Shown: piece after piece, positions 1-64,000 of the stretch | Position numbering within the stretch: position 1 is the stretch's first letter | Layout of the letters: every line of letters starts with the position of its first letter | IMG/VR virus record: IMGVR_UViG_3300010338_000575 | Source of the DNA: a virus | Taxonomy: Duplodnaviria > Caudoviricetes | DNA: 64,000 nucleotides | Strand: one strand, 5' to 3' | Position numbers and translations under genes: made by a program | The notes under the pieces: generated by a model | The model's input: only the letters and a program-made list of their open reading frames with translations | Database searches by the model: none | What the model was told of the DNA's origin: nothing

Positions 1-109
1 GTTCAACCCATTTTTCATAACTAACATTAGAAGCAATAAACTTTATATCCGTAATTAATTTGGATTTTATTCCCTGACATTTAATTGGAGGTATAAATAC
101 ATTATTCAT
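1..109 (-). CDS. EcoRV-like (Dam/D12 class) DNA adenine methyltransferase, 5' part, runs off the window
   Basis: Manual translation from ATG at 109: MNNVFIPPIKCQGIKSKLITDIKFIASNVSYEKWVE..., resembling the M.EcoRV N-terminus (VFVPPIKSQGIKTKL...WVEPF); overlaps the stop of the upstream nuclease remnant. Confidence 0.8.
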   Translation of the reverse strand, partial: MNNVFIPPIKCQGIKSKLITDIKFIASNVSYEKWVE

Positions 110-485
110 ACAATCCTCTATTTTTTTTGACAGATTTTCTTTTTACGATTTTACTCACATCCCCCTTTCTATATTTAACAAACTCTTCTAATGATGATAT
201 TTTCTTAATATTTTCATCCTTGCCTTTAACAGTAATCCTTTTATAATTTATCCAATAATCATCAAACCATTCTTCGCCGAGTTCAGAAAACATTCCGTTC
301 TCATTTAATATGTCTGGAATGTAATTAATACTACCGATAATGGTCCATTGACCGTCATCTGTAGAAATTGATTCGCCAATAGTGTTTATAAAATTTCTTA
401 AGGCTTTTTCAAATTCCTTTTTTTGATCCATTTTATTTCCTCTTTTTTTCTTTTTCATCGCTGGGGTAAAGATACTTTTTTTCAT
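102..485 (-). pseudogene. Internally deleted EcoRV-family restriction endonuclease
   Basis: N-terminal DGQWTI is joined directly to C-terminal IGSI...GMFSELGEEWFDDYWINY; only 127 aa; catalytic core absent; coupled to an EcoRV-like MTase. Confidence 0.7.
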
Positions 486-658
486 TTATTCCTCTTTTTC
501 TTGGTTTTAACCGCCCAAGAATTTCGTACAACATTTTTATTTGAATAGACATATAGTTTTTATTAATATAAACGTATTTAATGTACAAAATGTTACAATT
601 TAATATAATTAATAATAACAATTATATTAAGTTTTATTTATAATATATAATTTATACA

Positions 659-1732
659 TTATAAATCATCACGAAAAAGTTTACTGTTTTGTGGTTTAAT
701 CATTTTCCATATAATATCATCATATGGTCGTTTATCATATAATTTAAAAAGAATTGAAGGGTATTTTGTTTTTATCGCTTCGTTAGCAAAATCTTTTCGT
801 TCTTTAATATCATTAATATGATAAATTCTAATAAATTCTTTTAACGATTTTCTTTCAATTTCATTATAATCATTAATTAAATTATTTTTTGTCTTTTTTA
901 ACCATTTATAATATTCATCGGGTACAATATTAAATAAAGCATTAAAATCATAATTGTTTTTTAAAAATTCCCATATAGTTAATGTGCTAACATTAGTTAA
1001 TATTCCGTGTAATTGAATGTATTCATTAAATTTAATTTTTACACGAAAACCATCCGAAAATTTAACAACAAAACCTTCTTTATTATTTTCTTCAAGTTTT
1101 TTTAAATCATATAAATTATTAATATCTTTAATATTTAATCTTTTAACAATTTTAAAATTGTTTGAATATTTATTAACCATTTCATCGTATTCAAATTCAA
1201 TACCAGTTCTTGTATGAATTACTGATAATAATATCAATTCTCTTGTATCACCATAATCAACAACAATACGATTTTCAGGATAAATAATTTCAAAAAGATA
1301 TGTGCAATTTTTATTCAATAAATTATAAACAGAAGCATTTAACATTTTTTTTGCTTCTATTGATTGTTTTGAAATAAAAGACCCTCTTGTTGTAACAATC
1401 CATTCCATACGTGGTTCATAATAAAAAAGTATTATTAACGAACCATCCATCTTCTCAAAAATTTCATATTTTTTTGACATGTCAATTTCTGAAGGATCAT
1501 GTTCCTCAATATTTTTAAATTTTTGAAACGGACGTGCAATAATATTACCATCTTCATCAATAACTAATCCTCTACACGATTTGGTGTAGATATCCCAAAA
1601 TTTTTTAAATTGTGCTTTGGGTGAATAATTTAATATCCACAAATTATATTCGGGATGTTTATTAATTGTAATTAAATCATTACTAATGTAATCATTTAAT
1701 ACATTCCAATCTATTTTTTCTAATATTTCCAT
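659..1732 (-). CDS. T4 Rnl1-like RNA ligase
   Basis: CRGLV, RPFQKFKN, motif I EKMDGSL, TRGSF, FEIIYPENRIVV, EGFVV, KIK. Confidence 0.9.
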   Translation of the reverse strand: MEILEKIDWNVLNDYISNDLITINKHPEYNLWILNYSPKAQFKKFWDIYTKSCRGLVIDEDGNIIARPFQKFKNIEEHDPSEIDMSKKYEIFEKMDGSLIILFYYEPRMEWIVTTRGSFISKQSIEAKKMLNASVYNLLNKNCTYLFEIIYPENRIVVDYGDTRELILLSVIHTRTGIEFEYDEMVNKYSNNFKIVKRLNIKDINNLYDLKKLEENNKEGFVVKFSDGFRVKIKFNEYIQLHGILTNVSTLTIWEFLKNNYDFNALFNIVPDEYYKWLKKTKNNLINDYNEIERKSLKEFIRIYHINDIKERKDFANEAIKTKYPSILFKLYDKRPYDDIIWKMIKPQNSKLFRDDL

Positions 1733-2748
1733 TTTTTAAAAATAAAAATTGGTTCATACTTAAATTTATTAGTTTTATTTCTCAAATTGATATTAGATAA
1801 TGCTAAATCTAACGTTGATATATATTTAAAACCACAGTTAGTTGCAATTCTAATTGTTTCTTCTTCTAAATTAATATTATTATTACCTTTAGCATCGGCA
1901 ATGTTAATTAACATGTATTTATTTGGTTTTAATCCGTAATAACAATTTTCAAATGTTTTTTGTAAAAATCCATCAATCCATTCTGATTTTGTTTTGAATT
2001 TAATATAACTCTGAGTATTTTCATCACTATATTTTTCTAAATCAAAGTATGGTGGTGATGTAAAACATAAATCTAAACTATTTTTATCTGGTTTATAATC
2101 CTCACTACCAATTTTTAAAATTTCATAATTCATTTTACCATGAAAATCGTTTGCTAATTCAACTAATCCATTATATGTTAATGTTGACGGTTCTGTTGTT
2201 ATGTATGTTTTAACATTTCCAATAATTGCACCCAATAATCGACCCCCCCAACCGCCTGACATATCCCATACAATTCCATTATTTGCGAATGTATTATAAA
2301 TAAATGCTGCTGCTGTTGGTCTAAAATTTGACACGCTTTGAACTCCAGTGTATATTTTTAACATTTTCCTAATACCAGCATCTGATATAAATGTACCCAT
2401 TTTTAGACGTTTGTGTATTACTTTTATGAAAATGTCGTCATCCATAAATGCTTCATATGGTGTCATCATATTATTACACCTAACATTAAAACTATGTGGA
2501 AAATAAGACCACGCCAAACCTAATCCATGCATGGTTTGTTTTATAATATTGTTGTCACATATAGTCTTATAATCAAAATTCAATAATTTTTTAAATTCAT
2601 TATTTCTAACATCATTATCAGTTGGATAATATGGAAAACCATTTTCTCTATAATAGAGAAAAATTTTATTAGCAAATTCATTTAATTCATTAATTGACAT
2701 ATTTTGCCAATATGATTTATTAACAAATATTTCCTCTTTTTTTATCAT
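1720..2748 (-). CDS. DNA amino-methyltransferase
   Basis: SAM motif DMSGGWGGR and catalytic FTSPPYF. Confidence 0.8.
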   Translation of the reverse strand: MIKKEEIFVNKSYWQNMSINELNEFANKIFLYYRENGFPYYPTDNDVRNNEFKKLLNFDYKTICDNNIIKQTMHGLGLAWSYFPHSFNVRCNNMMTPYEAFMDDDIFIKVIHKRLKMGTFISDAGIRKMLKIYTGVQSVSNFRPTAAAFIYNTFANNGIVWDMSGGWGGRLLGAIIGNVKTYITTEPSTLTYNGLVELANDFHGKMNYEILKIGSEDYKPDKNSLDLCFTSPPYFDLEKYSDENTQSYIKFKTKSEWIDGFLQKTFENCYYGLKPNKYMLINIADAKGNNNINLEEETIRIATNCGFKYISTLDLALSNINLRNKTNKFKYEPIFIFKKWKY

Positions 2749-2844
2749 AATACTGATTATTACGAATAATTTTTCTTTTTGTTACAAAAATATAAAAAAT
2801 TATTATCAATATCAAGTATTTATACTTGATAAACATATAAGAAT

Positions 2845-3303
2845 ATGGAAAATAAAAATAGATTGTTTGATATAATGAAAAAAATAGACAATTCGTTTAA
2901 ATTAAAAACGATTAATGAATCTACGATTATTAATGATAATAAATTCAAGTTTTTTGAAGATAAAATGGATGTTATCTTTTTAAATCATGAATTTACGTCA
3001 CAAGAATATGATGTTGATATTAATAATAATAACATTTCAGTTGAATGGGATGTTAATTTTTGGATAAACAATAATGGTATTGAAAATATTATAATAAATA
3101 TTAATGAAATTAGTGGTACTTATGATGTGTTACTTATTGATAAAGAAACCGGTGATACTATAAAAAATATAAATAAAAACATTAATGAAATTGAATGGAA
3201 ATTTAATGTTGATTATGATGGATTGTTTAAAAATAAATCGTTATATATTAATACGCTTGTTTTTGATTTTAAAGAAAAAACATGTACTGTTAATATAAAT
3301 TAA
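2845..3303 (+). CDS. Hypothetical late protein, possibly a head protein
   Basis: ORF after GTATTTAT motif; N-terminus RLFDIMKKIDNSFK..INE shared with 11131. Confidence 0.6.
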   Translation: MENKNRLFDIMKKIDNSFKLKTINESTIINDNKFKFFEDKMDVIFLNHEFTSQEYDVDINNNNISVEWDVNFWINNNGIENIIININEISGTYDVLLIDKETGDTIKNINKNINEIEWKFNVDYDGLFKNKSLYINTLVFDFKEKTCTVNIN

Positions 3304-3341
3304 AAAAATAAAACCCCACTTATTTGTGGGGTTTTATTTTT
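3304..3341. terminator. Bidirectional intrinsic terminator
   Basis: AAAATAAAACCCCAC-loop-GTGGGGTTTTATTTT between convergent genes. Confidence 0.8.
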
Positions 3342-3352
3342 GTATATTTTTA

Positions 3353-3678
3353 TTACTGATTTTCATATTCAACCAATCTAATTGTCCAAAAATCGGCAGC
3401 AACATTTGGTGTTGTTATAAACCAATAAGGTAGATAAAAATAACCCTTATCCCCCCAATCAGCACCCCAACTATTCCTAACAATAAGCCATTCATTTTTA
3501 TCATCATAACCGACTGCAAGTACAGCATGACCACCAATTGGTTTTTCTTTTTGATTGGGTATTGGTACAATAGTTTTTAAATTTTTAAGTGATTTAGTTT
3601 TTTTTGGTGTTTCTCTTCTTTAGATACTTCAACAATAATTTCTTTTTTCTTTTTTGAAAAGAAATCAAATAGTCCTAT
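3353..3678 (-). pseudogene. Papain-like C1 cysteine peptidase remnant
   Basis: [13 protein letters not shown]...[20 protein letters not shown]; catalytic Cys half missing; apparent start ATA-GGA-CTA-TTT (xGLFDFF) is out of frame with the peptidase segment. Confidence 0.8.
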
Positions 3679-3708
3679 AATGTTATTTTTTTGTTATAAA
3701 TACTTTAG

Positions 3709-3794
3709 TAGCGGGAATGGGACTCGAACCCACACGAACACAAAGGTTCAACAGATTTTAAGTCTGTCTCGGCTACCAATTACGACATCCCGCC
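3709..3794 (-). tRNA. tRNA-Leu(TAA), long variable arm
   Basis: GGCGGGA acceptor, ACAGA-CTTAAAA-TCTGT anticodon arm, GGTTCGAGTCC. Confidence 0.93.
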
Positions 3795-3799
3795 AAATA

Positions 3800-4240
3800 T
3801 TACACACTTAAAATACATTTTAAATCTTCAGCATTGTATATAATTGTTACAGTTCCTTGTCCAAACATTTGTTGAAAATAGTATCCTCTGAAAAACCAAG
3901 TACTTGTTGGAAAATGCTCTGATTCAATCTGTGGTATAGACACGGGTTCAAAACTATGTGTTACGTAATCGATAATAAATTCAAGTACGTTATTAGGATG
4001 AACTTCATATCCATTATGTCAACATTTTTCACGCCATTCTTCACCATGCATCAATACAAGTTTATACATTAACTTGTCGAAATCATTATGTTTAACCCAT
4101 TCCTCAAAACGAGAAAAACGTTTTTGTTTCAATTCCAGTTTTTTTCTTTCGTTTTCAAAATAGGCATTACTCTCATCAGAATCAACCCATTCATCTAATT
4201 TTCTCTTAAATTTTTCAAAGTCAATGCTCATAATTTTCAA
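3800..4240 (-). pseudogene. Hypothetical protein interrupted by one in-frame TGA (4019-4021)
   Basis: After EEWREKC-TGA the frame stays open for 72 codons (HNGYEVHPNN...CILSV) to TAA at 3800. Confidence 0.7.
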
Positions 4241-4282
4241 TCATATTATTTGTGAAGATGTGGGGACTTAAACCCCTGTGTT

Positions 4283-4579
4283 TCATGTAATTAATATATT
4301 TTCTACAAGTTTTTCTGGTTTTATTTCGTCTACTTGACAAAAATTGGCTTGTGCATAACCAACACTTGTCAATATACCGATAAATAGTAGATTCTGATTT
4401 TTCATGCCTTGTAATGAATAAGAATCAAAAATTCTATCATCAATACGATTTTCATCAACATAACATCTTATAACATATCTACCATCATTTTGTTTTTGAA
4501 TAAATTTTGCGAATATTATATGAATATTATGAATTTCCTTTTTCATTTTGTGATTCTTTTCTAAAACTCCATTTATCAA
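4283..4579 (-). CDS. Hypothetical protein (start probably at MKKEIH)
   Basis: ORF in a co-oriented gene run. Confidence 0.5.
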   Translation of the reverse strand: MINGVLEKNHKMKKEIHNIHIIFAKFIQKQNDGRYVIRCYVDENRIDDRIFDSYSLQGMKNQNLLFIGILTSVGYAQANFCQVDEIKPEKLVENILIT

Positions 4580-5201
4580 ATCCGTGTTGTTCTATTTTAT
4601 ATTTATCTTCAATATCAACCATAATTTTTTTATCCGAAACTAAAATATTACTAATAAACATACTAATTTCTTGAAATGTTTGATAGGTATCAAAAATTTT
4701 ATAAAACTTATATTTATTTAGTGGCGGATTAATTATGAATTTTTCATCAAAAAAACGCCAATTTTCACAATTATAATAGTTTAAATCATAGATAAAAACC
4801 GGTGTATTGTATTCAATAAATATTTGTCGTGCATTTATATTATTAACAATATTAATTATATTTTTTACAGATTTTCTACTATCCCAAATTTCAAAATTAT
4901 TTGAAATTAAATCAATATCGTAAATATAATCAATCGATTTGTCTGATTGAAACCAACTATTTATGGTAATTATTTTTGCACCAACATATAATTTTCCACA
5001 AAATCCAATTACATAAAGTGATGCTAATGTGTCTTTTTTATTTCTTATTTTCGTTAAATCAATAATATGATCATTCTTTTTAAAAAAGATCGGTATTGTA
5101 TTATGAACAATTTCTTTTCTATCATAAATAACCGACTTATCAACACCTGTTGATTTTACAACACCATCATAATAATCCTTATATTTCGAAACTATCAACA
5201 T
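4527..5201 (-). CDS. Hypothetical phage protein
   Basis: 224 aa ORF downstream of a TGTAAC-N16-CGTA motif. Confidence 0.7.
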   Translation of the reverse strand: MLIVSKYKDYYDGVVKSTGVDKSVIYDRKEIVHNTIPIFFKKNDHIIDLTKIRNKKDTLASLYVIGFCGKLYVGAKIITINSWFQSDKSIDYIYDIDLISNNFEIWDSRKSVKNIINIVNNINARQIFIEYNTPVFIYDLNYYNCENWRFFDEKFIINPPLNKYKFYKIFDTYQTFQEISMFISNILVSDKKIMVDIEDKYKIEQHGFDKWSFRKESQNEKGNS

Positions 5202-5267
5202 ATTGTTTTTTTTAGAGAATTATACGAAGATGAATAAAAAATGTTACAAAAATTACATTTTTTTTTG

Positions 5268-5350
5268 CACGCAAGGTAGGATTCGAACCTACGTGTGTTT
5301 ACACAACTGGTTTTGGAGACCAGCACATTCGACCACTCTGTCACTTGCGT
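5268..5350 (-). tRNA. tRNA-Trp(CCA) with an atypical long variable arm
   Basis: ACGCAAG/CTTGCGT acceptor, G73, CTGGT-CTCCAAA-ACCAG, 14-nt variable region TTGTGTAAACACAC, GGTTCGAATCC. Confidence 0.85.
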
Positions 5351-5351
5351 A

Positions 5352-5849
5352 TTATTTATACAATTCAATACCTAAAACCAATACTAATATAATAAAGGCA
5401 ATAATCTCTTCCCACCAAACCTTATTTTTAATATTTTTGAAATACGCAAGTGTTTCAAGAACAATTAATATTGTTATAAATATTATATTAAAACAATATA
5501 ATTTAAAATCAATCGCTATTGATAATTGACTCAATAATACAGCACTATATGCGCCAACCATATGTACTGTTCTTGTTAATTTTTCTTTAAATGCAGCAGC
5601 AGCACCGACAAAACCAATACCCGCACCTGCTAAAAACATTAAAAAATTATCAGTTAATTCAACACCAATTATTATTGCTGGTATTGAAAATCCCCAACAA
5701 AATAGTGTGAATAAAAAATTATATTTTGTTGATAATCTATAATAACTATCAGAAATACTTGGTTGTATTCCATATTTATACCAAATACTTGTGACATATA
5801 TCACAAATATGCTAATCATAAATAAATAAATAATATTTAATGTTTCCAT
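5352..5849 (-). CDS. Multi-pass membrane protein
   Basis: Five to six hydrophobic segments; PSISDSYY motif. Confidence 0.75.
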   Translation of the reverse strand: METLNIIYLFMISIFVIYVTSIWYKYGIQPSISDSYYRLSTKYNFLFTLFCWGFSIPAIIIGVELTDNFLMFLAGAGIGFVGAAAAFKEKLTRTVHMVGAYSAVLLSQLSIAIDFKLYCFNIIFITILIVLETLAYFKNIKNKVWWEEIIAFIILVLVLGIELYK

Positions 5850-5890
5850 ATTGTTTTATTTATTTATAAATACTATCATTATTTATTTTG

Positions 5891-5963
5891 TGGAGTTGAC
5901 GGGATTCGAACCCGTATCAACCTGCTTGCAAAGCAGGTGCAATACCAATTATGCTACAACCCC
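5891..5963 (-). tRNA. tRNA-Ala(TGC)
   Basis: GGGGTTG acceptor with G3:U70; CCTGC-TTTGCAA-GCAGG. Confidence 0.95.
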
Positions 5964-5983
5964 ATTTTTCACAATTTATAATG

Positions 5984-6056
5984 TGTGAGTGGTGGGAATC
6001 GAACCCACAAATTTCTGCTTTTAAGGCAGTTGCCTCTTCCATTCGGCTACACTCAC
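5984..6056 (-). tRNA. tRNA-Leu(TAA), short variable loop
   Basis: GTGAGTG/CACTCAC acceptor, CTGC-CTTAAAA-GCAG, GGTTCGATTCC. Confidence 0.85.
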
Positions 6057-6115
6057 TAATATTATAGGTATTAAATACGATATTTATAAAATATAGTTGA
6101 TTTAACTAATATTAG

Positions 6116-6190
6116 TACCCATTGAGAGATTCGAACTCCCGACTTTCTGTATGTAAAACAGACACTCTAACCAATCTGAGTTAAATGGGT
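6116..6190 (-). tRNA. tRNA-Val(TAC)
   Basis: ACCCATT/AATGGGT acceptor, TCTGT-TTTACAT-ACAGA. Confidence 0.93.
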
Positions 6191-6203
6191 ATTTTATATA
6201 TTT

Positions 6204-6279
6204 TGGTAATGCGTATGGGATTCGAACCCATGTTATAAGATTGAAGGTCTTATGGCTTAACCAACTTGCCCAACGCATT
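6204..6279 (-). tRNA. tRNA-Glu(TTC), C33 variant, encoded CCA
   Basis: AATGCGT/ACGCATT acceptor, TAAGA-CCTTCAA-TCTTA, TAAC variable loop. Confidence 0.8.
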
Positions 6280-6298
6280 ATATAAACGATAAAAATTG

Positions 6299-6372
6299 CG
6301 GTACGTATGGGATTCGAACCCATGAACTCCACCGTGACAGGGTGGCATGATAACCATCTTCACCAACGTACC
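6299..6372 (-). tRNA. tRNA-Asp(GTC)
   Basis: GGTACGT/ACGTACC acceptor, CCACC-CTGTCAC-GGTGG. Confidence 0.95.
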
Positions 6373-6389
6373 ATATTATTATATACAAA

Positions 6390-6402
6390 ATTTCAAAGAA
6401 CA
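6390..6402 (-). promoter_or_regulatory. boxA-like antitermination element
   Basis: TGTTCTTTGAAAT between the terminator and the first tRNA. Confidence 0.5.
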
Positions 6403-6412
6403 TTATAATAAC

Positions 6413-6439
6413 AAAAAAACCCGACTTTATTGTCGGGTT
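6413..6439 (-). terminator. Attenuator terminator of the Asp/Glu/Val/Leu/Ala tRNA cluster
   Basis: AACCCGAC-AATAAA-GTCGGGTT followed by a T run. Confidence 0.9.
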
Positions 6440-6463
6440 ATATTTATGAAAATATATAACATA

Positions 6464-6553
6464 TCACCCGACGAAACATAAATATGCATCATCGACTAAT
6501 AATGACCACTCCAATTTATTAAACATATGTCGAAAATTTAACATAATCATCAT
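6464..6553 (-). CDS. Putative leader peptide MMIMLNFRHMFNKLEWSLLVDDAYLCFVG
   Basis: 29-codon ORF between promoter motifs and terminator; its 3' end GTCGGGTGATAT complements the terminator 5' arm. Confidence 0.75.
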   Translation of the reverse strand: MMIMLNFRHMFNKLEWSLLVDDAYLCFVG

Positions 6554-6681
6554 TTTTGTAATAAATACGTTACAAATATAAATAATGTTACAAAATTTTG
6601 CAAATTTTTTTATAAAAAATTGAAAAATTTTTTCTTTATATCAGATAAAAAAATGATATTCAATAACTTATTAGTTTTTAT

Positions 6682-7074
6682 TTATGAAACAAACAATTCA
6701 TCATTTTCATTATAGGATATAAATTGAAATTTCATACCTAAACTTGATTCATAAAATTCCCCCTGTTCTAACATATCATCATCATCAATTGCATATCTCC
6801 AAATAACATTTAAATTATTAACATTTTCTTTACAATTTTTAATTAAATGGAATATTCTTTTATTTGAATATGTGTTCATAAAAACTAAATTAAAAATTAT
6901 TGTAATATTTTCTTTATTTACATTAAGAAATTTTTGAACTTCTTTATCTATTTTATCATAAAAATTATCACCATATTCAGGTAACGAATAACCATTTAAT
7001 ACAATAACACCCACATCATATTTAAAAATTATTTCGGGAGTATTTAACGTTCCTTCAATAATTTTCTTGTTCAT
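6682..7074 (-). CDS. SiaC family (DUF1987) protein
   Basis: TPEI...G.SLPE...FY...FMNTYS.K...V.W.Y..DDDDMLEQGE pattern. Confidence 0.8.
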   Translation of the reverse strand: MNKKIIEGTLNTPEIIFKYDVGVIVLNGYSLPEYGDNFYDKIDKEVQKFLNVNKENITIIFNLVFMNTYSNKRIFHLIKNCKENVNNLNVIWRYAIDDDDMLEQGEFYESSLGMKFQFISYNENDELFVS

Positions 7075-7215
7075 ATATTAATGATTTATTTATATAAATA
7101 GTTATGTAAATTTTTTATATAAAAACAAATAGACGTAATAATGATTTATTAATATACAACAAACCATAACAAATAATAATACTGTTGTGGTTAGAAAACG
7201 ATATTATCACAATTG

Positions 7216-7287
7216 TTGTTCTGATAAGATTCGAACTTATTCTACAACATCCAAAGTGTTGTGTGCTACCAATTACACCACAGAACA
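7216..7287 (-). tRNA. tRNA-Gln(TTG)
   Basis: TGTTCTG/CAGAACA acceptor, CAACA-CTTTGGA-TGTTG. Confidence 0.92.
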
Positions 7288-7297
7288 ATTTTATTAG

Positions 7298-7371
7298 GGT
7301 GTTTGGTGGGATTCGAACCCACGATTTCTGATTCACAATCAGATGAGTTAACCAACTACTCCACAAACACC
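7298..7371 (-). tRNA. tRNA-His(GTG)
   Basis: G-1/C73, TCTGA-TTGTGAA-TCAGA. Confidence 0.95.
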
Positions 7372-7380
7372 ATACAATTG

Positions 7381-7454
7381 TCGGGATAGCAGGACTCGAA
7401 CCTGCAACCACGTGCTCCCAAAGCACGCATACTAACCAATTGTACTATATCCCG
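7381..7454 (-). tRNA. tRNA-Pro(TGG)
   Basis: CGGGATA/TATCCCG acceptor, CGTGC-TTTGGGA-GCACG. Confidence 0.95.
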
Positions 7455-7504
7455 ATTATTTTTTTCATATACGTAATTGTTTTTTATTTGCTACAAATAA
7501 ACAT

Positions 7505-7540
7505 AAAAAAATCTCATTCGATTTTGAATGAGATTTTTTT
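7505..7540 (-). terminator. Attenuator terminator of the Pro/His/Gln tRNA cluster
   Basis: AAAAAAATCTCATTC-AAAATC-GAATGAGATTTTTTT. Confidence 0.88.
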
Positions 7541-7569
7541 ATATATTATATATAATACAACCCCATTCA

Positions 7570-7629
7570 TCATGATATATCATGATGTTGCGGTTGTGGT
7601 TGTGTCATATTATTGTAATAATTATTCAT
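7570..7629 (-). CDS. Putative leader peptide MNNYYNNMTQPQPQHHDIS
   Basis: 19-codon ORF with CAA CCA CAA CCG CAA CAT CAT; immediately followed by TGAATGGGGTT, complementary to the terminator 5' arm. Confidence 0.85.
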   Translation of the reverse strand: MNNYYNNMTQPQPQHHDIS

Positions 7630-7739
7630 TTATTTTTTTTTACAAAAATACATCATTTTTTATAAATAAATACTTTTTTTTGAAAAAAAATCATAACAAT
7701 AATAAAAAATATTGTATTTATTAATAAAAAAATATAATT

Positions 7740-8339
7740 ATGTTCATAAAAAAAATAATTCAAGAAGAAATTCAAAATTTCGATTTCTTGAGTAATGATA
7801 AATATTATAATGATTCGAATATCATTAAATTATTAAATGATAATCAATTTCAAAAACAATTTATTTGTGATTCATTAATATATTCAAAAAAATATAAAAA
7901 AATTAAAGTTATAGATGATTACATTTACATTGGTGGTGATTATTATGAAGAACCAGATGAGGCATCACATATCACAATTGATTATGAAACAAGTATTGAG
8001 TATAAATATGATGATACAAATAAACCAATAAAATTCAAACTATATTTTCAAAGTGATAATGTTAGTATAACTAAATGGGAACATAAAGAATCTTATAGTT
8101 ACGGCATTTCACCACCAGATTATAGTGCAGGATTGAGTTATGTTGATTGGAACAGTATTGATGTATCGTTATTAAGTGATGATGGTGATGAAATAGAATT
8201 TACCGAATTTAATAAAGCACCTAATAAAATTAAAGAATTGTTTATTAGACAATATGTTGAAGATATTATTAGTAAAGAAATTGAATTAGAAATATATACA
8301 TATAATGACACCAAATTAAATAATATTTCATATTGTTAA
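7740..8339 (+). CDS. Hypothetical late protein
   Basis: ORF after GTATTTAT; N-terminal IKKIIQEEI. Confidence 0.65.
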   Translation: MFIKKIIQEEIQNFDFLSNDKYYNDSNIIKLLNDNQFQKQFICDSLIYSKKYKKIKVIDDYIYIGGDYYEEPDEASHITIDYETSIEYKYDDTNKPIKFKLYFQSDNVSITKWEHKESYSYGISPPDYSAGLSYVDWNSIDVSLLSDDGDEIEFTEFNKAPNKIKELFIRQYVEDIISKEIELEIYTYNDTKLNNISYC

Positions 8340-8343
8340 AAAG

Positions 8344-8745
8344 ATGCTTGAAGAAAGGGTAAAAATATTAAAGCATATTCATGAACAAATTGATAGAAAT
8401 AAATCAAATCTACTTTCACGTTATTCAAAATATTATGATTTAAAAAATATATTTAACATAAACGCATTGGAATTGTCGAATAATTATGACAATATCATAA
8501 AATATAAAACAATAAATGATCTTGATTTAAACAAAAAATCAATATTATTTTATATGCCTAAAGATTGTTATTTTGTGTATAATGATAAAACCGAAATTGA
8601 TTATATTATTTGTTTAAATGGTTGTATTGAAATAATATATCATGATATTCCAATAATTATAGATTCATTCACAAAAAAAATGATAAAAACAAATACATTA
8701 AATTGTAGGTCGTTAGAAAATTCTCATTTGTTATTTATTTTTTAA
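8344..8745 (+). CDS. Hypothetical protein, possibly cupin-like C-terminus
   Basis: ORF coupled to the previous gene; YIICLNGCIEI segment. Confidence 0.55.
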   Translation: MLEERVKILKHIHEQIDRNKSNLLSRYSKYYDLKNIFNINALELSNNYDNIIKYKTINDLDLNKKSILFYMPKDCYFVYNDKTEIDYIICLNGCIEIIYHDIPIIIDSFTKKMIKTNTLNCRSLENSHLLFIF

Positions 8746-8748
8746 ATA

Positions 8749-8952
8749 TCACCATTTTTTTAAACCACATTTAGAATTTAAACTCCTTACTTTTGCAGGT
8801 ATATAACAACCACATTTTTTACAATACTTTCTTTTTGTCATAAATTCACAATTCACACATATATTAAATCTATTAATTGCAAGATTTTCAATATCTTTAT
8901 TGGGAAATGTTAAATTATACCATCCTTGATAAATTTCATGTAATTTACTCAT
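8749..8952 (-). CDS. Small Cys-rich (Zn-binding) protein
   Basis: R..IC..CE...C.KCGC...AK......C...KW. Confidence 0.75.
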   Translation of the reverse strand: MSKLHEIYQGWYNLTFPNKDIENLAINRFNICVNCEFMTKRKYCKKCGCYIPAKVRSLNSKCGLKKW

Positions 8953-8966
8953 ATTTTATAATACGT

Positions 8967-9155
8967 TTAAATAATAATATGAAAATAAATAAGTGCTAAT
9001 ATTAACCCAATAATTATCCCAATTAGAAATGAATTTGAATTAAAACGTTTACTAACACTAAATATATGTAATATGAAGTCTATTGCACATTCAAGGTTTA
9101 TATTCCCATTTTTATATGCTATTAATACAGATTTAAGTTTATTTTCTTCTTTCAT
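8967..9155 (-). CDS. Small membrane protein
   Basis: C-terminal hydrophobic helix. Confidence 0.55.
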   Translation of the reverse strand: MKEENKLKSVLIAYKNGNINLECAIDFILHIFSVSKRFNSNSFLIGIIIGLILALIYFHIII

Positions 9156-9174
9156 ATTATTTATATTATTTAAT

Positions 9175-11013
9175 TTACCAATATATTAATCTACCACCTT
9201 TATTTGTTTTAATATTGCTATATTTTTTTGAATCAACAATAACATTATTTAATATTTCGGATGAATTTAATGCAATATCATAAATTTTTAATTTTTGAAT
9301 ACCACCAATAAATGATTTATCGAAATTTTTTTCAATTAATAGATTATTTTTTCTTTCATCTTTAACCAAAATATCATTTGCGATATATTTTATCTCTTTA
9401 ATAAAGAGAGACCCATTCATATTAACACCACCATTGGTTTCGATCAATATACCAATATTTATAAATTTTTGACCAATATTATTATCAATGTTAAACACAG
9501 TTTTTATTAATTTCCATGATTTTTCACCATATACTGATTGATTGTATGAATTTTCTATATTATATGGATATGTGTATATTATTTCTGATAATATATTAAT
9601 ATCGACATCATTTGAATATGGTAATAATGATATTTTATTTATTGTGCCACCAGTAAAATAATTATCAACATATATCAATGCTTCGATTATATAATTACGA
9701 TTTGATAATATAGAAACTAATTTGTTATATCTGATGAAAATATCAGAAATGTCATTATTATTAATACGTTTAACTTCTAATACCGATACTGGTTGAATAT
9801 TATTTAAATTATTTATTGTATAAAATTTACTGTTATTTACGTTTAATGAAAAATTATCAATTTGAATATTATCATTTAATAATGGATTTTTTATTATATT
9901 AAAATTAGAATTAACGTAATCAATATCATTATTATTATATAGCAAATATGTTTTTTTACCATAATGCCATGAGTGTTTTAAACCAAAACTACCACCACCC
10001 CAACTAATTGAAAACGGAACACCTATTTGTTTTTCTTTATCGTTTGAAAATTCTTTAAAATAAAATTCAGGAAAATTAGTTAACTTCCAAAATTTTCTAC
10101 CATTAATATAAAAAATTAAATCACCATTTCTTTGAGCATCAAAATTACAATTTAACTTACTATATGGTAAATATACAATACTAATATATGTAAATCCTGT
10201 TATAGTTAACGAATTTTTTGATATATTTGAAATAACAAGACCTTCTGAATTTATATATTTAACACCAATTTTTTTATCATTAGTTATTTCAAATGCAATT
10301 ATATTGTTTTTTAAATTGTCAATTGGATCGACACATGTATGTATTGTGGTTGTTTTAAATTCTGGCTCAGGAAACGAATTCTTCAAAACTTGTTTAGCCA
10401 TTAATGCATCTAAATAGTTATTATCACTAGTAACAACACCATTAATTTCAGTAGCACCCGATTCAAATTCACCAATATAGTATGGGTTATATTTATCTTC
10501 AGCACGTGCACCTAACATTAAAAAAATTCCATTACTATTATCATAAATATTTAAAACAGTTTCAATTGTAATACCGTTTTTATATCTTGTTGGTAATATT
10601 TGATAATCATATCCATATAATTTAAAAAAACCCTGTAAATATCCACCATTTAAATCATAATAATTACCATTGATATTATCAATAATTGGTGTTATTGGTA
10701 AATAATTTGTGATAACAGTAACACCAGTAGTTTCAATATCATTAGGATTAATGACTTCATTATAACCAATTCTATCTAATCTTAATTTAGTGTCTTGTGA
10801 ATTTAAACTAACACCACTCCACATTTTATCTGTTCTACCATAATCAAATTGTGTTAATCCGAAATCATATAATTCAATATCGCTTGAATATGCACCATCC
10901 CAACTAATTAAACTAACGACACTTAAATCATTATTTAAATTCCATGATTTATCGTTTGATATGTCAATATCAACAATCAAATTGTTCATATTTTTATTAT
11001 TCATAAAATTCAT
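9175..11013 (-). CDS. Putative virion protein (LamG/ConA-like)
   Basis: FYINGR, ISWGGG, FIGGIQKLKIYD.AL...EI motifs; late motif upstream. Confidence 0.6.
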   Translation of the reverse strand: MNFMNNKNMNNLIVDIDISNDKSWNLNNDLSVVSLISWDGAYSSDIELYDFGLTQFDYGRTDKMWSGVSLNSQDTKLRLDRIGYNEVINPNDIETTGVTVITNYLPITPIIDNINGNYYDLNGGYLQGFFKLYGYDYQILPTRYKNGITIETVLNIYDNSNGIFLMLGARAEDKYNPYYIGEFESGATEINGVVTSDNNYLDALMAKQVLKNSFPEPEFKTTTIHTCVDPIDNLKNNIIAFEITNDKKIGVKYINSEGLVISNISKNSLTITGFTYISIVYLPYSKLNCNFDAQRNGDLIFYINGRKFWKLTNFPEFYFKEFSNDKEKQIGVPFSISWGGGSFGLKHSWHYGKKTYLLYNNNDIDYVNSNFNIIKNPLLNDNIQIDNFSLNVNNSKFYTINNLNNIQPVSVLEVKRINNNDISDIFIRYNKLVSILSNRNYIIEALIYVDNYFTGGTINKISLLPYSNDVDINILSEIIYTYPYNIENSYNQSVYGEKSWKLIKTVFNIDNNIGQKFINIGILIETNGGVNMNGSLFIKEIKYIANDILVKDERKNNLLIEKNFDKSFIGGIQKLKIYDIALNSSEILNNVIVDSKKYSNIKTNKGGRLIYW

Positions 11014-11130
11014 TATGTTAACTATTTATTAATAAATACTATTTATGTTTATATTTAGAGTAATATATTTAAATAATAAATCGTATTTATATTATATATA
11101 ATAAAATAATTTCGTTTAAAATAATATGTT

Positions 11131-11769
11131 ATGAAAAAAAATCAAAATACTAAGGAGAAATTATTTGAAATGATGTCGAAAATAAATCCGGATTTTAAAA
11201 TAAATGAAATATCGACAGGTCTTGCTAGAAATGCTGCAAACAAGGCATTAGATGCGACGGATGATCCAAATATTAAACCAATTGAAAGATATCGAAGGTT
11301 TTATCAAGCAAATAAATTAATGGATTATATTAATCCAAACTTATTGCGTTATTTAGAATCACAACTTAAAGATATTCCAAATGTTGAAATTCATGGTGGT
11401 CATGAAGCGGTTGTAATAAAAATACCTAAATCAAATGAAAATAATATAAACAATAATAATTACGATAATTATATAGAAATAATTATATCACCTAATGATT
11501 ATCGTATTAAAAATGATGAGAAGGACTATATAAGAAATTTACCATATGATATTATTAGAAAATTACCAACTATAATAAAAAAAGTCCAAAGCGACTTACG
11601 TAGTGAAAAAAATATATTTAATCCACCAACACAAAAAAAATCCGATGAAATAAATAATATTGATTCTAACGATAATAATAAAAAATACGATACTATTTCA
11701 AATGATAATGATAAAAAATATGATTTTTTTAGAAGAATTTTTAATGGTAAAAAAATAAAAAATTTATAA
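11131..11769 (+). CDS. Hypothetical late protein, possibly an internal head protein
   Basis: KLFEMMSKINPDFKINE N-terminus; late motif upstream. Confidence 0.6.
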   Translation: MKKNQNTKEKLFEMMSKINPDFKINEISTGLARNAANKALDATDDPNIKPIERYRRFYQANKLMDYINPNLLRYLESQLKDIPNVEIHGGHEAVVIKIPKSNENNINNNNYDNYIEIIISPNDYRIKNDEKDYIRNLPYDIIRKLPTIIKKVQSDLRSEKNIFNPPTQKKSDEINNIDSNDNNKKYDTISNDNDKKYDFFRRIFNGKKIKNL

Positions 11770-11777
11770 AAAAAATT

Positions 11778-12557
11778 ATGAATAAGACTATTAATAAATA
11801 TAAAATTTCTGAGATTATAAAAGAAATTGTCGATCCCAATTTAATTGATTTATCATCGATACAACTACACGATGTGTTAAACCCAGATATTTGGGATAAA
11901 AACGATAAGATAAAACCCGACGTGAGAAAAATTTTATTAAAAAACGCAAAAAGATTTATTGAATTTTGTGATATTGAAGATTTAAAATTTGATGATATTA
12001 TTTTAACTGGTAGTCTTGCTAATTATAATTATAATGAAAATTCTGATTTGGATGTTCATATTGTTTTAAATTATTCACAAATTTCAAACAATAAAGATTT
12101 TGTTGGTGATTTTTTTAGATTAAAAAAAGAATTATGGTCATCTAAATATACAATAAAAGTTAAGGGTTTTGATGTTGAACTTTATATTCAAGACAGTAAT
12201 GAATTACATTATTCAACTGGTGTATATTCATTAATAAAAAACAAATGGGTTCGAAAACCAACTAAAAAAATAATATCAATCAATACGAATATTATAAAAC
12301 AAAAAGCATTTGATATTATGAATTCAATTGATGATTTAGAAACGAATTTAAATCGAAATGATTTTATGATAAAATACAATATGTTAAAAAATAAAATAAA
12401 AAAGTATAGACAATCTGGTTTGGAAAAAAATGGTGAATATTCAGTTGAAAATCTAGTATTTAAAATACTGCGAAATACTGGATATTTAAAAAAATTAACA
12501 GATTTAAAAAAACGTTTTTTAGAAAAAGAATTATCGTTAAATGAAATAAATTTTTGA
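11778..12557 (+). CDS. Pol beta-superfamily nucleotidyltransferase
   Basis: LTGSLANYNY...SDLDVH and third acidic residue in DVELY. Confidence 0.85.
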   Translation: MNKTINKYKISEIIKEIVDPNLIDLSSIQLHDVLNPDIWDKNDKIKPDVRKILLKNAKRFIEFCDIEDLKFDDIILTGSLANYNYNENSDLDVHIVLNYSQISNNKDFVGDFFRLKKELWSSKYTIKVKGFDVELYIQDSNELHYSTGVYSLIKNKWVRKPTKKIISINTNIIKQKAFDIMNSIDDLETNLNRNDFMIKYNMLKNKIKKYRQSGLEKNGEYSVENLVFKILRNTGYLKKLTDLKKRFLEKELSLNEINF

Positions 12558-12560
12558 TAT

Positions 12561-12809
12561 ATGAAAAAATTTATCATAACAAAAAAACAATTAAATGAAT
12601 TTATCGAATTAAAAAAAAGCAATAAAATATTTTTCGAAATTATTGAAAATATTCACTATAATGAAAAGTTTTTAAATGAATCGGTTCTAATAAAAAAAGC
12701 AAATCAAACATTAATTGATAATTATTATAGAAAAAATCTAATAACACCTAAAGTTGAAGAAATGTTGATAAAATTTAAAATCATTAATAATAATCGAGAA
12801 ATTATTTAA
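12561..12809 (+). CDS. Hypothetical protein
   Basis: MKKFIITKKQLNE N-terminus; operonic. Confidence 0.6.
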   Translation: MKKFIITKKQLNEFIELKKSNKIFFEIIENIHYNEKFLNESVLIKKANQTLIDNYYRKNLITPKVEEMLIKFKIINNNREII

Positions 12810-12885
12810 TTTATAATTTTTTTTATTATTACTCAAGTATTTATTGATAAAATAACGTAAATAATTAGAATAAAAAATATTACAA

Positions 12886-15243
12886 ATGAAAAAACGAATT
12901 TCAGAAGATGCCTATTATAATAGGTTGGTACAATTGGCTGATGTTAATGGTAGTTTAAAAAAATCAAATGGTATTAGTCTTGGTACTTTGATTGATTATA
13001 AAAGAACGGATGATGGTATTGCATACGGTATTGTAAAAGAAAATCATAATTATTATATTAAAAAAGGTGGTTTGAAAAAAGACCCCGATGTAAGTGATTT
13101 TGTATATATTGGTGGTCTTGAAAATAAAAATAAATATTGTTACAAAACATTGGCTGAGGCTGATAAAAATAGAACAATGATTATTAACACCATTAACGAA
13201 ACGTATAGCCTAAGAATCGATAAACCAAAACTTAATGAAGATTCTGCTGGTGAAGAAATTGCCAAAGCAGAAAAAAAATTAGGTGATGCTGAAATTGCTG
13301 CATCAGCAGAAACCACAACAAACGATAATACTGATAGTTTGGAAAATAATATGGGTGATGATATTGCAAACGATCAACCAGATGGTGAATCGAGTGATAG
13401 TGGTGTTGATGACACTGAAAATCCTGATGAAACTTCTGATGATGAAATTGAAACAGATTCTGAAGATAATTTGGATGATATTTCTGAAGATGAACCAACA
13501 AAAGAAATTGAAAAACTTATAGGTAAGGTTACTAATAAAATAAGAAATACTGAATTAACCGATACACAAGTTAAATCATACGTTAATTCATTTCTATCTT
13601 CATTTAAAGATAAATTTACTGAAATTGATATTGTGGATAGAAAAAAAATGGCAGATAAAATATTAAAGGTTGTACCAAAAGAAAAAATTGAAGATTTAAC
13701 AAAGGATACTGAAAACACAAAAGAGGAAGAATTGTCTGAAGAAAAATGTAATGAATGTGGTGATTTCGTTAATTTCGCCAAATCGAGAGGTTATGATAGT
13801 GCTGAATCAATAACGGAATGTAGTGTTGATGAAGTTGCTAATTTAGTTGGTGGTTATGCCACTGCGTATAATGATGGTATGAATGATGGTGATTTTGATA
13901 ATGTGGCATTAGTTATTAAAATAAAAACACCTGAAATATTAAACACATTAAAAAATGATTATGGTCATGTTGATTATGCTAATAAATTAGAACCAATTGT
14001 GAATAAAATGAATGAAAGTGACGATGATGATATTGAAAAACTTAATGAATTATTTGGTGGTTTAAAAAGTGCTATTAAAAAAACCACAGAACCAATCAAA
14101 CAAGGCGTACAATCAGTTGGTAATAAATTAAAACAGGGTGTTGATGCAGTAAATAAATTCGGACAAGAAGTAAAACAAGCATATCATGCGGGTGAAGTTA
14201 AGTCTGAAATTGAAAGACTTGAAAAAGTTGCAAATGATTTGGGTAAACAACTTGCTGCATTAAACACAAGATTACAAAAGGCTGGTAAAGAACCAGTTAA
14301 TGTTAATAGTATTTTAACCACAATAAAAAATCAATTAGGTTCAAAAGGTAGTGTTAGCATTAATGACAAGATACAAGAAGATGAGGTTAATAATGTTGAA
14401 ACACAACCAGATGTAAAAATTGCACAAGATTCTGACGTTATTGGCGTTATTACACCTGAAAAATCGTCTAATATTGAAACTAAATTAAATGAATTATATG
14501 CAAAAATAAACGATATTCAAAAAAGAATATCTGAATCGAAAAAAGAAAAACCATCGGCAGGTTTATCAAAAACAAAAAAATCTGAAGTAGTTAAAGCAGC
14601 AAAGGCAGGTAAAGATATTGGAAAAAAGGGTAAAAACTTTGAAAAAATTGCAAAAAAAGCCACTGATAAGTACGGTGATGAAGAAACTGGAAAAAAAGTT
14701 GCTGCTGCTGTAATGTGGAAAAATATTAAAAGAGAGGATGTTGAAAAAGAAAAGACAATTAGTGAAAGTGAACAAAAACTTAGAAAATATATTCGTAGAC
14801 GTTTAGAAGAAAAAATGGGATTGAAAAAACCGATGATAAACGAAAGCATAAAAAGTGAAAAATTGAAAAAACTCGATAGTATGATTGATAATGAATTTAG
14901 TTTATTTGAGAGTTTATTAAAAGGAAATAATGTTAATGAAATTTTTGGTTTATCATATGAAGAAAAATTTCGAAAATTAAAACCAGAAAATGTTAAAGAA
15001 GTCGATTCGATTTTTAGAAATGTTTTTTCACATGAATTAACTGTATATGGTTCGTATAAAATTGCGTATAAAAAAACAACACCTGAAAGAAAATATGAAA
15101 TATTAACAAAATATTTCAATAATGGTAGTAAAGGTGGTATTGTTGTTGATTATAAAGGTGATGGTCAATTACAATACGCCGAAAAATCACCAATTAAACA
15201 GGGTGGTAGTTTAAGTGGTCTTGGATTTAATGCGGGTTATTAA
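12886..15243 (+). CDS. Large acidic/coiled-coil late protein, probable head core or internal protein
   Basis: Many (I/L/V)NE and ISE sites, acidic tract, late motif. Confidence 0.55.
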   Translation: MKKRISEDAYYNRLVQLADVNGSLKKSNGISLGTLIDYKRTDDGIAYGIVKENHNYYIKKGGLKKDPDVSDFVYIGGLENKNKYCYKTLAEADKNRTMIINTINETYSLRIDKPKLNEDSAGEEIAKAEKKLGDAEIAASAETTTNDNTDSLENNMGDDIANDQPDGESSDSGVDDTENPDETSDDEIETDSEDNLDDISEDEPTKEIEKLIGKVTNKIRNTELTDTQVKSYVNSFLSSFKDKFTEIDIVDRKKMADKILKVVPKEKIEDLTKDTENTKEEELSEEKCNECGDFVNFAKSRGYDSAESITECSVDEVANLVGGYATAYNDGMNDGDFDNVALVIKIKTPEILNTLKNDYGHVDYANKLEPIVNKMNESDDDDIEKLNELFGGLKSAIKKTTEPIKQGVQSVGNKLKQGVDAVNKFGQEVKQAYHAGEVKSEIERLEKVANDLGKQLAALNTRLQKAGKEPVNVNSILTTIKNQLGSKGSVSINDKIQEDEVNNVETQPDVKIAQDSDVIGVITPEKSSNIETKLNELYAKINDIQKRISESKKEKPSAGLSKTKKSEVVKAAKAGKDIGKKGKNFEKIAKKATDKYGDEETGKKVAAAVMWKNIKREDVEKEKTISESEQKLRKYIRRRLEEKMGLKKPMINESIKSEKLKKLDSMIDNEFSLFESLLKGNNVNEIFGLSYEEKFRKLKPENVKEVDSIFRNVFSHELTVYGSYKIAYKKTTPERKYEILTKYFNNGSKGGIVVDYKGDGQLQYAEKSPIKQGGSLSGLGFNAGY

Positions 15244-15261
15244 AAAAATAATCTTATTAAT

Positions 15262-15295
15262 AAAAAAGTCCCAAAAAAAATTTTGGGACTTTTTT
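15262..15295 (+). terminator. Intrinsic terminator
   Basis: AAAAAAGTCCCAAAA...TTTTGGGACTTTTTT. Confidence 0.8.
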
Positions 15296-15339
15296 GTAAC
15301 AAAAATTTTAAAATATCGTATATTTGAAAAAAAAGTAAA

Positions 15340-15702
15340 ATGAAACTATTGAGAACATATATTGGTGGGTCAAAAAAGAATGAGGATAATATTTTCGATA
15401 ATTTGTGTGATGAAAATGACAATGTTGATTGGATTAACTATAAAAAATATTTCATGCTGTTTGCAGAAGATTATGAAATTGTCATAAAATCAAGAATTAA
15501 ACTATCGTCAATTTTATTATTTATATTTTTATTATTAATACTAATATCAAATTCAATTTTTCAAATACTTTCAATCATTCTGTTTGCTATTATTTTATAT
15601 TACAATATAAAACTTAATAAAAAATATAAAAGAATTAAGATGTTAAATGAAATGACAATTGGATTAATTAATAGTAATCTTTATAAATTATATAATTTAT
15701 AA
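15340..15702 (+). CDS. Membrane protein
   Basis: Two TM segments; TGTAAC-N16-CGTA upstream. Confidence 0.6.
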   Translation: MKLLRTYIGGSKKNEDNIFDNLCDENDNVDWINYKKYFMLFAEDYEIVIKSRIKLSSILLFIFLLLILISNSIFQILSIILFAIILYYNIKLNKKYKRIKMLNEMTIGLINSNLYKLYNL

Positions 15703-15726
15703 GTATTTATAAAAAAATTTATTACT

Positions 15727-16206
15727 ATGAAATATGATGAAAATAAATTAAAATTAATATACATAAATAAAATTGGATATAATTCAAAAGGTGAAGGTTT
15801 ATATGAATTTATATTCTCAAACGACCCAACTAATATCGATGTTGAAGGTTGGTGTTGGGATTTAAGCCCTGCTTGTGATAATGCATTACCACCAACGAAA
15901 GATTATGTTGATGCTATTATTAATTTAAAAACAAGTTTATTTGATTTGTTTTGTTTACATGAAGCGGTTGATAGAGAATATATGCATGGATATCATACGA
16001 TACATGCATTGGCTTATGAAATTGAAAAACAAGATGATGAATATCAAAATGACTATGAAAATATGTTCGAACAAGATAATGATGATTTACCATTATTAGT
16101 TTTTCATTATGGGATGTCATTATCAAAAATAAAAGATATGTTAACATCAAGAAAAATTATTTTAAAAAATAATGAATTTGTTGAAATATCATCAATTGAA
16201 CTTTAA
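15727..16206 (+). CDS. Hypothetical protein upstream of terminase
   Basis: ORF with late motif. Confidence 0.65.
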   Translation: MKYDENKLKLIYINKIGYNSKGEGLYEFIFSNDPTNIDVEGWCWDLSPACDNALPPTKDYVDAIINLKTSLFDLFCLHEAVDREYMHGYHTIHALAYEIEKQDDEYQNDYENMFEQDNDDLPLLVFHYGMSLSKIKDMLTSRKIILKNNEFVEISSIEL

Positions 16207-16225
16207 ATAATATTATTTAATGAAT

Positions 16226-16260
16226 AAAAAAGCACCATATGTATTATGGTGCTTTTTTTT
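16226..16260 (+). terminator. Intrinsic terminator
   Basis: AAAAAAGCACCATA..TATGGTGCTTTTTTT. Confidence 0.8.
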
Positions 16261-16295
16261 ATTTATATATTCTGTATTTATATAAAAAAACGAAC

Positions 16296-18341
16296 ATGAG
16301 TGTTGATTTTGATGATATTAATGAAATTAATGATGATGAAACGTTTGAAACTGTTTTTGATAGAACACAGTTTGATGAAAAACGATTAAAAGAAAAGGAA
16401 GATGCTAGAAAATTAGCATATGAAATTAGAAAAAAATCAGGTAAACAAGAACCAATTATTGTAACAAAAAATGGTATAATAAAAAGGGCAAGTGAATTAA
16501 CTTATACTGAACAAGAGTTTGAAATAATTAGATGTGCATCTGATCCAATATATTTTATTGAAACATATTTAACAATATTTGACCAAACACAAGGTGAAAG
16601 TGGTATGATAGTACCATTTAAACTATTTCCAATGCAAAAAAAATTAATCGAATGTTATCTTAATGAAAGATTTGTAATTGCAAATAAATATAGACAAGCG
16701 GGCATATCAACAACAACCTGTGCATATATTGCTTGGTATATTATGTTTCAACCCAATAGACAAGTTGCAATCGTTGCAGATAAACTTGAAACTGCACGTG
16801 ATGAATTAATGTTTGATGTTGTTGAATTTATTGATAATTGTCCTGAGTGGTTAAGACCTAAAACAGGTAGAGACACTGAAAAAGGATTAAAAGACACACA
16901 AAAATTAAAATTATATGATAATGGTTCTCGTTTAGGTGCGTTTAGTTCAAAAGGTCTCCGTGGTATGACACCAACATTATTGTTTTGGGATGAAACTGCT
17001 TGGACTGAAAAGGGGGATAAATTTTGGACATCTGCATTACCTACATTACAAACTGGTGGTCGTGCTATTATGGTTAGCACACCATCTGGATTAGACCCAG
17101 TTTTTTACAAAACATTTATGGGTGCACGTGCAGGTGAAAATAATTTTAAAGCGGTTGAACTTTGGTGGTTTAATGATCCACGTTATAATAAAAATTTAAC
17201 TTGGGTAAAAAATAAAGGTAGAGAAAATGAAATTAGATTAATTGATGAAAATTGGGATGAAGAAAAAAGAATTAAATTACATGATGAAGGATGGGAAGCA
17301 ACGTCACCTTGGTTTGAATTACAAGTTCGAAACGCAAACGGTGATATGCGTAAAATTGCACAAGAAATTTTATGTTCTTTTTTAGGATCGGGTGATAATT
17401 TTATTGATGAAAAATATTTAAAAAGAATTGAAGAAAATGAAGTTAAAATACCGATAAGACAAGAATTTACAGATTTAAATTTTTGGATATGGGAGGACCC
17501 AATTGTAGGTGAAGATTATATTATGGGTGTTGATGTATCACCGGGTCATGGGGAAGATTATTCAACCATTAATATATTAAAAATAATAGAATATATTGAA
17601 ATTAAAAACATTATAAAAAATAATATAGAAAAAAAAGTAAAACTGAAAAAGTACAAAACGGAACAAGTTGCTGAATATTATGGTAAAGTAACACCACAAT
17701 TACTTGCAGAAATTGCACTACAATACGGTAAAAGATATAATAATGCCTATTGTGTTGTTGATATTACTGGTGGTTTTGGTATTCAAACAGTAGAAAAATT
17801 ATTAGAATTTGGATACGATAACATCCATTATGCAGAAATATCTCACAAACCGAGTAGAGATATGTTACATGGTTATGTGAAAAGAAGTCAAAAAACAATG
17901 CCAGATGGTACTACAATCACAGTTGATTTAGTTCCCGGTTTTTTTATTGGTAATAATCGAGCATCAGTTTTACTTGAAATGCAACGAGCAATACATTTAG
18001 AAGAAGTTGTTATACATTCAATAAGATTATTAAACGAATTAAAAACATTTATAACCGTACCCGGCAATCGTGTTGCAGACCATAAACGTAGTTTTCATGA
18101 TGATAGTATTATGGGATTTGCCATCAGTTTGTATACATTAAATTACACAATGAATAGATTTAAACAAAATAAAGGATTTACTGAAAAAATGTTAAATGCG
18201 ATTCTTTCTGTTAACGATATTAATGATATTGGTATGAAACAAAACACACCAAACAAACCAATAATACCACCTAACCCTAATTCAGAATTAAATCCTTATA
18301 TCACATATTCATGGCTTTTTAACGGATTAAAAAATAAATAA
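16296..18341 (+). CDS. Terminase large subunit (T4 gp17-like)
   Basis: KYRQAGIST Walker A, LFWDETA Walker B, VSTPSG, GVDVS, HDDSIM; start moved to MSVDF after the late motif. Confidence 0.95.
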   Translation: MSVDFDDINEINDDETFETVFDRTQFDEKRLKEKEDARKLAYEIRKKSGKQEPIIVTKNGIIKRASELTYTEQEFEIIRCASDPIYFIETYLTIFDQTQGESGMIVPFKLFPMQKKLIECYLNERFVIANKYRQAGISTTTCAYIAWYIMFQPNRQVAIVADKLETARDELMFDVVEFIDNCPEWLRPKTGRDTEKGLKDTQKLKLYDNGSRLGAFSSKGLRGMTPTLLFWDETAWTEKGDKFWTSALPTLQTGGRAIMVSTPSGLDPVFYKTFMGARAGENNFKAVELWWFNDPRYNKNLTWVKNKGRENEIRLIDENWDEEKRIKLHDEGWEATSPWFELQVRNANGDMRKIAQEILCSFLGSGDNFIDEKYLKRIEENEVKIPIRQEFTDLNFWIWEDPIVGEDYIMGVDVSPGHGEDYSTINILKIIEYIEIKNIIKNNIEKKVKLKKYKTEQVAEYYGKVTPQLLAEIALQYGKRYNNAYCVVDITGGFGIQTVEKLLEFGYDNIHYAEISHKPSRDMLHGYVKRSQKTMPDGTTITVDLVPGFFIGNNRASVLLEMQRAIHLEEVVIHSIRLLNELKTFITVPGNRVADHKRSFHDDSIMGFAISLYTLNYTMNRFKQNKGFTEKMLNAILSVNDINDIGMKQNTPNKPIIPPNPNSELNPYITYSWLFNGLKNK

Positions 18342-18420
18342 ACCATAAAAAAAGTATTTATATTATAATACTTTTTGATAGTATTTAAGTATTTATAAAA
18401 AAATATAAAAAATAATAAAT

Positions 18421-20451
18421 ATGGATACAAAAACATCCGAAAATAAGGGAACAATATATCAACAATTAAACAAATTATTTAATTTTGATGGATTTGGTTT
18501 TGAAAATCAAAACGATATTAGAAATAATCAAGGATTAAATAATTTTCAAAACACTAAGATTATAATTAAAGGTAATTCACCTGAAGATATTTATAAAAAG
18601 GGATTAGAATTACAACAACAAAAAGAATTGATAAATAAATTTAAAAGAGTTACTGATAGGGGATTTCAAAAAGCATTACAATATGAAGCAGCACGATTAC
18701 CAGCATATGTTGATTATGAGGGTATGGAATTTTATCCATTAATTTCAAGTGCACTTGATTTGTATATGGAAGAAGCAACCACTATTGGTGATAATGGTAA
18801 AATGTTAAACATTTATTCTAATAAAGAACGAATAAAAAATATTTTAGAAGATTTTTTTTATAATATAGTCAACGTAAATGTAAACCTTCCTTTTTGGACT
18901 AGAAACACCGCTAAATATGGTGATAATTTTGTGTTGATGTATGGTGAACGTAAAAAGGGAATTACGCACGTAAAACAATTGGTTAATTATGAAATTGAAA
19001 GATTTGAAAGAGTTATTGATGGTAAACCAGTTGTTAAATTTAAAGAACGAATGACTGGTGATGAATTTAATATTTTTGAAATCGCACATTTTAGATTATT
19101 GGGTGATGATAAATATTTACCATATGGTTCATCGATTTTAAATAAAATAAGACGTGTATTTCGCCAACTAATTATGGCAGAAGATGCGATGTTAACATAT
19201 CGTATAATCAGAGCGGGTGAAAAAAAGGTATTTAAAATTGATGTTGGTAATATGGATGAAGATGATATTGAAAATTATATCTATAAAGTAGCAACAAAAT
19301 TTAAAAGAGCACCACAAATATCACCAAATGACGGACAAATTGATTATAGATTTAATATATTGGGTAATGATGAAGATTATTACATTCCAGTTAGAAACGG
19401 TAATGTTCAAACTGGTATAGATACTCTTCCCGGTGCATCAAATCTTGATGCAATTCAAGACATCGAATATTTGCGAGATAATTTATTTTCTGGTTTAGGA
19501 ATACCGAAACCATTTTTAAGTTTTCAAGACGCATCTGGTGCTGGTAAAAATATGGCACAATATGATATTAGGTTTGCAAAAAAAGTAAATCGAATACAAC
19601 AAGCCATGATTCAGGAATTGAATAAAATGGCAATTATTCATTTATACCTATTAGGTTTTACTGGTGAGGATTTAAATAACTTTAAACTAACATTAACAAA
19701 TCCAAGTACACAATTAGACCTATTAAAATCACAATTATTAAGAGAAAAAGCACAAACATATTCAGAATTAACACGAGGTGAAAATGGTATTGCTGCCATG
19801 TCACACACTAGAGCAAAAAGATTAATATTTAATATGAGCGATAGTGAAATTGTTGAAGATTTGAAACAACAAAAGATGGAAAAGGTTGTAATGCAAGAAT
19901 TAGCAGATGCGCCTGTTATTATCAAGAAAAGCAGATTATTTGTTGATATTGATAACAAATATGGTGAACCCGATGAAAATTTATCAAATTCAGGTAATAC
20001 TAATAATATGGGTGATGAACTACCTAATAGTAATATAGGTGGTGGTTTGCCAAATAATAGTATAGGTGGTGAGTTACCAAACACAGAAATGGGTGGTGGA
20101 TTACCAAGCGTTAATACAGGTGGTGAAACAAGTCAAAATTCAGAACCAACTGCAGGGGGGGAAACAGCACCACAAATTTCTGAAGAAAAAAATAAATTTA
20201 ATTACAACGATTATATCGAAAAATTAGTATATGGCACATCGAAAGAACACACAGTAAAAGATATGATAGATCAAAAATTAATCATCGAAGAAACAAATAA
20301 TATTGTTAATAATCAAAACATAACTGTAAATAGTATGATTAATGAAATTGATAATCTAATTAAAAAAACACAATCATTTAATACTGAACATACTGATAAT
20401 AATGATGCTGAAAATATTGATTGGGATGATTTAGATGATATTGAAATATAA
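18421..20451 (+). CDS. Portal protein (T4 gp20-like)
   Basis: EDAMLTYRIIRAGEKKVFKIDVGN, EDYYIP, IDTLPG. Confidence 0.95.
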   Translation: MDTKTSENKGTIYQQLNKLFNFDGFGFENQNDIRNNQGLNNFQNTKIIIKGNSPEDIYKKGLELQQQKELINKFKRVTDRGFQKALQYEAARLPAYVDYEGMEFYPLISSALDLYMEEATTIGDNGKMLNIYSNKERIKNILEDFFYNIVNVNVNLPFWTRNTAKYGDNFVLMYGERKKGITHVKQLVNYEIERFERVIDGKPVVKFKERMTGDEFNIFEIAHFRLLGDDKYLPYGSSILNKIRRVFRQLIMAEDAMLTYRIIRAGEKKVFKIDVGNMDEDDIENYIYKVATKFKRAPQISPNDGQIDYRFNILGNDEDYYIPVRNGNVQTGIDTLPGASNLDAIQDIEYLRDNLFSGLGIPKPFLSFQDASGAGKNMAQYDIRFAKKVNRIQQAMIQELNKMAIIHLYLLGFTGEDLNNFKLTLTNPSTQLDLLKSQLLREKAQTYSELTRGENGIAAMSHTRAKRLIFNMSDSEIVEDLKQQKMEKVVMQELADAPVIIKKSRLFVDIDNKYGEPDENLSNSGNTNNMGDELPNSNIGGGLPNNSIGGELPNTEMGGGLPSVNTGGETSQNSEPTAGGETAPQISEEKNKFNYNDYIEKLVYGTSKEHTVKDMIDQKLIIEETNNIVNNQNITVNSMINEIDNLIKKTQSFNTEHTDNNDAENIDWDDLDDIEI

Positions 20452-20542
20452 ATTAATTTACAATTATTTATAATAATATATTATAAATTAATAACATTTG
20501 AATTTATTTATAGTATTTATATAATAAAATCACTTGATATTT

Positions 20543-21331
20543 ATGAAAAACACTAATATCGGTATCGCAAGTTTTGTTATTTGTAATAAAATAAGAGATT
20601 CGTTTTTTGAAAAAAATAAAATTAACGAATCACAAACAATTGCATCAGATTTTTTAGATGTTGTTAAAAAATCACCATTACTTCAATTAGAATTTAATGT
20701 ATTTAATAATTTAAAAAACAAATACATTGATAATGATATTATTGCAACTCGTTATATTGATAATAATATCAAACTATTTGAAACATATACAATTGATGAA
20801 ATTGATTTTGAAAGACAAAAAATATCAAAATTTATTAATGAAAATGAAATACCTGAAGATAATTATGATATTATCTTATACAAATCAATTGATAAATTGA
20901 TTAGAGAATCATTAAAATCACCAAACGATATCGATGTTGATGGTATTCATGAATCATTTGTATTTGTTTTAGAACATTTAAAAAAACCCAAAAATAAAAA
21001 AATAGAACTAATTGATAATACAACAGATAATGAAGTTAATGATGTTGTTATTGAAATTGCAATAAATAAATTTAATGAAAAATACAGTACACTTAGTGAT
21101 GATGAAAAAACATTATTAAAAACATTATTTGAATCTGATAATAATAAAAAACAACAATTATTGGAAGATTATAAGAAAGAAACCAAAATATTATTAGAAC
21201 AAATAAATAGTGATGATTTGAAAAGTAATGTTACTTTGGCAATTGAAAAAATAAATAACATGAATTTTGATGCAAACACTGTTGATGATAATATCATAAG
21301 TCTTTTTGAATTAAAAAAGAAATTACAATGA
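20543..21331 (+). CDS. Hypothetical protein in head module
   Basis: ORF after portal with late motif. Confidence 0.65.
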   Translation: MKNTNIGIASFVICNKIRDSFFEKNKINESQTIASDFLDVVKKSPLLQLEFNVFNNLKNKYIDNDIIATRYIDNNIKLFETYTIDEIDFERQKISKFINENEIPEDNYDIILYKSIDKLIRESLKSPNDIDVDGIHESFVFVLEHLKKPKNKKIELIDNTTDNEVNDVVIEIAINKFNEKYSTLSDDEKTLLKTLFESDNNKKQQLLEDYKKETKILLEQINSDDLKSNVTLAIEKINNMNFDANTVDDNIISLFELKKKLQ

Positions 21332-21336
21332 TATTA

Positions 21337-22122
21337 TTAATCATCATAATCCTTTTTCAAATCATTGTACCCAAAATATTTAATTAAAAACTTAAATATT
21401 TTATCAACATATCCAATTCCTTCAATTTCATAATAAAGTTTATATTTCGCTGCAGATATTATTGAATCTTTATAATTTTTTTTTACAAAAGCATGACCCC
21501 TATTATAACCAAATAATGAACTACTTGCCAAATAATCACATTTATTTCCAATATAATTCATATAAATAAATTGTGCTTTTATCATTATTTCTGGATTGTC
21601 TGTTATATTTTGATGTAATTGATGTCTATTTGAAATATTTTCATAATTTATTAAATCAACATCCTTTGTAATTGCGTCAATTTCATCTTCCGTAAAAAGA
21701 ATATCTGTGATATTAAACTTATTATTTATTATTATCTCTTTTACAGTACTTTTTATAAATTGACTAATACCAGATGCAGTGCTTGTTTTTGCATAATTCC
21801 ATAATTTATATCCAGATTCAGCATATGCTTGTGCTGCCAATATATTTGGATCAATTTTAAATAATTCACCATACTTATTATACCAATCAATTAGTGCATT
21901 TCCTAACATATCACCATTATCGATTGATTTACCATCATACTTCGCTTTGGATTTCCATATTTTATCCACATCATAAGCATATCTACTATAAGGCAATCCA
22001 TATTTATTTTTACCAGAAATTAGTGTGTTATAGTTTTTTTTACAATAATCTCTAATAAAATCACAACCTGATTGTGTTAATTGATATTTATTTATAATTT
22101 TTAAATCATTTGTCATAATCAT
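21337..22122 (-). CDS. Lytic transglycosylase (SLT/lysozyme-like)
   Basis: ILAAQAYAESG, ASGISQF, YNRG. Confidence 0.85.
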   Translation of the reverse strand: MIMTNDLKIINKYQLTQSGCDFIRDYCKKNYNTLISGKNKYGLPYSRYAYDVDKIWKSKAKYDGKSIDNGDMLGNALIDWYNKYGELFKIDPNILAAQAYAESGYKLWNYAKTSTASGISQFIKSTVKEIIINNKFNITDILFTEDEIDAITKDVDLINYENISNRHQLHQNITDNPEIMIKAQFIYMNYIGNKCDYLASSSLFGYNRGHAFVKKNYKDSIISAAKYKLYYEIEGIGYVDKIFKFLIKYFGYNDLKKDYDD

Positions 22123-25100
22123 TTCAATTTTAACATGTTATATGCATTATCATCAACATTATCATAATTATAATCAACTGTATTTAAATCAACACTATCA
22201 TCAAGATTTAATATATTAATTAAACCACCAAATGCTATTGGATTTGTTACTCTTGGTATTGGATATTGCGGTATTTTAGTTCCGCTAAACGTAGTTAACA
22301 TTTTATTTGGTGTAATATTATGTTCAACATTGAGTATAATATAAGCACCATTATATAATGGTATGTTATCTAATTGAAAATATTGTGTTGGTTGTATCAT
22401 CATATTACCAAGTGATGTAACTGTTGCTTTATATGACCTATTTTCATATACATTGTACAAATTTTGTCCTTTTGGTATTGGTGCATTACCTTTGGTATCA
22501 TTTGCTAATCTAGATAAAATTTGAATAGATTCATTAGTATCACCATATTCTTTACTATCAATTTTAATATTAACAAACATGGATTGATTTTGCTCACCAA
22601 ATTTAACACGAAATGCATGTACTTTACTATACGGAAAATTATTGTTATTTTGAACTATATTTTGATTGCTATTAAAATCAGGTGGTGGTGTTTCAAATGA
22701 AAAACCATCTGGTTTGAATCCCGAATTCGTTATTGTGGGATATTTAGAATTACCACCGATATACATACAAATAAATGCCGTTGATATTTGTGTATCAACA
22801 TATCCATTATAAATTTTAAATGTATCTTCCCAATCATTACCCAACACTAAAAAATTTTGTAATGGAAAAAATTCAAAACCATTTGCAGATAATAACCCAG
22901 ATAATACAGAATACACACTGACATTTGGATCATCAAAAACATTTAATAAATATTCCACATTTATAATAGTATCATCAACAGGATTCATTGCCCTATCAAC
23001 AAACACGAACAAATCCTTTAATTTACCATTCTCTCTGTTAAATGGATACCCTTTCACACTATTACTAGTTGTTAACCATTTATCATTAATATTTTTAAAT
23101 GAATAATATGTTTGTGTTATAATATCAAAATCTTCATATTTTTTGTTTTCAACATCAGATTTTTCTTTCACTTGTGATTGTATTTTTACTAATTCATTCC
23201 TTAACCTATTAAAAAAATTTTTAAAATAATTTTCAATATTAGTTTTATTGTTTCTATTATTATTGTTAGTATTTTCGATTAGTTTTGAAATACTTTTATA
23301 GTAAATATCTGGATTGGTATTATTGTTATTAATATTAGGATATGAAAATGTTAAACGAGTATAATTAATTATATTTGTTTTTTTATTTAAAATTTCAAAA
23401 ATTGGTTTTAATTGTTCTTCATAAACATCACCTTTATCATCATCACCATTATTTGCCGAATTATATGCATTTAACAACACACTTTTAATAGTACTAAAAT
23501 CACTACTACCAATAAATGTATTATATTCGTTTAAAAAAACTTTCTTGTCTGACACCGATAAATAATTTTTTACATCGTATAAATCGGCAATAATTCGATA
23601 ACCTCTATTAACAAATACATTACTGTTACCCGTAATATAATTAAAAAGTCGGTCTACTTTACCCACCTCTAAAATTGCAACCAATGAACCAATATAGGTT
23701 GTTAGAAATTTTGGTGTTTGAATAATTGCAGGTTGTTTAAACAATAACGTATTTAAACCAACTTCACTACTGTTTTCAAATGGACTTAATGTACTACCAA
23801 AATTTGATAATAACACCACAGTACTTATATGTGTATCATATAAATCACCATTGTTATTGATTATTACGTCATATAAATTATTATCATTTTTTTCTAAAAC
23901 ATCAACCCAAATTTTAGACATCGATTCTTGATGTTTAAATCTTCTTTTAACGTTATCAATATTTATTTCACTATAATTACTAATTCGTTTATTACCATAT
24001 TCCTTTAATCTAATATAATTATTATCATCACTATAATTCAATCCTAATATACTTCTCTTTGAAAGATATCTCGTATTGTATGTATTGTCAGATGTAATAT
24101 CTGGAATATAAATATTATTTTCTTGTGTAAATTTATAATATTCAGAACCAACACCAACACCCGAAAACCATTTTGTTTTTGTTTCATTTACAAAATTTTC
24201 AAAAACATCGTTACCACCCCCAGTTTCATTTTTTATATTAACTTGTTTATCATCAATTTTTAAACCAATGAAATTATCATCATTCTTATCCAAATAAATT
24301 GAAGTATTATCATCAATATCAAATGATTTTATTTGATTATCATCAAAACTGTATAAATTAATACCGTTGTCATTTAATGTTGTGATTTTTTTATAAACAA
24401 AATCAGTGCTATTTGCATATTTAGTTGCTTCGTTTTTAAAAACATCGATTAATTTTATATCGTTTTTTATTGTTTCAAAAATGTTAATTGCCTCAATTTC
24501 TGAATATAATTTAATATAATCATTCGCAAATCTTGAGTTGTTTGAAAAAAAATAATTATTTAAAATACCTTCAGATAAAGCATAAAAACGTTTTACTAAT
24601 ATTTTATAAAAAACATCAATAATAAAATTATCATTGTTTTGTAAAATATTATTTGTATAATAAGGACTTACATATGACGCACCACCAATAACTGAATCAA
24701 TTGGTGATATTGGATACCATCTATATGAACCATCATCATTTTGTTCATTTCTAAGATTATACACTTTTTCATAATTTGATTGGTATTTAAATGTATCGAT
24801 AAAGTTTTTAACCAAATCTAATTCTGGAAATTTTGCACCATTTGATACTAATTTAATAGGAGCAACCTTTTCTTCAACATTCTCTTTTTTTTCAATTATT
24901 AGTGGAAATGCATAAACATGTTTTTGGTTATAAACATCATTACTAAAATTATTTGTAATTATATTAATTTGATCACTATTATTGTGAATATTTTCAGCAT
25001 CAATTGATGTTTTTCTTAAAACATCAAAAAAATTATCAACATCATTTAATATTATTTCAAATATGTTACGAATTGTTGGTATAAAACCCAAATCATTATT

Positions 25101-26483
25101 TATAATACTACTAATTTCATTTGAAACCACATCAACCAATTCGGTTTCTTTGTTATTTGTATCAATAATTTTTTTATACAAATTAATATATAATTCGGAA
25201 ATATCCAAATAAACATATTCTGTTGCGATTTTAGTATTGGTTTCAATATTATTATCACCAATAAATTTTCCAATCAAATTAGTATTTGGATTAATATTTA
25301 ACGATGGATCAATTTTATCTAACAATGTTTGATTATTATATTTTTTTAAAACATCGGTTAATGTAATTTCATTATTACTACTGATAAATGCAATTGATAA
25401 TCTTTTTGATATATTATCAACGGAATCACTACTACCAATATAACTAATAATTTTATTATAATCACTAAGATTATTTATTTTAGTAACAGTTCTTTCAACT
25501 CTTTGACCATTATTAGTGGCTTCAACATAATTTGTCCCATCAGATGTTTTTATATATTGTACATCCACTATATTATTATTACCACCAATTTCATCATATT
25601 TTGTTGATAATTTTTCACTTATGATTAAATAAGGTTTATAAACTTTTAATATATCATTATTTTTATAATTATTAATAATATCAATAATATCTCTTATTTT
25701 TCCTTTAATTTTTTTTGTATTTTCTAATGAAACTACGTTACTGTTTGATTTATATTCAGATATTCTTGAATAAAAATTCCTTAATTTTAATATCAACTCG
25801 TATGTGTTTTGAGGGGCTTTATTACTATTAAGTGAAATTTGTATATCATTATTAATTGGTGGTAAATTAAAATTAACAACATATCTAAACAAAACATCAC
25901 TTAACGGCGCAAATGTCAAACCAATAAAATCTGCATCAATAATATAATTACCATTTTCAGAATTAAATTCAACTGAATGTTTTACCATATGTAACAAATA
26001 TGTTACTGGTTTACCATAATATCCCTTTACAGTTAATTTATATGTTGGTGGTGGAAAATCAAACAAAACACTATACGGTGATTTTTCACCCAAATTTAAA
26101 AAAGCCTGACCCCTAATATCCACAAATCTTATATTTACTTGTGGTACATATGATGAATTTACTACTATTTTTATTGAATCAATACCAAAACCTTCATATT
26201 GTTTTTTACCATCAGTGACACTACCGTAGTAATAATTAGTTGTATAATTACCATAATTACTATCATTTTCTTGGGCATAACCTAATAAACTAATTTTACT
26301 ATAAGTATCATTAATTATATTATTTTCACTATTAGTACCATTTGATGTTATTATAATACTTCTACTCTTACCAAAAACTTCCAATTCGGCAAATATATAC
26401 ATATTTTGGTATGCAGGTATCGCATTTTTAATTCCACTACCAATGCTAATTTGATTTGGGTCTTTTATAAAATCAATTGCCAT
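22119..26483 (-). CDS. Large virion/baseplate hub-like protein
   Basis: 1454 aa; C-terminal ATVTSLGNMMIQP...GAYIILNVEHNI resembles hub/late-control ends. Confidence 0.55.
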   Translation of the reverse strand: MAIDFIKDPNQISIGSGIKNAIPAYQNMYIFAELEVFGKSRSIIITSNGTNSENNIINDTYSKISLLGYAQENDSNYGNYTTNYYYGSVTDGKKQYEGFGIDSIKIVVNSSYVPQVNIRFVDIRGQAFLNLGEKSPYSVLFDFPPPTYKLTVKGYYGKPVTYLLHMVKHSVEFNSENGNYIIDADFIGLTFAPLSDVLFRYVVNFNLPPINNDIQISLNSNKAPQNTYELILKLRNFYSRISEYKSNSNVVSLENTKKIKGKIRDIIDIINNYKNNDILKVYKPYLIISEKLSTKYDEIGGNNNIVDVQYIKTSDGTNYVEATNNGQRVERTVTKINNLSDYNKIISYIGSSDSVDNISKRLSIAFISSNNEITLTDVLKKYNNQTLLDKIDPSLNINPNTNLIGKFIGDNNIETNTKIATEYVYLDISELYINLYKKIIDTNNKETELVDVVSNEISSIINNDLGFIPTIRNIFEIILNDVDNFFDVLRKTSIDAENIHNNSDQINIITNNFSNDVYNQKHVYAFPLIIEKKENVEEKVAPIKLVSNGAKFPELDLVKNFIDTFKYQSNYEKVYNLRNEQNDDGSYRWYPISPIDSVIGGASYVSPYYTNNILQNNDNFIIDVFYKILVKRFYALSEGILNNYFFSNNSRFANDYIKLYSEIEAINIFETIKNDIKLIDVFKNEATKYANSTDFVYKKITTLNDNGINLYSFDDNQIKSFDIDDNTSIYLDKNDDNFIGLKIDDKQVNIKNETGGGNDVFENFVNETKTKWFSGVGVGSEYYKFTQENNIYIPDITSDNTYNTRYLSKRSILGLNYSDDNNYIRLKEYGNKRISNYSEINIDNVKRRFKHQESMSKIWVDVLEKNDNNLYDVIINNNGDLYDTHISTVVLLSNFGSTLSPFENSSEVGLNTLLFKQPAIIQTPKFLTTYIGSLVAILEVGKVDRLFNYITGNSNVFVNRGYRIIADLYDVKNYLSVSDKKVFLNEYNTFIGSSDFSTIKSVLLNAYNSANNGDDDKGDVYEEQLKPIFEILNKKTNIINYTRLTFSYPNINNNNTNPDIYYKSISKLIENTNNNNRNNKTNIENYFKNFFNRLRNELVKIQSQVKEKSDVENKKYEDFDIITQTYYSFKNINDKWLTTSNSVKGYPFNRENGKLKDLFVFVDRAMNPVDDTIINVEYLLNVFDDPNVSVYSVLSGLLSANGFEFFPLQNFLVLGNDWEDTFKIYNGYVDTQISTAFICMYIGGNSKYPTITNSGFKPDGFSFETPPPDFNSNQNIVQNNNNFPYSKVHAFRVKFGEQNQSMFVNIKIDSKEYGDTNESIQILSRLANDTKGNAPIPKGQNLYNVYENRSYKATVTSLGNMMIQPTQYFQLDNIPLYNGAYIILNVEHNITPNKMLTTFSGTKIPQYPIPRVTNPIAFGGLINILNLDDSVDLNTVDYNYDNVDDNAYNMLKLK

Positions 26484-26580
26484 GTTTGATTAATTTTATT
26501 ATAAATACACAAATGTAAAAAAACAAAAAATTAAATAAAAATTGAACAAAACAAACTATTTATATAAAATAATTTAAATC

Positions 26581-26964
26581 ATGGAAGATTTGAACTGTTT
26601 TATGATAATCATATTATTTACCGCTATTATTATTGTGCATTTTAGTGTTATTATATTAGCAATGATTAAATTAAGAAAAAAAAATTCTGAAATTAAACAA
26701 TTACAACAGCAATATATTGCTAAAATTGATATCATTAGAAAAGAACATTCCGATACTCTTGAGAAAATTAGAGTTGAAATGTTAAAAAGAGAAGAAATAA
26801 AAAATCGTCAATGGATTGAAAGCGAAAAAGAAACATTATTGGTGTTAAATGGTGTTTCTACTTTACTTGATTTAAATGAAAAATTATTGACATTAGAATC
26901 TGATAAAATATTTGTTAAGTTAGATGAAATTTCAAATAAATTGAATGATTTAATAAACAAATAA
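26581..26964 (+). CDS. Membrane-anchored coiled-coil protein (holin-like candidate)
   Basis: N-terminal TM followed by coiled coil. Confidence 0.5.
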   Translation: MEDLNCFMIIILFTAIIIVHFSVIILAMIKLRKKNSEIKQLQQQYIAKIDIIRKEHSDTLEKIRVEMLKREEIKNRQWIESEKETLLVLNGVSTLLDLNEKLLTLESDKIFVKLDEISNKLNDLINK

Positions 26965-26989
26965 TATTTATAATTAAATTTATATAAAT

Positions 26990-27124
26990 ATGCCCAATAA
27001 AACAGAAAAATTGAGAGAAATTAAAAAAGCAATTGATGCATTAATACTTAATTTAGAAACTAAACTATTTATTGAAAATGCGCATAATATTAATTTAAAT
27101 AAAAATAATTCGATAAAAAATTGA
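26990..27124 (+). CDS. Small hypothetical protein (44 aa)
   Basis: MPNKTEKLREIKKAIDALILNLETKLFIENAH... fills the intergenic gap. Confidence 0.5.
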   Translation: MPNKTEKLREIKKAIDALILNLETKLFIENAHNINLNKNNSIKN

Positions 27125-27145
27125 TATTTATAATAAATAAAAAAT

Positions 27146-27868
27146 ATGAGTAGAATATTACAAGCGGGTGAGTATGGTTATGGCATTTTAATTGAAAACG
27201 ATGCTGGTTATATTAGTCCCGAACTTAATAATGGTTTATTGTTTGAAACATTTAATACAAAAATTGATGAACCTATCTTAATCAACTGCGTATTACAAAA
27301 ATGGGGGGTTGAAAATAGAAATGGTCGAATTTATCCTAAGGAAGTTTTAGTACCACAGGTTAACGAATATATGAAATTAATTCAAAGCGATTCAGCAATA
27401 TCTGAAGCAGACCATCCAGATTCAAGCGTAATCTCATTACAAAATGTTTCTCATAAGATTGTGAAAATGTGGTGGGGCAAAGGTGATGAAGAAAATGTAT
27501 TATTTGGACAAATAAATTTAATAGTAACCCCCGGTTTTTTGAAATATGGCGTAGTTTCTGTCGTTGGTGATAAAATATTACTTTATTTGCAAAATAATAT
27601 AAAAATTGGTATATCAAGTCGTGGTGTTGGTTCATTAAAACAAGTAAACGGAAAAAATATTGTACAAAACGATTTTGAACTTATTGGTTTTGATTTGGTG
27701 GCAACACCAAGCACACCCGGTGCGTATTTATCACCAATAAAATCAATTGAATTTAACGAAGAGTATCAAAAAAATAAAAATTCACAACTATTAAATAACA
27801 ATGATTTAATTTTTGATAAAAAAAGTGATATTATAATCCATAATGCAATTAATAATTTTTTATCATAA
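27146..27868 (+). CDS. Prohead protease (T4 gp21-like)
   Basis: NRNGRIYP, EADHP, VSH, GISSRGVGS, DLVATPSTPGA. Confidence 0.95.
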   Translation: MSRILQAGEYGYGILIENDAGYISPELNNGLLFETFNTKIDEPILINCVLQKWGVENRNGRIYPKEVLVPQVNEYMKLIQSDSAISEADHPDSSVISLQNVSHKIVKMWWGKGDEENVLFGQINLIVTPGFLKYGVVSVVGDKILLYLQNNIKIGISSRGVGSLKQVNGKNIVQNDFELIGFDLVATPSTPGAYLSPIKSIEFNEEYQKNKNSQLLNNNDLIFDKKSDIIIHNAINNFLS

Positions 27869-27974
27869 TACAATTAATAATCTAAAATAAGAAAAATATT
27901 ATTTTTTATACTTTTTCTTAACAACAATGTATTTATATAAAAATTACGGTATTACATTACATATATAATAAAAT

Positions 27975-29453
27975 ATGGATAAGGAAAATAAATCTTCGAT
28001 ATTAAAAGAAGCGTTAAGTGAATATAATGCAATTATGGAAGCAGCAGACGCTAACGCAAAAAAGAAATTAGCAGAAGAGTTTTCGGAAAAATTTAATGAT
28101 TTGTTAAAAGAAGAATTAAGTAAAAATAATGCAATTAATAAATCATATAAAAAAATTGAAGAAAATGAAGAATTAGAAATTAATAACAATAAAAATAATA
28201 ATGAAATTACTGATATGAAAAAAGAAAAAAAAGAAACCAATTTGGTTGATAATGATGAAAGTATTGATACTAACAAAAACGAAAAAAAGACCGTAAAGTC
28301 TGAAGAGGAAAAAAACATACAAAAAGAAGAGTTTGATATAACAGAACTTGATATCTCAACTGTCGGTACTACATTAGAAAATGCCGATGATGATGATGAA
28401 ATCATTACAATGGATGATATTGAAAACGAAATTAAATCTATGGAAGAATTAGGTGAAGAACTTGAAAATATTTCAAATGATAATGAATCAGAAGATACTG
28501 ATGATTTGAATATTGAAAATTCTGAAGATGGTGATGATTTCAACACACAAAATGTTGAAAATGATGAAACAGATGAAGAAATTTTTGAAAAATTATCTGA
28601 CATAAAAAATGAAATTGACGATATATTACAAACAATAAAACCATCCGAAAACAACGACGGTGATGACGCTAATAATGTTGAAGAACTTAGCGATGACGAT
28701 TTGGAAGAATTATCTGAAATACTTGATAATTTTTCAGATGAATTCGATGATAATAATGACACCGAAAACGTTGATGATTTAAATGATTTTGCTGAAATTG
28801 ATGATGAAAATCAAACAATTGACGCAAATGATAATAACGAGGATGATGATACTGTTGATGAAACTATCGGCATGTCATTTCCAAATAAAAGAGCGACTAC
28901 TGGTAACTTACCCGGAAAAGATTATCAAACACAAGGTAATGTTAGCCGTATGAGATTTTCAATGCGTGAATCTGAAAAAAAACTAAAAGGTTTGATTGAG
29001 GAGAATAAGAAATTAATAAAAAAGATTAATGAAATGGAAAATTATAAAAAATCCGTAAATTCTTTAATCGAACAATACAAAACCGCATTGGAAAAATATA
29101 GAGAACAATTGAAGGAAATGGCAATTTTTAACACTAATTTAGCACATGTTAATAATTTATTTGTTAATGAATCGCTCGCATTAACACAAGAAGATAAAAT
29201 TAGAATTATTAACGAATTTAAAAAAGTTAACACTATTTCTGAATCACAAGAAAAATACAAATCAATTCTTTCTGAATTGAAAAACAATCAGAATAGTTTA
29301 ACTGAAAGTATTGAAAAGAAAGTATCCGCCTCAATACTTCCTTCTTCAAAACAAAAACTCGATGAAGTAATTGAAAAAACTGTATATGAAAACAATGAAC
29401 ATATTGGTAGAATTAAAAGAATTTACCAATACATCGAAAATAGGGGCAAATAA
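27975..29453 (+). CDS. Prohead scaffold/core protein
   Basis: Acidic coiled coil between protease and capsid. Confidence 0.8.
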   Translation: MDKENKSSILKEALSEYNAIMEAADANAKKKLAEEFSEKFNDLLKEELSKNNAINKSYKKIEENEELEINNNKNNNEITDMKKEKKETNLVDNDESIDTNKNEKKTVKSEEEKNIQKEEFDITELDISTVGTTLENADDDDEIITMDDIENEIKSMEELGEELENISNDNESEDTDDLNIENSEDGDDFNTQNVENDETDEEIFEKLSDIKNEIDDILQTIKPSENNDGDDANNVEELSDDDLEELSEILDNFSDEFDDNNDTENVDDLNDFAEIDDENQTIDANDNNEDDDTVDETIGMSFPNKRATTGNLPGKDYQTQGNVSRMRFSMRESEKKLKGLIEENKKLIKKINEMENYKKSVNSLIEQYKTALEKYREQLKEMAIFNTNLAHVNNLFVNESLALTQEDKIRIINEFKKVNTISESQEKYKSILSELKNNQNSLTESIEKKVSASILPSSKQKLDEVIEKTVYENNEHIGRIKRIYQYIENRGK

Positions 29454-29491
29454 TAATAAAAATAATATTAAAATTTAAAAATATTTAGATT

Positions 29492-31153
29492 ATGGGATTT
29501 TTAATGGAAAGTGCAGAAGTTGGTAATATTGGATTAAAACAACTTCGTGAACAAAGAGAAATTATTGTTAATAGATGGGATAAAATCGGACTACTTGAAG
29601 GTCTGGAAGGTAATGTTAAGGAAAACTGTGCACAATTGTTTGAAAATCAATTGTCATATATGATTAACGAATCTAGCGATTCGTCATCAAGCGGACAATT
29701 TGAAACAGTTGCATTCCCAGTAATTCGTAGGGTTTTTGCAAAACTTCTTGCAAATGATATTGTATCAGTACAAGCACTTAATTTACCTATTGGTAAACTA
29801 TTCTTTATCAACCCAAGAACTAGTGTTAGAGTTAATGGTTTACATACTTCACCCGATGGTGCATATGGTAATGCTGCTGAAAAATTACCCAACGAAATGA
29901 CACAATTCGAATCACGTTCATTATACGATGCATTCTATGCAACTGAGTATGGTGATGAGGGTGAATCGCTATTTGACCGTTCAAAGGGTAGTGTTAATGA
30001 AGTGGTTGTTACTGGCATCACACCTACTGCACCATTCACAATCGGTTCTGATAAATTTGCAACAATTGTTGTTGGTGGATTTTCAACATCAAATGATGGT
30101 AAATTAGTAGGTCCTGCTGGTACTCCAATTGATACCGAATCGTTCCTTGCTGGTTTAAAAGTAAGTGCTGATGTTAATTTAACCGCACCTGCACCATATA
30201 CATCAGAATCTATTGCTGCTGGTGAATCAATACCATATAATGTTAAAGTACAAAAATATGGTCAGGGTATTGTTAATAAGAATGGTGAAATTACATTAAT
30301 TGTAGACCTGCAATATCCCGGAACTAATGGTTATCAACCATTAAGTGCAGCAACATCACCAAAATTCACCATTACATATAAAACATACAGTGACCTTGAA
30401 GAAGATTCACGTATGGCTGAAGTTAATTTCACATTAGATCAGGTAACTGTTTCTGTTGAAACACGTAAGTTACGTTCAATGTGGACTCCTGAACTTGCAC
30501 AAGACGTAAGCGCATTCCACAATATTGATGCTGAAGCAGAATTAACCGCTTTATTATCAGAACAAATGGCAGCCGAAATCGACCGTGAAATTCTTCGTGA
30601 TTTACGTAGGGGTGCTGCTTGGACTGCTCGTTGGGATTATAACGGATTACGTAAGGGTACTTCAACCTACTATGGTGTACAAAAGGATTGGAATCAAACA
30701 CTTGTTACAAAAATTAATCAAATTTCAGCACAAATTCACAAATCAACACTTCGTGGTGGTGCTTCATTTATCGTAGTTTCGCCTGAAATTTCTGCAGTGT
30801 TTGATGATCTTGAATATTTCCACGTTTCAAACGCTTCACCTGAACAGGATAAGTATAATATGGGTATTGAAAAAATTGGTGTTCTTAGTGGTCGTTATAT
30901 TGTATATCGTGATCCATATGCACCCGCAAATACCCTTCTGATTGGTCATAAAGGTAATAGCATACTTGAAACAGGTTATATTTATGCACCATACATTCCA
31001 ATGCAACTAACACCTGTTATGTACAATCCTTTTGACTTCACACCAATACGTGGTATTTTAACTCGTTACGCAAAGAAAATGGTTCTTAACCGTTACTACG
31101 GTAGAATTTTCTGCGATGGTCTACAAACCTTTGGAATTGGTGATTTACAATAA
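29492..31153 (+). CDS. Major capsid protein (T4 gp23-like)
   Basis: TRKLRSMWTPELAQD, DAEAEL...EIDREI, YAPYIP, RGILTRYA. Confidence 0.97.
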   Translation: MGFLMESAEVGNIGLKQLREQREIIVNRWDKIGLLEGLEGNVKENCAQLFENQLSYMINESSDSSSSGQFETVAFPVIRRVFAKLLANDIVSVQALNLPIGKLFFINPRTSVRVNGLHTSPDGAYGNAAEKLPNEMTQFESRSLYDAFYATEYGDEGESLFDRSKGSVNEVVVTGITPTAPFTIGSDKFATIVVGGFSTSNDGKLVGPAGTPIDTESFLAGLKVSADVNLTAPAPYTSESIAAGESIPYNVKVQKYGQGIVNKNGEITLIVDLQYPGTNGYQPLSAATSPKFTITYKTYSDLEEDSRMAEVNFTLDQVTVSVETRKLRSMWTPELAQDVSAFHNIDAEAELTALLSEQMAAEIDREILRDLRRGAAWTARWDYNGLRKGTSTYYGVQKDWNQTLVTKINQISAQIHKSTLRGGASFIVVSPEISAVFDDLEYFHVSNASPEQDKYNMGIEKIGVLSGRYIVYRDPYAPANTLLIGHKGNSILETGYIYAPYIPMQLTPVMYNPFDFTPIRGILTRYAKKMVLNRYYGRIFCDGLQTFGIGDLQ

Positions 31154-31174
31154 TAAATATTGTTAATTAGTAAT

Positions 31175-31204
31175 AAAAATGGCTACGATTTAGTAGCCAT
31201 TTTT
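31175..31204 (+). terminator. Intrinsic terminator
   Basis: AAAAATGGCTAC-GATTTA-GTAGCCATTTTT. Confidence 0.85.
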
Positions 31205-31333
31205 ATTTTAATATATAATAAAAAACATATAAAATAATCAACAACCAAAGTATTTATACATGTATTTTAATGGATGTGATGAAAAAAAATATAATAACAA
31301 TACTATTATTATTAATATCAACAATACGAAAGG

Positions 31334-31549
31334 ATGATTAGCGATCAAAAAGAACAAAATAGAATATTTTACGATAAATTAAGCGATATTAATAGTGCTA
31401 TTAGCGTATTAAACGCAAATATAAACGCATTAAATAAAAACTATACGAATATACAAGAACAAACAAATGGTACATTCGATAGTAATGTTACATTAAATAA
31501 TCAAGAAATTATTAACAATAATACATTAGCACAATTTGAACATTATTAG
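31334..31549 (+). CDS. Small hypothetical protein
   Basis: Coiled-coil ORF with late motif upstream. Confidence 0.45.
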   Translation: MISDQKEQNRIFYDKLSDINSAISVLNANINALNKNYTNIQEQTNGTFDSNVTLNNQEIINNNTLAQFEHY

Positions 31550-31824
31550 TCTTTCATTACCTCAATACGCTTAATATATGAAAAACCTTCAGAAAGATTT
31601 TCATAAACTGTAACTCTTTCTTCTAATTGATTATATACCTTTATCATTGTTGATTGTATTGTATCTAAATCAACATTTTTATTAACTTCATATACACTAA
31701 AATCAATCCAATCTAAATTATTAATTTTATATTGACCATAAAAAACTAATAAATCATCCAATGGCTTGTATTTAACTAAAATTCTAAATTTTGGTTTGTT
31801 ATCAATTTTTACTATCCATTCCAT
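31546..31824 (-). CDS. Hypothetical protein
   Basis: Follows the helicase in the same operon. Confidence 0.6.
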   Translation of the reverse strand: MEWIVKIDNKPKFRILVKYKPLDDLLVFYGQYKINNLDWIDFSVYEVNKNVDLDTIQSTMIKVYNQLEERVTVYENLSEGFSYIKRIEVMKD

Positions 31825-31841
31825 AATAAATTATTTTTATT

Positions 31842-33323
31842 TTATTTCTCATCACTCCAATTATAATCAAAAATTAATTCATATTTTGCTCTTGTATATG
31901 CAATATATTCCAAATTTTTTTCTTGAATATATTGCCAAGATTTTGTGTTTTTCATTGGTAATAAATCGGGTCTTATAATGAAAACTCTATCTGCCTCAAG
32001 ACCCTTAACTTTATGAACAGTACTTAATACAATACCATGTAATTCATCGGTAAATATTGTTTTTATTTTATACTTTAAATCTGAAATGTTATCAGATATT
32101 TTTGCCAAAAATAATAAAGTATTTACTTTATCCGCTAAATTAGCATATCCATTATGATCATCTGGATTTAATATACCTTGTGATTTTAAATCATTCGCAT
32201 AATTTTCCAATTCAATTGTCCAAAAATTAATTAATTTATCAATTGTTTTAACATTACCGATTAATTCAATGAGATGTATACCAATATCAGACCCTTTTAT
32301 AATTGCTTTTTTTCCTTTCGATAAAAATTCAAAAAATAATTTAACCAATGGTGTTGTTGTTCTACATATTACAAAATCACCATCTCTCGTTTCATCGAGT
32401 ACATTACCATCCCTAACAATACCATCAGGTGCATCTGGCAATGCTTTAATATCGGGAACAATTTCCTGTGCTTTTTTTATTACATTTTTTGAACATCTAA
32501 ATGATATCGATAATTGTAACGATTTTGTATTTGGAAATTTTTCAAACCATTCGAATGATTTATCATCAGTACCATTAAAACCATAGATTGTTTGAAAATT
32601 ATCACCAACACTAACCAATCGACCAATTATTTTACCAGTTTTTTTATCTTTTTTTAGTGTTTTTTCAATTATTTTTATTTGACATCGATTTAAATCTTGG
32701 GCTTCGTCAACAAATACATAATCTTGTGGAAATAACCATATACTACTATCAATTGCAGGTAAGTATATCATATCAATATAATCGTATGTGGTTCTATCGT
32801 TTGTTGAATCATCAAGTATTTTCAACGTTCTTTTTATATCTTTAGGTTTTGATATCGGTATATCAAATCTATCACAAAGATAGGGGATATAGTCAATATT
32901 TGTTGTTAATGTTAATCTACATAAATTAACCAATTTTTTTATATTATTTAAGTATAAATTAATCTCATCTTCATTATCATTAAACTCAACCGACAAATCC
33001 CAATTTTTTGATTTTTTTTGAATTATTTTATCAATCTTAAATTCATCAAAAACAATTTTATCACCATATTTTCTTTTTATTGCAGAAACACCAAGACCAT
33101 ACGTAGTATAACATCTAACATATTCTGGCAATTTTGTTTTCAACTCTTCTTGAATATGTTTATTGAATGCTAAATACAGTATTTTTTTATCCTTAGGTAA
33201 TAATTTAACAGCCTCAACAATCGTTGTTGTTTTACCAGTACCCGCAAATGCTTTTATTAATATATTTTCAGGTCTATTTTTTATAAAATGAAATATTCTG
33301 TTCTGTTCGTCAGTTGCCTTCAT
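31842..33323 (-). CDS. UvrD/Rep-like SF1 helicase
   Basis: AFAGTGKT, VDEAQD, GDNFQTIYGF, SFRC, STVHKVKGLE, YIAYTRA. Confidence 0.93.
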   Translation of the reverse strand: MKATDEQNRIFHFIKNRPENILIKAFAGTGKTTTIVEAVKLLPKDKKILYLAFNKHIQEELKTKLPEYVRCYTTYGLGVSAIKRKYGDKIVFDEFKIDKIIQKKSKNWDLSVEFNDNEDEINLYLNNIKKLVNLCRLTLTTNIDYIPYLCDRFDIPISKPKDIKRTLKILDDSTNDRTTYDYIDMIYLPAIDSSIWLFPQDYVFVDEAQDLNRCQIKIIEKTLKKDKKTGKIIGRLVSVGDNFQTIYGFNGTDDKSFEWFEKFPNTKSLQLSISFRCSKNVIKKAQEIVPDIKALPDAPDGIVRDGNVLDETRDGDFVICRTTTPLVKLFFEFLSKGKKAIIKGSDIGIHLIELIGNVKTIDKLINFWTIELENYANDLKSQGILNPDDHNGYANLADKVNTLLFLAKISDNISDLKYKIKTIFTDELHGIVLSTVHKVKGLEADRVFIIRPDLLPMKNTKSWQYIQEKNLEYIAYTRAKYELIFDYNWSDEK

Positions 33324-33795
33324 ATGATGAAATTAATTTCCAATGATTATTATTATCTTCGTCTATATCTAATTCAAAAATAGATTTTTCTTCAAGAATC
33401 AAAACTCTTAATCCTTTTTTTATTTCAAATAATTTATTATTAAAAAAATAATAACTATAACGTTTCATACTTTCCAATTCTTGAAATGAATTGGCGGTAA
33501 AATGGTATTTTGAATTAAATAAAAATGACACATCACCTGATGTTTTCATTTTTTCAATCAAAATTTTTGCAAACTCATCACTTATTTGACCAATTATTTC
33601 CGTACATTCCTTTAATTTATTTTTTGTATTTTCACTTATATTATAATTTACATTATTCTGTAAATGATAAAAAATATAATAAGTTACTTCAATGGCAAAA
33701 AATTTATCTTCAGGATTATCATCATGTTCATCAGATAATACTAAAAATGGTCTGCCGTTTTTATCAATATCAATATCATATTCAATATTAAACAT
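33310..33795 (-). CDS. Hypothetical protein
   Basis: Overlaps helicase start; TATATTTG host-type promoter upstream. Confidence 0.65.
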   Translation of the reverse strand: MFNIEYDIDIDKNGRPFLVLSDEHDDNPEDKFFAIEVTYYIFYHLQNNVNYNISENTKNKLKECTEIIGQISDEFAKILIEKMKTSGDVSFLFNSKYHFTANSFQELESMKRYSYYFFNNKLFEIKKGLRVLILEEKSIFELDIDEDNNNHWKLISSYEGN

Positions 33796-33917
33796 AATAA
33801 ATCACAATTAACGACTACAAATATAGTATATTTTATAAAAAAAACATAATATTTTTTTATACAAAAAAAGTATTTATTTAAAATAAACATTATGTTTAAT
33901 ATTAAACAAGTATAAAT

Positions 33918-35042
33918 ATGGCATTAATTTCAACAGCAGAAAAAAATAAACTTTATTTACACGTTAAACACGAATTGGGATATCCGCTAAGACCATTTGA
34001 AATTAAAGACGAAATGATGGATTCGTATTTAGAAATGGTGATTGAAGATTATTCATCTATTGTTAATAGTTGGCTAATTGAACAACAATGGGTTGGTATT
34101 GAAGGTATTAAAATGAGCAGTAATAATGATTTATTACAAGCAATAACTTATAAGTCCAACCATTATATGGAATCGTTTACATATGCATATTCAAAACAAT
34201 TGGGTTTAGGTACAAACGCACCAGCATCGAATAAATGGGAATTAAAAAGAGATTTTATTATAACTGAAGAAAACACACAACATTATATTATACCAAAAGG
34301 TCGTGAAATTAATGAAGTTTTGTGGGAAACACCACCCGAAATCGATGGTGGATTGGTTGACCCATTTGCATTAAATGCTTGGAGTGCTGGTATGATGGGT
34401 ATGTCATATCTTGGTAGACCAGCATTATATGTTCAACCAACATATTCAATACTATTAAGCGCACAAGATAGACGAATGAAACAAAAAGTGTTGCAATCAA
34501 CATTGACTTATCGTATAACTGGTTTGGCAAGTGGTGAAAAAATGTTACACTTATATCCAATACCCAATAGTAGACATGAAATTGCACCATCATGGGGTAA
34601 ACATTATGCTGGTAGAAAGGTTTGGTATTGGTATTATGATACAACATCGGATGAAGAAAGAGAAAAATGTATTGATGAAAATGACGATGTGGTTAGATTA
34701 CCGTCCGATCCACCAATAAAAGTGTTGAAATGGGAAAAATTAAACGATGTTGCACGTCAACAAATACGTAATTTATTAATTGCAAAGGTTAAAATTGTTA
34801 TCGGCGGTATTCGTGGTTTTTATAGTGGTGAACTTGGTGTTGCTGAAAAACAGTTAACTATGGATTATCGACATTTATTAGATGAGGGTCTTAAATTAAA
34901 AGAAGATACTGAAAAAATTATAAAAGAAACTTTGGATAAAATAAGTCAAGAAAAATTAACTGAAACCCGTGCAAAAATTGCTGAAAATGTGAATAAAGAA
35001 CGTGGTTATCAGCCACCACAATACCCAATAATACCAATATAA
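33918..35042 (+). CDS. Neck protein (gp13-like)
   Basis: HELGYP...EI N-terminus, C-terminal PP..I, position. Confidence 0.75.
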   Translation: MALISTAEKNKLYLHVKHELGYPLRPFEIKDEMMDSYLEMVIEDYSSIVNSWLIEQQWVGIEGIKMSSNNDLLQAITYKSNHYMESFTYAYSKQLGLGTNAPASNKWELKRDFIITEENTQHYIIPKGREINEVLWETPPEIDGGLVDPFALNAWSAGMMGMSYLGRPALYVQPTYSILLSAQDRRMKQKVLQSTLTYRITGLASGEKMLHLYPIPNSRHEIAPSWGKHYAGRKVWYWYYDTTSDEEREKCIDENDDVVRLPSDPPIKVLKWEKLNDVARQQIRNLLIAKVKIVIGGIRGFYSGELGVAEKQLTMDYRHLLDEGLKLKEDTEKIIKETLDKISQEKLTETRAKIAENVNKERGYQPPQYPIIPI

Positions 35043-35061
35043 TATTATATGTTAGTTTGAT

Positions 35062-35604
35062 ATGAAAAAAAAGAAACAATATCTTGATTTAGAAGAAGAA
35101 CGTTATGGATTATTTATGACTGATAATTCATTTGAGTTAGATGTTTTATATGGTATGAATTATTTACAAACCGATAACGTTCAAGAAATCATTTTACACA
35201 AAATAAATGTAATTGAAACTAAATCACATTCATTATATGGTCAAGCAAAAGCAAAAGATAAAAAATTCATGACACCAATAAAACTCAATGCAATGGTTAC
35301 TGTTGAAGATGCAAAACAAGAATATTATGGCAATGGGGGTATTTCAAGAGATGATACTGGTAGATTGATTATTGGTATATATCTTAATGAATTGAAAAAT
35401 AAAAACGTTGAAATTGATAGAGGTGATATTATTGAATATAATATGAGTGGTGAAAAGAATAGATATTATGAAGTTGAAAACGCTAATTATATTAGCGATG
35501 AAACTAAAAAAACTATTGGTGGTTTTAAACCATACTGGAAAAAAATTATTGCAATTCCAGTTAAAGAAGATATTGTACCCTTTATTAACGAATCAAATGG
35601 TTAA
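35062..35604 (+). CDS. Head closure protein (gp14-like)
   Basis: SLYGQA, GDIIEY...YYEV; follows the neck gene. Confidence 0.65.
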   Translation: MKKKKQYLDLEEERYGLFMTDNSFELDVLYGMNYLQTDNVQEIILHKINVIETKSHSLYGQAKAKDKKFMTPIKLNAMVTVEDAKQEYYGNGGISRDDTGRLIIGIYLNELKNKNVEIDRGDIIEYNMSGEKNRYYEVENANYISDETKKTIGGFKPYWKKIIAIPVKEDIVPFINESNG

Positions 35605-35639
35605 AATTCTTTAAATAAGAAAATATAAATCTTCTATAT

Positions 35640-35771
35640 ATAAAACGTTTTGCGGCTTGGCGTAGTGGCGGATTTTTAGCACAAAAGTTCAATCGAAGAA
35701 CTGCACTTTGATTTAGCACTAAACTGTCATAAAAATGGTTCACCCGCCATTTCGCCAAACTGCTGTTGTGC
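35640..35771. repeat. attC-like imperfect inverted repeat at the end of the MTase gene
   Basis: AAC...GCGGCTTGGCGTAGTGGCGG / CCGCCATTTCGCCAAACTGC...GTTGTGC. Confidence 0.6.
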
Positions 35772-37566
35772 GTTGTGCTTCTTCATCCGTCAATGCGAAA
35801 ATGTCCATTTGCTTCGCTAATTGTCTTTGTTTTAATGTTTGTAAAAAGTCTTCCCACTTGTCATGTGAAACCTGTAAATTGTAATTTTTATTTATTGAAT
35901 TGATTTCTGTCTGTAACGCTACGTCTGAAAATTGTGTTGCTAATTTGTAAAGGTCAATTCGCATTAAAATGTCTTTTGTGAAAGTCCGTTTTGCATCTGA
36001 AAATGTAATGGCTTGTAGTAATTCTTTTGTCTTGTCAGAATTTAGAAGAATGGTTGTGTAAGCAGCAAATTCAATGTTGTCGAAGCCTAAAAAATAACAA
36101 GTGTCGTCAAGCATCAAAGGCTTGTCGTCCAAAGGTAAAATTATACTGAATGTAAATGTTTTGTAAAGTCCTGAAATTGCAACCTTGTATGGTAAAAAAG
36201 AGTAGTCGCCAATTCCGAATATCGAGAAGTCAGGTTTGTTGTTATAAATGCTTGATTTTCTCTGGTCGAAATATGCTTTATGTGAATGCAAATATCTGAA
36301 TGTGTTAGGATATTTCTGTTTGATAAAGGAAGTGTCCTGTCCCACCTTTTTCTGTGTGATTATGGTGAATTTTCTTGGTTGGTTGATAACAGTTTGTTTT
36401 AAATCGGAACTTTTAAGCACTCCAAAAACCAAGTCTTCTTCAAGGTTTACTTCTTCTTGTTTTCCATTCACAAAATGTCCGTTTACACGTTCTAACTCCA
36501 TTATAGAAGACAAGTCGTGTTTGATACCTTGTCGCCACTCAAACGGACAAACTCCGTCAATATTAAAACTATGTTTATATAAATCAGTATTGGAAACAAA
36601 CTTGTCAGCAACCCAACCAAACTCTTTTACATTTTTTGTTGGTTGGTAAAAATTAAATTCTTTACAAGTGTATTCAGGTTTAGAATTTAGTTTGCAAAAA
36701 AGCAAAGCAGCTTCTACTGAAACGCCAAATTCTTTTTTGCAATCAATTGTTAGTTTTTCGATGTCTGAAATCTTGTATTTTCTTTGGTATTGGTCATACA
36801 CTACATTTTTAATTACCGAATTTTTTACTAAAAATGCCAAATGTCCGTTTGAGTTTTGGAAAGCATCAAACATCATAAGTGTGATGTATTCACCAATATC
36901 AAAATTTCCTTTTCCTGTAATAGCATCAAAACCATTATGCTTTTTAAAGTTTGATTTTTGAGGCAGATTATTTGAATCCAAACTACTCAATTTAGAATTT
37001 GTAACCCAAGGCGGATTTCCCAAAACCAAAATTTCATCTCTGGATTTACTTACAAGTGAGCCAAAATCAAAATCAAATACATTGAAGTGAAAAATCTCGA
37101 TTTTAGGTTTGCGTTTACTTGGGTTAGAAATATAAAACTCAATGATATTAAATTTTGTCTCCCATGTGTATGGCTTGTATATTTCAACTCCAATAATCGT
37201 TTCGATATGATTGAATGATGAAAGTGCAGCAACGATGAAGTTTCCCTTCCCACAAGTTGGCTCAATGACAAGTTTGGGGTTTACTTTTTTCTGAGTTTTA
37301 AGAAAATGCGTAACAGCTTTTGCCAAATTTTGATTGGTCTGAAAGTCACCATATTCGGTGCGATCAGGTTCAGCTACAATATTCTGTGTTAATGAAATTG
37401 CATCTTTGAAAACTTCATATTCTTCCTGACTACCAAAGAAATTATTGATGTTGAAGGCATCAACTAATTTTTCATTGGCAGTTTCAAAAAGATTAACTTG
37501 ACTTAACTTTTTATTGAGCAAGTCAGCTACTTGATGGGAAATATTTGCTTCAAATATTTTCATCAA
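35740..37566 (-). CDS. N6-adenine DNA methyltransferase, horizontally acquired
   Basis: YGDFQT, IEPTCGKGNF, LGNPPW; codon usage visibly less AT-biased than the flanks. Confidence 0.88.
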   Translation of the reverse strand: MMKIFEANISHQVADLLNKKLSQVNLFETANEKLVDAFNINNFFGSQEEYEVFKDAISLTQNIVAEPDRTEYGDFQTNQNLAKAVTHFLKTQKKVNPKLVIEPTCGKGNFIVAALSSFNHIETIIGVEIYKPYTWETKFNIIEFYISNPSKRKPKIEIFHFNVFDFDFGSLVSKSRDEILVLGNPPWVTNSKLSSLDSNNLPQKSNFKKHNGFDAITGKGNFDIGEYITLMMFDAFQNSNGHLAFLVKNSVIKNVVYDQYQRKYKISDIEKLTIDCKKEFGVSVEAALLFCKLNSKPEYTCKEFNFYQPTKNVKEFGWVADKFVSNTDLYKHSFNIDGVCPFEWRQGIKHDLSSIMELERVNGHFVNGKQEEVNLEEDLVFGVLKSSDLKQTVINQPRKFTIITQKKVGQDTSFIKQKYPNTFRYLHSHKAYFDQRKSSIYNNKPDFSIFGIGDYSFLPYKVAISGLYKTFTFSIILPLDDKPLMLDDTCYFLGFDNIEFAAYTTILLNSDKTKELLQAITFSDAKRTFTKDILMRIDLYKLATQFSDVALQTEINSINKNYNLQVSHDKWEDFLQTLKQRQLAKQMDIFALTDEEAQRTTAVWRNGG

Positions 37567-37676
37567 CTTTTCTTTTTATGAACGATTTGTTCGTCAATGT
37601 TGTATTTTTAAAATGACAAATAAGAAATTCATACTTTTGATTTTCTTTATAATACTCATCAACTGCAGTATAATTC

Positions 37677-37925
37677 TTACTCATTTTTATGATTGTTGAT
37701 TTTTTGCTTTATTTTATTTAATTCATCAACCAATTTTTTGTGTTGATCTTTCGATTGTATGCCTAAATCATCACCAAAATCACAAAAAACATCAATCACA
37801 AAGTTGATATACTCCTTTTCTTTTTTTGAAAATATTATGGTTTTTCTTAATAAAATGAAAATTGATGCAGATAATAAAGCCACAATCAATAATAGTAACA
37901 CTATTATAGCATATAGCATTAACAT
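37677..37925 (-). CDS. Small membrane protein
   Basis: N-terminal TM. Confidence 0.6.
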   Translation of the reverse strand: MLMLYAIIVLLLLIVALLSASIFILLRKTIIFSKKEKEYINFVIDVFCDFGDDLGIQSKDQHKKLVDELNKIKQKINNHKNE

Positions 37926-37934
37926 TAATTCATT

Positions 37935-38966
37935 TTATTTTTTTAACCCTGTAAATAATTCAGCCTTTATTGCATCGTGATGATAATATCCCATAATTTC
38001 AAAATCATCAAATGTTAAATTTTCAATATCTTCAATAGTATTTAATTCTTTTTTAATATTTAATTTAGGTGATGGGTATGGTTTTCTTTTCAATTGTTCC
38101 ATTGCCATCGGTATGTGTTCTTTATACAAATGAACATCACCACCAATCCAAGTTGCAGTACCAGCAATCATATTACACGTTTTAGCAATTATCATCAATA
38201 ATAGAGACATACTTGCTAAATTAAATGGTACGCCCAAAAACATATCAGCACTACGTTGATACATATTTAAATCTAAATAAAATTTAGGTGCGTTAAGTTT
38301 ATCCAAATCATCGTGAGTGTATTCTTTATTTTCATTCAAAACATTTACATATTCAACCCTTTCTTCAATAGTTAATGGTCTTACAATAAAATGATATAAC
38401 AAATGACACGGTGGTAATGCCATTTTATTAAAATCACTAATATTCCAAGCATCTAATATATGATATCTACTATATGGATTTGTTTTTAATCCATTGATTA
38501 TTCCATTAATTTGGTCAACGCCGTTTTGATTTCTCCATTGATAACCATAAACCTTACCCAAATCACCGTATTTATACACATTCATTGTAAATCCATTCTT
38601 ATCGGGATATGAATACATTGCACCATCTTTAACTTTTTTCAAAAATTCATCAATTGTTAATTTAGGTGCATTGTGTTCTTTTACATATTTTTCATTATAC
38701 CATCTAAACGCATCATCATTCCAAATATTAACATTATTATCAACCAAATACTTAATATTTGTATCACCTTTAAGAAACCATAATAATTCGATAATAACAC
38801 CCTTTATATAAATTTTTTTTGTTGTTATTAACGGAAAACCCTTACGTAAATCCATTTTAATGCTAGCACCAGTAATACCAATCGTATTTGGCATATTAGC
38901 CCTACCACTTTCCTTTTCTCGACCATTATCAAGAATTGTTTGTAATATATCTAAATATTGCTTCAT
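37935..38966 (-). CDS. thyA: Thymidylate synthase
   Basis: ELLWFLKG, YGYQWR, MALPPCH, YQRSADMFLGVPFN, HLY. Confidence 0.97.
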   Translation of the reverse strand: MKQYLDILQTILDNGREKESGRANMPNTIGITGASIKMDLRKGFPLITTKKIYIKGVIIELLWFLKGDTNIKYLVDNNVNIWNDDAFRWYNEKYVKEHNAPKLTIDEFLKKVKDGAMYSYPDKNGFTMNVYKYGDLGKVYGYQWRNQNGVDQINGIINGLKTNPYSRYHILDAWNISDFNKMALPPCHLLYHFIVRPLTIEERVEYVNVLNENKEYTHDDLDKLNAPKFYLDLNMYQRSADMFLGVPFNLASMSLLLMIIAKTCNMIAGTATWIGGDVHLYKEHIPMAMEQLKRKPYPSPKLNIKKELNTIEDIENLTFDDFEIMGYYHHDAIKAELFTGLKK

Positions 38967-38977
38967 ATGTTTATTAT

Positions 38978-39412
38978 TTAAATACCAGTTGAACCAAAAC
39001 CACCCGAATTTCTTTGCGTTTCTTCCAATTTATCTGTAACAACTAAATTAACTTTTACATATTCACTAATAATCATTTGTGCAATTTTATCACCATTTTT
39101 TATAACAAATGGTTTATCCCCCAAATTAATTAAACAAATCTTAATTTCACCACGATAATCACTATCAATAGTACCCGGTGTGTTTAATACCGTAATTCCA
39201 TGCTTACATGCCAAACCAGAACGTGGTCTTATTTGTGCTTCGTAATTTTCATCTAATTGAATATAAATCCCTGTGGGTATTAATACTCTTTGCATCGGTT
39301 CAATTGTTATTTCATTATCTAAAAAAGCGTATAAATCTAAACCCGATGAACCTTTAGTTGCATAATTTGGTAATGGATTGTTTGATTTGTTAATAATTAG
39401 TACATTTGTCAT
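38978..39412 (-). CDS. dut: Trimeric dUTPase
   Basis: SGLDL, RPRSGLA, GTIDSDYRGE, GGFGSTG. Confidence 0.97.
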   Translation of the reverse strand: MTNVLIINKSNNPLPNYATKGSSGLDLYAFLDNEITIEPMQRVLIPTGIYIQLDENYEAQIRPRSGLACKHGITVLNTPGTIDSDYRGEIKICLINLGDKPFVIKNGDKIAQMIISEYVKVNLVVTDKLEETQRNSGGFGSTGI

Positions 39413-39422
39413 AATAAAAAAA

Positions 39423-39716
39423 TTAAATTAATTCGTTATAGTTATTAATATCATTCAATTTTTTAAAAAATTCATCAATATCGATATCATCACTCAATTC
39501 ACTCACAATTTCATTATACTCATTTAATATTTTTTGGTTGTTTGCAAACATTTCATCAATTTTTGATATTGCAAATCTTGCTTGTGAACCATATTCATCT
39601 AATTCAATATTGGACGGTTTATTTTCCAATTTTATATAATTGGAAGCATCAGCATAAAACTGTAATGCTTTTTTTAATAATTCAATCAAATTTTGATATT
39701 CCTCAATATTATTCAT
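39423..39716 (-). CDS. Hypothetical protein
   Basis: Operonic ORF. Confidence 0.6.
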   Translation of the reverse strand: MNNIEEYQNLIELLKKALQFYADASNYIKLENKPSNIELDEYGSQARFAISKIDEMFANNQKILNEYNEIVSELSDDIDIDEFFKKLNDINNYNELI

Positions 39717-40053
39717 CTATATTTTCATTTTTTTCCTTCATATTGTTTATTACTTCATTAACTTCATTAATTTCATTTGGGTATAATGTAAATTCTTTTC
39801 TATATGGAAACTCTTTATTATTTCTTATTTTTTGATGAAAAAATTTCCCTTGAGATTCTGATTTTTCAAACTCATCGTATATTTCTTGTGTAATATTACC
39901 ATACGAGTATGTTTCGCCTCTTTTAAATGCGATATAGAGTCTTTTCATGTTGGGAAAATATGTGGTTTTTAATATGTTATCAGAATCAAAAATTGATTCT
40001 ATATAACCAATTTTCTGATTTTCATCTAAAATTTCTTTTCTCAAAACAAGCAT
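39709..40053 (-). CDS. KTSC domain protein
   Basis: S.NI...Y....LYIAFKRGETYSY...Y..F....SQGKFF...IR. Confidence 0.85.
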   Translation of the reverse strand: MLVLRKEILDENQKIGYIESIFDSDNILKTTYFPNMKRLYIAFKRGETYSYGNITQEIYDEFEKSESQGKFFHQKIRNNKEFPYRKEFTLYPNEINEVNEVINNMKEKNENIDE

Positions 40054-40130
40054 AATAAATAGTATTTTACTATATGCAAAGTAAATATAAATATATGATT
40101 TTTGCAAGTATTTATAAAAAAATATTTAAA

Positions 40131-40895
40131 ATGGCATTACCAAAAAAAATAAAATATACACAAGAATTAATTCCACCTAAAAGCGGTCATGAATATTTAC
40201 AATTTGGTTTAGACCGTATTGAAGAATTAATGTTGGCAACTGATATTAAAACAAAGCATTTACCAAGAACAATATTGTTTGAAGATATTGACCAAGCAGT
40301 TTTCGATTATATTAATGATGGTAAGTTAAGAGCGGTTATTGATGGTAAAATTGTACCCACATTTTATTTGGATAATGATCGTTGGGGTGAATTTAAAAAA
40401 ACTTGGAAATTCATGGATAATGATAAAAACGTCCCAACTCCTTATATCACAATTAGACGTTCCGATAAAAAACCGGGAACTAGAATTGGTCAAAAATATA
40501 AAGTACCACAATTACGTAAATTTAGATATAGTGAAATACCGATATTAGATGAAGGACAAATTGTTTTTCTTTTATTTAAAATGCCAGAACCAACAAATGT
40601 TGATTTATCTTATGAAGTTTTATTATTTACTAAATATAGGGTTGATGTTAATCAATATGATGAACAAATGTTAAAAAATTTTGCATCAAGACAAGACTTT
40701 TTATTTATAAAGGGAAGTCCAATGCCAATACTTCTTGAAGATATTAGTGAAGCCAATACTGTTGAAAATATTGATGGTGATCGATTTTTTGTTTCTAAAT
40801 ATACATTAAAGGTTCTTGGTTTTATACAAGATGAAAAAGATTTTGAAATTGTAAAAGCATACAGAAAACCAAGATTTTCATACGATATTAAATAA
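40131..40895 (+). CDS. Tail completion/terminator protein (gp15-like)
   Basis: P.ITI.R and P..VDLSYEV pattern; late motif at 40108 supports the MALPKK start. Confidence 0.6.
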   Translation: MALPKKIKYTQELIPPKSGHEYLQFGLDRIEELMLATDIKTKHLPRTILFEDIDQAVFDYINDGKLRAVIDGKIVPTFYLDNDRWGEFKKTWKFMDNDKNVPTPYITIRRSDKKPGTRIGQKYKVPQLRKFRYSEIPILDEGQIVFLLFKMPEPTNVDLSYEVLLFTKYRVDVNQYDEQMLKNFASRQDFLFIKGSPMPILLEDISEANTVENIDGDRFFVSKYTLKVLGFIQDEKDFEIVKAYRKPRFSYDIK

Positions 40896-40900
40896 TTTTT

Positions 40901-41722
40901 TTACTCAACATCAATATAATCATTAGAATTATAATCAAACACCTTTTTATCTGGATAGTTCTGTTTTTTTATTTCTAAATCATTAACACTATCATTTGCC
41001 CTTTCAACATATTTTGATGTTGGTAATATTTCATATGCAAATAAATTAGTATCAAAAAATTGCCATGTTTTTGTTGATGTATTTAACAAAACCTTAAAAT
41101 ATAATTTCTCAGATGTTAGTAATGACCTTTTTGAATAATTATAAAACACCGAAAGTTTACCAGTTTTTGCGTTATAGAAATTAAATCTAAGATATGAAAC
41201 AATTATTGTGGTATTATTATTCTTTTCGAGAAATGATATTGGTATAAATAAATCATTAAATTGTGTATTCAACGATGGATTAAATTCGTGTATCGGGTTT
41301 TTATCAATACCAATTATTTTTGTAACATAATTCGTTGTTATTTTATTTTGTGTATACGAATCATAAGTATCGAAAAGTTCCATAATATAGAAACTTTTTT
41401 TTACTGCAATACTATTTTGATTTAACTCATCAGTTGTAAATCCTGCATTAGTAAATGTATTTCCATAAATATTATTTTTATAAAAATAAAACTTAATCGT
41501 GTTTATTGAATTTTGACTAACATTATACCCATATGATTGTGCATTTGTGTTATTATAAACAAATCTACGAACCTCAACATCGTTAATCGGATTTATTAAT
41601 TTTTGTTTTGTCTCATTAACCAATTCATCAATGTGTTGTTGTTCACCAATTGGTTTTCTTATATCATTCAAACCAATTTTTATATTTGTATCAAAACCAT
41701 TATATTTTATTGTATATTTCAT
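40901..41722 (-). CDS. Putative virion protein
   Basis: Coupled to 41722-42927 in a late unit. Confidence 0.55.
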   Translation of the reverse strand: MKYTIKYNGFDTNIKIGLNDIRKPIGEQQHIDELVNETKQKLINPINDVEVRRFVYNNTNAQSYGYNVSQNSINTIKFYFYKNNIYGNTFTNAGFTTDELNQNSIAVKKSFYIMELFDTYDSYTQNKITTNYVTKIIGIDKNPIHEFNPSLNTQFNDLFIPISFLEKNNNTTIIVSYLRFNFYNAKTGKLSVFYNYSKRSLLTSEKLYFKVLLNTSTKTWQFFDTNLFAYEILPTSKYVERANDSVNDLEIKKQNYPDKKVFDYNSNDYIDVE

Positions 41723-42927
41723 TAACTACACGGTTTATTAATATTATCCAAATCATTTTTACTCGTTATATTTGTATTATATGTCGTTGAGTTCTTTGTA
41801 AACCAAATCTTATTAAATATTGATTGTGTTGTAGCATCTGACATATCTGGTACTATTGGTAATACTATTTGAGTAAATAAATATCGTTTCCCATTTATAA
41901 AAGGATAATCAACACCAATACCATCAATTGGGTCAACATATCCTTGTGGTATTATTTCACGCCAGATATAATTACCATTATTTATGAGTTTAGCATATTT
42001 AGGAATTTCATTCAAATCATCATATGATGTGCTAGCACTACTAACATAACTCAAATCATTACTTAAATATCTCAACCTAAGTGGTATTAGTGGGTTATAT
42101 TTCCAAACAATACCTGAATTTTGATTATCTGAATTTTTATGATATGTTTTTATGTATAAAGTCTGAGTACTGTTAATGTTTTGTTTAAATTCATTTTCGT
42201 TATAATAAACCAAATCACCAATAATTTGATTTGTATTTGTTTCAACAACGTCACCAACATTAAAATTAAAATCAAATGTCGATGGTAATGTCATTTTTTT
42301 CTCAATACCATTAGATTCCCATGTTGTACCAGAAATAGTTTCAGATGTATTAAATCCGTTACTTTTTTTAATATAACAAGGCATTAAATATAATTCAGTT
42401 AATGGAAATCCTAAATAATCATACATTTCTCTAACATCAATGTCAATATTAACATTAAACGCATAAACTTGCTTACCAAAAATATTATTTGTAAAACCTG
42501 CAGGATATATATCAATATTGTTTGGTGTTGCGATTACTTCAAATTTTCTAATATATTTTTTTATTGATAAATCACTACTATATAATGAAACATATTCTTT
42601 ATCAGATGGTTTAACTACATAAAATTTAAATGAATTAAAAATGTTTTTAGAATTATCAATTCTATATTCATAATAATCTGTTGTATATTTATAATCAAGT
42701 TTTAAACCATTTAGCATTGAAACATAATCAATTCTACCATATATTCTATAAATTGCATTTCTTTCACGTTCAGTTACGTATGTTTCAGATGCATTCACGT
42801 TACTATAAACATCATATTCAGTTAATTCAGACTCTCTATTAATTAGTTGAATCTTATCAACGTTATCAACATTAACCGATTTAACGTGTTTAAATTTTCC
42901 TAATAATATTTCAACTTCTTTTTCCAT
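41722..42927 (-). CDS. Putative virion protein
   Basis: C-terminal WREIIPQGY.D....GVDYPFINGKRY; late motif. Confidence 0.55.
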   Translation of the reverse strand: MEKEVEILLGKFKHVKSVNVDNVDKIQLINRESELTEYDVYSNVNASETYVTERERNAIYRIYGRIDYVSMLNGLKLDYKYTTDYYEYRIDNSKNIFNSFKFYVVKPSDKEYVSLYSSDLSIKKYIRKFEVIATPNNIDIYPAGFTNNIFGKQVYAFNVNIDIDVREMYDYLGFPLTELYLMPCYIKKSNGFNTSETISGTTWESNGIEKKMTLPSTFDFNFNVGDVVETNTNQIIGDLVYYNENEFKQNINSTQTLYIKTYHKNSDNQNSGIVWKYNPLIPLRLRYLSNDLSYVSSASTSYDDLNEIPKYAKLINNGNYIWREIIPQGYVDPIDGIGVDYPFINGKRYLFTQIVLPIVPDMSDATTQSIFNKIWFTKNSTTYNTNITSKNDLDNINKPCS

Positions 42928-43022
42928 ATACAATAAATACAATTAATATAAAAATTTTATATTTTTTTGTAATATTATTAAAATACCATCGTATTATACA
43001 TCAAACTTAAATACTGAAAACT

Positions 43023-43508
43023 ATGAAAAGACTGAACTTAATTATCATGATGTTCGCAATGGTATTGGTTAATACCGCTTGCGATGAAAAGGAAGAACCA
43101 ACCCCAACGTTCAAGCACATCATTGAACTCAATGAACTTATGGGGTATTGGCAACACCAATCCACCGAATACTACAGTGATGTTGTTACTAACTGTGATG
43201 AACTTAACGCATCGACTAAAATACCTGAAAATAAAAAGAGATATTTATTACACGAATTGAACATTAAATCACTACCACCAAATGAAATAACTTTTTATGA
43301 TGCATATTGTGATTTGATTAGTGTATGTTATGGTACAATACTAAATGATCTTGATTTTAAACTATTTGATACAGAAAATAAAATAAGTGTTGGCGGTGAA
43401 GTTTATCAAATAATATCATATAACAAAACTGACAAAGAACTAAAATTGAAAATACTTGAACCCAATTTTCAAGCAGTTGGTGCTGTTGTAATTTTTAAAA
43501 AACGATAA
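43023..43508 (+). CDS. Lipoprotein (lipocalin-like)
   Basis: Signal peptide, lipobox VNTAC, then DEKEE; LMGYW motif. Confidence 0.8.
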   Translation: MKRLNLIIMMFAMVLVNTACDEKEEPTPTFKHIIELNELMGYWQHQSTEYYSDVVTNCDELNASTKIPENKKRYLLHELNIKSLPPNEITFYDAYCDLISVCYGTILNDLDFKLFDTENKISVGGEVYQIISYNKTDKELKLKILEPNFQAVGAVVIFKKR

Positions 43509-43527
43509 AAAATAAAAATAAAATAAT

Positions 43528-43559
43528 AAAAAAACCATTAATTTTATAATGGTTTTTTT
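43528..43559. terminator. Bidirectional terminator
   Basis: AAAAAAACCAT...ATGGTTTTTTT between convergent genes. Confidence 0.7.
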
Positions 43560-43568
43560 ATATTCATA

Positions 43569-45653
43569 TCATTGTATATTTAAAATCCTCGATACAAAAT
43601 CGATACAATCGGCAGTATCAAAACCCTTATAAAAATAAACATTTGAATCAATACTATTAGATGGTATACCTAATCTTCTACCCCCGCCATACGGGCAGTC
43701 CTTCAATCCGTGCATGTAATTATCAATGTTAATAGTATTATTTTTAAAATAATCATCACCATTATCACCCCCCTTTTTTTGGAATCCCCTAAATATTCTG
43801 ATTTCGTTTTCGGGTACAACGATGAAGTTTGTCCAGTTAAGGTCGGTACGTGGAAACCACTTGGTGTTGGTATCGTTGGCAGCAATGGGGTCGTTATTAT
43901 CGCTTAGCCTATTTTCTGCTTTAGGGATGTGAAAGTAGGTATTAACCCGCATACCATCAAACTCATCGCTAACCACATACCCTAACTGTGGTAAATAGAT
44001 TGAGAAGTTAAGCCAGTTACCACCGAATAGTTTTGTGCCTGACTTATCAGCACCATTTGAAGGAAATTCATAGGGTTCATTATCTTCACCATCGGTTTGA
44101 ATGACACCCACCATAAAACGGGGGTCTTTATTATACAGGTTATTAACACTATCAATGTTAGTGAAACCATCATTATCATCATCCCTTACATTAATATGTC
44201 TTATTTTGTTGTAAACCGTGGCGTTGAAACGGGCGACGCTGTAGATGGTATTAGCCGAAAAAGTGTAGTGCTGGTTACGCCATTGGTGTGCGGTACTACT
44301 ACTTTCCAACCCCTGTTTTGGGTTTGCGCTTTGCGGTATCTTAATGCGTGTTCGGAATTGGGTAACAGAACGGGTGTTATTGGCAATTTCATCGTTAATT
44401 TTTTTAAAGGGAACGGGTATGCTATCTTCAGTATATTCTAAAATAATAAAACCCTTGAATTCGGTGTAAATACCACCATTATATGATTCGGGTACTTCAA
44501 CTCTTTCACCTAAATCATTAATAATTACTTTTTTTCTGTTACAGTTGATGATAAAAACAAAATCACCATCACGTTTATAAACACTGTATTCAGCAGGGTC
44601 TAATAATTTCATTTTTTGATATAAATCAACACCATTTTGTTCAATTTCTTCATCAGATACCGTATTGGGGTAGTAGTATATCTTTTCGGAAACAATACCA
44701 ATTCGCTTACTATTTATCATAATATCTTCATTATCATTTGCCTTGTATAGTTGTGCGTATGAGAATTTATGAAAATCATCATCATTATCATCATCACCTT
44801 GATAATTATCGCACCACCTACTATTCTCACCATCGGTAAATACACTACCAAAAATTGTAAACTGACTAGCAATATTAGCACGAATTCTAAAATCTTGTCT
44901 AGTGATACCAATTTCAAAATTATTTTTATCACCCCAAAATGGTCTAATATCAACACTAATTTCTTGTGTTTCGATATGTGGAAGGTCGTCAATATCATTA
45001 CTTTCCTTAATACGTGTGTTATTATCGGTAAATAGGTTTGGTGAATATCCTAAATTGGTAACCATTGAAGCAGGATTCATAGAATATTCACCAATATCAG
45101 TAATATCAACACTCATATGTACTGTATGAGTACCAACAGGAACACCAAATATCATATAATCACCAGACTTATTAGTGATTGCAGTATATTTATAATATTT
45201 TTTATAAACTTTCATGAAAATATCATTAACCATTAATTCTGGTTCAATAAACATTGAACCAAATGGTTGTCTTGGTTTAAACGTTTTTGTTGAAAAATCG
45301 AATTGTGATACTCTTGGAAGCAAATTATAGCGTTTACCTTCTAAATTTTTATCTCTCGGAGATTTATACGGATAAACACTATAAATTTCACTATCATTAA
45401 TATCATCATCATCAAGTGGTATGAAAATACTTATTTTAGCATTAGGTATACCAACACCACCATTAGCAATAACTCTACCAACTAAAACACCATAATCTGA
45501 ATTCAAATTTTGATATATATCTTCAGTACCAATTTTCATTGAAAGCACTTCAATGGTTTTAACATTTTGTTCTAATTTAATTTGAATAAATTTATCGTTA
45601 ATAATATTTGTAGTTACGCCACTATTGAAATAAATTCTTTTAGAAATATTCAT
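43569..45653 (-). CDS. Putative tail/baseplate protein with a mosaic C-terminus
   Basis: GRVIANGGVGIPNAKISIF, TNKSGDYMIFGVPVG Ig-like segment; late motif. Confidence 0.6.
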   Translation of the reverse strand: MNISKRIYFNSGVTTNIINDKFIQIKLEQNVKTIEVLSMKIGTEDIYQNLNSDYGVLVGRVIANGGVGIPNAKISIFIPLDDDDINDSEIYSVYPYKSPRDKNLEGKRYNLLPRVSQFDFSTKTFKPRQPFGSMFIEPELMVNDIFMKVYKKYYKYTAITNKSGDYMIFGVPVGTHTVHMSVDITDIGEYSMNPASMVTNLGYSPNLFTDNNTRIKESNDIDDLPHIETQEISVDIRPFWGDKNNFEIGITRQDFRIRANIASQFTIFGSVFTDGENSRWCDNYQGDDDNDDDFHKFSYAQLYKANDNEDIMINSKRIGIVSEKIYYYPNTVSDEEIEQNGVDLYQKMKLLDPAEYSVYKRDGDFVFIINCNRKKVIINDLGERVEVPESYNGGIYTEFKGFIILEYTEDSIPVPFKKINDEIANNTRSVTQFRTRIKIPQSANPKQGLESSSTAHQWRNQHYTFSANTIYSVARFNATVYNKIRHINVRDDDNDGFTNIDSVNNLYNKDPRFMVGVIQTDGEDNEPYEFPSNGADKSGTKLFGGNWLNFSIYLPQLGYVVSDEFDGMRVNTYFHIPKAENRLSDNNDPIAANDTNTKWFPRTDLNWTNFIVVPENEIRIFRGFQKKGGDNGDDYFKNNTINIDNYMHGLKDCPYGGGRRLGIPSNSIDSNVYFYKGFDTADCIDFVSRILNIQ

Positions 45654-45926
45654 AATAACATAATATTTTTAAATAAATACATAATTTATAAAAATTTTTT
45701 TTATAAAAAAATCACCATAAATTTTCATTATTTTTAAAAATTTAGGCAAAAAAAATTAAAAAAAATCAAAATTTAAAAAAATTTGAAATTAATATAATTA
45801 TTATCAATATCATAATATCATTAATTTAATTTCTTTTCAAATCTTTTATAGTATTTATTCAAAAGGCTAAATAATTTCAAAAACTTTTTGAAAATAATAT
45901 AATAAAATAAAAAATTAAAATAAATT

Positions 45927-48701
45927 ATGGGAGAATTTATATTTACATCACCGGGTTATAAATTTAAAGAACGTGATTTGACATTTGTAACACGTAATGT
46001 TGGTGTTACCACACTTGGTTTAGTTGGCGAAACATTAAAGGGACCTGCCTTTGAACCTATATTCATTGAAGATAAAAAACAATTTGAAACTAGATTTGGA
46101 AAACAATCACCCATTAAATGGAATGGTGAGTATAAAAAGGATGAATTACAATACCAATTACCATATGTTGCCAATGCATATCTTGAAGAATCTAATCAAT
46201 TATGGGTTACAAGAGTATTGGGTCTTAGTGGTTATGACGCAGGACCTGCTTGGTTAATTACGTTAAGCGCAGGAGTTGATCCTAATACAATTAATAGTGT
46301 TGATGGAAGTGCATTTGATGCGAATTTCACCAATAATGAATATATGGGTGTTAAACTATATAGTTTAGGTGACAGTGGATATACATTTACTGGTTTTATT
46401 AAAACATCCCCAACTCAATTTAGTGGGACTGGTTATACTTTTACAGTAACCAGTATTGATGGTAATGGTGATGGTATTGTTAATGTCATACCAACCGTAA
46501 AAACAGGTAGTCCATATACTGAATATGAAAATATGGTATTGGCTGTTATTAGAAGTAGAGCGAATGTTGTTGATAGAATAAATTCTACACCTCTTACAGA
46601 ATTTAAAACAACCACTGTAACTATTAATAATAACACCACATTATTAGATACTGGTGATTTGTTGGGTAGATTTAAAATTAGTGCATCTGATGGTACAACT
46701 ACTGAAGAATATGAAGTTTCATTAAATCCCAACGATTCAAGTTATTTACCAAATGTAATTGGTTCAGCACCAAAAGATAAAAACACAAAAATTTGGGTTC
46801 AATCAATTTATCCTGATTTAATAAAAAAATTGGATGCTGATGAATTAGGTTTTGGTATTAATACCTATGTAATTAAAACAACAACAAACAGTTTTTCTGA
46901 TTGGAAACAACCATTTCAAACACCTGAAACACCTTGGGTGGTGTCTCAATTAATGGGTAGTCAAATTTATAGATTATTTAAATTCATTAGTATTAGTGAT
47001 GGTGATTCTGCGAATCAAGAAATAAAAATATCAATATTGAACATCAATCCAGTAACTAATGAATTTGATGTATACATTCGTGATTTTAATGATACTGATG
47101 AAAATCCAATTATATTAGAAAGTTATACCAAATGTACATTAATTCCAGAACAAAATAGTTTTATTGGTCGTAAAATTGGAACAATTGATGGTGAATACGC
47201 ATTAGTTAGTAACTATGTTATGGTTGAATTGGATGATAATATACCTGAAGGTGCATTTCCTGCAGGTTTTGAAGGATATTTATTTAACGATTATTCATCA
47301 ATCGCAACTGGTGATAATACAATATCAGGTATTGCACCCAAAATTTTCTACAAAAAATCATACACCGATACAGAGATTAATAAATTAAATAAATATTATT
47401 TAGGAATTTCAGAACATGGATACGATTCAAACAATTTAGTTGGTGGTGGTATTAATCAAAACTTTTTTAATTATAATGGTGATCCTTCTGTTGGTCATAT
47501 AAAAACAAAAGGTTTCCACATGGATAGTGGTGCAACTAGTACATATACTAACGGTAATGTTGTTATTGGTGAATTTGAAACAGGTGTTGCAAGATTTAGA
47601 GACATTTCTGATATTTCTAACATAAATAATCCATATTATAAATCAAATGCAAGAAAATTCACATTAGTTCCTGCAGGTGGTTTTGATGGTTGGAATGTTC
47701 ATAGGGGTTTTCGTTCTAATTTAGATGGATATCAACAAGGTGGTATTTATAGTGGATTACCCGGTCAGCCAAACGTACAGCCAAAAAATGATTATCAGGC
47801 ATGGCAAACTGCAATTAAAACATTTGCTAATCCAGAAGAAGTAACAATTAATTTATTAGCAACACCGGGTATTGATTGGTCTAATAATAGTATTTTAGTA
47901 AAAGAAGTGATTGAAATGGTTGAAAAACAAAGAACCGATTGTTTATATATAATCGATTCACCTGATGAAACAATTTCAATTACTGACAATTCAAATGAAT
48001 TGGTATCACCCGATGTATTGGCAGCAAGAGCAATTGCAAGTGCATTAGAAGATACTGAAATTGATAGTAATTATTCATGTACTTACTTTCCTTGGATTCA
48101 AATTAGAGATTCTGTAAATAATGTAAATGTTTACATTCCACCAACATGTGAAGTAGTAAGAGCAATTGCATATACAGATAAAGTTAAATTCCCTTGGTTT
48201 GCACCTGCTGGTTTAAATAGAGGTGTTATTAATGCAAGAAAGTCGAAATATAAATTAACACAAAAAGCACGTGATATTCTTTATGCAGCAAGAATCAATC
48301 CAATTGCAGATTTCACAAATGTAGGTACTGCAATATTTGGACAAAAAACATTACAGAAAAAAGAAACTGCATTGAATAGAATCAATGTGCGAAGGTTATT
48401 GTTACAAATTAAAGTTTTAATTTCAAACATTTCAGTTAGGTTGTTATTCGAGCAAAATGATCAGGCAATAATCAACGAATTCTTATCAAAAGCAAATCCA
48501 GTTCTTGAAACAATAAAAAGAGAGCGTGGTCTTGTTGATTTTAGAATAAAAATGGATGATACTAATAACACACCCGAAACCAGAGATAGAAATGAATTAT
48601 ATGGTGAAATATACATTAAACCAACACGTTCATTGGAATATATTGGAATCACATTTACTATCACACCATCGGGTGCAAGTTTTAGCGATGTTGGTGCTTA
48701 A
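45927..48701 (+). CDS. Tail sheath protein (gp18-like)
   Basis: F.SPG...E.D, PWFAPAGLNRG, INPI, GQKTLQ, RINVRRL, KPTRSLEYI. Confidence 0.95.
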   Translation: MGEFIFTSPGYKFKERDLTFVTRNVGVTTLGLVGETLKGPAFEPIFIEDKKQFETRFGKQSPIKWNGEYKKDELQYQLPYVANAYLEESNQLWVTRVLGLSGYDAGPAWLITLSAGVDPNTINSVDGSAFDANFTNNEYMGVKLYSLGDSGYTFTGFIKTSPTQFSGTGYTFTVTSIDGNGDGIVNVIPTVKTGSPYTEYENMVLAVIRSRANVVDRINSTPLTEFKTTTVTINNNTTLLDTGDLLGRFKISASDGTTTEEYEVSLNPNDSSYLPNVIGSAPKDKNTKIWVQSIYPDLIKKLDADELGFGINTYVIKTTTNSFSDWKQPFQTPETPWVVSQLMGSQIYRLFKFISISDGDSANQEIKISILNINPVTNEFDVYIRDFNDTDENPIILESYTKCTLIPEQNSFIGRKIGTIDGEYALVSNYVMVELDDNIPEGAFPAGFEGYLFNDYSSIATGDNTISGIAPKIFYKKSYTDTEINKLNKYYLGISEHGYDSNNLVGGGINQNFFNYNGDPSVGHIKTKGFHMDSGATSTYTNGNVVIGEFETGVARFRDISDISNINNPYYKSNARKFTLVPAGGFDGWNVHRGFRSNLDGYQQGGIYSGLPGQPNVQPKNDYQAWQTAIKTFANPEEVTINLLATPGIDWSNNSILVKEVIEMVEKQRTDCLYIIDSPDETISITDNSNELVSPDVLAARAIASALEDTEIDSNYSCTYFPWIQIRDSVNNVNVYIPPTCEVVRAIAYTDKVKFPWFAPAGLNRGVINARKSKYKLTQKARDILYAARINPIADFTNVGTAIFGQKTLQKKETALNRINVRRLLLQIKVLISNISVRLLFEQNDQAIINEFLSKANPVLETIKRERGLVDFRIKMDDTNNTPETRDRNELYGEIYIKPTRSLEYIGITFTITPSGASFSDVGA

Positions 48702-48713
48702 TTAAAAAAATAA

Positions 48714-48753
48714 AACGAAAATCCACCTATTTATGTATAGGTGGGTTTTCGTT
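48714..48753 (+). terminator. Hairpin/terminator after sheath
   Basis: AACGAAAATCCACCTAT...ATAGGTGGGTTTTCGTT. Confidence 0.75.
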
Positions 48754-48788
48754 AAAAAAATAATTAAATATATTAAAATTTAAGAAAT

Positions 48789-49106
48789 ATGTGTGCAAAG
48801 AAAAAAAATAATATTGATTTTGAATTAAATTCGGTTAATGAAATAATCGATAATCACAATGAATTAAATGAGGATATTATTGTTGAAGAAAAACAAAATG
48901 ATATCACATTTGATAGTAATGATGATCACAATTCTAATGATGTTGATGTTCAACCAATAGATGAAATTGAAGTTCAACAATTAGATGAAGTTGAAGTTCA
49001 AGAAATTAAAGATACCAATACAAATAAAAACATTGATATTAATTCATTAACAAAGGACGAGTATAGATTTTATTTAAGAACGGGTAAATTACCACAAAAA
49101 AAATAA
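48789..49106 (+). CDS. Small acidic protein with short repeats
   Basis: DVDVQPI/DEIEVQQL/DEVEVQEI. Confidence 0.6.
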   Translation: MCAKKKNNIDFELNSVNEIIDNHNELNEDIIVEEKQNDITFDSNDDHNSNDVDVQPIDEIEVQQLDEVEVQEIKDTNTNKNIDINSLTKDEYRFYLRTGKLPQKK

Positions 49107-49168
49107 AATATTAGTATTTATTAATAGTAAAAATAATTTTAAATGGAATATAAAAAAAATAATATAAA

Positions 49169-49663
49169 ATGGCTGTAGGTGAAATGTTAATAAAAGTACC
49201 TTTTGATTATGAACCAAAAAGGTCTAATAGATTTTATGCAACAATTACAGATGTATTACAAACAGAAACATGGTTGATTAGGAAATTTAAAAGACCTTCA
49301 CTAAAAATCAATAAGGTTGATATTGATTATATGAATGAAAAAAACTATGTTGCAGGTAAATATACTTGGGATGAAGTAAATATTGAATTTTTAGACCCAA
49401 TAGGTCCATCTGCTTCACAGATATTAATGGAATGGGTTAGACTACATGCTGAATCTATAACTGGTCGTATGGGTTATGCTGCTGGGTATAAAAAAGATAT
49501 TATTCTGTATAGTTTAGACCCAACAGGTGTTGAAGTTGAAAAATGGACACTTCAACAATGTATGATAACATCAGTTGAATTTGGTGATAGTGATTATAGT
49601 AGTGATGATTTAGTTAAAATATCATTAACTGTTCAGCCATATAGGTGTATTCTAAACTACTAA
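49169..49663 (+). CDS. Tail tube protein (gp19-like)
   Basis: EPKRSNRF, AGKYTW, DPIGPS, GYAAGYKKD, LDPTGV.VEKW. Confidence 0.9.
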   Translation: MAVGEMLIKVPFDYEPKRSNRFYATITDVLQTETWLIRKFKRPSLKINKVDIDYMNEKNYVAGKYTWDEVNIEFLDPIGPSASQILMEWVRLHAESITGRMGYAAGYKKDIILYSLDPTGVEVEKWTLQQCMITSVEFGDSDYSSDDLVKISLTVQPYRCILNY

Positions 49664-49681
49664 TTGGATTATGGCAGAACG

Positions 49682-49713
49682 AAACACCATCAAATTAAAT
49701 TGATGGTGTTTTT
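49682..49713. terminator. Bidirectional terminator
   Basis: AAACACCATCAA...TTGATGGTGTTTTT. Confidence 0.8.
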
Positions 49714-50504
49714 TATTTTAAATTAATTGCGTTAATTCTATTTTTTATAATTAATTCAACAAAATATGATAAATCCTTAACCTTTATTATTTTATATGTT
49801 GGATTGTTATGTGAAAACCAAACAATATACGAATCACCTAATTTAATTCCCACATTTTTTTCAATTATATATTTATATATTCCTAGTTGTAAACTATAAA
49901 TATTTAAATCACAATCTTCAATTGTTTGTAATTCGTTTTTTAAATATCTATCACTATTTGAAAGTGAAAACGATTTGTTTGTTTTCCAATCAAAGATTTG
50001 TAATTCATCATATTTTTTATTATAAAACAACATATCCAACATACCCCCAATTAATGATTCTTTATCATAAACAACAAATTCGGTACGTATTGGTATTAAT
50101 TTATCAAACGAATCGGAATAAAATTTATCAACATGTTCTTTTGTAATTAAAAATTCATCCCAAATTGGATCGAAACCAAATTCATTTAATATCAATTCTT
50201 TTGGATATTCAAATATTTTATTTTGAAATAAATTTTCGGCATAATCATGAACAATTGACCCATTTAACGTTCCTTTTTTATTTATGAAATTCCACCCTCT
50301 TTTTACCAACGATTGGTCTATTTTATACTCAATACTTTTATAATCAGACCAATACTCTTCATCAAAAACTTCTTGATATTCATGTATTAGGGTTGTGACT
50401 GAAATCAATTCAGTATCGTCCACATAATATTTATGTGGTTTATCATAATACTTAACACCATTAAATGTGGTATATAATTCTATTGGAATATTCATAGACT
50501 GCAA
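49713..50504 (-). CDS. PD-(D/E)XK exonuclease
   Basis: SVTT, G..VH, E, GMLD, DWKT, YSLQL.IY. Confidence 0.85.
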   Translation of the reverse strand: MQSMNIPIELYTTFNGVKYYDKPHKYYVDDTELISVTTLIHEYQEVFDEEYWSDYKSIEYKIDQSLVKRGWNFINKKGTLNGSIVHDYAENLFQNKIFEYPKELILNEFGFDPIWDEFLITKEHVDKFYSDSFDKLIPIRTEFVVYDKESLIGGMLDMLFYNKKYDELQIFDWKTNKSFSLSNSDRYLKNELQTIEDCDLNIYSLQLGIYKYIIEKNVGIKLGDSYIVWFSHNNPTYKIIKVKDLSYFVELIIKNRINAINLK

Positions 50505-50518
50505 ATCTATGAATAAAT

Positions 50519-51415
50519 TTAATTAATTACAATATTTTTTTGTAACATTAACTCAAATTCCAATTTCTCTAACTTGTTAATAATTTCAGTTTTTTCTGCT
50601 GGTAACGCTGAATATCCATGTATATGATTAACTAAAGCATCTCTAATTACTCTTAACGCTTCAACTAAAACATCACCACGCACCATAGGATGACCCTCAT
50701 TAAATATTCTAACCCTATCTTCTTGTGTTACATTTGATGCTTTAAATTGTGGAATTCCATTATGTGAAATAATTGCAATTTTATCACTAGTTATTACAGT
50801 ATTACTATAATAATCATTATTACCAGTTTGATTTGGTTCAAAATTTAAATTAATTTCAGCAGGATTTTTTGTATTTAATTTTAAAATATTATTGTTTTCA
50901 TGTTTACCTGCTCGTATATGTACCTCATTATTTCTTAAAATAATATCAGTATTAACTCTACCAATAATAGCAATGTCTGTTTTTCGTGGAAACACACCCT
51001 CAGATTCAGGTATTTTTGATGGTGCTACATCGGGTGCGACAATACCATAATTAGTTGTTGATAATGCCGTTAAATTGTCATCATATTCAATCTTATGTAA
51101 TTGTGATATAACACTACCCAACCAAAATCTACTTCTCATTGGAAATTGTATATCTTCAAGAAAAATTCTCACAATTTCACCTTTTTGGGGGTATATGTGA
51201 AAAAATTTAGGTAATAATGGATAAGACCAAGGTAATTCATTATCACTAATTTTATTATCCAAATCAGGTATTCTAACCTTAATTCTCCCACCATCAGTTT
51301 CATCATCAATACTTACTACAGTACCATAATATATCGTCCTTTGTATTGATACATAAGACGTTACTGGTGAATATGGGTTGCTTGTGTTTATTATTTTATT
51401 TACATAACTATCCAT
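50519..51415 (-). CDS. Baseplate spike (gp5/gpV-like)
   Basis: OB-fold V.SIDD....GRIKVRI, P..GE.V; C-terminal HIH. Confidence 0.8.
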   Translation of the reverse strand: MDSYVNKIINTSNPYSPVTSYVSIQRTIYYGTVVSIDDETDGGRIKVRIPDLDNKISDNELPWSYPLLPKFFHIYPQKGEIVRIFLEDIQFPMRSRFWLGSVISQLHKIEYDDNLTALSTTNYGIVAPDVAPSKIPESEGVFPRKTDIAIIGRVNTDIILRNNEVHIRAGKHENNNILKLNTKNPAEINLNFEPNQTGNNDYYSNTVITSDKIAIISHNGIPQFKASNVTQEDRVRIFNEGHPMVRGDVLVEALRVIRDALVNHIHGYSALPAEKTEIINKLEKLEFELMLQKNIVIN

Positions 51416-51635
51416 CTATTTTATTACCCCTTTCTAATAACTCTTCAATTATTGCAACATATAATTTTTCATATAATTCCAATTCAGCAACATCATTATT
51501 AATTTCATTTTGAATTGAATCGATTTTATATGTATTGTTAATAATACGTTCCTTTATGATATTATGATTTTTTATAATATCATCACATATCTTCACCAAT
51601 TCAATATCAGTAAAATTTGAAAAATCATCCATCAC
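51408..51635 (-). CDS. Small hypothetical protein
   Basis: Overlapping operonic ORF. Confidence 0.6.
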   Translation of the reverse strand: MMDDFSNFTDIELVKICDDIIKNHNIIKERIINNTYKIDSIQNEINNDVAELELYEKLYVAIIEELLERGNKIDG

Positions 51636-52039
51636 TGTATAACTCCATATCCCTTTGTATATGTAATTGATGAACCAAATACCGATACAGGACCTGCTGG
51701 CGATATACCAGTTGCTGAAACTGTAATACCGGGCGGTATTGCTACCGATATTATAGCATCTTCTTGTAATGCTCTTATGATTTCTTCAATTCTAATTCTC
51801 TCCATAATTTCATCAGGATTTGTATTACCATTTGGTAATGGACCAACAGGTAAACCTGCTTCACTTTTTCTCGATATAATACGTGTTGCAATTTTTATTG
51901 CAGATAATCCACCTCTTTTAGGCACACCAACTAATATCATTGGCGTTGGTATTGGTGGTGGACTACCAACTGAAGATAAACTTAAAATTCTATCAAAACC
52001 ACTAATAATTGAATCAATATTGCTATAATCAATAGCCAT
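51632..52039 (-). CDS. Putative baseplate-associated protein
   Basis: Pro/Gly-rich; near the spike gene. Confidence 0.55.
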   Translation of the reverse strand: MAIDYSNIDSIISGFDRILSLSSVGSPPPIPTPMILVGVPKRGGLSAIKIATRIISRKSEAGLPVGPLPNGNTNPDEIMERIRIEEIIRALQEDAIISVAIPPGITVSATGISPAGPVSVFGSSITYTKGYGVIQ

Positions 52040-52049
52040 ATTATTTTTT

Positions 52050-52229
52050 TTATTTTTTCAATTCTTTTAATTTTTTTATATCAATCCATTTCCAACCAAA
52101 CAATAAATTGATAATAATTCGCCTAAATAAATTAGGTTTTACTGTTGTTGCTAATTGAACACCATTAACATTACCATCGATTAAATAAACACCAACAAAT
52201 TGTTTATTTATTTTTTGATCAACTATCAT
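52050..52229 (-). CDS. Small hypothetical protein (59 aa, below ORF-track cutoff)
   Basis: MIVDQKINKQFVGVYLIDG...LLFGWKWIDIKKLKELKK. Confidence 0.6.
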   Translation of the reverse strand: MIVDQKINKQFVGVYLIDGNVNGVQLATTVKPNLFRRIIINLLFGWKWIDIKKLKELKK

Positions 52230-52255
52230 ACATCTTAATTTTTAAAATGAAGTTA

Positions 52256-53575
52256 TTATGTTTCTACAACACTTGTTAGACTTTTTATTATTTTTTTGAA
52301 ATTATCAATTTTTTCTTTCATTTTTTTTCTAATTATAGGTTCTAACATTTTTTTTAATTTAATAAAAACAAATGTAACAATAAAACCAACAACCAACAAT
52401 ATAATTTCCTTCACCATACATTTAATCATAATTTTCCATTTTTTTACATCATCCTTTGCTTTAGTTAGCATTGCTTGACCTTGATTTTGAAAACCATTCA
52501 TCACACCCATTAACATTCGTATTTGTGGTGCTGTTGTAACTGCTGTTATCATTTTAATTACAAGAGTATTTATTATTTTTTGTATAAAATTTTCTTGAAT
52601 CGCTTCTTTATTTTTATTAAAAACATCATCATTACTACTAACACTTGAATTTATAGCATCGTCAATAGCATTACTAACTACATTAGGATCGTCTGTATTG
52701 GTAATATCATTAATCATTTTATTGAAATCATCAATACTTAATTGTGTTTGTATTATACCACAACCCATATCATGATTAACAACACCATTTGATAGTTGAT
52801 TAGCCAACGTATCCAATTCATTCAATTCATTTGGTGATAGTTCAAAAGAATCATTACCATTCATTAAATTTTCTAACATTTTTTCTAATATCAATTCATC
52901 CAATATTTGTTCTTTTGTTTTTTCTTGTTCTTTTGATAGTGTTCCAAATATTCTATCCATAGTATTTGCAACAATCTCATCACTATTGATAAGTTGTGTA
53001 TCATCAATATAATTAGAAAAGAAATCACCAATATTTGTTGAACTACCATTGGATTTAATATTAAATCCATCTGTATTTGAATCGTATGTTATTTTTATAT
53101 TATTACATTCTACAGGTGTACCATTTGCAACAATAGCATCATGTGCTTTATAATCAAAATTATTAAAATTTGGTTGTCCGTATAATATTAGACCACCTTT
53201 ATTAACAGAATTTGGTTCTATTTTTAATTTACCATTAGTATCAATGCTATTTACAGGCATATTAATACCATTATTAGTAAATGTCGTTGGTAATTGTTCA
53301 TTCGCATTCGATTGTATAAATTGTTTTTTTAATCCCTTTTTTAAATTTGCTTCAGAACCTTTAATCATTTTAGTTAATAAACTACCAAGCAACATTTTCA
53401 CTGCAGCAGCACCTGCAATTGCTTTTAATGTATCCAATAAAAAAGGAATCGAATCTTTTGAATTATTAATAGACGACATACCATCTCTTTGAATTGGCAC
53501 ATTTCCCTGCCGATTCATAGAATTATATGCTTTAATATTATTAAGCACATTTCTTTTATCGTCCGCTCTACTCAT
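52256..53575 (-). CDS. Putative virion protein
   Basis: 439 aa in a late operon; hydrophobic helices. Confidence 0.55.
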   Translation of the reverse strand: MSRADDKRNVLNNIKAYNSMNRQGNVPIQRDGMSSINNSKDSIPFLLDTLKAIAGAAAVKMLLGSLLTKMIKGSEANLKKGLKKQFIQSNANEQLPTTFTNNGINMPVNSIDTNGKLKIEPNSVNKGGLILYGQPNFNNFDYKAHDAIVANGTPVECNNIKITYDSNTDGFNIKSNGSSTNIGDFFSNYIDDTQLINSDEIVANTMDRIFGTLSKEQEKTKEQILDELILEKMLENLMNGNDSFELSPNELNELDTLANQLSNGVVNHDMGCGIIQTQLSIDDFNKMINDITNTDDPNVVSNAIDDAINSSVSSNDDVFNKNKEAIQENFIQKIINTLVIKMITAVTTAPQIRMLMGVMNGFQNQGQAMLTKAKDDVKKWKIMIKCMVKEIILLVVGFIVTFVFIKLKKMLEPIIRKKMKEKIDNFKKIIKSLTSVVET

Positions 53576-53946
53576 TGTATTTTACGTTTTTCTATTTCTT
53601 GAGCAACCATATTTAATAATTCATTTCTTCTTTCACTATCAACAATATCTTTTCCATCACCGTTTTTATTAGTTGTTGAATTTTCTTTATTGTCGTAAAC
53701 AACTTCTTTTAAATATTTCAATAACATTATTTTTTGGTCTTGATTTTTTGCTTCCGCAGCAATTAGTTTAACAATTTGATCACCAATTGCTGCAACTTCA
53801 CCATTTTCTTTAACCTTTGCTTCCCATTTTGTGAAAAGTCTTGCAATTTTTGCCCTAATATTATGTGAATCGTCATAGATTTCTTGAAGAAGATTATTTA
53901 CACTATCTTCATCAAATTTTAATTTTTTTCTTTGTGGTCTTGGCAT
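53572..53946 (-). CDS. Hypothetical helical protein
   Basis: Late motif upstream; coupled to the next gene. Confidence 0.65.
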   Translation of the reverse strand: MPRPQRKKLKFDEDSVNNLLQEIYDDSHNIRAKIARLFTKWEAKVKENGEVAAIGDQIVKLIAAEAKNQDQKIMLLKYLKEVVYDNKENSTTNKNGDGKDIVDSERRNELLNMVAQEIEKRKIQ

Positions 53947-54027
53947 TGTTTCAATCTCTTTATAAATTTACATTAATTTTAGTACATATAAATACTAATT
54001 ATTAACATTTTAATAAACACAAAAAAA

Positions 54028-54900
54028 TTATAATAATTTCATTTTTTCAAAATAATAAATATCTCTATAAGGTTTAATTCCATGACGAATTTCTTTGGTT
54101 GTTAATCCTGTTTGTTCTTTTAAAAATAATAGTATTTTATTTTTTGCGAATTTATTTGTTATTTTTTTATCGAAATTTCCTTCAGGTGTTTCTTCTAAAA
54201 ACAATACTTGCCAATTCTTTAAAATATTAACAATTGCATCACCAACAATTATTTCATTTTTTTTTAATGTTAAATCTGTTTCTATTTTATTTTCGATATT
54301 GACAATAATAATATTAATCAACTCGTCTAAATAATTATGCGAATTGTTATCAATATGATATACATATTCATCCATTTCACTAATTTCATTAACACGATCA
54401 TCAAATGATAACATTGCTAATTTTTCCGTGTAGGTTCGTTTACTGTGATCCTTATAATAATTTCTTACAATTGTTTGACAATAACTAAACGCTTTAGAAT
54501 AAAAAATTCTATATTGAATGTTTTTATTTTTATCAATTAAGTTATTTAAATCATTTTTTGCATCAACAATATCCCAAAATCTATGTTCATTATCTAATTT
54601 AACCCATTTATTGGCGACACTATCATAATATTCTATAATATATGGTCTATATTTAACCATATGTTCAATCAAATGGGTTAATGCATTTGATTCAATTTCT
54701 GAGAATTCATAGTTACCAACATGTATTGGATATCTATGAAGTATAGATTGAATCATTTTTCGAAAAGGATTAAGCAGTATTTCGTTATATATTCTATTTT
54801 TTTCTTCCCACGAATTAGAATTTATATAATCAAAAACCGCTTTTTCCTCTCTTTCTGCAAAATATAACGATTTTTCATCATTTTTACGTTTCTCTTTCAT
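54028..54900 (-). CDS. Probable phage late sigma factor (gp55-like)
   Basis: KAFSYCQTIVRNY resembles sigma region 2; YF..REE.A N-terminus. Confidence 0.6.
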   Translation of the reverse strand: MKEKRKNDEKSLYFAEREEKAVFDYINSNSWEEKNRIYNEILLNPFRKMIQSILHRYPIHVGNYEFSEIESNALTHLIEHMVKYRPYIIEYYDSVANKWVKLDNEHRFWDIVDAKNDLNNLIDKNKNIQYRIFYSKAFSYCQTIVRNYYKDHSKRTYTEKLAMLSFDDRVNEISEMDEYVYHIDNNSHNYLDELINIIIVNIENKIETDLTLKKNEIIVGDAIVNILKNWQVLFLEETPEGNFDKKITNKFAKNKILLFLKEQTGLTTKEIRHGIKPYRDIYYFEKMKLL

Positions 54901-54945
54901 TAACCATATAATAAATAAATTATATTATATTTCAAAAAACATTAT

Positions 54946-55752
54946 CTATTCATATATTACTGACATATCGATTGGTCTATCATTAGTATACACGTATTCT
55001 TTTATTGCAACATTATACCAAAATCTTCTTTCAACAAAATTCATTGTTTTCTTATAATTATCAAACAAACTATTTATACGTGTTGACCAATGTTTATATC
55101 CAATTTTTGGAATTGTATAAACTTTACATGCATTATTAATTGCTCTTAGTAAAAATTCATGCATGAATGTTAATTTAATGTTTGATTTATACCCACCAAT
55201 ATTAATAAATTCAGATTTTTTAAAAACAGCACCAGATAAATTAAAATCTGTAAATTGTTTTAAAATATCGTGATTTAAATAACCTAATTCACCGTTTTCA
55301 CCAATAACTTGTTGCGACCATGTTAATTCATTTGTTAGTTTAATTCCTTGATTATTATCATTAACTTCAACAATTATTGGTAAAAACACATCAATTTGTG
55401 GATATGTGTTAATATATCTATTTACCACATTAAAATAAACTTGACTATACTCATCATCAAATTCAAGAACAGAAAAATAATCAGTTGTTACATGATTTAC
55501 CGCAAAATTTACTTGACTTTGATAATCGGATGAACCAGTGTTTTTTAAGTAAGTTATTGATAATTTATTTGTTGTTTCTGGTAATTTAATATTTGTCATT
55601 AAACTATCATCAATATCAGCAGCATATACTATTATTACTTTAGGTAATTCATTAATATTTATTTGATTTGCAACTGACTCAATCGCCTTAACTAAATAAT
55701 CACGATATTCATCATTTATCTCGTGTATTGGTACTATTACTGTATTATTCAT
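54946..55752 (-). CDS. GT2-family glycosyltransferase
   Basis: TVIVPIH...AIESV..Q, VLEFDD. Confidence 0.8.
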   Translation of the reverse strand: MNNTVIVPIHEINDEYRDYLVKAIESVANQININELPKVIIVYAADIDDSLMTNIKLPETTNKLSITYLKNTGSSDYQSQVNFAVNHVTTDYFSVLEFDDEYSQVYFNVVNRYINTYPQIDVFLPIIVEVNDNNQGIKLTNELTWSQQVIGENGELGYLNHDILKQFTDFNLSGAVFKKSEFINIGGYKSNIKLTFMHEFLLRAINNACKVYTIPKIGYKHWSTRINSLFDNYKKTMNFVERRFWYNVAIKEYVYTNDRPIDMSVIYE

Positions 55753-55775
55753 AATATTTACTTGTTTGTTTTATA

Positions 55776-56918
55776 TTATTCGTTATTATTATTATTTAAT
55801 GCAGATTCAAATAACATTTTTCTTTGATTAATGAAAGACGTATACAAATCAATCAACATTTTTTGACTTTCTTCTTGTGTGTATTTCGATGCAACCAAAT
55901 CCATTTCAGTGTATATCGATTGTTCAATATTATCATCCAAAAACTTTGTTATCAATTCACCAGTAATTATCGGTAAATCATAAAAATTATTAGTCCAAAT
56001 ACCAACATTATCTTTTATTTTAACTGGTTTGTTTTCTTCATTTCTTTCTATAATATATTCAGGCACAATATCAGGTAATAAACAAATTGGTATCACACCA
56101 GATTTCATACACTCAAGTGGAAATGTACCAAAATTTGAAATTCTGTCAATCCAAACTGCAGCAAAATTTTCACGTAATCTATTAGCAAAATCAATTCTTC
56201 TCATTTGCTGTGGGGGTTTACTCTTAGTTAACATTGGATCAAAACTAATCCAATTATAATGTGGGTATTTACTATAAAATAATTTAACAAATTTTGAAAT
56301 TTCATTAGGATTTCTTCCGATAATTGAAATTATTGGTTTTTGGGGTAAATCACTTTTTTTGAAATAATCAGGAATTCCTATATTATATGTATAAATATTA
56401 AATTTATTTACACCATAAAAATTCTCTAATGTTTCTTTTAGAATTTGTGATGTTGTAATTATATCACGAATATTAAATAAACTTAAATCAATACCCGGGA
56501 GTAATGAATTATACATATAATCCAACGATTGAACGAAAGCAATTTTATGACAGGGTAATGTTTTTACATGTTCCATGACATTAGTAAAAACCTCAGGTAT
56601 TATTATAAAATCTTCTGCACCAACATTTAAACCAGTGTTTGTCATTGGTAAATGTTTAAAATCAGTCAATTCCGTTTCAATCCAATCAGGAATTTTATAA
56701 CCATCATTCTCAACTAATATATAAACATCAAAACCCATACGCTTAACAACTGTTGCGTGAAAATATAACTCATATACGCTTGCAACAGGATTTTGTGATT
56801 CTGGAATACAGAATAAAAATTTTGATTTTTTATTATTAAGTTTATTTAATGATTCCATAACCATACTTAATTTTTCTGTATTCACATCATTTAAATTATT
56901 ATTTATAATTTCACTCAT
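55776..56918 (-). CDS. GT-B (GT4-like) glycosyltransferase
   Basis: IIIPEV, NFGTFPLECMKSGVIPI. Confidence 0.75.
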   Translation of the reverse strand: MSEIINNNLNDVNTEKLSMVMESLNKLNNKKSKFLFCIPESQNPVASVYELYFHATVVKRMGFDVYILVENDGYKIPDWIETELTDFKHLPMTNTGLNVGAEDFIIIPEVFTNVMEHVKTLPCHKIAFVQSLDYMYNSLLPGIDLSLFNIRDIITTSQILKETLENFYGVNKFNIYTYNIGIPDYFKKSDLPQKPIISIIGRNPNEISKFVKLFYSKYPHYNWISFDPMLTKSKPPQQMRRIDFANRLRENFAAVWIDRISNFGTFPLECMKSGVIPICLLPDIVPEYIIERNEENKPVKIKDNVGIWTNNFYDLPIITGELITKFLDDNIEQSIYTEMDLVASKYTQEESQKMLIDLYTSFINQRKMLFESALNNNNNE

Positions 56919-56924
56919 ATTAAC

Positions 56925-57659
56925 CTATTTTTTATATTTAATTATTTTTTCAAATTGTGGATTATCAATAAGTTCTTTTATTTGTATAATTTCAAAAGAA
57001 CATTTTTTAATATTTTCATTATAAGGTCTATTAACTTTAATTAGTTTTTTACCCCAAGGTACACCCAATTCGAGTATTACTGGATCGGAAGTTATTAAAA
57101 CATCAATATCATTCCACATATCCATAGATTTATCAACAAATCTATAATTTTTAAATCGACAAGATATTTTACTCAAAAAAAATAGTGTTGGTGGTATTGT
57201 AAACCAATTTTCAACTGAAAGTACATGAAAATCTACACGTGATTCATATTTTTTAATTAATTTATTTATATCTAAATCAATATTTTTATACATTGCAGGT
57301 GCAGCACCATGTATTTCAAATAAAAAATCTTCATACATAAATCGATTATAAACTTCTTTAGCGTTTAATTTAACCTCTTGTTCTTTTTTAAATAAAAAGA
57401 CATCTGCAGGTGCTTCACCAGTTTTTTTATCCACCTCATAATAAATTGGGTTAATATCATCTGGTGTATCTTCAGGTTCTTTCAATTCTTTAATTTTTTC
57501 AACAATATCATTAAATTTATAATTGTTAAAAAAATCATACACATATGGATTATCGGGGACACCATCTTCGCCAAATTCTTGTACATAATACCTATCAAAT
57601 TGTAACCATTTGGCTCTTAATATTTCATCAATAGATATACCAACTTTAATCTTTCTCAT
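56925..57659 (-). CDS. HAD-like 5'(3')-nucleotidase homolog, degenerate
   Basis: VGISIDEILR, DVLITSDP, RPYN. Confidence 0.55.
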   Translation of the reverse strand: MRKIKVGISIDEILRAKWLQFDRYYVQEFGEDGVPDNPYVYDFFNNYKFNDIVEKIKELKEPEDTPDDINPIYYEVDKKTGEAPADVFLFKKEQEVKLNAKEVYNRFMYEDFLFEIHGAAPAMYKNIDLDINKLIKKYESRVDFHVLSVENWFTIPPTLFFLSKISCRFKNYRFVDKSMDMWNDIDVLITSDPVILELGVPWGKKLIKVNRPYNENIKKCSFEIIQIKELIDNPQFEKIIKYKK

Positions 57660-57948
57660 TATTATCCTGTTCGTTATTAATTAAACTTATTTGATATTTT
57701 AATTCATCATTTAATTTTTTCATTAATTCAGTATGTTCTTTAACCAATTCACTATCAGTAATGTATTTAGGATTTATACATTCAACTCTAGAATCAACAG
57801 AATTGGTTGGTATTATTATAATTTCACCTTCAAATGTTTTGGGTATTATTTTACGTGCAATATTATGCACATAATATTCAATATCAACACTTCTGATATT
57901 AGCAACACCAACATATATTACAAGTATTTTACTTTCCATTATTTGCAA
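57646..57948 (-). CDS. Hypothetical protein
   Basis: Operonic ORF; RVECINP. Confidence 0.6.
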   Translation of the reverse strand: MQIMESKILVIYVGVANIRSVDIEYYVHNIARKIIPKTFEGEIIIIPTNSVDSRVECINPKYITDSELVKEHTELMKKLNDELKYQISLINNEQDNNEKD

Positions 57949-57955
57949 TTATTTT

Positions 57956-58753
57956 TTATGGTATTTTAAATAATTCATCATATTCTGATGATTTTTTTGA
58001 ATAAAATTCTTTATATTTATTCTCAATAACCGTAATAAGTGGATTTCTAATATTAGTATCAATATCTGACATTATTATTGTACCAATATTATCGACATTT
58101 TCAAACATTTTTACTAAAACATTAAGTGAACTATCTTCCTTATTTTTCATATCAATTTGATTGGTATCACCTAATAATATTAGTTTACAATTATTACCAA
58201 TTCTAGTTAATAATGTTCTTGAATTGTCAAGACTAACATTTTGTACTTCATCCGCAATAATAATACAATTATCAAGACTAGCACCTCTCATATACGCCAA
58301 AGGAAATGGTCTTATAATTTCATTCTCAATTAATGTTTTTAAAATATTGTTAGGTATTATTTTTTCAATATTTATGTAAAAACTCCACATAAACGGTTCT
58401 ATTTTTTCTTTCATATCTCCCTTTAAAAAACCAATTTCTTCACCCTTTAGTGTTGTTACAGATTTTACCAAATAAATCTTTTTATAAAAATTATTTGGTT
58501 TCCTAAGTAAACTTAACGCATATGCAATCGCTACAAACGTTTTACCAGTACCAGCAGGACCTGTACATATGGTTATTTCATTATTTTTTATTGAATTAAT
58601 TAATTTTTTTTGACTTTCATTTTTTGCAACTATTTTAATATCATTTGGTAATAATTTACTGATATCTTCTTTAAATTTATTTAATTCATTCGTAAAATTA
58701 TTAAAAACCAATTCTTCAAAATCAGTTTGTTCTCTATATCTATTTTTCGCCAT
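57956..58753 (-). CDS. phoH: PhoH-like ATPase
   Basis: GPAGTGKT, GFLKG...EK, YMRGAS, DEVQN, TRIG, GDTNQID. Confidence 0.95.
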   Translation of the reverse strand: MAKNRYREQTDFEELVFNNFTNELNKFKEDISKLLPNDIKIVAKNESQKKLINSIKNNEITICTGPAGTGKTFVAIAYALSLLRKPNNFYKKIYLVKSVTTLKGEEIGFLKGDMKEKIEPFMWSFYINIEKIIPNNILKTLIENEIIRPFPLAYMRGASLDNCIIIADEVQNVSLDNSRTLLTRIGNNCKLILLGDTNQIDMKNKEDSSLNVLVKMFENVDNIGTIIMSDIDTNIRNPLITVIENKYKEFYSKKSSEYDELFKIP

Positions 58754-58889
58754 AATTAAATTTAATTAAAAAATCATTTACAATTATTAATACGTTATTT
58801 TTTTAAAATATTTGAAAATTTTTATAATTTTTTTAAAAAAATAGTATTTATAGAAAAAATAATAATAATATATAATTTTTTATAAAATT

Positions 58890-59873
58890 ATGGATGCTCA
58901 GAATAACCAAAAAAATGAAAGTATTAGCGAATTATTAAAAAAATATAAAGAAAAATATGGTAATCACATTGGTGGTTTTGATGAACAAAAAAATCCAATA
59001 TTAAACAAACCAAATATTGATGATAATCAAATTAATTTGCAAGATAAAAATAATAATATCACAATCAACACTCAACAAATTATTAATAAAAATGATATAA
59101 ACGATATAAAATCGACAATACAAAAAGAAACCGATCCTGATTTGATGATAACATATGAATTAGTTAAATTACCATCAAAAGGATTATTTTATTCAAATAA
59201 ATTATCTGAACTTGCGGTTGAATATCTAACATCAAAAGATGAAGATATGTTAACAACACCAACTTTAATTGAAAGTGGTGCAGTTATTGACATGTTATTG
59301 AAAAGAAAAATAAAAACACCTAACGTGAAACCAGAAGATTTATTACCCGGTGACCGAAATGCAATTATTTTATTTTTACGAACATCAAGTTATGGTACTA
59401 ATTATACAGTACAAGTTACCGATCCTCGTAATAATACAACATTTAAAACTGTAGTTGATTTAACAAAATTAAAATATAAAGAACTTAAAGAATTACCTGA
59501 TGAATTTGGTCATTTTACTGTTGAATTACCAATGCGTAAAAAAATTGTAAAATTTAGACTATTAACAGCAGGTGAGGAAAATATGATATATAAAAAAGCA
59601 CAAGCATTGCAAGAAGCACACGGCGATGAATTTAACCAATATTCAACAATGAAATTGAAATCAAGTATTGTTGCTATTGGTGATAATACTGATAGATTAT
59701 ATATTGAAAAATTTGTTGATGCAATGCCTGCTTTAGATGCATATGCAATACGTAAAAAAATGTTAGAAGTAAGTCCTGACGTTGATATGACATACGAATT
59801 TGAAACAAAAGACCATTATAAATTTACATCAACTTTAATTATTGGATTAGATTTTTTTTTCCCAAGCATTTAG
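58890..59873 (+). CDS. Tail assembly chaperone / T4 gp26-like protein
   Basis: LPSKGLFY, LT.KDE..L, GDRNAII.FLR, ends DFFFPSI; upstream of tape measure. Confidence 0.75.
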   Translation: MDAQNNQKNESISELLKKYKEKYGNHIGGFDEQKNPILNKPNIDDNQINLQDKNNNITINTQQIINKNDINDIKSTIQKETDPDLMITYELVKLPSKGLFYSNKLSELAVEYLTSKDEDMLTTPTLIESGAVIDMLLKRKIKTPNVKPEDLLPGDRNAIILFLRTSSYGTNYTVQVTDPRNNTTFKTVVDLTKLKYKELKELPDEFGHFTVELPMRKKIVKFRLLTAGEENMIYKKAQALQEAHGDEFNQYSTMKLKSSIVAIGDNTDRLYIEKFVDAMPALDAYAIRKKMLEVSPDVDMTYEFETKDHYKFTSTLIIGLDFFFPSI

Positions 59874-60067
59874 CGGGTGAATATAAAAAAATGGTAAATG
59901 ATGAAATTTATATTTTAACAAAACATGCAAGATTTAATGCCGAATATATTGAAAATATACCCGTATATAGAAGAAGGTATTATTTATATTTATTAGAAAA
60001 AGAAATTGAAGAAATTGAAAAATTAAAAGAAAAAGAAATGAAAAAAATTAAACAAAAACCGAGATAA
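59852..60067 (+). CDS. -1 frame extension of the chaperone (gp51/GT-like); own ATG at 59891
   Basis: Open frame from the T9 run: PKHLAGEYKKMVNDEIYILTKH...IPVYRRRYYL. Confidence 0.7.
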   Translation, partial: FFFPKHLAGEYKKMVNDEIYILTKHARFNAEYIENIPVYRRRYYLYLLEKEIEEIEKLKEKEMKKIKQKPR

Positions 60068-60086
60068 TTCAATTCTCGGTTTTTTT
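60055..60086 (+). terminator. Intrinsic terminator
   Basis: AAAACCGAGA...TCTCGGTTTTTTT. Confidence 0.75.
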
Positions 60087-60114
60087 GTATTTATATTTAA
60101 ACAAATAAATAATT

Positions 60115-62697
60115 ATGGCTAATACTGGTTCTAATAACAATAATAAAAGTAAATTAATGCAAGAATATCTTAATTCAATTAATGAATTACAACAAAAATA
60201 TAATGAATTAATTGATAAAGAAGGTGATATAAAAGATAAAATAGGATATCAACAAGAACTTTATAAAGAAAGACAAGAAGTAATTAATTTATTACAAGAA
60301 AACTATAATGATTTAACTAATGATCAAAAAGATAAACTAAACGATTTAGTTAGATTACAAGTTGAACAAAAAAAACAAATTATTGATACCGTTAATGAAC
60401 AAAAAAATATTAATAAACAACTACAAAATGAAATTGAATTTAGAAAAAAAATTGTAGATAGCGCAAGAGCATTAGGTGTTGCATTATTAAATATTCACAA
60501 AGAATTACAAGCACATGATAAAATCATTAGAACCACTATTCTTAATTTAGGTATGAGTGGTGTTAAGGCTGAAATGATTAGGTCAAGTTTTGAAAAAAGC
60601 GCAGGTTTTGCAGTTAGACTTGGTGGTAGTCTTTCAGATATACAGAATATAATGGAAGGTTTTGCTGATGAAACTGGAAGAGCAAGAGCATTATCAGAAA
60701 ATATGGTAAAAGATATCATGACAATCGGTAAAGGGACTGGATTAGGTGTTGAAAATGCTACAAAATTAGGTTCTCAATTTGAAATTATGGGAATTGATAC
60801 TAAAAAAACTTTAGAATATGTTCAAGGCGTTGTTGATACAAGTGAAAGAATGGGTGTAAATACAACTAAAGTATTAAAAAATGTATCAGATAATTTTAAA
60901 AAATTACAAACATATAATTTTCAGCAGGGTGTTAAGGGTTTTGCACAAATGGCAGAATTTGCTGAAAAATTTAAAATTAGTGTAAATGATGCTTTAAACG
61001 CTGCAGATACAGCAAGAACATTAGAAGGTGCTATTGATATGGTTGCACAACTACAAGTAATGGGTGGTGAATTTGCTAAATTAGATATGTTTGAAACATT
61101 ATATTTTGCACGTAATGACCCAGCAAAGTTACAAGAAAAAATTGCTGAACTAACTAAAGGTATAGTAACTTTAAGAAAAAATAGTGATGGTAGTTTTGAA
61201 AAATTTATAAGCCCAGCAGACCGTGATAGATTAAATCAAGTTGCAAAAGCATTGGGTATTTCAAAAGAAAATATGACTGAAATGGCACTACGTGCTTTTG
61301 ACATTAATAAAATGTCACAAGAACTTGCTGGTATGGGTTTAAGTGAACGTGAAAAACAATTAATACAAGGTGCTGCTGTTTTCAATTCAGAAACAGGTAA
61401 ATTTCAAGTAAAAATTGGTGAACATATGAGAGATATATCATCTTTAACAAAAGATGATATAAAACGATTTGAATCGGAAAAAAGTTCATTAGAAGAAAGA
61501 GCAAAACAAGCAATGACTTTTAATGAAACATTAAAATCAACAATCGAATCATTAAAAGTAGCATTACTTCCAATATTAAGAGGTGTTAACATATTACTTC
61601 AACCACTTATAAAAATTGCTGATGGTTTTAGTAAACTTGCTGATAGTGGTTGGGGTGGTGTTGCTACTGCAGCGGGAATATTACTTACTGCTGGTGGTGT
61701 ATGGAATAGGGTTACAAAGGGTTTAAATCAATCAATAAATAATTGGGCAACAAAAGTCGCTAATGAAAAAAGTGGTACTTTTTTTTCAAAAACGTTTAAT
61801 TTATTTAAGGGTAACAAAACTACAACAACATCACCAATAGGCGGTAATATACCAACTACAGGTACTGCACCAGCATCAACAACGTTTAGTGAAAGTGCTG
61901 GCGCAGGATTAAAATCATTAGGTACTGGTGCTGGTATTGGTGCTGCGTTAGCAGGTGCTGGTGCTGGTATCAATATTGCAGCACAGGGTATTAGTAAATT
62001 AGCAGATTCAATGAGTAAATTAACACCAGAACAAGCAAAATCATTACAATGGATTGCAACAACATTAGCAATAACATTTCCTGCTGCAGCAGTTGGAATT
62101 CTTTTAGTAGGAAAATCTGCTGAGGTAAGTGTTGTTGGATTATTAGCATTAGGTGGTGCAATTATGATGATTGGTGGTGGTATTGGTATTGCTGCTGCTG
62201 GTATTGGTTTAATGGGAAAAGGATTGGCTGAAATGTTTAATGCGGTTAAGGGTAGTGAAAATACATTCCTTAATGTTGCAAGTGGTATTGGTGTATTAGC
62301 ATTAACCCTTTCTACAGCAGGACTTAGTGCAATACCCGCAGCGTTGGGTTTATCATTTGCTATTGGTAGAATTGCAAAACATGCAGAATCTATAAATAAA
62401 GTAGGTGAAGCATTTAATAACATAAAAGCAGTAATGTCTGGTAGTAAAGAAGATTTTATTGCAGTCGAAAATGCGGTTAAATCAATATCAAGTTATAGTA
62501 GTAGTAATAATAATTCATTTGCTGAATTGATAAAATTATTAAAAGAACCAATATACGTTAAATTTAGTGATGATAAAATTGTTCTACAAAACGATATAAC
62601 ACTTGATATTGATGGTAATAAATTCATGAATAAAGTATATAACACAGTAATTGCTGTAGAAAAACAAAATTCAACGAGAAGTGGTAGATTTATATAA
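60115..62697 (+). CDS. Tape measure protein
   Basis: Helical; Ala/Gly-rich hydrophobic C-terminal half; follows the chaperone. Confidence 0.8.
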   Translation: MANTGSNNNNKSKLMQEYLNSINELQQKYNELIDKEGDIKDKIGYQQELYKERQEVINLLQENYNDLTNDQKDKLNDLVRLQVEQKKQIIDTVNEQKNINKQLQNEIEFRKKIVDSARALGVALLNIHKELQAHDKIIRTTILNLGMSGVKAEMIRSSFEKSAGFAVRLGGSLSDIQNIMEGFADETGRARALSENMVKDIMTIGKGTGLGVENATKLGSQFEIMGIDTKKTLEYVQGVVDTSERMGVNTTKVLKNVSDNFKKLQTYNFQQGVKGFAQMAEFAEKFKISVNDALNAADTARTLEGAIDMVAQLQVMGGEFAKLDMFETLYFARNDPAKLQEKIAELTKGIVTLRKNSDGSFEKFISPADRDRLNQVAKALGISKENMTEMALRAFDINKMSQELAGMGLSEREKQLIQGAAVFNSETGKFQVKIGEHMRDISSLTKDDIKRFESEKSSLEERAKQAMTFNETLKSTIESLKVALLPILRGVNILLQPLIKIADGFSKLADSGWGGVATAAGILLTAGGVWNRVTKGLNQSINNWATKVANEKSGTFFSKTFNLFKGNKTTTTSPIGGNIPTTGTAPASTTFSESAGAGLKSLGTGAGIGAALAGAGAGINIAAQGISKLADSMSKLTPEQAKSLQWIATTLAITFPAAAVGILLVGKSAEVSVVGLLALGGAIMMIGGGIGIAAAGIGLMGKGLAEMFNAVKGSENTFLNVASGIGVLALTLSTAGLSAIPAALGLSFAIGRIAKHAESINKVGEAFNNIKAVMSGSKEDFIAVENAVKSISSYSSSNNNSFAELIKLLKEPIYVKFSDDKIVLQNDITLDIDGNKFMNKVYNTVIAVEKQNSTRSGRFI

Positions 62698-63092
62698 TTT
62701 TTTTTTGAGGTCCTTATAAAAAATACTTGAAAAATTCAAAAATTTTTTGTAACTTTGACGAAATTTTATTTCTCTCACTTTCTCTTATAAGAAAGTTTAA
62801 AAATAAAAATAACGTCGAAATAAAATTTCTTTCTTCACTTCTACGAAGTAAAGAACAAAGTCACAAAGTTTGTTTCTTAACTTCTACGAATTTAAGAAAA
62901 AACATTGTATTATAGGGTGTATTATATTCAAAATTTTACAAATTTTTAATTAAAAAATTTATTAACTCCAAATTTTTAATTTAAAAAAATAGAATTTTAA
63001 TTAAAAAAAATTGGGGGGTTGTCTATATTTTCCCAATGTAAAAATAATACATAAAAAAATATTATACAAGTATTTATTAAAAAATATTTTAT

Positions 63093-64000
63093 ATGCCTGA
63101 TGATACTTCAAAAATTGTTAGTGATAAAATAATTACTAATGGTACGAAACCATTAACTACTGAAGAGTATAGGGAATTAATTCTAAAACGTAATCTTGAA
63201 TTTGGTTATTCAAAAGATAAACCATATGAAAATATTGATAGTTTATCATTAGATAATTTATTAAAAAATGTTGATGGAAAAATTAAGCCAATAATTTCAA
63301 ATTTGTTAACATCAATACCTGTTTTAAATGCTATAAATCCTCAAAATACTTTAATAGGTAGATTAATTAAAACTAATACACCTCTTGAAATTGTTGGTAA
63401 TAAAATGTTAGGCGTTCATTTAGCATATGGTGTAACTGCACATTTAAGTAAAAAAATTGGAACTTTTGATGTTACTGGTGCAATATTTAAAGGGGGAAAA
63501 TTATATCATAAATATGAAGATTATAGTGTTACTAATAATTCAAATAAAAGTTTAGTTGATAAAGCAATTAGTTTTGGATTTTTTAATTCAAATATTTTTA
63601 GTAGTGCAACACCTTTTAATAGTGAATCTAATAATATTACTTATATTGAAAATACTGGAATTGCACAGTTATCTAATTTTTATAGAGCAATTAATTTAAA
63701 TGTATATAAACCAATTGGTTTTGATGTTGAATATGATACAATTTTTTTTGAGTATGCAAATAAAAAACATGCAGATATATCAATAAATCCGCAAAATTAT
63801 CCGTTAATTAATAAAAATATTTTTAGTTTTGATAATATTAAAAAAAATCCATATTTAAATTATCGTGATGTTAATTTATTTAATACAGTTAATTTAGTTA
63901 ATGATTTATATATAAAAAATTATAATGTTTTAGATTCACAATATTACGCAATAAGTACTGAAGATATTAATGATAATTATGGTAAAACTAATAAAACTGA
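63093..64000 (+). CDS. Putative virion protein, partial (runs off the window)
   Basis: MPDDTSKIVSDKIITNG... after late motif at 63070. Confidence 0.65.
   Translation, partial: MPDDTSKIVSDKIITNGTKPLTTEEYRELILKRNLEFGYSKDKPYENIDSLSLDNLLKNVDGKIKPIISNLLTSIPVLNAINPQNTLIGRLIKTNTPLEIVGNKMLGVHLAYGVTAHLSKKIGTFDVTGAIFKGGKLYHKYEDYSVTNNSNKSLVDKAISFGFFNSNIFSSATPFNSESNNITYIENTGIAQLSNFYRAINLNVYKPIGFDVEYDTIFFEYANKKHADISINPQNYPLINKNIFSFDNIKKNPYLNYRDVNLFNTVNLVNDLYIKNYNVLDSQYYAISTEDINDNYGKTNKT

What the first reader, a model, noticed from the sequence alone, without database searches (positions are those of the whole stretch)
5268..7680. Phage tRNA clusters under codon-matched ribosome-stalling attenuators: a candidate tRNA-depletion sensor
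Seen: two unrelated minus-strand leaders share one layout: promoter motifs, short ORF, segment complementary to a terminator 5' arm at the ORF stop, intrinsic terminator, then tRNA genes. In both, the codon block just upstream of the antiterminator is read by the tRNAs downstream. Established: this is the logic of trp/his/pheST attenuation; host anticodon nucleases (PrrC, RloC, PARIS AriB, retron PtuAB) destroy tRNAs, and phage tRNAs can rescue infection. Inference: the phage senses shortage of specific tRNAs through ribosome stalling and transcribes replacements on demand. I do not know of this being described for phage tRNA arrays, but I could not search the literature.
Basis: partly seen in the sequence, partly recalled or inferred. 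Interest (0 to 1): 0.96.

Follow-up and report, generated by a model that had tools for sequence, protein, structure and literature searches.

The report
Leader-peptide attenuators controlling phage tRNA operons
In front of each of two tRNA gene blocks of this large uncultured phage sits a tiny gene spelled in the codons those same tRNAs read, wired to a stop/go RNA switch, so the phage most likely makes these tRNAs only when ribosomes are slow on those codons; I found no published description of this classic control logic applied to tRNA genes.

Summary

- **Leader A** (ORF 7570-7629, minus strand) contains QPQPQHH. It is followed by a terminator and then tRNA-Pro, -His and -Gln.
- **Leader B** (ORF 6464-6553, minus strand) contains LEWSLLVDDA. 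It is followed by a terminator and then tRNA-Asp, -Glu, -Val, -Leu, -Ala and, further on, -Trp.

Folding with a ribosome footprint shows the trp-type three-state logic. A ribosome on the matched codons frees an antiterminator, with P about 1.0. A ribosome at the stop codon, or still early in leader A, favours the terminator.

About 50 related loci from 320-365 kb IMG/VR phages keep both leaders, plus a Lys/Tyr leader. Two relatives also carry a Cys/Ile/Ser/Asn/Phe/Gly/Thr/Arg leader. A distant lineage with a different grouping (Trp/Phe/Asn/His/Lys) has a leader that matches that grouping. The antiterminator and terminator helices are 97-99% paired across relatives and show compensatory changes. 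A Bacteroidota-type TAnnTTTG element precedes 53 of 59 leaders.

I found no published description. The scan itself has noted the same design before on other DNA; I checked one such note in part, on Caulobacter phage phiCbK.

The mechanism is inferred from sequence only. The suggested link to anticodon-nuclease defence is untested.

The parts
7643..7650 (-). Promoter-like -7 element TATTTTTG (Bacteroidota TAnnTTTG type), 13 nt upstream of the leader A start codon.
   Evidence: Sequence. The motif lies within 75 nt upstream of 53 of 59 family leaders, against 0.067 expected.
7570..7629 (-). Leader ORF A, 19 codons plus stop: MNNYYNNMTQPQPQHHDIS*.
   Evidence: Homologous in-frame leaders occur in 19 relatives, with synonymous variation and gaps in multiples of 3 inside the Q/P/H block.
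7582..7602 (-). Control codons of leader A: CAA CCA CAA CCG CAA CAT CAT. They are read by the downstream tRNA-Gln(UUG), Pro(UGG) and His(GUG).
   Evidence: This is the only run of 6 or more P/H/Q codons in six frames of the window.
7557..7597 (-). Hairpin 1:2 of leader A (anti-antiterminator). It pairs the control-codon region with the segment around and after the stop codon.
   Evidence: It is in the MFE and centroid structures. It forms when the ribosome is at codons 2-7.
7559..7569 (-). Region 2 of leader A (UGAAUGGGGUU), the antiterminator strand. It pairs with the terminator 5' arm at 7525-7535.
   Evidence: P(5' arm sequestered) is 0.94-1.00 with the A site on codons 8-17. The GAAUGGGG / CCCCAUUC helix is 98% paired in 19 sequences, with one compensatory pair.
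7495..7544 (-). Intrinsic terminator of leader A: a 19-bp hairpin plus U-tract.
   Evidence: The homologous terminators are 99% paired, with 6 compensatory pairs. A sub-threshold Rfam Thr_leader match spans 7502-7603.
7215..7454 (-). tRNA operon A: tRNA-Pro(UGG), tRNA-His(GUG), tRNA-Gln(UUG).
6573..6580 (-). Promoter-like -7 element TATATTTG, 19 nt upstream of the leader B start. TTTG boxes and a TGTAAC..CGTATTTA motif lie around it.
6464..6553 (-). Leader ORF B, 29 codons plus stop: MMIMLNFRHMFNKLEWSLLVDDAYLCFVG*.
   Evidence: Homologous leaders occur in 26 relatives.
6485..6514 (-). Control block of leader B: TTG GAG TGG TCA TTA TTA GTC GAT GAT GCA (L E W S L L V D D A). Nine of the ten amino acids have their tRNA downstream.
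   Evidence: With the A site on codons 15-23, P(antiterminator) is 0.98-1.00.
6466..6495 (-). Hairpin 1:2 of leader B. UCGAUGA (Val-Asp-Asp codons, 6489-6495) pairs with UCGUCGG. Region 2, GUCGGGU (6466-6472), overlaps the last two sense codons and the stop.
   Evidence: The region 2 / 5'-arm helix is 98.4% paired in 27 sequences, with 3 compensatory pairs.
6411..6439 (-). Intrinsic terminator of leader B: AACCCGAC, a 6-nt loop, GUCGGGUU, then a U-tract.
   Evidence: The family terminators are 97% paired, with 6 compensatory pairs. A sub-threshold Rfam Trp_leader match spans 6411-6504.
5890..6372 (-). tRNA operon B: tRNA-Asp(GUC), Glu(UUC), Val(UAC), Leu(UAA), Ala(UGC).
5267..5350 (-). tRNA-Trp(CCA). 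It is probably the distal member of operon B, separated from tRNA-Ala by a 165-aa ORF (5352-5849). Leader B carries a UGG codon.
   Evidence: In relatives Trp closes the same cluster. No terminator was predicted between Ala and Trp apart from a weak in-ORF site.

Best explanation
Both elements are ribosome-mediated (leader-peptide) transcription attenuators that gate phage tRNA operons.

**Proposed sequence of events**
1. Transcription starts at a host-type (Bacteroidota-like) promoter a few nucleotides upstream of a short leader ORF.
2. If ribosomes read the leader quickly to its stop codon, they cover region 2. The terminator hairpin (3:4) then forms and transcription stops before the tRNA genes.
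3. If no ribosome loads, or the ribosome is still early in leader A, hairpin 1:2 sequesters region 2, with the same outcome.
4. If the ribosome stalls on the control codons, region 1 is occupied and region 2 is free. Region 2 pairs with the terminator 5' arm (2:3), RNA polymerase reads through, and the tRNAs for exactly those codons are made.

The control codons are Gln/Pro/His in leader A and Leu/Glu/Trp/Val/Asp/Ala in leader B.

The result is a negative feedback loop on decoding capacity, with one loop per tRNA regulon.

**Shown:** the anatomy, its conservation, the codon-to-tRNA matching and the base-pair covariation.

**Inferred:** that the leaders are translated, that readthrough is regulated, and that supply of charged tRNA is the signal.
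For: 1. **Anatomy in the window.** Promoter-like element, sORF, 1:2 hairpin, region 2 at the stop codon, G+C hairpin with U-tract, then tRNAs.
2. **Register**.
   - Leader A: the terminator 5' arm is sequestered with P 0.94-1.00 when the A site is on codons 8-17, which include QPQPQHH. P is 0.14-0.23 on codons 2-7 and 0.35-0.42 on codons 18-20.
   - Leader B: P is 0.98-1.00 on codons 15-23 (EWSLLVDDA) and 0.26-0.39 on codons 25-28.
3. **Rarity.** QPQPQHH is unique in six frames of the 64 kb window, and 0 of 200 simulations reach a run of 7.
4. **Conservation.** The neighbouring phrog_4243-type gene retrieved 80 loci. In these loci 30 of 31 Asp-first clusters, 18 of 26 Pro/His/Gln clusters and 17 of 20 Lys/Tyr clusters have a matched codon block within 360 nt upstream. 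Random controls give 5%, 5% and 13.5%.
5. **Frame-specific composition**. In frame against the two off-frames:
   - P/H/Q 0.35 against 0.12 and 0.08;
   - D/E/V/L/A/W 0.66 against 0.16 and 0.10;
   - K/Y 0.32 against 0.12 and 0.19.
6. **Covariation of leader with tRNA set.**
   - The most enriched residues match the downstream tRNA set: class A 3 of 3, B 5 of 6, C 7 of 8, E 4 of 5, and D 1 of 2 with Lys ranked third.
   - Class E (MKNFNKHNNNFKFW...) precedes Trp/Phe/Asn/His/Lys tRNAs in a distant lineage.
   - A CGC Arg codon joins the block only in the two phages that have tRNA-Arg(ACG) in the cluster.
7. **RNA-level covariation.**
   - The antiterminator helices are 98% paired, against 15-63% when the partner is slid. 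Compensatory changes include UGG to CGG in the leader with CCCCAUUC to CCCCGUUC in the terminator arm, and GUCGAGA with UCUCGAC.
   - The terminators have 6 compensatory pairs each.
   - In the window, region 2 of leader A lies after the stop codon yet keeps GAAUGGGG. Its conservation is therefore at the RNA level, not the peptide level.
8. **Promoter.** TAnnTTTG lies upstream of 53 of 59 leaders.
9. **Rfam.** Covariance models of classical attenuators give the best non-tRNA matches on exactly these two leaders, both below threshold: Thr_leader E 1e-4 and Trp_leader E 0.06.
Against: - There is no expression evidence of any kind. The phage is uncultured, no RNA run was usable, and translation of the leaders is inferred only from frame conservation.
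- For leader B the no-ribosome and early-ribosome states are less cleanly terminating in the equilibrium model (P 0.5-0.75). The antiterminator is only 7 bp.
- The match is not perfect:
  - leader B has a Ser codon inside the block and a GUC Val codon that needs extended wobble by tRNA-Val(UAC);
  - one relative (L077) keeps a His codon without a detected His tRNA;
  - L095 has a Pro tRNA without a Pro codon in its leader.
- In G001 the B leader runs 8 codons past region 2, so the geometry at the stop codon differs there.
- Family members are related by descent. The truly independent observations are the 4-5 leader classes plus a few covariation events, not about 60 leaders.
Confidence: 0.85

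Rival explanations
1. The device is the same but the physiological signal differs. The attenuators act as a counter-defence or host-shutoff sensor. They would detect loss of particular host tRNAs, caused by anticodon nucleases such as PrrC, RloC, PARIS AriB or retron-associated PtuAB, or by phage-induced decay of host tRNA. They would then switch on replacement phage tRNAs only for the affected codon families. This is a special case of the best explanation, not an alternative device.
For: - The output is tRNA itself, which only helps if tRNA, rather than amino acid, is limiting.
- The Lys/Tyr regulon (class D) groups two tRNA species that I recall as known nuclease targets.
- The complete relative G001 encodes two Rnl2-type RNA ligase family genes, one inside the tRNA region, and a CCA-enzyme-family domain.
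- Unverified first-reader notes report a tRNA repair toolkit elsewhere in this genome.
- The tRNA-Trp and tRNA-Leu(UAA) genes have atypical architectures.
Against: - No defence gene, nuclease target or host is known for this phage.
- All amino acids except Met are covered by leaders in the relatives. That fits general supply control better than a response to a few targeted tRNAs.
- The RNA-repair genes were seen in a relative, not in the window.
Confidence: 0.25
2. The leaders report global translation status or amino-acid starvation rather than the supply of specific tRNAs. Any slowing of ribosomes, or loss of transcription-translation coupling, would open all operons. On this reading the device is a timing or stress switch, and the matched codons merely reflect use of phage-preferred codons.
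For: - Stalling reports charged tRNA, so amino-acid starvation would also trigger it (established for trp and his attenuation).
- The multivalent leaders cover many amino acids.
Against: - Each leader is enriched only in its own regulon's amino acids and depleted in those of the others. For example, B leaders have P, H and Q at 0.01.
- When tRNA groupings differ between lineages, the leaders differ accordingly.
- This partitioning has no purpose for a global sensor.
Confidence: 0.08
3. The short ORFs encode small peptides that function on their own, or they are not translated at all. On this reading the hairpins are ordinary terminators or insulators of upstream transcription, and the tRNAs are expressed from other promoters.
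For: - The peptides have conserved N-termini (MKNL..., MK.LLDIL...) and conserved C-terminal motifs (EWGNYA, LC.VG).
- The terminators have A-tracts and could act in both directions.
Against: - The conserved C-terminal motifs coincide with region 2 and covary with the terminator arm.
- In the window the same RNA motif is conserved outside the ORF.
- Five leader classes each match their own tRNA set.
- No convergent gene ends at these terminators.
- A promoter motif lies immediately upstream of the ORF, with no second one detected between the terminator and the tRNAs (sequence).
Confidence: 0.04

Closest known systems
Leader-peptide transcription attenuators of amino-acid biosynthetic operons (trpL, hisL, leuL, thrL, pheL; multivalent ilvGMEDA and thr leaders) of Proteobacteria. 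Textbook knowledge; see also PMC2965389 and PMC3082878.
   Same: - Layout: promoter, short leader ORF with a cluster of regulatory codons, mutually exclusive 1:2, 2:3 and 3:4 hairpins, an intrinsic terminator, and region 2 overlapping the stop codon.
- Like ilv and thr, the leaders are multivalent.
- The Rfam Thr_leader and Trp_leader models give sub-threshold matches on the two leaders.
   Different: - The regulated genes are tRNAs, not enzymes, so the loop closes on the sensed molecule itself.
- The control block spells out 3 to 8 different amino acids, matching a whole tRNA regulon.
- The elements are phage-borne and use Bacteroidota-type promoter elements. Leader-peptide attenuation has been described mainly in Proteobacteria and Actinobacteria, with some cases in Firmicutes (PMC2965389).
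- There is no sequence homology; the Rfam matches fall below the gathering scores.
pheST and other aminoacyl-tRNA synthetase attenuators, including the His leader upstream of hisS paralogs in bacilli (PMC2965389). The pheST part is from my own knowledge.
   Same: Ribosome stalling at cognate codons raises expression of a component of the translation apparatus that serves those codons.
   Different: Those attenuators raise the charging enzyme. Here the output is the tRNA. Those leaders are monovalent.
T-box riboswitches
   Same: They serve the same physiological purpose, monitoring tRNA status to control genes of the same amino-acid family through a terminator/antiterminator choice.
   Different: A T-box binds uncharged tRNA directly and needs no translation. 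No T-box signature was found here, and here an ORF is the conserved sensing element.
Codon-matched leader ORFs upstream of tRNA blocks in other phages, noted earlier by this scan. I re-checked Caulobacter phage phiCbK here.
   Same: In phiCbK, annotated terminators precede the tRNA blocks. A 32-codon ORF (..QFVRQIQVVRNI..) precedes Phe/Val/Ile/Ile/Val/Gln/Gln, and gp083 (rich in S, L, P and K) precedes Pro/Pro/Lys/Lys/Leu/Leu/Leu/Ser/Ser.
   Different: phiCbK is an unrelated, 66% G+C siphovirus of an alphaproteobacterium with different leader sequences, which suggests convergent evolution. Its genome paper mentions neither leaders nor attenuation.

Membership tests
Ribosome-mediated (leader-peptide) transcription attenuator | A short ORF at the 5' end of the transcript, directly downstream of a promoter. 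| tested here: met
   The ORFs are 7570-7629 and 6464-6553. A TAnnTTTG element lies 13 and 19 nt upstream of their starts, and upstream of 53 of 59 family leaders. The transcription start was not mapped.
Ribosome-mediated (leader-peptide) transcription attenuator | A cluster of regulatory codons cognate to the regulated function. | tested here: met
   QPQPQHH precedes Pro/His/Gln, and LEW.LLVDDA precedes Asp/Glu/Val/Leu/Ala/Trp. The matching holds in five leader classes.
Ribosome-mediated (leader-peptide) transcription attenuator | An intrinsic terminator between the leader and the regulated genes. | tested here: met
   The terminators are conserved with 6 compensatory pairs each.
Ribosome-mediated (leader-peptide) transcription attenuator | An antiterminator (2:3) that excludes the terminator and is masked by a ribosome at the stop codon. 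| tested here: met
   Constrained folding. The helices are 98% paired in relatives, with compensatory changes. This is in silico evidence only.
Ribosome-mediated (leader-peptide) transcription attenuator | A 1:2 hairpin that sequesters region 2 when the control codons are not occupied. | tested here: met
   It appears in the MFE and centroid structures of both leaders. It is clear for A and weaker for B in the truncated-transcript model.
Ribosome-mediated (leader-peptide) transcription attenuator | The leader is translated, and readthrough rises when cognate charged tRNA is scarce. | not testable with these tools
   No usable RNA data. Only indirect support exists: the frame is conserved, substitutions are synonymous, and gaps inside the control block are multiples of three.
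Rfam Thr_leader (RF00506) / Trp_leader (RF00513) | A score at or above the family's gathering threshold. | tested here: not met
   38.8 bits against 55, and 25.6 bits against 41. This is architectural resemblance only, not membership.
T-box leader | A match to the T-box covariance model (specifier loop, T-box sequence). | tested here: not met
   No T-box match at E up to 1 in 3000-9000.

The most novel reading that the evidence does not exclude
A family of 320-365 kb phages divides its near-complete tRNA complement of about 50 genes into four or five regulons. Each regulon is gated by its own 'test translation' leader. The phage would thus measure, codon family by codon family, how well the infected cell can decode, and replace only what is missing. 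In the strongest form of this reading the system is a counter-defence sensor that detects tRNA destruction by host anticodon nucleases or by host shutoff. It would have arisen independently in unrelated phages such as the phiCbK-like Caulobacter phages.
Probability: 0.3. Interest if true: 0.95.

Novelty: new variant of a known kind. Interest (0 to 1): 0.87.

Why it matters
Phage tRNA genes are usually treated as constitutive codon-usage supplements or as spare parts against anticodon nucleases. How their expression is controlled is essentially unknown.

These elements suggest that large phages regulate tRNA supply by direct feedback from ribosome speed on the cognate codons. I found this logic described only for amino-acid biosynthesis and synthetase genes.

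If it holds, it would:
- give a mechanistic handle on why tRNA genes are grouped as they are in phage genomes;
- provide natural, compact, codon-specific sensors of decoding capacity, usable as reporters of tRNA depletion;
- extend leader-peptide attenuation to phages of (probably) Bacteroidota;
- make the question of when a phage needs its own tRNAs directly testable.

The same design is present in the cultured phage phiCbK, which offers a tractable system for those tests.

Tried and rejected
- **Near or distant DNA similarity of 5200-7700 to GenBank phages**: only tRNA genes matched.
- **Relatives through the SiaC-like ORF 6682-7074**: none found in IMG/VR.
- **Whole genome of the window**: not held, so I could not check whether the Lys/Tyr and Cys/Ile/... 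cassettes of relatives also exist in this phage.
- **Expression evidence.**
  - No RNA holder was listed.
  - Laying contigs of three possible RNA runs and one DNA run gave mostly tRNA fragments from other organisms. Two exact contigs covered the 165-aa ORF and the adjoining end of tRNA-Trp.
  - Nothing could be said about the leaders, and I draw no conclusion from this.
- **Sigma-70 promoter scan**: no better than shuffles. I therefore dropped the sigma-70 reading in favour of the TAnnTTTG motif.
- **A cultured relative by capsid similarity**, Flavobacterium phage vB_FspM_immuto: it has only three tRNAs and no leader/terminator module, so it is not a model system for this.
- **Chance.** I rejected chance as an explanation on the basis.
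- **Protein-level conservation of EWG / VG as the reason region 2 is conserved.** I rejected this because the window keeps the RNA motif outside the ORF and the motif covaries with the terminator arm.
- **Literature.** Seven full-text searches and two papers read gave no description of leader-peptide attenuation of tRNA genes. Subscription journals are not covered, so absence is not proven.


Full report
**What is in the window**

The window has about 25% G+C. It encodes a T4-like terminase, portal, Gp23-type capsid protein and tail sheath, so it comes from a large myovirus.

Ten tRNA genes lie on the minus strand:
- Pro(UGG)-His(GUG)-Gln(UUG) at 7215-7454;
- Asp-Glu-Val-Leu(UAA)-Ala at 5890-6372;
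- Trp at 5267-5350;
- a second Leu(UAA) at 3708-3794.

Each of the first two blocks is preceded by an intrinsic terminator, at 7544-7501 and 6439-6418. Upstream of each terminator is a short ORF:
- leader A: MNNYYNNMTQPQPQHHDIS*;
- leader B: MMIMLNFRHMFNKLEWSLLVDDAYLCFVG*.

The seven consecutive codons CAA CCA CAA CCG CAA CAT CAT of leader A are read by exactly the three tRNAs that follow. In leader B, nine of the ten codons L E W S L L V D D A belong to amino acids whose tRNAs follow.

**Is it more than chance?**

QPQPQHH is the only run of six or more Pro/His/Gln codons in all six frames of the 64 kb window. None of 200 first-order Markov simulations produced a run of seven. These residues make up 7% of the phage's long ORFs.

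Leader B's block is weaker on its own, since 14 blocks of comparable richness exist in the window. Its significance comes from conservation, described below.

Both leader regions fold far better than shuffles, with z of -7.3 and -3.0.

**The switch**

I folded each transcript truncated just before the terminator 3' arm, masking a 28-nt ribosome footprint at each successive A-site codon.

| Leader | A-site codons | P(terminator 5' arm sequestered upstream) |
|---|---|---|
| A | 2-7 (hairpin 1:2 forms) | 0.14-0.23 |
| A | 8-17, covering M T Q P Q P Q H H D | 0.94-1.00 |
| A | 18-20 (last sense codons and stop) | 0.35-0.42 |
| B | 15-23 (E W S L L V D D A) | 0.98-1.00 |
| B | 25-28 | 0.26-0.39 |

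In leader A the sequestering helix is the antiterminator UGAAUGGGGUU with AAUCUCAUUCA.

In leader B:
- region 1 (UCGAUGA, the Val-Asp-Asp codons) pairs with region 2 (UCGUCGG);
- region 2 (GUCGGGU, the last codons plus the stop) copies the terminator 3' arm and pairs with the 5' arm ACCCGAC.

This is the trp-operon design, and the matched codons sit where a stalled ribosome would flip the switch.

The Rfam models of classical attenuators give their best matches on exactly these two leaders. Both are below threshold: Thr_leader at 38.8 bits (E 1e-4) and Trp_leader at 25.6 bits (E 0.06). I read this as architectural resemblance, not membership.

**Relatives**

The neighbouring gene at 4527-5201 (phrog_4243) led first to two IMG/VR phages. 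One of them, G001, is a complete 321,624-bp genome. Through an alignment of this gene I then retrieved 80 loci, many from contigs of 320-365 kb.

These phages carry about 50 tRNA genes and a tmRNA. The order is conserved: [Pro His Gln] ... [Asp Glu Val Leu Ala Trp] - phrog_4243 gene - tmRNA, Leu, Leu, Met ... [Tyr Lys] ... [Cys Ile Ser Asn Phe Gly Thr Arg].

Homologous leaders precede the clusters:

| Class | Leader | tRNAs that follow |
|---|---|---|
| A | MKNLxxIQPQPQQHPQxxEWGxYA* | Pro, His, Gln |
| B | MKxLLDILVAVLMVDVLLWAAEEDKLCTVG* | Asp, Glu, Val, Leu, Ala, Trp |
| D | MRTFGTYYYGKKSYKK...* | Lys, Tyr |
| C (G001 and G002 only) | ...NSVININITSGTTISRNGNGIFCSIFGRNIT... | Cys, Ile, Ser, Asn, Phe, Gly, Thr, Arg |

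A matched block lies within 360 nt upstream of 30 of 31 Asp-first clusters, 18 of 26 Pro/His/Gln clusters and 17 of 20 Lys/Tyr clusters. Random segments give 5%, 5% and 13.5%.

The enrichment is specific to the reading frame. Inside the control blocks the codons vary synonymously, and the alignment gaps there are multiples of three. Both points argue that the leaders are translated.

**Covariation of leader and tRNA set**

- For each class, the most enriched residues are those of its own tRNA set: A 3 of 3, B 5 of 6, C 7 of 8, E 4 of 5, and D 1 of 2 with Lys ranked third.
- Class E comes from a distant lineage (L095, L111). There Trp, Phe, Asn, His and Lys tRNAs are grouped differently, and the leader reads MK(N/T)FNKHNNN(N)FKFW... 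followed by a terminator.
- Only two phages have tRNA-Arg(ACG) inserted into the Pro/His/Gln cluster. They are also the only ones with a CGC codon joined to the block.
- There are exceptions. L077 keeps a His codon without a detected His tRNA, and L095 has a Pro tRNA with no Pro codon in its leader.

**Covariation of the RNA switch**

- Class A: the antiterminator helix (GAAUGGGG with CCCCAUUC) is 98% paired in 19 sequences, against 15-63% when the partner is slid. In L071 and L076 a U-A pair becomes C-G; in L071 the terminator 3' arm changes as well.
- In the relatives region 2 encodes E-W-G. In the window it lies after the stop codon and is still conserved, so the constraint is on the RNA.
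- Class B: the helix is 98.4% paired in 27 sequences, with three compensatory pairs. One example is GUCGAGA with UCUCGAC in L048.
- Both terminators are 97-99% paired, with six compensatory pairs each.

**Promoter**

A sigma-70 scan is uninformative in this A+T-rich DNA. The Bacteroidota -7 motif TAnnTTTG lies within 75 nt upstream of 53 of 59 leaders, against 0.067 expected. In the window it sits 13 and 19 nt before the start codons.

This implies very short 5' UTRs. Together with the capsid similarity to Flavobacterium phages, it points to a Bacteroidota host. That host assignment is an inference.

**Interpretation**

The best-supported reading is a set of leader-peptide attenuators that couple transcription of each tRNA regulon to the speed of decoding of its own codons.

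Because the output is tRNA, the loop makes sense if tRNA supply, rather than amino acid, is limiting. That could follow from a codon-usage mismatch with the host, from decay of host tRNA during infection, or from anticodon nucleases.

The only circumstantial support is RNA-ligase and CCA-enzyme family genes in the complete relative, plus unverified notes of a repair toolkit elsewhere in this genome.

**Known or new?**

Seven full-text searches and two papers gave no description of leader-peptide attenuation of tRNA genes.

The scan's own notebook holds several earlier notes of the same design in other phages. I treated these as leads only and re-checked one. In Caulobacter phage phiCbK, annotated terminators precede the tRNA blocks, and small ORFs rich in the cognate residues precede the terminators. 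The phiCbK genome paper mentions neither.

The device is therefore a new variant of a textbook mechanism. It appears to be widespread and has probably arisen more than once.

**Limits**

- All evidence is computational.
- The phage is uncultured. It is held by sludge, digester, wastewater and hot-spring metagenomes, and no expression data could be used.
- The whole genome was not available.

Noticed in passing
window 6682-7074 (-): A 130-aa protein of the SiaC family (PF09345, E 1e-23) sits between tRNA operon A and leader B. No terminator was predicted between it and tRNA-Gln, so readthrough of attenuator A may reach it. No relative was found in IMG/VR at this position.
   Followed up: partly
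window 5267-5350 (-) and 5983-6056 (-): tRNA-Trp(CCA) is 84 nt long and has a class-II-like variable arm with a 4-bp stem. The tRNA-Leu(UAA) of operon B is a 74-nt class-I-like tRNA without the long arm expected of Leu tRNAs. The second Leu(UAA), at 3708-3794, is 87 nt. The same unusual lengths recur in G001 and G002. The identity and charging of these tRNAs are open questions.
   Followed up: partly
window 5352-5849 (-): A 165-aa hydrophobic ORF with no family match lies inside operon B, between tRNA-Ala and tRNA-Trp. It ends 1 nt before tRNA-Trp. Two contigs from possible RNA libraries match parts of it (5334-5541, which also covers the adjoining end of tRNA-Trp, and 5515-5664) without differences.
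   Followed up: partly
window 4250-4365 (-): There is a weak tmRNA match (13.5 bits, E 0.02) at the place where relatives carry a full tmRNA after the phrog_4243 gene. ARAGORN calls no tmRNA in the window, and an ORF (4283-4579) overlaps the site. It may be a degraded remnant or a very divergent tmRNA.
   Followed up: no
L035:9264-9300 and most class B leaders (alignment A3, columns about 135-150): Relatives carry a conserved CCTCCTTTCTT box between the leader B stop codon and the terminator. From memory, it resembles the 3' end of 16S rRNA. Its UUUCUU part can pair with the AAGAAA that precedes the terminator. The window's leader B lacks the box, and its function is unknown.
   Followed up: no
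window 6565-6592 (-) and 5222-5249 (-): A TGTAAC-N16/17-CGTAT motif lies upstream of leader B and again upstream of gene 4527-5201. The CGTATTTA part is conserved in class B relatives, and as (C)GTATTTA near the -33 position in classes A and D. It may be a phage-specific promoter element overlapping the TAnnTTTG motif.
   Followed up: partly
L034:19544-19617 (G001): The complete relative encodes a tRNA with anticodon CUA, an amber suppressor that ARAGORN labels 'Pyl'. This hints at TAG reassignment or suppression in that phage. The window's ORFs read normally under table 11.
   Followed up: no
G001:136029-136472 and G001:14425-14811: An Rnl2-type RNA ligase family gene (PF09414) lies inside the tRNA region of the relative. 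A PolyA_pol/CCA-enzyme domain (PF01743) lies within an open frame of 1819 aa.
   Followed up: partly

Follow-up and report, generated by a model that had tools for sequence, protein, structure and literature searches.

The stretch of DNA analyzed here, referred to as the window (64,000 nt, 64 kb; IMG/VR record IMGVR_UViG_3300010338_000575), comes from a T4-like giant phage, has a G+C content of ∼25%, and carries genes for T4-type capsid, portal, terminase, and sheath proteins. The nearest capsid proteins are those of uncultured huge phages, with ∼30% identity, and a DNA search of GenBank phages returned matches to tRNA genes alone, with no orthologue of the leader described below; the 1454-aa ORF of the window similarly had no match in the GenBank phage search. 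Five tRNA genes (Asp, Glu, Val, Leu, and Ala) are followed by a membrane ORF and a tRNA-Trp gene, and are preceded by a short leader ORF (leader B), a promoter block, a SiaC-family gene, and a Pro/His/Gln tRNA block (Table 1). Another short leader, leader A, belongs to the Pro/His/Gln class. A tRNA-Leu gene at 3794-3708 has no leader and lies directly 3' of a coding ORF.

Table 1. Features of the leader B locus and its surroundings in the 64-kb window (minus-strand features are written with the higher coordinate first)
Feature	Coordinates	Strand	Description
Leader A	7629-7570		Pro/His/Gln class
tRNA-Pro/His/Gln	7454-7215	-	Upstream of leader B region
SiaC-family gene	7074-6682	-	Between tRNA-Pro/His/Gln and leader B promoter block
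Promoter region (putative)	6604-6562	-	TTTG (6604-6601), 20 nt, TATATTTG (6580-6573), then conserved GTAACGTATTTA
Leader ORF B	6553-6464	-	29 codons plus TGA; three ATGs within the first four codons
Regulatory codon run L-E-W-S-L-L-V-D-D-A	6514-6485	-	Codons 14-23, TTG GAG TGG TCA TTA TTA GTC GAT GAT GCA
Region 1	6500-6484	-	Codons TTA GTC GAT GAT GCA; pairs with 6479-6463 (ViennaRNA, fold prediction only)
Region 2	6479-6461	-	Last sense codons GTC GGG, TGA stop plus 3 nt; partner region 1, or region 3 via 6472-6461
Region 3	6443-6432	-	Terminator 5' arm (6439-6432) plus AUAU (6443-6440); partner region 2 or 4
Region 4 and U-tract	6425-6411	-	GTCGGGTT (6425-6418); with 6439-6432, intrinsic terminator
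Conserved motif GTTCTTTGAAAT	6401-6390	-	17 nt upstream of tRNA-Asp
tRNA-Asp(gtc)	6372-6298	-	ARAGORN; Rfam 63-73 bits for block
tRNA-Glu(ttc)	6279-6204	-	ARAGORN; Rfam 63-73 bits for block
tRNA-Val(tac)	6190-6115	-	ARAGORN; Rfam 63-73 bits for block
tRNA-Leu(taa)	6056-5983	-	ARAGORN; Rfam 63-73 bits for block
tRNA-Ala(tgc)	5963-5890	-	ARAGORN; Rfam 63-73 bits for block
Membrane ORF, 165 aa	5849-5352	-	Between tRNA-Ala and tRNA-Trp
tRNA-Trp(cca)	5350-5267	-	After membrane ORF

Leader ORF, predicted alternative hairpins, and putative promoter

The original prediction described leader B as an ORF containing the run LEWSLLVDDA, nine of whose ten codons specify Leu, Glu, Trp, Val, Asp, or Ala and match the downstream tRNAs, with Ser as the exception. 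We found ORF and run exactly where they had been placed, and the tRNAs present can read all of the in-set codons; the Leu codons are exclusively UUR, and the sole Leu tRNA is UAA. The last regulatory codon, GCA (6487-6485), begins 15 nt before region 2 (6472). Behind the ORF is an intrinsic terminator, AACCCGAC / loop / GTCGGGTT (6439-6418), with an 8-bp stem that includes five G-C pairs and a T-run of seven Us extending to 6411; tRNA-Asp starts 41 nt past the U-tract. The proposed pairing between the end of the ORF and the region beyond it also holds: GUCGGGUGAUAU (6472-6461) and AUAUAACCCGAC (6443-6432) pair at 11 of 12 positions, with one G.A mismatch, and this antiterminator duplex has 6439-6432 in common with the terminator 5' arm. 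The predicted energies of the three alternative hairpins are about −16 (1:2), −13.3 (2:3), and −12.8 (3:4) kcal/mol, and in these folds the alternatives appear balanced.

Nine of ten in-set codons are reached by 15 of 4872 background small ORFs in related loci. Pairing of the ORF end with the terminator arm has a computed energy of −12.6 kcal/mol, versus −6.5 ± 1.6 in dinucleotide shuffles (z = −3.8; 0 of 200 shuffles), and for the leader as a whole the fold energy is −40.7 kcal/mol (z = −4.0; 0 of 200). Taken alone, the signal in the window is moderately strong, and the decisive evidence is comparative.

The promoter block TGTAAC..TTTGCAACGTATTTA is kept upstream of the orthologous leaders described below. 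In the window, transcription would start near 6567, giving a 5' untranslated region of ∼14 nt that is A/U-rich and has no Shine-Dalgarno sequence. The leader B promoter is the sole match to the Bacteroidota pattern TTTG-N18-21-TAnnTTTG near the locus; across the window this pattern is not enriched (3 matches, of which the leader B promoter is one, versus 5.5 expected). The pattern TGTAAC-N10-16-CGTATTT has no match in the window because the spacing here is 17, and TTTGTAACAT is not enriched in a window scan. A scan of the window for sigma-70 promoters found 60 versus 65 expected and is uninformative in such A+T-rich DNA.

Orthologous leaders are constrained in codon set

Using the membrane ORF as bait, we recovered 34 IMG/VR loci on contigs of up to 340 kb, and further viral and metagenome contigs, from sludge, sediments, and lakes, came from a leader-peptide search, which for metagenomes used five closer sequences; the SiaC-like neighbor used as search bait retrieved no loci. 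The tRNAs of the relatives, where present, are in the order Pro-His-Gln, then Asp-Glu-Val-Leu-Ala, the membrane ORF, and Trp, and tRNA-Asp is preceded by the promoter block, an ORF of ∼29 codons ending in GTC-GGG-stop, CCCGAC, GTCGGG, and a T-run. There are 41 distinct orthologous leaders, all on uncultured giant-phage contigs and each ahead of Asp/Glu/Val/Leu/Ala/(Trp) tRNAs as far as the contig reaches. No leader homologue was found in 185,579 bacterial and archaeal genomes, and prophages thus gave no clue to the host.

The leader frame, whose conservation the original prediction named as a test, is conserved, and variation among the 41 orthologues is synonymous or within the set D/E/V/L/A/W. 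The family consensus (the window and 40 others) is M-K-N-L-L-D-I-L-M-V-x-L-x-A-V-L-L-W-A-A-D-E-D-K-L-x-x-V-G-stop, and the start codon is ATG in 40 of the 41 loci, the exception being ATA in L015, the closest relative of the window. Core residues fall within D/E/V/L/A/W in 441 of 449 cases (98%), and among the residues that differ from the majority of their column, 103 of 111 remain within the set. Leu columns swap TTA, TTG, and CTA synonymously. Several other core columns have a fixed G as the first codon base and a free second base, with interchange of Val, Ala, Asp, and Glu, which points to selection on set membership and not on the peptide. We conclude that the leader ORF, judged by these substitution patterns, is translated and is selected for its codon set rather than for its peptide. 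The four codons just before GTC-GGG are only 33% in-set. Such an unconstrained 12-nt spacer meets the need of a ribosome footprint, as a ribosome whose A site holds the last regulatory codon would leave region 2 barely exposed.

The Trp codon is invariant among the leaders. Together with the Ala-ORF-Trp synteny of the relatives, and with no terminator detected in the window when we looked for one between tRNA-Ala and tRNA-Trp, this suggests that the membrane ORF and tRNA-Trp (5849-5267) are probably cotranscribed with the block as the distal part of the regulated unit.

These patterns bear on a different explanation, that leader B is an independent micro-gene encoding a hydrophobic/acidic peptide with its own function, with the terminator acting as an insulator and the tRNAs transcribed from a separate GTTCTTTGA(A/C)AT promoter. 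The peptide is indeed kept in 41 loci, but substitutions follow set membership and not residue identity or chemistry, such that Val, Ala, Asp, and Glu swap freely.

The copy in the window is divergent from the rest of the family, with two indels (−2 nt and −1 nt) that shift the frame of codons 7-13; the nucleotides TCGACATA are kept despite the altered frame. Such divergence raises the question as to whether the attenuator family is real and the window's copy is decaying, and has become either constitutively terminating or leaky. In addition to the frameshifted N-terminal third, its core is shorter, with a single Ser codon, the ACACUCCUUUCU / AGGAGUG helix that most relatives have is missing, and the ATG is lost in its nearest relative. 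Nonetheless, the ORF is open, nine of the ten core codons are in-set, the predicted 1:2, 2:3, and 3:4 hairpins are intact, and the two indels restore the frame, which argues for selection keeping the ORF translated. We therefore regard decay as unlikely. The Ser codon is a peculiarity of this copy and does not point to a lost tRNA-Ser.

Covariation of the antiterminator and terminator helices

The original prediction proposed an antiterminator that should show compensatory changes, and these are evident in an alignment of 38 sequences. Antiterminator 2:3 is paired in 91% of cells, and five of its nine pairs have changed on both sides (24 cells), a result matched by 0 of 500 shuffles; controls in which the pairing was slid are paired in 23-48%. 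In terminator 3:4 the paired share is 93% of cells, and double changes affect 7 of 12 pairs, again matched by 0 of 500 shuffles. The GTCGGG of region 2 is near-invariant among the 38 relatives. Covariation links its 5' flank to the 3' flank of region 3; the variable codon preceding GTC covaries with the base following CCCGAC. In one relative, regions 2, 3, and 4 have all changed to match one another (GTTGGG / CCCAAC / GTTGGG), and another has ATCGGG / CTCGAT in regions 2 and 3. The RNAalifold consensus of the full leader forms the terminator, and that of the part ending at region 3 forms the 2:3 helix. Region 1 of the relatives is CUCGAC at nucleotides 13-18 of the ORF (32 of 37 folds); for this far-upstream CUCGAC:GUCGGG (1:2) pairing there is no covariation signal in the relatives, and its columns hardly vary.

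Conserved RNA elements also lie outside the ORF, and in the window the nucleotides CTCGACATA are conserved even in a part read in another frame, as might be expected if the leader were a translation-independent RNA switch that senses tRNA directly in a T-box-like manner or binds a protein, with the ORF incidental. However, the Rfam T-box covariance model has no match in the leader region either at the gathering threshold or at E≤10, and neither does any other riboswitch model at E≤10. Conservation extends to the ATG, the frame, and the stop, Leu codons alternate between the synonyms TTA and CTA, open frames of ∼28 codons are rare in DNA of 25% G+C, and the four-codon spacer suits a ribosome footprint. 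An RNA switch of this kind is extremely unlikely.

Sister leaders of other classes match their own tRNA blocks

We scanned the 200 nt upstream of tRNAs for hairpins followed by a T-run, and found 33 leaders in seven mutually nonhomologous classes, six of them in addition to the Asp/Glu/Val/Leu/Ala/Trp class. The leader motifs of three of them are ..QPQPQQHPQ.. (Pro/His/Gln tRNAs; this class includes leader A of the window), ..KYYFGKKSYKK.. (Lys/Tyr), and ..HSIHISSISST.. (Thr/Ser/Ile/His). The other three are mixed leaders, before blocks of Gly/Asp/Arg/Trp/Ala/Lys/Asn, Phe/Gly/Trp/Lys/Asp/Asn/Met/Val, and Asn/Tyr/Asp/Thr tRNAs. Arranged as a 7×7 matrix, leader classes and tRNA sets match along the diagonal, and of the 5040 possible permutations the true assignment scores best. 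Furthermore, in 24 of the 33 leaders the segment 9-15 nt past the matched codons pairs with the terminator 5' arm (p≤0.05 versus shuffles; median z = −3.1). By these sequence comparisons, the idea in the original prediction that a single leader could act as an OR gate over several tRNAs gains support. A Bacteroidota-type promoter precedes several of the leaders.

A micro-gene is hard to reconcile with seven unrelated classes of leader, each reflecting the tRNA block behind it, and in a plain insulator a covarying antiterminator would be without purpose. The separate promoter that a micro-gene would call for has a candidate in a conserved motif between the terminator and the tRNAs, GTTCTTTGA(A/C)AT(G)TTGG, which follows 31 of 35 orthologous terminators at 10-17 nt before the first tRNA, and which also precedes tmRNA genes, which have no leader, and some internal tRNAs. 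However, of the Bacteroidota promoter (−33/−7) it has neither the TA nor the −33 element at the correct spacing, and the 64-kb window has a single copy of it (GTTCTTTGAAAT). We consider the micro-gene explanation very unlikely. Because of the missing −33/−7 layout and the single occurrence, a processing signal is the favored interpretation of the motif, and it could instead be a promoter that bypasses the attenuator.

tRNA gain and loss among the relatives

If leaders track their tRNA blocks, then loss of a tRNA should be reflected in the codons of the leader, and this is seen in some relatives and not in others. L015 has neither tRNA-Glu nor tRNA-Ala, and its leader, in accord with the expectation, is without Glu codons and has a single Ala codon. 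Two other cases do not fit: L037 lacks tRNA-Ala and yet retains three Ala codons, and L031-L033 have full leaders with Val, Ala, Leu, and Glu codons and only tRNA-Asp and tRNA-Trp behind them. A second tRNA array in L033 holds Cys, Ile, Ser, Gly, Asn, Thr, and Arg tRNAs, and the missing Glu, Val, and Ala tRNAs were not found in it (this contig is ∼23% complete).

A probable multiplexed attenuator for a phage tRNA operon

We think it very likely that leader B is a ribosome-mediated (leader-peptide) transcription attenuator that gates the phage tRNA operon and is multiplexed over six amino acids. Transcription would begin ∼14 nt ahead of the 29-codon ORF and, assuming that transcription and translation are coupled, slow decoding of Leu, Glu, Trp, Val, Asp, or Ala codons would stall the ribosome at 6514-6485, such that it covers region 1 and frees region 2 (6472-6461). 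Free region 2 would then bind region 3 (6443-6432), the terminator would not form, and polymerase would enter the tRNA-Asp/Glu/Val/Leu/Ala genes, with read-through probably continuing via the membrane ORF to tRNA-Trp. When decoding is fast, the ribosome would reach GTC-GGG-TGA and occupy region 2, leaving the 3:4 terminator to form and transcription to stop at the U-tract; without translation, 1:2 and 3:4 would both form and transcription would stop too. Stalling at a codon of any one of the six kinds would suffice to open the circuit, and since the test codons are read by the very tRNAs that it supplies, the feedback on decoding capacity would be negative and self-limiting.

The classical attenuators of Escherichia coli (trpL, hisL, leuL, thrL, and pheL) have the same layout, with a promoter-proximal short ORF containing regulatory codons, a stop codon at region 2, and mutually exclusive 1:2 (in leader B a predicted fold), 2:3, and 3:4 pairings followed by an intrinsic terminator. 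They regulate biosynthetic enzymes, whereas here the targets are tRNAs, the element is phage-borne, and six amino acids are involved at once. Leader B matches the Rfam Trp_leader model (RF00513) over its full length at 25.6 bits (gathering cutoff, 41), and leader A matches Thr_leader (RF00506) at 38.8 bits (gathering cutoff, 55); with both scores below threshold, the leaders appear to work like these families without being members of either. Multivalent attenuators are also known: the ilvGMEDA and ilvBN leaders respond to Ile, Leu, and Val, and the thr leader to Thr and Ile. As proposed here, several amino acids are combined in one leader and any stall leads to read-through, but these systems cover two or three related amino acids of one pathway, whereas leader B has six, set by the tRNA content of the block, and the sister phage leaders carry other amino acid sets. 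The pheST leader pheM is likewise a leader-peptide attenuator over a component of decoding, although it is chromosomal and concerns a single amino acid. An attenuator-like leader with Phe codons reportedly precedes the E. coli tRNA-Phe genes pheU and pheV, again chromosomal and for a single amino acid. T-box riboswitches similarly convert tRNA status into a choice between terminator and antiterminator at decoding-related genes, but do so by binding uncharged tRNA directly without translation, whereas here a translated ORF would be the sensor. A full-text literature search found no published description of leader-peptide attenuation of phage tRNA genes. To the original prediction we add the within-set substitution test, the covariation of both helices, the permutation matrix, and two further conserved elements around the terminator.

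A broader interpretation, which we consider reasonably likely, is that in giant T4-like phages the tRNA genes are grouped into blocks, each under its own codon-matched multiplexed attenuator and each a closed feedback loop, its tRNA genes being controlled by translation of the very codons that they read. The phages would carry in these blocks a bank of decoding-capacity sensors, switching on exactly the block that infection has made limiting. If so, a block could become limiting through a mismatch with host codon usage, through decay of host tRNAs, or through anticodon-nuclease defenses. The usual view of phage tRNAs is of constitutive cargo, there to offset codon bias or to substitute for tRNAs that host defense systems have cleaved. 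A codon-matched attenuator for each block would instead mean supply on demand, block by block, and set by the ribosome; it would extend a textbook mechanism to stable RNA genes as targets and to six amino acids at once, and would explain the conserved order and grouping of tRNAs across very distant giant phages. Such leaders would be compact natural sensors of decoding capacity for particular codon sets, and both testable and reusable.

Two observations may hint at a Bacteroidota host, namely the promoter type and the Bacteroidota present among the atlas neighbors of the membrane ORF, although neither is proof. The interpretation also makes a testable prediction as to how these phages respond to tRNA-depleting defenses, and we note that the window also encodes a T4 Rnl1-like RNA ligase.

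RNA elements at the proposed attenuators and tRNA genes

Leader A, which precedes the tRNA-Pro/His/Gln block, has orthologous peptides in six relatives, with the pattern ..QPQPQQHPQ..EWG... The 5′ arm of its terminator pairs with the segment directly 3′ of the stop codon (-13.3 kcal/mol, z -5.5), and the leader has a sub-threshold match to the Rfam Thr_leader family (38.8 bits).

In most relatives of leader B, which precedes the tRNA-Asp/Glu/Val/Leu/Ala genes (L023, L031, L054, L073, L081, L087, L091, and others), ACACUCCUUUCU, which is similar to the 16S rRNA 3′ tail, lies between regions 2 and 3, the antiterminator arms; it is absent from the window. In these leader B relatives it pairs with AGGAGUGU, located directly 3′ of the terminator T-run, to form up to 12 bp, with covarying variants. 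Because the helix encloses the terminator, only transcripts that have passed the terminator can contain it, and it may be a processing stem.

The motif GTTCTTTGA(A/C)AT(G)TTGG, present once in the whole window, is located 10 to 17 nt 5′ of the first tRNA behind the attenuator terminators, both here and in related loci L014-L092. It also precedes some internal tRNAs, and lies 2 to 3 nt ahead of tmRNA genes; it may be either a processing signal or a promoter. Genes for tmRNA, with tags ending in ..ELAFAA or ..ELAMAA, are a few kilobases 3′ of tRNA-Trp in L014, L017, L023, L033, and L038; none was found in the window.

Gene content of the tRNA region

No terminator was detected between the SiaC-family gene and the leader B promoter, and searching viral contigs with the SiaC-family protein as bait returned no relatives. 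In all relatives the membrane protein gene keeps its place between tRNA-Ala and tRNA-Trp; its product matched no Pfam family, and the sole lead from Atlas is a DUF998/DUF7103-like structure. In the window, as in L002 and L004, the distal tRNA-Trp(cca) has 84 nt; that of the remaining relatives has 72 to 73 nt. In L035 and L043 the place of tRNA-Trp is occupied by a tRNA with a CUA anticodon, a hint that some phages of the group recode TAG. The RNA ligase gene adjoins a DNA methyltransferase gene; a tRNA-repair enzyme in a phage that probably also regulates its own tRNA supply fits a host-phage conflict over tRNAs.

Locations of features in the window and related loci
Feature	Location	Strand	Context
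T4 Rnl1-like RNA ligase (PF09511, phrog_562)	659-1732	-	window
tRNA-Trp(cca), 84 nt, long variable arm	5267-5350	-	window
tRNA-Trp(cca), 84 nt, long variable arm	L002 3507-3590		
tRNA-Trp(cca), 84 nt, long variable arm	L004 3485-3568		
tRNA with CUA (amber-reading) anticodon	L035 10829; L043 8328		directly 3′ of membrane ORF
Multi-pass membrane protein, 165 aa	5352-5849	-	between tRNA-Ala and tRNA-Trp
GTTCTTTGA(A/C)AT(G)TTGG	6390-6401	-	window; also L014-L092
SiaC-family (PF09345) protein	6682-7074	-	window, between two tRNA blocks
Leader A terminator	7544-7501	-	3′ of leader A ORF, then tRNA-Pro/His/Gln
Leader A ORF, codons Q-P-Q-P-Q-H-H	7629-7570	-	window; leader A region spans 7501-7629

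Follow-up and report, generated by a model that had tools for sequence, protein, structure and literature searches.

The window analysed here, 64 kb of DNA from an uncultured jumbo myovirus, carries on its minus strand a unit that is very likely, to judge from its sequence, a ribosome-mediated (leader-peptide) transcription attenuator placed before a phage tRNA-Pro/His/Gln operon. The three tRNAs would probably be made only when ribosomes read Gln, Pro and His codons slowly, and in this particular phage they may be made regardless of the switch, given a promoter-like motif downstream of it. A preliminary description of this DNA had put forward the combination of a translated leader, an antiterminator at its stop codon, a terminator and codons matching the tRNAs; conservation, a coding signature and covariation among 37 distinct relatives, together with constrained folding, support that combination, and the same codon-matched design also stands before three other tRNA blocks.

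The leader and its alternative helices

The leader open reading frame (ORF) occupies positions 7570..7629 of the minus strand and consists of 19 codons followed by a UGA stop codon (7572-7570). Seven consecutive codons within it (CAA CCA CAA CCG CAA CAT CAT, 7582..7602, minus strand) encode QPQPQHH, and the three genes that follow on the same strand are those for tRNA-Pro (TGG, 7380..7454), tRNA-His (GTG, 7297..7370) and tRNA-Gln (TTG, 7215..7287), each identified by both ARAGORN and Rfam. The earlier claims that this ORF contains seven Gln/Pro/His codons and that these codons are exactly the specificities of the downstream tRNAs therefore both hold. The genes that would be regulated are thus the tRNA genes themselves, which neither make nor charge the amino acids that would be sensed. 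A run of seven such codons was not reached in any of 200,000 shuffles of the 285-nt intergenic region, and when both strands of the 64-kb window were searched in all frames the leader's run was the longest, all others having five codons or fewer.

Immediately 3' of the stop codon begins region 2, the 5' strand of the antiterminator (TGAATGGGGTT, 7559..7569, minus strand). It can form 11 bp, two of them G-U, with region 3 (AATCTCATTCA, 7525..7535), which is the 5' arm of an intrinsic terminator located by a terminator scan at 7544-7501 and which has as its alternative partner region 4 (7505..7519), comprising the 3' arm (7519-7511) and the U-tract (7511-7505). The best duplex of the leader with the terminator 5' arm has a predicted energy of -11.9 kcal/mol, equalled in 2 of 5000 shuffles, and the fold of the leader RNA has a z-score of -8.67 against 200 dinucleotide shuffles. 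Given these values and the shuffling result for the codon run, the observed leader elements are not due to chance. In the window, region 3 carries two C-to-U changes that are compensated in region 4 by G-to-A changes, and the two U's form the G-U pairs with an unchanged region 2, so that both helices are preserved.

A further element, region 1 (ACAACC, 7592..7597, minus strand), lies within the Gln and Pro codons and pairs with GGTTGT (7562-7557) in both the minimum free energy (MFE) and the centroid folds calculated with no ribosome present. Between these two strands lies a perfect 20-nt palindrome (7568..7587) that spans the His codons and the stop codon. This palindrome and the 11-bp pairing of the segment after the stop with the terminator arm had both been pointed out beforehand, and both were confirmed; in the predicted folds the palindrome is a component of the region 1:2 (anti-antiterminator) structure, of which it forms the inner hairpin. 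The sequence therefore holds the features by which attenuators of this class are recognized: a short leader ORF, a cluster of sensed codons, an intrinsic terminator before the regulated genes and an antiterminator that is mutually exclusive with it.

Conservation of the leader and its RNA structure

The phage is AT-rich (25% G+C over the window), and the products encoded by this fragment of its genome include a T4-type large terminase, portal, major head protein, tail sheath, Dda-like helicase and T4-type RNA ligase; ten tRNA genes are present, all on the minus strand. It is probably a phage of Bacteroidota, and we place its host there because the window's genes have no Shine-Dalgarno sequences upstream, the promoters in relatives are of the Bacteroidota type (TTTG-N17-21-TAnnTTTG), the nearest cultured phages by terminase are the Flavobacterium immuto phages (at only 28% identity), and a Bacteroidales MAG contains one homologue of a neighbouring protein of the window. 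No DNA nearly identical to the window was found among GenBank phages, nor in IMG/VR by exact pattern, and the one immuto phage examined (vB_FspM_immuto_13-6C) has three tRNAs with neither leader nor terminator upstream. A gene for a protein of the SiaC/DUF1987 family (6682-7074, minus strand, E = 1.2e-23) lies between the two tRNA blocks of the window, and is found duplicated at the same position in the relative L019. Near the tRNA region there is also the gene for the RNA ligase (659-1732, minus strand; Pfam RNA_lig_T4_1, E = 2.5e-22), which is of the T4 Rnl1 type. In T4 this ligase mends tRNA cleaved by a host anticodon nuclease, and its location here fits selection on tRNA supply.

Relatives were collected using as anchor a 612-aa protein encoded at 9175-11013, which has no match among GenBank phages and more than 560 homologues. 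An alignment of 16 of these homologues (A2) led to 80 loci from IMG/VR, many of them on contigs of 325-372 kb that are complete by CheckV. With the SiaC-like neighbour as anchor no relatives were found in IMG/VR, and with the terminase relatives were found, none of which had tRNAs within 10 kb. In most loci of sufficient reach the 612-aa gene is followed downstream by a Pro/His/Gln tRNA block, and a Q/P/H run of at least five codons together with a terminator occurs within 2.5 kb upstream of that block in 45 of 48 distinct loci, with the unit of run and terminator usually 55-270 nt from the first tRNA. The junction between this terminator and the first tRNA is occupied differently in some loci: an HNH-endonuclease-like gene precedes the first tRNA-Pro in G002/L063 (L105, about 400-1400), gaps of 380-950 nt are present in L026, L042, L048, L051, L053, L055 and L100, and tRNA-like sequences that ARAGORN missed lie directly 3' of the terminator in L027 (about 12170-12260) and L034 (about 10760-10850), one of the two with an apparently enlarged anticodon loop.

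In the relatives the leader ORF has about 24 codons, with 5-10 consecutive Gln, Pro or His codons, and homologous ORFs with an ATG and an in-frame stop are present in 35 of the 37 distinct sequences aligned. The amino acid at a given position of the run is kept in 28-30 of 31 sequences while the codons vary synonymously (CAA/CAG and all four CCN), those replacements that do occur being mostly to other members of the Q/P/H set. Entropy within the run is 0.13, 0.21 and 0.89 bits at codon positions 1, 2 and 3, respectively. Insertions and deletions in the leader are multiples of three, the distance from the ATG to region 2 is 48, 51 or 54 nt, and the stop codon lies exactly 18 nt past the start of region 2 in 28 of the 37 sequences. 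The order of Q, P and H differs among lineages and the set is retained. By these measures of sequence variation the leader ORF behaves as a coding sequence. In the closest non-identical relative (L019/L020) ATA takes the place of ATG in both leaders; those of L019 (3902-3937 and 5586-5675) are identical in L020, and their frames are open and differ synonymously from the window, which points either to AUA initiation or to loss of leader translation in that phage.

Covariation between regions 2 and 3 was scored on an alignment of the 37 distinct relatives (A3). Region 2 is conserved as GAAYGGGG, mostly read as Glu-Trp-Gly, and the terminator has CCCCRTTC and the complement of this sequence as its arms; in a distant clade the arms differ in sequence but are again complementary. 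The two regions are paired in 96.9% of cells, compared with 15-62% when the partner is slid by 1-3 columns, and three of the pairs show double changes, giving a covariation score reached by none of 500 shuffles. For one of these, a double change from U:A to C:G, a tree built from the neighbouring protein requires three or more independent origins. Pairing in the terminator helix reaches 98.3%, and six of its pairs covary. Region 1 of the relatives is CCCCA, inside Pro-Gln codons, and nearly all of the 37 predicted folds pair it with UGGGG of region 2; this helix is 88% paired and shows almost no covariation, and since region 1 hardly varies, covariation is uninformative here. The predicted folds of nearly all relatives also have, where the window has its palindrome, an analogous hairpin. 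Given the whole alignment, RNAalifold returned nothing but the terminator, and for the 5' part alone it returned no structure, since the position of the inner hairpin differs from lineage to lineage.

In equilibrium folds of the full-length leader the terminator forms every time, even with a ribosome mask, and the switch must therefore be kinetic if it operates; in classical attenuators of the enterobacterial type the full-length RNA likewise prefers the terminator. Since an equilibrium fold cannot show a kinetic switch, we folded transcripts cut after region 3, from the window and from the relative L039, with an assumed 30-nt ribosome footprint forced to be single-stranded. With no ribosome, region 1 holds region 2 in both RNAs. 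The 2:3 helix becomes the MFE structure for each of the seven Q/P/H codons of the window at which the ribosomal A site is placed, and for eight of the nine in L039, and a ribosome at the stop codon masks region 2. Folding with and without a ribosome footprint had been suggested as a check in the preliminary description; the cut transcript behaved as envisaged there, and the full-length RNA kept the terminator throughout. The accompanying proposal, that a ribosome at the stop would mask the antiterminator and one stalled on Q/P/H codons would leave it free, is thus supported as far as the modelled folds go.

The proposed switch, its promoters and other readings

We suggest that transcription begins upstream of 7629 and that the 19-codon leader is translated as it is transcribed, which assumes coupling of transcription and translation in the presumed Bacteroidota host, and that the speed of the ribosome on the leader sets the outcome. 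If decoding is fast, as when the tRNAs are plentiful, the ribosome would reach the UGA at 7572-7570 and cover region 2 (7569-7559), leaving region 3 free, so that the terminator (7541-7505) would form and RNA polymerase would halt before the tRNA genes. If decoding is slow, as when the tRNAs are scarce, the ribosome would stall on the seven codons at 7602-7582 and cover region 1, and region 2, now free, would pair with region 3; the terminator would then not form and tRNA-Pro, tRNA-His and tRNA-Gln would be transcribed. With no ribosome on the leader, region 1 and the palindrome would sequester region 2, again leading to termination. Because the output of the unit, the tRNAs, would relieve its input, slow decoding, such an arrangement would keep the supply of the three tRNAs steady, as a homeostat does. 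We infer that stalling occurs and that the signal is tRNA supply; the signal could be tRNA abundance (for example after cleavage by host nucleases), charging or a mismatch in codon usage.

The leader transcript has a candidate -7 promoter box in the window (TATTTTTG, 7643..7650, minus strand), which fits the Bacteroidota TAnnTTTG. This is a partial match, the -7 box standing alone with the -33 TTTG missing, and it would give a 5' UTR of ~7 nt; of 31 loci in relatives, 24 have the full TTTG-N17-21-TAnnTTTG at a distance of 22-46 nt 5' of the leader's ATG. A second promoter-like motif, TTGTAGC-N15-CGTAT (7469..7496, minus strand), is located between the terminator and tRNA-Pro. The warning given earlier, that a TGTAGC...CGTA element (7495-7470) downstream of the terminator might provide independent expression, was right: TTGTARC-N15-CGTAT has four matches in the window against 0.08 expected, and every copy lies 5' of a gene in the correct orientation. 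The copy at 7496-7469 is likely to be a second, attenuator-independent promoter that could bypass the switch in this phage. Because it stands between the terminator and tRNA-Pro, the attenuator would not be the sole control in the window, where the tRNAs can probably also be expressed independently of it, the attenuator being one of two routes.

The motif is found between the terminator and the first tRNA in 5-6 relatives as well, and is absent in about 20, in which the first tRNA begins 2-28 nt past the U-tract. A gap of that size leaves no room for a promoter, and transcription must therefore cross the terminator to reach the tRNAs; most relatives, as their sequences read, are without such a bypass. 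A conserved box, GTTCTTTGA(C/A)ATG.TGGAAATTT, is also located between the U-tract and the first tRNA (6390-6400 in the window), and in relatives it is found directly 5' of tRNA-Asp and of some tRNA-Pro genes; its distance from the tRNA is too short for it to act as that gene's promoter. The conserved box GTTCTTTGACATG... just 5' of some first tRNAs was considered as a promoter and rejected, since its transcript would begin within the tRNA.

The downstream motif is the starting point for a different reading of the window, in which the small ORF and terminator are an independent micro-gene or an insulator, the tRNAs are transcribed only from the 7496-7469 element and the codon match has no regulatory meaning. 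The strong over-representation of TTGTARC-N15-CGTAT, its promoter position before three other genes and its presence between terminator and tRNA-Pro in the window and those 5-6 relatives are what this account would lead one to see. It does not accommodate the roughly 20 relatives that have only the 2-28 nt gap and no motif; moreover, an antiterminator that covaries with the terminator would be needless for a stand-alone gene, and each of four leaders matches its own tRNA block, with a Trp codon that follows tRNA-Trp from block to block (see below). We consider this account quite unlikely.

It is very improbable that the unit is instead a translation-independent RNA switch, with helices that respond to a protein or, as in a T-box, to direct binding of tRNA, and with an incidental ORF. 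The conservation of the alternative structures would be expected of such a switch, and L019/L020, which have no canonical start codon, would be accounted for, but third-position variation, in-frame indels, a fixed stop position and an amino-acid set that is conserved while its order varies all argue for translation, and no T-box or other riboswitch match was found in Rfam. A last possibility grants that the leader is translated and senses decoding speed, and places the output in the processing or stability of the tRNA precursor (for example through RNase access) rather than in termination. The tRNAs need to be excised from their transcript anyway, and many relatives have the conserved box (GTTCTTTGA...) in the stretch from the terminator to the first tRNA; against this, the hairpin and U-tract are those of a canonical intrinsic terminator, conserved with covariation, and the competing helix targets exactly the 5' arm of that terminator, so we give this variant scarcely any credence. 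Transcription attenuation by a translated leader remains our preferred reading of the unit.

Four codon-matched units and known attenuators

A second attenuator of the same kind is predicted in the window at 6418-6593 (minus strand), where a 29-codon ORF (6553-6464) lies between a promoter motif (6593-6565) and a terminator (6439-6418) upstream of tRNA-Asp/Glu/Val/Leu/Ala. The ORF is rich in Leu, Glu, Trp, Val, Asp and Ala codons and ends in GTCGGGTGA, which is complementary to the 5' arm of the terminator; this unit too is conserved in relatives, and its arms covary. Each of the six complete relatives has four leader-terminator units. Their tRNA blocks comprise Pro/His/Gln; Asp/Glu/Val/Leu/Ala with Trp or Met; Lys/Tyr; and Thr/Cys/Asn/Ile/Ser/Phe/Gly/Arg. 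In each of the six genomes no other assignment of leaders to blocks scores as well as the real one when all permutations are compared, and pooled over the six, 58% of leader residues belong to the leader's own block compared with 15% in other blocks. A Trp codon is found in the second leader of those genomes that have tRNA-Trp in the second block; in two genomes the tRNA-Trp gene belongs to the fourth block instead, and there it is the fourth leader that has the Trp codon and the second that lacks it. Read from these sequences, the Trp codon that moves with tRNA-Trp is a natural swap experiment. In three of the complete relatives (L103+L104, G001; L105-L107, G002; L108-L109, G004) the last tRNA of the fourth block has the anticodon CUA, that of an amber suppressor (labelled Pyl by ARAGORN), which hints at recoding of TAG in part of these genomes.

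The tRNA genes of phages are mostly regarded as constitutive helpers for codon usage or as spares against host defences that cleave tRNA. An attenuator yielding the tRNAs for its own codons would feed back directly on decoding capacity, a use of classic attenuation that we have not found described. The arrangement is widespread, the related giant-phage contigs numbering in the hundreds, and the four units of a genome cover nearly all amino acids. It is conceivable, and we propose it only tentatively as something that may well not be the case, that the four codon-matched attenuators are an on-demand system for tRNA replacement. Stalled ribosomes would signal to each leader that a certain group of host tRNAs had been lost, either to anticodon nucleases with which the host defends itself against phages or to decay of host tRNA in the course of infection, and the leader would turn on exactly the phage block that replaces the lost tRNAs. 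If true, this would be an inducible counter-defence and a natural multiplexed sensor of tRNA availability in the cell. The attenuators also offer a way to test which tRNAs run short in infected cells, and a small natural sensor module for tRNA supply.

Among phages, the tRNA cluster of T4 is comparable in that its tRNA genes are phage-borne and expressed as a precursor transcript that is processed, and the window also has a T4-type RNA ligase gene nearby; we know of no leader peptide or attenuator for the T4 cluster. A full-text search of the literature found no description of leader-peptide control of tRNA genes, only of amino-acid genes. T-box leaders share with the phage unit a terminator/antiterminator switch that reports on the state of specific tRNAs, but they lack an ORF and make direct contact with the uncharged tRNA, and the window has no T-box match in Rfam at the gathering threshold or at E values up to 10.

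The closest likeness in design is to the enterobacterial attenuators hisL, trpL, pheL and leuL, in which regulatory codons likewise form a run within a short ORF, the 1:2, 2:3 and 3:4 helices of four RNA regions exclude one another, an intrinsic terminator stands before the regulated genes, and the stop codon is positioned so that a terminating ribosome masks region 2. Those leaders control enzymes of amino-acid biosynthesis, whereas the phage unit controls the tRNAs that read its codons, and it is phage-borne and without membership of their sequence families. The leaders of the thr operon (Thr and Ile) and of ilvGMEDA (Leu, Val and Ile) are likewise multivalent, with interspersed codons; here too the targets differ, and the likeness is one of architecture and of C/A-rich codons, not of descent. 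Window positions 7603-7502 match the Rfam model Thr_leader (RF00506) over its full length with 38.8 bits (E = 2.3e-5), below the gathering threshold of 55 bits, and the second leader matches the Trp leader model with E = 0.013, also below its gathering score; because both fall short of gathering, these matches are a likeness of design and not membership. In the pheST (pheM) attenuator of E. coli, too, a leader peptide acts on part of the translation machinery and not on an enzyme of biosynthesis. That attenuator controls an aminoacyl-tRNA synthetase and senses a single amino acid, whereas the phage unit controls tRNA genes.
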